Positions 1 to 20,000 of a stretch of DNA of 20,000 bases are shown here, piece after piece; within the stretch, counting starts at the first letter, position 1; every line of letters starts with the position of its first letter. The position numbers and the translations under genes were made by a program. This stretch comes from Patellaria atrata CBS 101060 (Eukaryota). The notes below the pieces were generated by a model that made no database searches, had not been told where the DNA came from, and saw only the letters and a list, made by a program, of their open reading frames with translations. The stretch lies in NCBI GenBank assembly GCA_010093705.1, contig MU006118.1, positions 175,552-195,551 on the forward strand, read 5' to 3'.

Positions 1-213
1 TTTTGGACGTAAGTTGTATTCAAAGAGGAAGTTAGATGAAATAACCTGGCCGGTACTCAATTACAGAGTTCCGGTCGTAGCTAAACGCGTTAACTCAACC
101 ACCTCAGTCGCAGAATACGAGAGATTTAGTAGGAGTCTAGTATAAATATGTTGCGCAACGTATGAATTGTGCTTGGGGATGCGAACGTTTGTTCGTCGGA
201 GATTAACTAGCTA

Positions 214-1512
214 TTATTTGACTCCAGGCAGAATCCACCCACACAAGTCCTCTCTAACATCGAATTCGTCGATCTCACGCGCCGGTTTCTGTCTTCTACC
301 ATCTACGTCTGATTTCAACTGATGAGCCTGCTGCTCCAAACTGGCTCTGCCCCTGACTCCACCAGGTAGATTATTAAACTTCCGTGAAGAACTTCGTTGG
401 TGGTTTTCATGTCTAGAGAAATCCGATGAGCGGTTTCTCCTATGTGTCCTCGGATCACTGTCGCTGAAAGATGCACTATCGTCTCGTATGGGCGTTTCCT
501 CGGGACGTGGCTGGCTGTATGGTTTATATTTGTCACCCCAACCGTCACCGCCTGCAAAAATATCTTCGATGCATTCGTCTGCTTTGAGTTCGCCGGGTTG
601 GGCGGCCCAAGAGGCGGTTAGTGTACGCCGGTACATGTCTTGTAGCTCCCCTGTTTCGCGCGATTTGCTGCTTAAAGAGGGGATATCTGGAAAGGTCGTT
701 AACAACGGTTTAGATAAAAATCCGATAGGCTACTCACGTCCGGGATCATCCGATTCCGCTTGATCGCCGGTCATTATACCAGCGATTCCGCCGAAAACGG
801 GTGCTGTTTTCAGAGGAGGTCTGGAAACATCTTTAGTCTATCCGTACCTTTACAACAGGAGGCTAACTTACGCTACGAAGTTTCTATCTCCCTCTATCTG
901 CTTCATAAAAATGCTGATCTTGAGAGTGCTGTTTATCTTGCTGTCCTGCATGAGGTATCTTCGACAGATGCCATCCTCTCCCTCTGCCTCACTGGGTTCC
1001 ACATATTCGGCGAGATTAAGCTTCACGTGGCCTAGTATAATCCTTTCTCCTCTACCCCCAGCCGAGTACTCCTGGATAACTTCAAAGTGTACGATAGACT
1101 CTTGCAATAAGCCGTTCTTGTCAATGGTCAAGCGGATTGGGACACGCTTCTCGTAGTCATATACGACCTTGTGTTCTTTGATTGGTAACTTTTCTGTGCG
1201 CCCACGGTGTTCTGCCGCCGCAGAATGGGGTAGATGCCATTTAATAAAGGATGTGCCCGAGACGAGGGGAACATTGTGAAGGTCTATTATCTGGATGGTA
1301 TTAACTACAAGCCCAATGGGGAGACTCCAGGGTGCGAACCTTGAGATGTAACTCGAATTTAGGCTTTTGCTATCATTAGCTTTGCAATCTTCCAACAGAT
1401 ATTGGTACGAAGCTTACTCGTCGGTTCTTAGGAACTGCTATAGTCAGCGGGTTGGTTGCGAAAGAGACGTTCAGAGTCTCTCGTAGAGACATGGCTCACC
1501 GAATGCTTGCAT
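214..1512 (-). CDS. NT-C2 (N-terminal C2 of EEIG1/EHBP1-type) domain protein, ~342 aa, 6 exons: 1512-1500, 1434-1418, 1363-1340, 1290-872, 820-738, 686-214
   Basis: Splicing gives MQAFVPKNRRPKFELHLKIIDLHNVPLVSGTSFIKWHLPHSAAAEHRGRT...LGHVKLNLAEYV...RRYLMQDSKINSTLKISI...APPLKTAPVFGGIAG...QDMYRRTL...ADECIEDIFAGGDGW, the pattern of the conserved fungal NT-C2 family. Donors GTGAGC, GTAAGC, GTTCGC, GTAAGT, GTGAGT. Exon lengths sum to 1029 nt (in frame). Confidence 0.88.
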
Positions 1513-1789
1513 AATTGTAACTCTAACAATTACATGATTACGCTGTGATATATATCGCAAACACGAGGGACCCCTCCGCTGGGTCCGTCAGGCCGCGATT
1601 CGATACAGTATTGTAAATGGATGCGAGGTGATGTTTCTTCATCATCATCCGGAGCTCTCGGTAGAGCTACAGTAGTTCTACCGGAAGCGGACGCTGATCC
1701 CCCAAGGCCGGCATCGATCATTCTTCCACATGCAACGACCTCAGCGAAGAAATCATTGATCTATCATACTAACAGACTAGATTAATACG
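1513..1789. promoter_or_regulatory. Short divergent (probably bidirectional) promoter between NT-C2 gene and TAD1
   Basis: Only 277 bp separate the opposed start codons. Contains the palindromic TATA-like element GATATATATC at 1547-1556. Confidence 0.5.
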
Positions 1790-3176
1790 ATGGCAGTAAC
1801 GCCGAATGCGATAGCGGATTGTGTTCTGTCAACATTCGATAGCCTCCCCGCCAAATGCAAACCACGACCTCGATATGACAACGCCCGCGAATGGACTCCC
1901 CTAAGTGGTATCGTTCTATGTAAAGGTCTCTCCATTAGCCGCAAAATCCCCATGTATAAAGGCTAAGTAAGCTACTAGATGGAGAGATGTTGACTTGCGT
2001 GGCTCTTGGGTAAAACTGCATTTATACCGGTCAGCAACCCTCAGCTGATTATCATTCACAGCACTGGTGCGAAATGTTTGCCGTTGTCGAAGATTCCCCG
2101 GGCTAAGGGTACCATACTACACGATTGGCATGCAGAAGTTCTAGCTATACGATCCTTCAATCTATTTCTCATACAGGAATGCGTACATCTTCTGGATGGA
2201 AAACAACAGTCAGATTTCATCAGACGCCGTACCGATACTGAAATCACAAAATCTGCCTTTCAGCCTTTTGAGATCAACGACAATATCGAAATTTACATGT
2301 ACTGCTCCGAGGCGCCATGCGGCGATGCAAGTATGGAATTGGTCATGGGAGCACAAGACGATCCCACTCCATGGGCGTTCCCGCAACCAGCACACTTATC
2401 TGTCTCTGGAGGTATCTCTACCGAAAATTCAACTATATTGAGTGGTCGAGGATATTTCTCAGAGGTGGGTATAGTAAGGCGTAAACCATGTGTGTTGACA
2501 GTCGGACAGGACTAGCAATCTCTTTTGAGTTGACGATCATACAGCTCGCCCTGACGCACCCCCTACCCTCAGTAAATCTTGCTCTGACAAACTTGCTTTG
2601 AAGCAATGTACGTCTCTGCTAAACTGTATTACATCTCTCCTTTTCCATCCCGGAAATGCGTACATCTACATGCTAGTGTTACCTAGCTCTCAATACGTCC
2701 CGAAAGCTACTGACCGGGCATTCGGTCCAGATGGACGTATGCTGGGCATAAATGATGCTCAAAGGATTGGCTGGCCGGATGGTTATTCTTTTCGTCCGTT
2801 TGCCATGAAAACAACAGAACGTGAATTCGCCTGGTCTAGACGTAATGGCGAAGGACGAGAGATGATTCCATGCAATTTGAGTGCTGTGTACACTCCTTAC
2901 TGTCAAGAGACTCTAGTTGGAGGCGTGCTACAGGGAAGGAAACAATCAGATTTCCGCGCTGCTAGTCGAACGTCTCGAAGGGGTTTGCTGCAATTGCTCC
3001 AGAATCACCATTCTCTACGGCTTGTTTTACCGAAGGGGTCAATTGGCTTGAGTTATACTGATCTGAAAAACTCTAGTTATGTTTGCGAATGGCGAAAGGT
3101 CAAGGATGATGTGAAAGCTAAAGCACTCAGGGGGTGGGTGTCAAACCAGAAAGACGAGGCCTGGAGTTTGAATTGA
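1790..3176 (+). CDS. TAD1: tRNA-specific adenosine deaminase 1 (Tad1/ADAT1 family), ~408 aa, exons 1790-1925, 1979-2009, 2062-2489, 2545-3176
   Basis: Deaminase motifs EWTPLSGIV, CVALGTGAKC, LHDWHAEVLA (Zn His plus catalytic Glu), YCSEAPCGDASM, VRRKPSRPDA and SKSCSDKL. No dsRBDs seen, so ADAT1 rather than ADAR. Exons sum to 1227 nt. Confidence 0.92.
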
Positions 3177-3723
3177 GGTAACAAAACACCATCAGATCAT
3201 ATACGGAGCCCCTTAGATGCATAAGTATAGTTAAACCCTGAGGAACATCTTTAAATAGTTGCTGTGAGGTCAAATATAAATCACGTGAGCGTAAAGGATC
3301 ACTGCGAGTTGTCCGTGGTTTGAAGCGGCTGCAGCCAGTCATTCTGAAGTTTACCCACTCTTGATAACGCCAATCTTAAGAGTTGATTGAGGATTGAGCG
3401 GAGCATACAATCACACCTCAGTCATTAGATATTCTTACGGAACAGGTAAGAGAAGACAAGCCCAACGCTAATTAACCCTTGAATGCTCCTCCCTTCACTC
3501 CGTCAGCTTCTACCGGGCCTTGAATCGGTGACCATATTTAATAATTGTGTATCTCTCACACGATCTGCTTCCAATCATGTGCTCACAAGTTTTCATGTCT
3601 CTCACCGTCACTTTTTGAAGGATATCAATCCATGCGTCTGACGTTCTTATATCTCCACTTCCTTACCCGCTTTACGTATCCTTCTTCCGAATTTCTATAC
3701 CATAACTCTACCATTCTATTATC

Positions 3724-4443
3724 ATGGCGTTATCTACCCAAACCGATAAATTTGATGCATTCCATCAGTTGGTAAAAGATCTCAGTAATATTTTGGGTCC
3801 ATCATCAGGTATTGACTCGGAAGATGTCAACCCTGAAGATATCCAGGAGTTGATGAAAAATTACACATCCACCTCATCTGAATGGGCACCATACGCATTC
3901 TCAGATACTACCAGAGCATATACCAGGAACCTCGTCGACAAGGGAAATGGAAAAAGCAACTTGGTATTTTATCCTCAACATTCTAGTTGCGACGATCAGA
4001 TACTGATACCTATCGCAGCTTGTCCTCGTATGGTCCCCTGGTCGAAGCAGCCCCGTACACGACCACGCCAATGCCCATTGTATCATGAAGGTCCTCCACG
4101 GTTCTCTGAAGGAAACTCTGTACGACTGGCCAGATCCAACCTTAACAGCCCCCTTGAAGGTCAAACGTGAGCGCACGCTTCAGTTAAACGAGGTCTCCTA
4201 CATGGCAGACACGCTAGGACTACACACAATATCCAACCCTGATCCCGACAACATCGCTGTCTCTCTGCATTGTAAGTCTTTTCATTGAGCAAGGAGTTCA
4301 TCAAGCATGCTAAAGGTCTCGAACCAGTGTATACTCCGCCGAATGCTGAGTTTTATGGCACTCTCACCTTCAACAAGGAGACAGGGCACTCATCTCACAT
4401 CAAACAATGTCAATTCTTTTCCGAACGAGGACACAAACTGTGA
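3724..4443 (+). CDS. CDO1: Cysteine dioxygenase type I, ~202 aa, exons 3724-3963, 4019-4271, 4328-4443
   Basis: Motifs [58 protein letters not shown] and AVSLHLYTPPN: 3-His iron site, cross-link Cys and S-H-Y triad. Exons sum to 609 nt. Confidence 0.96.
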
Positions 4444-4472
4444 TTGAGATTTTGCTTGAGATTTTGCTTGAG
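4444..4472. repeat. 12-bp tandem duplication (TTGAGATTTTGC x2.4) immediately after the CDO stop codon
   Basis: Read directly: ttgagattttgc ttgagattttgc ttgag. Confidence 0.85.
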
Positions 4473-4841
4473 GTCTCGTGGCTTTTTATTAGGCAAGCAT
4501 GCTCTTGGTTTGAATGTTATGGCCGCTTAGCTTCAGCTTCTGGCGCCTTTCTTTGGATATTCGGAGTACGGGGGAGTTGCCTTTACACATAGGTTGTCCG
4601 AACTACTTTAGGATGTACAGTAGACTAACTCTGTAATCATAATGAATATCTTCACTCACCAGATAATTGAAGGATCAAGAGATGTGCTGTCGTAGATGTG
4701 CCAAAATAGAGATACTCGCTTAGATCGGCCCAGGGTACCCTTGTCAGATGGCTGCATGATGTTTACCATCTTATCGATAACAGAAAGGAGGTGAATATAT
4801 AACTATACGACAAATACGATAAATGAATCCTTACACCACAG

Positions 4842-7800
4842 ATGCAATCGGTGCTCTCTGAACTCGCGGCCAGTACCTCTCAATGGTCGTGGGTCACGGT
4901 ACCTGTGGCCTTCTTCGTAACATCCTGTATCTCAACAACCAAAACGCCTAGTCGGCACTCCCTCCTCATAAACGCGATTTCGTGGGCGTCCATATGGGCA
5001 TACGGCGTTGTACGAGCAGGAGTACGGACGACCTCCGACGATGAACGTAGGAGGAACCTAATATGGGTATCTGGCGCGTTATACGGACTTGCTTTGGCGT
5101 GTACAAGAGCGGCAATAGATGATGAGGGCGTACGGTGGATGAAGGTTATGACGCTGAGCCCTTCCTATCTTTATTATGGTAGTTAACACTTCAACAGTGC
5201 CTAATACCTGCGTTCGTTTACCTCTTCTCCCAATTGAACCTGAAATCTTTCCTCAATTCATCGAGCCATGAAGAATCAAAGCAACCAGAAAGCCCCCACC
5301 CATATGGAGCGAGATCACTGCTTACGGTTTCCACAATATGTTCTGGAGTTGTTCTGAATACTCCTTATATTACATCACCATCCGCGCTTCTGGGGCTGTG
5401 TTCGACCCTAACTCTAGCCCTATCTTTCGTCGTCCTCGAGTCTGGGTTTGCTGCATCCCCTGAAGAGAAGTATGGTGGAGCAGGCGGTTTCGTCCTTGCG
5501 AACGGTTCCTTTGCATATGAGCGGCGGACACAAGGCTCCAATTCGAAACGGGGCGCGTTCTACCTATGTATAAGAGACTTCGCCGCAATCGTTGTTCTAG
5601 TTTGCGGAGCATCGACATGGATCATGGAAAGCCATACTCTGGACGGATTGACTTGGTCTGACGGGTTGCGCAAGCTGGATCCAAAGACAATCGAGCTGAA
5701 CCCAGAGCTTGCGGACCTTTCTGGGCAATGGAAGCTGGAACAGTTGGTCGTGAATGCCTTCAGGGGCTTTTGGGCGACTATCTTCACCACGGCGACCAAT
5801 GCATTACTGATGCTAGTAGTCTCCCAACAAAAATCTTTGAAGACTAGTTTAATCGTTCTAGCAGCAGTGCTTGCTGCATTTTTGCCCTCGAATCTCGGAA
5901 TATCTCAACTCTGGTTTACACTGCTTACTCTTACTTCAGGATATGCTTTCTTCTCAAGCGAAGCTGCATCCTCGCCCGTGAAAGGGTTTGGGGGAAGAAG
6001 ATTGAATGCAAGAAATATTCTTACGTTTCTCACCGTAACATCGGTTGCCTCACTAGTTATGGGCGTTTCTCGCAAATCAACTGGGATCACCATGTCTGGG
6101 TTAGCGATACCTACAAGCTATATAGGAACCCCTATATCGCCCCTCGAGCCTATGGAATTGTCCGATAAGAAAATTCATCCTATTGAATATCTCATTGCGA
6201 AGTCTGAAAAGAGCTTTCAGGAGACCCTTTCAAGACAGTCACAGACTCTAGACCAAGCTGTAAAAGAGTATAAGAGACGGTATCAGATGAATCCGCCACC
6301 AAACTTTGATCGTTGGTATGAGTTGGCTAAGAGGAAGAACGTGGTACTTATCGACGAGTTTGACTTAATCCATGAACTTCTACTCCCGTTCTGGGCTCTC
6401 AAACCGTCCACTCTTAGGTCTCGAGTGCGGGAAGCACTTGGAATGGACGGTAATTCTCTCATAGCCCTAACCATCCGCGAAGGGCAAGCGGTGAAAGTCG
6501 AAGGCGGCCCTGACTGGCAACAGGCTGCAACGCTAGGAATGGTCAAAGGCTTTGTACAACATTTGCCAGATATAGATTTGGCCTTTAACATCCATGACGA
6601 ACCACGTATCGTCGTTCCTCACGATGAGCTTGCTCGTTATGTGGAAATCGCAAAGACGAAAAATATCCCGGCGTCTTTTTCGCAAAAGCGGCCACAGAAC
6701 ACCTTCTCGGCTCGTCCTGATGATATGAATGACGGTCGAAGGATCTTAGAGTACAAAACTAGCCGCTTCAACGTCTTTGCGCATCAGTCTGTTTGGTCAA
6801 CCTCTAGATTGTCATGCTCGCTTGACAGTCCGGCACGTTCCTACGAAGAAACCAGCTCCGACAATAAGACTATGTATGCTTTGGGTGAGCTCGGCTTCAT
6901 ATACAACCATACAGCCATGTCGGATATCTGCAACTCTCCTTCCTTACGTCACACCCTCGGATTCTTCGACCGACCCAATGCGTTCAATGTCGCCCACGAT
7001 CTCATCCCCATATTCTCCCAGAGCAAAGTAAGTAGCTTTCAGGATATCCTATATCCCAGTCCGTGGTACTGGTTCAACATGGTCTCTTACAACGCCACCC
7101 GCGCCAAGGACTGGGACAAGAAGGATAACACAGTATATTGGAGGGGAACAAATACAGGAGGTTATAGCAAGTATGGTGCATGGCGCCATCATCATCGACA
7201 GCACTTCGTCGCCAGCGTCAACGCCCCTGACACAACCCGCATCTTAACCAACCTTGGAACCGCAGTTGCACCCGTCTGGAATGCCCAAGAGGTCCCAAGA
7301 CAAACCTTCAAGGACCTAATAGACGTCAAATTCACGGATATCGGACAGTGTGACGACATTGACTGTGCTCAACAGCGCGAATTCTTCCGCTTAACGGATC
7401 CAACAGATATGCAGGATGCATGGTCCTATAAACACTTGGTTGACCTGGACGGCAACGCTTTCTCCGGCCGTTTTTATGCGTTTCTAAAGAGCAAGTCTGC
7501 GGTGTATAAGATGGCGGTTTTCAGGGAGTGGCATCAGGAGTGGTTGAGGCCGTGGATGCATTATGTGCCCCTTGGCTTTGACGGGGGCGAGTGGATGGAG
7601 ACGTTCAGGTATTTCGCGAACGAGAACAAGGGCGAAGACTTTGCGGAGAAGTTAGCGCTAGGAGGGCAGCAGTGGGCTAATGCCGTCTTAAGGAACGAAG
7701 ATATGGAGGTTTGGTTTTTTAGGCTGCTTTTGGAGTATGTGGTTCCCCTTTTGTGTTTGAGTAAGAGAAATTTCTAACCTAGTGATAGGTATGGAAGACT

Positions 7801-7843
7801 CGTTGATGATAATAGAGAGATCATCGGATATGGCGGTCCTTAG
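4842..7843 (+). CDS. Glycosyltransferase family 90 (CAP10-like, beta-1,2-xylosyltransferase-type) with long hydrophobic N-terminus, ~964 aa, exons 4842-5144, 5198-7734, 7789-7843
   Basis: Motifs HPIEYLI, EYKRRYQMNPPPNFDRWY, LPDIDLAFNIHDEPR, PIFSQSK, DILYPSPWY, VYWRG, YKHLVDLDGNAFSGRF, EWHQEWLRPWMHYVP and RLLLEYGRLVDDNR. Exons sum to 2895 nt. The start codon is less certain than the rest. Confidence 0.9.
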
Positions 7844-8642
7844 ATACTCTTTCTGGGAGGATGTACCATATGGGATAACAGGGCAGGATTGATGCGGCGT
7901 TAAGGCGTACAGTACAGCATTTATAGCTGAGGGTCCTGGGTACATAGAGGAACTCGACGATTGTATTGTACAGACGATGACACTAATTATCGCCTATCAT
8001 ATTACTTCCACAGTTAACTGGTTGTTACATACAGCAGTCTTCTAGTTAATACCAATACCTGGCTCTATCATCCCGGCTAGAACATTGACGATCACTCTAA
8101 AGAGCAGATCATCCGAACGAATCATAATTATTCCATCTTTAAACTACAACTATTCCTTACTGATTCTTTTTATCTTCCTATACTTCGGCCTAAAGAAGCG
8201 AATCTCGCATCTATACTGTTCAATATATGTACTATCTAGAACCGACGAACAGAGATGAAAGAGGTCATCACGATTTGACGTTTTCGCTACAAAATATGTT
8301 AACTAGTCCACTTTGATAGCTCCACACCCCGAAAGAGGTGAGCAAACAAAATTTATCATATCTGATTTGCTTAGAGATACAACCCTTTGGGACCAAACAT
8401 TGCGAAGTTGGCCAGACAACTTCTGGGCATACGTCATCTTATTCCCGTTCTCAGGGAGAAAAAGAGAACCTCCCTGACCAGATACCTTACCTTATCTACT
8501 TTGAATTTTATTCTCCTTTAGAAACCCAGCTAGCATCTCACGCTTATGCAAAGCTCTACATCCCCTGTCCACCATTTCACTGATTTCCTTTCTCTTCAAT
8601 CATAGAGCACTATTATAAGGGTAGTAGTAGCAGATATCAACC

Positions 8643-10805
8643 ATGGGTAAACAGTAAGTACTGAAATGTTCAGACAGATCCCAAGCAAACATGTCTAATG
8701 AGTCTCATAGAATTGGGGGAGCATTTATCAAATTTCCTGAGACTGCTAAAATAGCAAATGCCGTTAAGGATAAAGGAGTCTCTGTGAGTAATCCTAAAGC
8801 ATATATACTAGAATATCGAGACTTATCAAATCTAGGAGCTCATCCACCAATGGAAAGAGGGGATGAAAAAGAAGGGCTATCCTGCCCGTTGGGGTGATGA
8901 GGTGGAACAGTTATGTACCGTATGCATCCCTTACTTGTGACTAATAGTACTAGGTCGAATACATGATTCTCAAGTTTGACGACACTAACGAGAGAGTGGA
9001 GGTAACGTTGGAACAAACTACTATCCTAAAGGGGCTTGAAGAAATGGTCGATGCAGCCATGGAGAAAGGTCGCCCAGTTTCGCAGCAAGAGTACCAGTTC
9101 TACCTACAATTACAATCACGATGTTTTCTAATTTGAAAGCAGTCCTGGGGTCACGGCTGGTTATACACCTGAATTTGCTGCTTATATGGTCGAGTCAGAG
9201 CCAAATTCACCGTATGGAAGCTCCGTTAGTGATTTATTGAAGGTTGAAACGAACATGTTCCAGAGGTGTGACCTTCTAGTACTCGAACGCGGCATAAACT
9301 AACAGTTCACCGCTAGACGCAAGGCTATAAAGGCTCATGCAGATACCGGCTCCTGGCCGTTCACCTTATCTATGTTCCCAGGGCTGAAGGCTGATTATAA
9401 TTCCAAAGATCCTAGTGAACTGGAAATCGACGAACCATTAGCTAGCCAAGAAGTGCGTTTCAAAGCTGCCGACAGCAATATCAGAAGTCGACGGAACGAT
9501 GAGGGGGTTGCTAAGGTTCCACTCTTCGTAGATATTAACACTCTTTCCTCGAAAGGGTCATTCCCCTCGTATATTGATACAGACACAAAGTCAGTACTTC
9601 TACAAGATGAAAGCATTCTTTTCGGTCCTGGACACTGTGGCTTTCAGATTACATTTGGAGCAGCAGACGAAGATGATGCTCGGCGGTTACATGACCAGTT
9701 AATTCCGCTGGGTCCTGTCATGCTGACCTTGACGGCATCCACTCCAATATACAGGGGCTTCCTTGTCGATACTGATGTACGTTGGAAGCAAATCCAATAT
9801 TTCGTTGACGATAGAACGAAGACTGAAAGGGAACAAGAGGCGAAGACGGATTATGATGCAGTAACAGGTCCGAGGTGGTCCACTAACAACACTTACATTG
9901 CTAATGACCCACGTCTTCATCCTGAGCATCAGAAATCCCAACTCCAAGTGAATGAGCAAGTTCAAAGGAGGCTCGAAGAGGAAGGAATGGACTCTATTCT
10001 CGCGAAGCATTTCGCTCACGATTTTCTACGTGATCCGATAGTCATGTCTGAGGAGGACATTAAGGAACATAGTACAAAAGACGAGGAGCCGGCTCTTCCG
10101 AACGAATCCCACGATGCTAGTGTGGGTACTGATCATATCGATGCTATCGAAGGGACTTTGTATCCGCACGTCAGATTCAAGGTTCCGCCTGCTAATGACC
10201 CGAGGATCGGATACCGTGTTGAGTTTAGGCCGATGGAGACGCAGTTCACGGACTTTGAGAATGCTGCGTTATCTATATTTTTGAGACTGCTGACTCTGGC
10301 GTTGAGAAAATCCGATAAGGATATGTATGTTCCGTTGCGGGTTGTTTATGATAATATGGAGAAGGCCCACCCCAGAGATGCAGTCCGTAGCTCGAAGTTC
10401 CTCTGGAGAGTAGATACCAAAGAGCACTCAGGAGAAAACGGTGCTGAGCAAAGGAATGGTGACTCCGGTGAAGCAGACGTTGTGCCGATGAAGATCGATG
10501 AAATTTTCAACGGCTCTTCACGTCACCGTGGGTTGTTAGATCTTGTCTATGAATATATGGAGTCGGAGGGATACACCTCCACTCAACGTCAACAGCTTGA
10601 GCCATACTTGGACTTGGTTAGAGGGAGATCTGATGGTACTCTAGCCACTGCTGCAAGATGGATGAGGGAATACGCCCAAGGACACGAGCAATACCGCAAG
10701 GACAGCTATGTGAATGCGAAGATTTGTTACGATATAATGAGTGAAGTCCGGAGTATGATGAACGGAGAACGGGAGAACGGGATGTTCAAACGATGTATCG
10801 CTTGA
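8643..10805 (+). CDS. Divergent glutamate-cysteine ligase catalytic subunit-like protein (eukaryotic GCS family), ~632 aa, exons 8643-8653, 8711-8783, 8836-8901, 8954-9090, 9143-9265, 9317-10805
   Basis: GCL landmarks WGDE|VEY, PEFAAYMVESEPNSPY, NIRSRR, QITF, LTLTASTPIYRGFLVDTDVRW, VDDRT, LAKHFAH.FLRDP, RVEFRPMETQFTDFENAA and GTLATAARWMRE. Exons sum to 1899 nt with no frameshift or stop. Symbol withheld because the active-site divergence argues against orthology with GSH1. The donor of intron 4 (9091 vs 9097) is uncertain. Confidence 0.9.
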
Positions 10806-10828
10806 TTTGCCTTTCTCTGCTTTAATAC

Positions 10829-11341
10829 CTATAGATTCTTCTTTCGCAATACTACTATCATCTCTTCATTCGCGAGCCCTATACTTGGGTGTTCAATCGG
10901 TTCAAAGGGTGATTTTAAGAATTCTGGCTGGAACACGGGCCAGTCGACCTTAGGCCCTGCCCATATAATAGTCTCAACGGAACCGTCACCGCTGAGATCT
11001 AGATACATCTCGATCAAATAGGGATCCCGGGGGTAGACGAAAAGCCATACAGCAGCTTCACCAGCGCGAGACCACATCTCTCGTGTACCCGTAACATGAT
11101 AGAAATTCTCTTCGGGTAGATACTTATTATTACAAGAGAAAACATCTATCCCATGAATGCATTTCTCCTCGCCATATTGCATGAGAAGAGCCTCGAGAAG
11201 TCCTGATCCACTTCCTACGGAGATACTGAACTCTGGGTTTGCTGGGAGAAGCGCGGATAATGATCGAATCAGAGGAGATGACAAGGCAAGACAACAGCCT
11301 GCGTACCTCGCAGGTGTTTCTGTAAGTCGAGGAAGGCTCAT
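10829..11341 (-). CDS. Small intronless class I SAM-dependent methyltransferase-like protein, ~170 aa, function unknown
   Basis: From the ATG at 11341: MSLPRLTETPARYAGCCLALSSPLI...SISVGSGSGLLEALL...IHGIDV...VWLFVYPR...IIWAGPKVDW. It has a Gly-rich motif I and an acidic residue ending strand 2. The upstream ATG at 11458 adds 39 Ser/Thr-rich residues and is less likely. Confidence 0.75.
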   Translation of the reverse strand: MSLPRLTETPARYAGCCLALSSPLIRSLSALLPANPEFSISVGSGSGLLEALLMQYGEEKCIHGIDVFSCNNKYLPEENFYHVTGTREMWSRAGEAAVWLFVYPRDPYLIEMYLDLSGDGSVETIIWAGPKVDWPVFQPEFLKSPFEPIEHPSIGLANEEMIVVLRKKNL

Positions 11342-11587
11342 GGTACATGTATATGAGATGGAAGAAGGAGAGTTGTTGATGACTTCAGACGGAGACGAAC
11401 ATTCATGGGTTACCGTGTTTCGAGTTTCGAGTTTCGGCTGCCTTGTTTTGTTTCTCATTGGACATCACAACATCAACTCCTCCCGTCTTCTTCAATACTG
11501 TACCGTACAACAACTTCTCTATAAAAACATTCTGCCTGTCGCGAACAAAGGGCAAGGGGAAGCTCTAAAGAAGTCAAGGAGTTTGTC
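11342..11587. promoter_or_regulatory. Short divergent promoter between methyltransferase-like gene and PFF1
   Basis: 246 bp between opposed ATGs, with TATAAAA at 11520-11526 upstream of PFF1. Confidence 0.5.
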
Positions 11588-14494
11588 ATGACTCGGTCAG
11601 CTTTCCGGCCAGTATGGGTTATCCTCATCACGGCGGCTGTTTACATTGCACTATTTACATCACTATTGGTTACTCATCTCAAAGTTCCTGATGCACCGAG
11701 CAGTGCCGCGCCAGCAGCTGGTATTAACTTGACAGAAGCCTCCCATGATCTTAAAGTTTTGACAAGCCACTTTCATCCATATAACAGTGACGCGAACGAT
11801 GTCGTCCGGAATTGGCTTCTGCACAGGATCGAGCAAATACTGAAGAATAACAATGCCTCTTTTGATAGAGAACTTCTTGGACATACGGAACTAAAGCTTC
11901 AGAGGGAAGGGCTTTCGAGAACTCCAGGTGTGACAGTATATAATGACCTAAACTCCAACATCACGTTTTCATCGGGCAACCTACCCGTATATTTTGAGGG
12001 TACGAACATCATTGTCAGAATTCGAGGATCAGAAACCACGGAAAAACATGGAGGAGTCTTGGTTAATGCCCACTACGACAGCGTTTCCACTGGATACGGT
12101 GCTACGGATGATGGTGTTGGTGTGATCACACTTCTCCAACTCCTATCTCACTTCTCCGTCCCAGAAAAGAAGCCGCCTAAACGGGACCTGATTCTACTCT
12201 TCAACAACGGCGAGGAAGATTTCCTTAACGGTGCTAAAGCTTTCTTGCGACATCCCGTGTCTAAGATACCTCGTACCTTCCTCAACCTAGAGGGTGCTGG
12301 AGCTGGTGGACGAGCAATTCTCTTCAGATCAACGGATACGGAAGTAACACGATCATATAAGAACAGTCCATACCCATATGGAAGTATCATCACAGGCGAC
12401 GGTTTCAAACGTGGCATGATACGCTCCCAGACCGATTATATTGTATTCAATGGAGACCTGGGATTGCGGGGCTTGGACGTAGCTTTCTTTGAACCACGTG
12501 CAAGATACCATACTCAAGAGGATGATGCCAGAGACACCTCTATAAAATCTATTTGGCATATGCTTTCAGCTTCGATTGCAACAACTGAGGCCCTTACATC
12601 GGATACAAGCTCAGAGTTCGATGGCCCTGTCCGGAATAATAACAGAGTTGACAGTGGGCATGGGTCTAATGCCGTCTGGTTCGACATTTTCGGAAGAACA
12701 TTTGGCGTTCTCAAGTTACATACTTTATTTGCTCTTTCAGTCACCTTCCTCGTAGTGACTCCGATTCTTCTAATTGTTTTAAGTGTCATTTTGAGCAAGG
12801 TGGACAAATGGTACCTGTTCTCGAGAAAACATTACATTCATTCAACAGATGATGATGCACCTATACAACTTAAGGGATGGCATGGCTTCTTCTGCGATCC
12901 AATCGCGTTCATTGTCGCTACAGCTGCTGTCGTCGGACTTTCGTACCTGTTTGTGAAGATCAACCCCTTCATAGTCTACAGTAGCGAATACTCTGTGTGG
13001 GCTTCATTCCTTACTGCGTTTTTCTGTCTGAACTGGTTTCTACTTCGAGGAGCGGACGCAATGCGTCCCTCTGCTCTGCAACGCATATACTCCCTCATGT
13101 GGACTTACATCGGAGCCTACATTCTCCTTGTCATAGCTACTGTGGCTGAGAACAACTTCTCATTAGGGGGAGTTTACTTCATTGTCATATACTTTGCAGC
13201 ATCGTTCGTCGCCTTGCTGTTAGCTTACCTCGAACTGTTCGCTTTACCAAAGAAATCCGCATTACCTGATCCGTCAGCAGAATCTGAAGAGGATTCAGAA
13301 ACTGTTTCTAGCAGGCCACAAACGGGTACCACCGCGAACAATGATGATTCTGCTAATGAGCGCACCTCGCTACTCTCGGGGAACCGCCAAAGAACAACGT
13401 TCGCTCGGCACGGTGGCAGCCGTAGACACTCTGCGGACGATGGTACATCTACAGCTGTTGGGGAACCTCTGGCTGAACATGCCGCGTACGGTGGAGAACA
13501 AGAGTGGAGCGAGTGCCTTCCAACCTGGCTTTGGATCCCCGAATTCCTCGTTCTTGCCCCTATTCCAATTATACTAGTTGGTCAACTCGGCTTGCTCCTC
13601 ACAGCAGCACTCCGCCAAACGCTCGCCGACGGCTCACCTCCTCTTCCGGTCTATCTATTCATAGCATTTTTCGGAATCTTACTTCTGATACCCCTCTCAC
13701 CCTTCATCCACAGATATACATACCATATTCCTCTATTTCTCTTCCTTATATTCTTCGGCACTCTGATCTATAACCTCACTGCGTTCCCCTTCTCCCCTAA
13801 CAACAGGCTCAAAATATACTTTTACCAATCGGTGGATCTCGACTCGGGGCTGAGTACCGTAAAACTCATCCTACCTGAACCCTTTCACCACCCTATCCTC
13901 GCGAGTCTGCCGTCCACCTTCGAGAATCCCGCTAAATGCGGTCCCAGCACAGTTGGAAACCGCAAAGAATTGTACGAATGCAACTACACCGGCCCTGCTC
14001 CAAACCTCTATGAGCCTCTACCTATTGGCATCCCGCCCGAGAAGGCTTACAACAAACTCGTTACCTTTACGGTTGAAAGAGTAAATGCGACGAATAGCAC
14101 CGACCCAAGACTACCGAAGAATGTGGCGGATTTCACGATAGACGCCTACCACACGCGCTCGTGTCGTCTCTACTTCGCCGCTCCAGTGTCCTATCTCCAC
14201 GTTGCTGGGTCCTCCTCTTCCAATCCTCAAGATCCACCATTACTGGGGAAGGAAGGTGCAAAGGAGTTCCGAATATGGCGTCGCGACTGGAAAAAGGAGT
14301 GGAATGTGCGAGTTGGATGGGATGGTAAAAAGGGGACGGGATTGAGTGGTAGAGTGACGTGTCTATGGGCGGATGTGAACGCGCTGGGGACCGTGCCGGC
14401 GTTTGATGAGGTGGTACAGTATGTACCGACATGGGTGGTGGTGAGTAAGATGATGGATGGGATCGTGGAGGGGGGGAAGGCTTTCAATGTATAG
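11588..14494 (+). CDS. PFF1: Vacuolar membrane protease, peptidase M28 (Pff1/ERMP1-like), 968 aa, single exon
   Basis: N-terminal TM, then HPYNS, VLVNAHYDSV, GATDDGVG, FNNGEEDFLNGA, FLNLEGAGAGGRA, TDY and RARYHTQED, followed by multiple TM helices, an acidic/Ser-rich loop, FPFSPNNRLKIYF and a C-terminal luminal domain. Confidence 0.93.
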   Translation: MTRSAFRPVWVILITAAVYIALFTSLLVTHLKVPDAPSSAAPAAGINLTEASHDLKVLTSHFHPYNSDANDVVRNWLLHRIEQILKNNNASFDRELLGHTELKLQREGLSRTPGVTVYNDLNSNITFSSGNLPVYFEGTNIIVRIRGSETTEKHGGVLVNAHYDSVSTGYGATDDGVGVITLLQLLSHFSVPEKKPPKRDLILLFNNGEEDFLNGAKAFLRHPVSKIPRTFLNLEGAGAGGRAILFRSTDTEVTRSYKNSPYPYGSIITGDGFKRGMIRSQTDYIVFNGDLGLRGLDVAFFEPRARYHTQEDDARDTSIKSIWHMLSASIATTEALTSDTSSEFDGPVRNNNRVDSGHGSNAVWFDIFGRTFGVLKLHTLFALSVTFLVVTPILLIVLSVILSKVDKWYLFSRKHYIHSTDDDAPIQLKGWHGFFCDPIAFIVATAAVVGLSYLFVKINPFIVYSSEYSVWASFLTAFFCLNWFLLRGADAMRPSALQRIYSLMWTYIGAYILLVIATVAENNFSLGGVYFIVIYFAASFVALLLAYLELFALPKKSALPDPSAESEEDSETVSSRPQTGTTANNDDSANERTSLLSGNRQRTTFARHGGSRRHSADDGTSTAVGEPLAEHAAYGGEQEWSECLPTWLWIPEFLVLAPIPIILVGQLGLLLTAALRQTLADGSPPLPVYLFIAFFGILLLIPLSPFIHRYTYHIPLFLFLIFFGTLIYNLTAFPFSPNNRLKIYFYQSVDLDSGLSTVKLILPEPFHHPILASLPSTFENPAKCGPSTVGNRKELYECNYTGPAPNLYEPLPIGIPPEKAYNKLVTFTVERVNATNSTDPRLPKNVADFTIDAYHTRSCRLYFAAPVSYLHVAGSSSSNPQDPPLLGKEGAKEFRIWRRDWKKEWNVRVGWDGKKGTGLSGRVTCLWADVNALGTVPAFDEVVQYVPTWVVVSKMMDGIVEGGKAFNV

Positions 14495-14999
14495 GATGGA
14501 AGTAGCGTATGGTACCAGGGGTGAGGATTAGGAGGCTGTCGATATATGTATAGTTGCATTCTCATATTCTAGGCGAAAGGAGTACAGGGTCTACTACTGT
14601 GGGCTGAAGTTCTTCTCGTTTAGTTGCTAGTGATTCTACTTTTGTCATCCTCTGTAGCAATTTCATTCTAGTGGTACAGTAATACACGTCGCTCTGGATT
14701 GCCTAGTAGTTGTCCTGTGCATTGACTACCCTCGTGACATCGTCCGGACCCACTTCCGTGTTTTCTCCCCTTTGTGGTATTACTCGCCTACCATATGATC
14801 ACTTCCATACCGATCTCCGATTATAAATGTACAAAGGACCTTCCTAGCGTTTGCAGTACAAAGCCTAACTATATGACCCTATTTGATGTACACTTGTTTT
14901 CGACGCTGTACCGACTTCCAAACTCGAAAAGTGAAAAAACGTACAAACAGTGCCGAGCTGTACGTAGTACTTAATCGTGCAGAAGGTAGAGATTGATTG

Positions 15000-15950
15000 A
15001 TATTGCAGAATCACCAGTATCCTAGCAGTTACTCGGTAAGCGTATAGGGGTCAAGGATTTGGACCTGCGAGGGGGAAAGTGATATTGGATTATCATTCTT
15101 AAGTTCATGTCTAATGGTTATATGCATCCCGTGCCTATCTACAGCCCCGTTTCGAATCAGTAGACAAATTTCTAGTGTGGACTAGCTTCATATTCCCAAG
15201 GTAGACCTACTGGAGTACTAAAGGGTAGAACTTTCAAGGATAAGATTACTTTCGTTTTTCTATGAGCTTCTAGCCTTAAGAGTTTCCGGGCCGTGGATGG
15301 TGAAGAGCAACTTGAAACAGTATTGCATACATAATTTTACTCTACGTCCTTCTCTTTCGTCTCTTGGCCATGCTACGCTACACAAAAGGGTGAAAGTAGA
15401 CTTGATAATAGACTCTAAGAGCTTTTCCACTTGAAAAGGGTCGTAGGCTAACCGAGATGAAGAGATACTCCCGGACAAATCGAGACTTTTGGTCTTCAGT
15501 ATGTAGACCATGAGAACTAAAACTAAGAAAAACTGATCTTTATAGATCCCTATAGTAGATGCTAGATACCTTACGCTATGAATGGTAGGAGAGCTACCCG
15601 ACTCCAGTATGGCGGTTGGCGTTATATTAGACGGGTAGACTCTGATAAGTGCGAGTTTATTTTCTAGATATATAATCACGAGAATATGTATACTCCCCTC
15701 AGCACGAAGAGAGAGTTGTAGTTGAAGGGGTAAGGTAAGGCAAGGGCGGGGTAATCCGTAAGTAGAAACATTAGCTCGTGGGTGACAAATTAACGCGTAC
15801 ACCAAAAACTCCAGTCTGTTCCAAGCACGATAAGTCCTCAACACAATACAAATTAAGATTCTTTCTAAGATAAAGGTAGAGCTGCTTATCCTATACACTA
15901 CCTGCCTTTTAGATTCTTCCAACGTTGTGTTGTTGTAAACCTATAGAGAC
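15000..15950. other. TpA-enriched, CpA-depleted segment consistent with repeat-induced point mutation (RIP relic)
   Basis: Approximate hand count over 15481-15720: about 30 TpA, 22 ApT, 6 CpA and 13 TpG, with many CTAG/GTAG/TATA words. Boundaries are approximate. No terminal repeats or transposase motifs recognised. Confidence 0.55.
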
Positions 15951-16123
15951 TCAAATTTACCAACTTTTGTCGAGGTGCCCACGAGATTAGATAGTAGCAA
16001 ACGAAACAAACACGAGCTACCTTATCGATACCAGAATGTTTCTTTGAAATTCTTGAAAGAGAATCAAGGTATACTCCGCAGTTGTTTACATCCCGCTCTT
16101 TGTTGAAATCACCGGGTGTTGCG

Positions 16124-16950
16124 ATGGCGGAATCGAGGCCTACTAGAGATCCTTCCCACCTCGATCCCAGCGAACTAGGGACCAAAGAATAGTCCGTAGG
16201 CTACCTCTTCTTTTCTTATCCCACTTCACCCCAAACTTTCGTAGTGCTAATCTACTATATAGTTGGGAATCCGCATACACTCTTGAACTCGAAAATAATG
16301 CCACAGACCACACCGATGTTGGGACCATTTGGTTCTCCGACGCTAGCGCTGAAGAGAAAATTATCGATTTCATCAATGACCTCAGGGATGAAGAACTCAT
16401 AGACCCCGATAGATGCAGTTTCATCGACGTTGGAACTGGCAACGGCCATCTGTTATGGGAGATTTGGGAGACTGGGTTTCGGGGAAGAATGCTCGGTGTG
16501 GATTATAGTGCTGCAAGTGTGGCTCTGGCACGTCGGATTAGGGAACACAAGGCTCTCGCTGTCGATGAGGAATTGACTAGCGGAGAAGAGCCTGGCCCGG
16601 ATATCAGTTTTGAAGAGTGGGATGTATTGAATCAAGAGCCTGGAAATTGGATGTCAAAGGGTGGGTTTGATATCGTCCTAGACAAGGGAACGTTCGATGC
16701 AATCAGCCTCTCGGCAGATGTAGACGGATTAGGACGTCGAATTTGCGAAAACTATAGCAGCAAAGTCGAAAAGTTAGCAAAAGTCGGCGGACTGGTAATT
16801 GTCACAAGCTGCAACTGGACGGAAGAGGAGCTAAGACATTGGTTCGATGGAGGAGAATTGTCCTTCTGGAGAAAAATCAAGTACCCTAGCTTCCAGTTTG
16901 GTGGGAATGAGGGCAGCAAAGTCTGTACCCTGTGCTTCAAGCGGAAGTGA
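16124..16950 (+). CDS. EFM4: Protein-lysine N-methyltransferase Efm4/See1 (eEF1A methyltransferase, METTL10 family), ~251 aa, exons 16124-16191, 16263-16950
   Basis: Motifs HLDPSELGTKEYWESAY.LELEN, GTIWF, FIDVGTGNGHLL, GVDYS, FDIVLDKGTFDAISLS, VTSCNWTEEEL and YPSFQFGG.EGSKV. Intron GTCCGT...GCTAAT...TAG. Exons sum to 756 nt. Confidence 0.93.
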
Positions 16951-16988
16951 GGAGCCAAAGATATTATATAGAGGATCGGGGCCTCGTT

Positions 16989-18035
16989 TTACTGCTTCCT
17001 GCAAAGCCTGGCTAATACGAGCCATTTCTTGCGCTCGCCTATATCTTCTGTTTCCTTTTCCCCTCGTTGCCATGGTCTTCTTTGCCCATTCGCGTCCATT
17101 TCCCATAATTCCTCGATTTCAAGCCCCACCTTTCCTACTGTTTCCTCGAAGAACGGAGCTAACTTGATTCTGCCGGTGTGGAACCCTGAAACTATCAGTA
17201 TCCTAGCGTGCTTTTCTGAAGAAAGAAAGTGTAGCATCGAACGCGCTAGATTTGTGTGCTCCTGTGGCATCCACAAGCAGTCTGCAGCTAGTATACGTGT
17301 GAAGTAACCTGCATGGGAGGTAGCAAAGGGGGTTGAACAGTCTCCCCATTGATGACCTTCGATAGAGACTCTAGTGATCGCGTCTGATGAGAGATTCTTC
17401 TCCACATTTTGCTTGAGTGTCTTGAGAAGCGTTGCGGAAGGGTAGTCTGTTATGGCAACCTACGGAGCCAAGGTCAATTGAAGCTCTGCTTCCATGCTAG
17501 GAAAGGGAGTGATACCTCCTCTGCGCCAGATTTGACACTTACAATGCTGGCAAGGCCAACACCTGTTGATTTGTAAGATATCAGTCCCCCTCGTCCCAGT
17601 TGCCCCTCAGAGGGTAGGACTTTCACCCAACTCTTATCACACACCTGCTCCGAGCTCGAGGACCTTTTCTCCCTTCACGCTCCACAGCTGTTCATTCTCC
17701 CTACTAATCCACCAGCAATCTGGCCCTTCGATTCTTTCCCAATCATGGCTAACTCCCGGGCCGAGATCATCAGGGTGACCTCCAACCAGCTCGCCAATCA
17801 ACACTCCCGCATTCCAAAGGTAATGGGCAAATTTTGTCCGCTCCTCTTCCTTATTAGGGTCTGCTGTTCTGAATTCCAAATCTCCATATTTGCGTGAACG
17901 GTAAATGATAACCTCACCCGGGTTTCCATGCGCGTTTCGAATATCGTCTGTAAAGAGTAATCCTAATGAGGAGGTGAATATATCATCTGCGGCAGTTTCA
18001 TTCGTACTTTGGAGGTGTATCAGGGAAGTAAGCAT
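16989..18035 (-). CDS. EFM7: Efm7/Nnt1-family protein methyltransferase (often annotated 'nicotinamide N-methyltransferase'), ~302 aa, exons 18035-17645, 17562-17516, 17459-16989
   Basis: Motifs DIFTSSLGLLFTDD, FAHYLWNAGV, VKGEKVLELGAGVGLASIV, VAITDYPS, GHQWGD, FTRILAADCLWM, SGFHTGR and RKKWLVLA.L. Exons sum to 909 nt. Exact orthology within the family is not provable here. Confidence 0.85.
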
Positions 18036-18248
18036 CTCGTATATATACTATTGAGCTTCAAAAGGCGATGGATTCTAGTTTTACCTCAGAATGTCAGGAA
18101 TGAGGTGACGGGAATCGCTCACCGGGACATTGTCGGCTAAACTATAACTAAATAACTACATGCATCTTGCAGAGCTCCTTGCAAAACATTTTGGACGAGA
18201 ATCCGAGCATTGTTGTCCAAAATTGACGACTATAGAGCCTTCTTCTGT
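18036..18248. promoter_or_regulatory. Short divergent promoter between EFM7 and SLS1-like gene
   Basis: 213 bp between opposed ATGs. AT-rich TATAACTAAATAA near 18143-18155. Confidence 0.45.
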
Positions 18249-20000
18249 ATGTTTGCGCACCGCTCTTTTAGCGCAACCATATGTCTTCGTTGCCAACTAC
18301 AATTAACGCGCCAGCTAAAACAGAGCTCCATTCGACCATCGCCATCCGCGAACTTCACTTCGACGATAGTAGCTTCATCGGTTGAAGACTCCAAACATTC
18401 TGGCCCAAAGATCACTTTTCATGACGTGGAGCCAAAGCCCTCTCATCCGGATTACAAAGAGAGAGTCCTACATTTTCGGTCGAAGCTTCGACGTCGCTAC
18501 GGGGAAGATATTTGGGGTGGGGAGGAACGTCTTGCAATCAATTCACTGGGAGCGCCGTCGGATATTATCGTTCTTCGAAAACCTCATAATAAACGCAACA
18601 AGAAGTTAGCAAAATGGAAAGAGAATGTTGCTTCTAGAAAGGCGGTCCTAAAAAACCTATTAGTTGATGATGAGGGTAAAAAAGGGGCTCCAACCCCAGA
18701 TGACATCTATCAATGGATTGAGAGCTTACGGCCTAGTTCTTCTGCCCATCAGCTTACAGATAAAACTGCTTTAACACAAGAAGAGTACGAGACCAAAGCT
18801 AGGGCACTCCAAGAGGGATTCCTCAACACCCAACTGAGACATTATTATGAAGTATGGCGGGCTCGTTCGGAGAAGGCGTCCCTTCACAAGGGTGCTTCAA
18901 AAAAGAGAGGTCCAAGAAAAGGGTCACCGGTAGCGTCATCTGGTTTAGATCATGGTACTTTCACTAGGTCCATCTGGAAAGCAGGCACTACCAAGATAGA
19001 CGTCCGACTTCCTGTACTAGAAGAGTCCCAGTTTGTAAAACCCAAGACATATTCCAAAAAGCATCTGACTCAGTGGATTATGCGAGATCATTGGCGTATT
19101 GTGGTTTTGGACGATATTGAGAAGGACGGAGAGCTTGAGCTGACTCTCGCGTCCTCACAATTGAAGCTCCTCACTGCTGGCGGTGCGTCATACTTTCGTA
19201 CTCTTAACTGACAACGCTAATCTGGCGCAGGTAGTTCTACACTACTCGATCAAATTGGCCAACAGAGAAATGCTAAGATTGAGATCTATTGGCCCGCTAA
19301 CGTTCTGAGAATTACCGCGGACATGATTACTGCAGAATATGTCGCGCGTGATATTTCCGAGAGACTTCAATATGTACAGATTGCAGAATTTGATCTTACT
19401 CCGTTCAAGAATCTCCCGCCATGGAGAACCTCTCCTTCCTCCCTGGATCTACAAATGGTTGCGGAACTTAGTCGGACGCTGATTGACAAACCTGATGATA
19501 ATAAGGCATGTGTAGGAAGATACTTTGCGCTCTGTTAACTAACGTCTATCAGTTTCTTATACGGGGCATATCTAAAAACAACGTTGAAGATGCTCACCGT
19601 CAGCTTCTTCTTACATTAATAGATGTTGACACATACGGTAAGATCATCCGCAACATAAGCAATAGTGCAATTGCGAGTGCTCGTAATACTGTTCTTCAAC
19701 CTATTAAGACACTCAACTATCTTCCGTTGAGTCAGAAAGGAATTGGCTGGTCAAGGCGGGTGATACCAACCCCGAGAGGCGCTGCATCGCCTGTAGCAAC
19801 TATGTTTGAACAAAGAGATAGCGAATTCAAGGAGGCAGAGTCAAGCACGGCTCTTCACAATAAGTTACTGCCCGACATAGACGGGTGGGTAACATCTTTT
19901 AAGGGAGAAGCTACAAAGAAGTCAACATTCCAGAAACTTCGACACGCTGTCATACATTCTGTTTCTACATCTGATATAAGTCTAGAACGAAGCAATACTA
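18249..20000 (+). CDS. Mitochondrially targeted protein, probably SLS1-like inner-membrane regulator; 5' part only (exons 18249-19182, 19231-19505, 19553->20000)
   Basis: Presequence-like start MFAHRSFSATICLRCQLQLTRQ. Segments IESLRP...EEYETKARALQEGFLNTQLRHY and KKHLTQWIMRDHWRI...GELEL.L resemble filamentous-fungal SLS1 N-terminal regions (from memory). The frame after 19553 is open to the window end. Confidence 0.65.

What the first reader, a model, noticed from the sequence alone, without database searches (positions are those of the whole stretch)
8643..10805. Intact GCL paralogue with a rebuilt acceptor pocket: candidate gamma-glutamyl ligase of new specificity
Seen: a full-length six-exon GCL-fold gene that keeps the metal- and glutamate-activating residues (E-x-E of WGDEVEY, PEF...MVE, Q of QITF, R of DVRW, E-F-R of RVEFRP). 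Motifs that are nearly invariant in fungal and animal GCLs are rewritten. DAMAFGMGSCCLQ becomes ESILFGPGHCGFQ (~9609-9647), SRY becomes PRW (9870-9878), HFENIQSTNWQHMRFKPPP becomes HIDAIEGTLYPHVRFKVPP (~10133-10190), and HPRFPTLTANIR becomes EVRFKAADSNIR. Established knowledge (recalled from the yeast Gsh1 structure): the two Met, the Tyr, the Trp and the Cys of these motifs line the cysteine/glutamate pocket. Inference: clustered pocket changes on a preserved catalytic scaffold fit neofunctionalisation (ATP-dependent glutamylation of a non-cysteine amine or amino acid) better than decay.
Basis: partly seen in the sequence, partly recalled or inferred. Interest (0 to 1): 0.72.

Follow-up and report, generated by a model that had tools for sequence, protein, structure and literature searches.

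The report
Divergent fungal GCL paralogue, rewired pocket
This is an intact second copy of the enzyme that starts glutathione synthesis, kept beside the normal copy in a few Dothideomycete fungi, whose substrate pocket has been rewritten in the same way in all its relatives, so it probably joins glutamate to something other than cysteine, but no experiment yet says what.

Summary
Window 8643-10805 (+) is an intact six-exon gene for a 632-aa protein, identical to a 'GCS-domain-containing protein' of Patellaria atrata CBS 101060. It matches Pfam GCS at E 1.4e-110, and its model resembles yeast Gsh1 (TM 0.81). The residues that bind metal, ATP and the glutamate gamma-carboxylate are all kept. Tyr362 (yeast numbering) is Trp, GMGSCCLQ is GPGHCGFQ, and STNWQH is GTLYPH.

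Patellaria also has a canonical GCL (P0144, 664 aa, 39% identical to this protein), so this gene is a true paralogue. It belongs to a rare clade: 11 sequences, from three named Dothideomycete genomes plus metagenomes. They are only 42-50% identical to it, yet all keep the rewritten residues. A clade profile separates them from every other GCL by more than 120 bits. The clade sits inside a larger, fast-evolving Pezizomycotina paralogue group that is sister to the canonical fungal GCLs and includes A. niger An08g01270. Each subclade of that group rewrites the same motifs differently.

The likeliest reading is an active ATP-dependent glutamate ligase with changed substrate preference. Specificity is untested. 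I found no RNA data, conserved gene neighbourhood or published description. Two of the changed residues are documented glutamate-side contacts, not cysteine-side ones.

The parts
8643..8653 (+). Exon 1 (start codon, MGK + 2 nt)
   Evidence: The N-terminus MGKQIGGA matches the Aplosporella orthologue P0003, MGKQIDGA.
8711..8783 (+). Exon 2
   Evidence: Flanked by GTAAGT..TAG and GTGAGT..TAG introns of 57 and 52 nt.
8836..8901 (+). Exon 3. Ends with W47-G48-D49-E50 (8890-8901), which includes the ATP-contact Asp and the first metal-site Glu.
   Evidence: These align with yeast D49 and E50.
8954..9090 (+). Exon 4. Starts with V51-E52-Y53 (8954-8962).
   Evidence: E52 aligns with yeast E52, which contacts the glutamate amino group and Mg (PMC5613772 Table 3).
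9143..9265 (+). Exon 5. Holds P104-E105-F...M-V-E112 (9165-9191).
   Evidence: E105 and E112 align with yeast E96 and E103.
9317..10805 (+). Exon 6 with the stop codon. Carries the Pfam GCS domain.
   Evidence: PF03074 E 1.4e-110 on window:9318-10802:+; 100% identity to P0001.
9450..9485 (+). EVRFKAADSNIR (residues 182-193), the rewritten form of canonical H-x-R-F-P-T-L-A-A-N-I-R
   Evidence: The H-to-E change at 182 is found in 9 of 9 clade rows.
9609..9647 (+). ESILFGPGHCGFQ (residues 235-247), the rewritten form of DAMAFGMGSCCLQ. Q247, equivalent to yeast Q268, is kept.
   Evidence: G240, G242, H243, C244, G245 and Q247 are invariant in the 11-member clade.
9780..9782 (+). R292 of DVRW, aligned with yeast R313
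   Evidence: Invariant in all alignments.
9870..9878 (+). P-R-W (residues 322-324). W324 replaces yeast Y362.
   Evidence: Y-to-W is found in 9 of 9 clade rows. Y362 OH binds the glutamate alpha-carboxylate (PMC5613772 Table 3).
10134..10190 (+). HIDAIEGTLYPHVRFKVPP (residues 410-428), the rewritten form of HFENLQSTNWQHMRFKPPP. Y419 aligns with yeast W445, and K425 with yeast K451.
   Evidence: P420, H421, R423 and K425 are invariant in the clade. The Trp is kept in the other 10 clade members.
10221..10229 (+). E439-F440-R441 of RVEFRP, aligned with yeast E470 and R472
   Evidence: Invariant.

Best explanation
The gene encodes an active paralogue of the eukaryote-type glutamate-cysteine ligase catalytic subunit. 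It is not the housekeeping enzyme.

Shown:
- The gene is intact.
- A canonical GCL is encoded elsewhere in the same species.
- The protein keeps the GCL fold and every aligned residue that binds Mg2+, ATP (D49, K425) and the glutamate amino and gamma-carboxyl groups (E52, R441, R292).
- It belongs to a rare Dothideomycete clade in which a small set of otherwise near-universal substrate-site residues has been replaced by new residues that are themselves conserved. The changes are GMGSCC to GPGHCG, Y362 to W, S-T-N-W-Q to G-T-(I/V/L/F)-W-P, and H-x-R-F to E-x-R-Y/F.

Inferred mechanism: the enzyme binds ATP-Mg and L-glutamate (or a close acidic analogue), forms the gamma-acyl phosphate as GCL does, and passes the acyl group to an amine nucleophile. 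The remodelled pocket selects a nucleophile other than L-cysteine, namely another amino acid or an amine. The product would be a gamma-glutamyl conjugate serving a lineage-specific, dispensable metabolic role. The identity of the acceptor is unknown.
For: - Intact model: six exons, with no stop codon or frameshift.
- Family and fold: Pfam GCS at E 1.4e-110. AlphaFold2 model with pLDDT 92.2 and pTM 0.93. Best solved match is yeast GCL 3ig5, at E 9.6e-42 and TMq 0.81.
- Catalytic residues: D49, E50, E52, E105, E112, Q247, R292, K425, E439 and R441 align with yeast D49, E50, E52, E96, E103, Q268, R313, K451, E470 and R472.
- Second gene: canonical Patellaria GCL P0144, 78% identical to the Aulographum GCL and 39% identical to this protein.
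- Trees: the careful tree of 39 rows gives Pezizomycotina 100/99, canonical GCLs 100/100 with end branches of about 0.1, the paralogue group 94/90, and this protein's 11-row clade 99/98. The quick tree of 54 rows agrees.
- Constraint: of 102 columns that are at least 85% conserved in 129 canonical rows, the clade keeps 81, replaces 4 with a clade-conserved residue, and varies at 17. P0001 departs at 7 of the 66 near-universal columns it covers, against 3-6 for its clade mates.
- Clade-wide conservation of the new motif residues at a mean column identity of 46%.
- The clade profile scores 10 members at 645-761 bits; the next best protein scores 524.
- In the wider paralogue group the same motifs are rewritten differently in each subclade, while WGDExEY, DxDxRW and GWRVEFRxME stay unchanged.
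Against: - There is no enzymology anywhere for this clade.
- No RNA run was available, so expression and splicing are unconfirmed.
- The neighbours are ordinary housekeeping genes and do not form a biosynthetic cluster.
- No conserved neighbourhood could be examined.
- Two prominent changes (Y362W, and M-to-P in GMG) are at residues that the readable literature assigns to the glutamate side. The change could therefore tune the donor or the kinetics rather than switch the acceptor.
- Trp can still donate a hydrogen bond, and the Cys-contact Trp445 is kept in 10 of 11 clade members.
- The Patellaria copy has the longest end branch of its subclade (0.95, against 0.39-0.74). It also has private changes at near-invariant positions: Q251G, W419Y and W436Y. 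Q251 corresponds by spacing to an adenine contact in the Leishmania model.
- From my own knowledge, not tested here: canonical GCLs already accept some cysteine analogues.
Confidence: 0.5

Rival explanations
1. It is still a gamma-glutamylcysteine synthetase, that is, a second GCL isozyme. The pocket changes alter kinetics or regulation (for example loss of glutathione feedback inhibition, different Km values or redox control) rather than acceptor identity.
For: The whole catalytic set is kept. Glu96, which contacts the cysteine amino group, is kept, and Trp445, which contacts the cysteine carbonyl, is kept in 10 of 11 clade members. One Cys remains in the GPGHCG motif. The documented roles of Tyr362, and of the Met if my spacing inference holds, are on the glutamate side. 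From my own recall, not checked here, glutathione competes at that site.
Against: The motifs that change are conserved from glaucophytes to animals in enzymes that make gamma-Glu-Cys, so they are unlikely to be dispensable for that reaction. End branches are 4-9 times longer than in the canonical GCLs. Retention is patchy, with three named genomes, which argues against a general housekeeping need. Different paralogue subclades rewrite the same sites differently. That looks like diversification of specificity rather than one regulatory adaptation.
Confidence: 0.28
2. The donor rather than the acceptor has changed. The enzyme would activate a carboxylate other than L-glutamate, such as another acidic amino acid or an N-substituted or peptide-bound glutamate, and couple it to an amine or thiol-amino acid.
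For: Tyr362, which binds the alpha-carboxylate of glutamate, is Trp throughout the clade. The Met of GMG, which by spacing equals Leishmania Met322 of the glutamate pocket, is Pro.
Against: R292 (yeast R313), E52, Q247 and R441 are all invariant. The T. brucei and Leishmania work cited in PMC5613772 ties these residues to glutamate binding.
Confidence: 0.1
3. The Patellaria copy is a decaying or non-catalytic relic of an old duplication. It would be a pseudoenzyme or on its way to becoming a pseudogene.
For: It has the longest end branch of its subclade. It has private substitutions at three near-invariant residues: Q251G, W419Y and W436Y.
Against: The 1899-nt reading frame is open across five correctly bounded introns. 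P0001 keeps 59 of 66 near-universal columns. All catalytic residues are intact. Its private changes are mostly conservative. The model is confident and GCL-like. Orthologues in other Dothideomycetes have the same architecture.
Confidence: 0.08

Closest known systems
Eukaryote-type glutamate-cysteine ligase catalytic subunit (S. cerevisiae Gsh1, PDB 3IG5/3IG8/3LVV/3LVW; human GCLC; Pfam GCS PF03074)
   Same: It has the same Pfam domain and the same fold (TMq 0.81). The aligned Mg, ATP and glutamate-activating residues are the same. It descends from a fungal GCL by duplication.
   Different: It is not the orthologue, because the species has its own canonical GCL. Yeast Tyr362 is Trp, GMG[CS][CS]C is GPGHCG, and STNWQ is GT(x)[W/Y]P. 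A loop of about 25 residues before the GxG motif, conserved in canonical fungal GCLs, is shortened or absent. It evolves 4-9 times faster.
Other uncharacterised Pezizomycotina GCL paralogues (e.g. Aspergillus niger An08g01270 = P0215, Diplodia corticola P0211, Eremomyces bilateralis P0249, Cladophialophora yegresii P0226, Coleophoma crateriformis P0014, Cyphellophora europaea P0302)
   Same: They fall in the same paralogue group, sister to the canonical fungal GCLs (names). They keep the same catalytic motifs, and the same substrate-site motifs are the ones that vary. They share Tyr-to-His in the LYDQL motif, in 12 of 14 rows.
   Different: Each subclade has its own version of the rewritten motifs, for example LGVGNCCIQ in A. 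niger and FGPGACGLQ or FGAGGCGLQ in the Eremomyces group. The window's clade is defined by GPGHCG[FL]Q plus PRW plus G-T-x-W-P-H. I found no published function for any of them.
Glutamine-synthetase-like gamma-glutamyl-amine ligases (e.g. the 1-naphthylamine GS of Pseudomonas sp. JS3066, PDB 8X6Z/8WWU; PuuA and theanine-type enzymes recalled from my own knowledge)
   Same: They are the precedent for the proposed mode of action. A housekeeping ATP-dependent glutamate-activating ligase of the GS/GCL fold class is duplicated and its acceptor site is remodelled to glutamylate another amine. These chains appear as distant fold matches (ranks 28, 40 and 50).
   Different: They belong to a different family (GS, not PF03074), are bacterial, and resemble this protein only remotely (TMq about 0.25).
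Glutathione-synthetase-like effectors of plant-parasitic nematodes (PMC5919673; search listing and abstract start only)
   Same: They are a parallel case in the second enzyme of the same pathway, where a housekeeping glutathione-pathway ligase was duplicated and neofunctionalised.
   Different: It is a different enzyme family (ATP-grasp GS) in animals, and the products are secreted effectors. There is no sequence relationship.

Membership tests
Eukaryote-type GCL catalytic subunit family (Pfam GCS PF03074) | Significant full-length match to the family profile | tested here: met
   E 1.4e-110, 370.5 bits against a cut-off of 25, profile positions 5-371 of 372; phmmer to yeast GCL chain 3ig5_A at E 6.7e-60.
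Eukaryote-type GCL catalytic subunit family (Pfam GCS PF03074) | GCL fold as in yeast Gsh1 | tested here: met
   model with pLDDT 92.2 and pTM 0.93; 3ig5 at E 9.6e-42, TMq 0.81, TMt 0.77.
Eukaryote-type GCL catalytic subunit family (Pfam GCS PF03074) | Metal, ATP and glutamate-activating residues (yeast D49, E50, E52, E96, E103, Q268, R313, K451, E470, R472) | tested here: met
   all ten are aligned and identical in P0001. Their roles are taken from PMC5613772 Table 3 for D49, E52, E96, E103, K451 and R472, and from my own knowledge for the rest.
Functional glutamate-cysteine ligase (EC 6.3.2.2, GSH1/GCLC orthologue) | Orthology to GSH1: groups with the canonical GCLs of its own taxon | tested here: not met
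   the canonical Patellaria GCL is P0144. P0001 falls in the paralogue group, outside the canonical clade, which has 100/100 support.
Functional glutamate-cysteine ligase (EC 6.3.2.2, GSH1/GCLC orthologue) | Near-universal substrate-site motifs: FGMG[CS][CS]CLQ, K-S-R-Y (Tyr362), H-F-E-N-x-Q-S-T-N-W-Q (Trp445) | tested here: not met
   these read GPGHCGFQ, PRW and GTLYPH in P0001.
Functional glutamate-cysteine ligase (EC 6.3.2.2, GSH1/GCLC orthologue) | Catalyses ATP-dependent formation of gamma-Glu-Cys and supports glutathione synthesis | not testable with these tools
   This needs an enzyme assay or complementation of yeast gsh1.
'GPGHCG' Dothideomycete GCL-paralogue clade (defined here) | G-[PG]-G-H-C-G-[FL]-Q, with Trp at the Tyr362 position, G-T-x-[W]-P-H-[VI]-R-[FL]-K, and His in place of the Tyr of LYDQL | tested here: met
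   P0001 has all of these except Tyr for the Trp of G-T-x-W-P-H. In all, 11 of the 468 proteins collected carry the motif. The clade has 99/98 support (which also includes Diplodia and Neofusicoccum), and a profile gap of more than 120 bits.

The most novel reading that the evidence does not exclude
Pezizomycotina carry an undescribed radiation of GCL-derived ATP-dependent ligases. In the trees, 33 paralogue rows, from Dothideomycetes, Eurotiomycetes, Leotiomycetes and lichen-formers and including A. niger An08g01270, fall into several subclades. Each subclade has re-tooled the same substrate-site motifs, and each makes a different gamma-glutamyl (or related acyl) conjugate. On this reading the Patellaria/Aplosporella/Coniosporium clade is a ligase for a non-cysteine acceptor, and its product is an unknown fungal metabolite.
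Probability: 0.35. Interest if true: 0.75.

Novelty: new variant of a known kind. Interest (0 to 1): 0.55.

Why it matters
All characterised members of the eukaryote-type GCL family (PF03074) that I know of do one job: they make gamma-glutamylcysteine. The family's substrate-site motifs are almost frozen from glaucophytes to animals. A fungal paralogue lineage that keeps the catalytic machinery but rewrites exactly those motifs, in a clade-conserved way, would be the first sign that this scaffold has been reused for other ligations. If so, it points to unknown gamma-glutamyl metabolites in fungi and to new biocatalysts for gamma-glutamyl peptides or amides. It is also a caution for annotation: these proteins are currently labelled 'glutamate--cysteine ligase' and would be counted as glutathione-pathway genes.

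Tried and rejected
- Whole genome of the window: none is held. The second GCL was therefore found through the protein database.
- RNA evidence: no RNA holder is listed. The two runs found are DNA contigs that cover the stretch unspliced and may be the source assembly. Nothing can be said on expression or splicing.
- Synteny: one metagenome scan with a clade-specific back-translated motif gave only two short contigs. They come from one organism, being 99.7% identical over 1736 nt, and show no recognisable neighbour gene. No fungal genome collection is available, so the neighbourhoods in Aplosporella and Coniosporium were not seen.
- dN/dS: not computed. The only coding DNA available for relatives is that one near-identical contig pair, and the named orthologues are about 45% identical at protein level, so synonymous sites would be saturated.
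- Primary yeast GCL structure papers and the E. coli GCS paper: not held. Pocket roles come second-hand from PMC5613772.
- Residue-level distances in the model: coordinates are not exposed, so 'lines the pocket' was not measured.
- Earlier findings of this scan: nothing turned up for this genome or this sequence.
- Literature: six searches found no paper on fungal GCL paralogues or on An08g01270. The library lacks most subscription journals.
- Biosynthetic-cluster reading: rejected for this locus. The flanking genes are housekeeping types.
- The clade profile search scored only 8000 word-sharing candidates and missed the known member P0010, so 'only 11 members' is a lower bound.
Full report
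**What is at the coordinates.**
- Window 8643-10805 (+) holds a six-exon gene: 8643-8653, 8711-8783, 8836-8901, 8954-9090, 9143-9265 and 9317-10805.
- The five introns are 51-57 nt long and all begin GT and end AG.
- The 1899-nt CDS gives 632 aa with no internal stop.
- The last exon alone (495 aa) matches Pfam GCS PF03074 at E 1.4e-110. It is 100% identical to a 632-aa database protein, P0001, named 'GCS-domain-containing protein [Patellaria atrata CBS 101060]'. The full sequence of P0001 reads the same as my spliced translation.
- Patellaria atrata is a Dothideomycete of the order Patellariales.

**Catalytic scaffold.**
- The phmmer alignment to yeast Gsh1 (3ig5_A, E 6.7e-60) lets the yeast numbering be read off.
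- P0001 D49, E50, E52, E105, E112, Q247, R292, K425, E439 and R441 align with yeast D49, E50, E52, E96, E103, Q268, R313, K451, E470 and R472.
- The primary yeast structure papers are not held. The one source I could read is PMC5613772 (Table 3 and section 2.9). It lists the following contacts for the yeast structure: Asp49 and Lys451 to ADP; Glu52, Arg472 and Tyr362 to L-glutamate; Glu96 and Trp445 to the cysteine moiety; Glu52, Glu96 and Glu103 to Mg.
- Of these eight residues, P0001 keeps six. Tyr362 is Trp324 and Trp445 is Tyr419.
- An AlphaFold2 model built on a 108-sequence alignment is confident (pLDDT 92.2, pTM 0.93). Its best solved match is yeast GCL (3ig5, E 9.6e-42, TMq 0.81). Plant and bacterial GCLs and YbdK follow far behind, at TMq about 0.4.

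**Is it the only GCL?** No.
- A search with the canonical Aulographum GCL (P0013) returned P0144, also named 'GCS-domain-containing protein [Patellaria atrata CBS 101060]'. It is 664 aa and 78% identical to P0013, and lies on a different, 1.22-Mb contig (best 120 of 4034 hits listed).
- P0144 carries every canonical motif and is 39% identical to P0001.
- The window gene is therefore a genuine second paralogue.

**Does it have relatives of its own kind?** Yes, but few.
- The first search (568 hits, 120 listed) gave ten proteins (P0002-P0011) at 40-49% identity. The canonical fungal GCLs followed at 37-40%.
- The ten include Aplosporella prunicola (Botryosphaeriales) and Coniosporium apollinis, both Dothideomycetes. 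The other eight come from unnamed metagenome or Logan assemblies.
- All share G-[PG]-G-H-C-G-[FL]-Q and Trp at the Tyr362 position. In the clade alignment, P420 and H421 of the G-T-x-W-P-H motif and the His that replaces the Tyr of LYDQL are invariant, G416, T417 and W419 are nearly invariant, and the mean column identity is 46%. In P0011 the motif reads D-S-I-W-P-H.
- A profile of the clade scored ten members at 645-761 bits, and the next protein, a canonical GCL, at 524. That search scored only 8000 candidates and missed P0010, so the count is a lower bound.
- The exhaustive scan of 50%-identity representatives (2181 hits, 150 listed) added no further clade member.

**Where the clade sits.**
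- FastTree tree: 160 rows out of 169 chosen, with nine rows shorter than 430 aa left out.
- Quick IQ-TREE tree: 54 rows.
- Careful LG+C20+F+G4 tree: 39 rows, rooted on eight non-fungal representatives. A choanoflagellate, a glaucophyte and a spider among them were named.
- All three trees agree. The Pezizomycotina sequences form one group (100/99). It splits into the canonical GCLs (100/100, end branches about 0.1) and a long-branched paralogue group (94/90; 98 SH-aLRT for 33 rows).
- The window protein lies in an 11-row clade (99/98) made of the GPGHCG sequences plus the further diverged Diplodia corticola and Neofusicoccum parvum proteins.
- Other paralogue lineages include Aspergillus niger An08g01270, A. 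ambiguus, A. avenaceus, A. bertholletiae, A. oleicola, Eremomyces bilateralis, Cladophialophora yegresii, Coleophoma crateriformis, Cyphellophora europaea and Vezdaea acicularis (names).
- The simplest history is an old duplication in Pezizomycotina followed by patchy retention and fast change. Long-branch attraction would pull such sequences toward the outgroup rather than toward the fungal GCLs, so the placement is probably not an artefact.

**Decay or new constraint?**
- Of 102 columns at least 85% conserved in 129 canonical rows, the clade keeps 81, replaces 4 with a residue that is itself conserved in the clade (H-to-E182, C-to-G245, Y-to-W324, S-to-G416), and varies at 17.
- A looser comparison adds L-to-A188 and Y-to-H262.
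- P0001 departs at 7 of the 66 near-universal columns it covers, against 3-6 for its clade mates and 0 for canonical P0144.
- Its private changes (Q251G, W419Y, W436Y, A575S, G161K, S172L) and its long end branch (0.95, against 0.39-0.74) show that the Patellaria copy is the most derived of its subclade.
- The open frame, the good splice sites and the retained catalytic set all argue against a pseudogene.
- In canonical enzymes from four eukaryotic supergroup-level lineages, the motifs FGMG[CS][CS]CLQ, KSRY, HFENxQSTNWQ and HxRFxxLxxNIR hardly vary. In the fungal paralogue group these same motifs differ from subclade to subclade, while WGDExEY, PE[FYW], DxDxRW and GWRVEFRxME stay unchanged.

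**What it most likely does.** The shown facts support an active ATP- and Mg-dependent ligase that still activates a glutamate-like carboxylate.
- That its preferred nucleophile is no longer cysteine is an inference from which motifs changed. I give it about even odds.
In the readable source, Tyr362 is a glutamate contact. The Met of GMG is one too if it equals Leishmania Met322 (my inference, from its spacing six residues before Gln328 = yeast Gln268). The cysteine contact Trp445 is kept in every clade member except Patellaria.
- The remodelling therefore touches both halves of the pocket. A changed donor, or a GCL isozyme with altered kinetics or feedback behaviour, remain live rivals.

**Context.**
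- The flanking genes are ordinary: an NT-C2 protein, a Tad1-like adenosine deaminase, a cysteine dioxygenase (3706-4288), a GT90 glycosyltransferase, a PFF1-type vacuolar M28 protease, methyltransferases and SLS1.
- A small, widely conserved class-I methyltransferase-fold protein lies convergent to the gene.
- There is no sign of a biosynthetic cluster.
- The cysteine dioxygenase 4.4 kb upstream is suggestive for a sulfur-amino-acid link. I could not test whether that adjacency is conserved.

**What is missing.**
- Expression: only DNA runs were found.
- Synteny: one scan returned two short contigs of one organism.
- Also missing are dN/dS, measured distances in the model, and any enzymology.
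- Six literature searches found no description of fungal GCL paralogues. The nearest published parallel seen, by listing and abstract only, is the neofunctionalised glutathione synthetase family of plant-parasitic nematodes (PMC5919673).

**Verdict.** It is a new variant of a known enzyme kind and is moderately interesting.

Noticed in passing
window 3706-4288 (+): A two-exon cysteine dioxygenase gene (Pfam CDO_I, E 6e-11 and 2e-25 on the two ORF pieces) lies 4.4 kb upstream of the GCL paralogue on the same strand. This could hint at a sulfur-amino-acid link such as cysteine sulfinate or hypotaurine, or it could be coincidence.
   Followed up: no
window 10832-11341 (-): A 170-aa protein (P0381) with no Pfam hit runs convergent to the GCL paralogue, with the two stop codons about 24 nt apart. 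The ESM Atlas places it in a widespread eukaryotic 'Pc16g13840' cluster with a class-I SAM-methyltransferase-like fold (TM 0.70 to bacterial methyltransferases). It looks like a housekeeping gene and is not specific to the clade.
   Followed up: partly
proteins P0012, P0020, P0054, P0125, P0180 and many others: Many canonical fungal GCLs in NCBI are named 'Zn finger-containing GTPase-Activating Protein for ARF' or 'ADP-ribosylation factor GTPase-activating protein gcs1'. This is apparently a propagated mix-up between the gene name gcs1 (gamma-glutamylcysteine synthetase) and yeast GCS1 (an ARF GAP).
   Followed up: no
proteins P0215, P0211, P0212, P0249, P0226, P0302, P0014: There is a much larger group of uncharacterised GCL paralogues across Pezizomycotina, including Aspergillus niger An08g01270, which is conserved in at least 56 cluster members from black aspergilli. 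Each subclade has its own version of the substrate-site motifs.
   Followed up: partly
L001 1593-3328 and L002 (reverse complement) 1-1736: The two metagenome contigs overlap at 99.7% identity and together carry one clade member. In it, residues 49-627 are a single uninterrupted tblastn match, so introns 3-5 of the Patellaria gene are absent in that relative.
   Followed up: partly
window 5183-7777 (+) and 11585-14494 (+): Two large single-ORF genes are present: a GT90-family glycosyltransferase with an N-terminal multi-pass membrane region, and a PFF1-type vacuolar membrane M28 protease. Both look ordinary.
   Followed up: no
proteins P0122, P0143: In Ophiobolus disseminans and Bipolaris maydis the canonical GCL is annotated as a protein of about 1130 aa fused to a GATA zinc-finger domain (PF00320). 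This is probably a merged gene model of two neighbouring genes.
   Followed up: no
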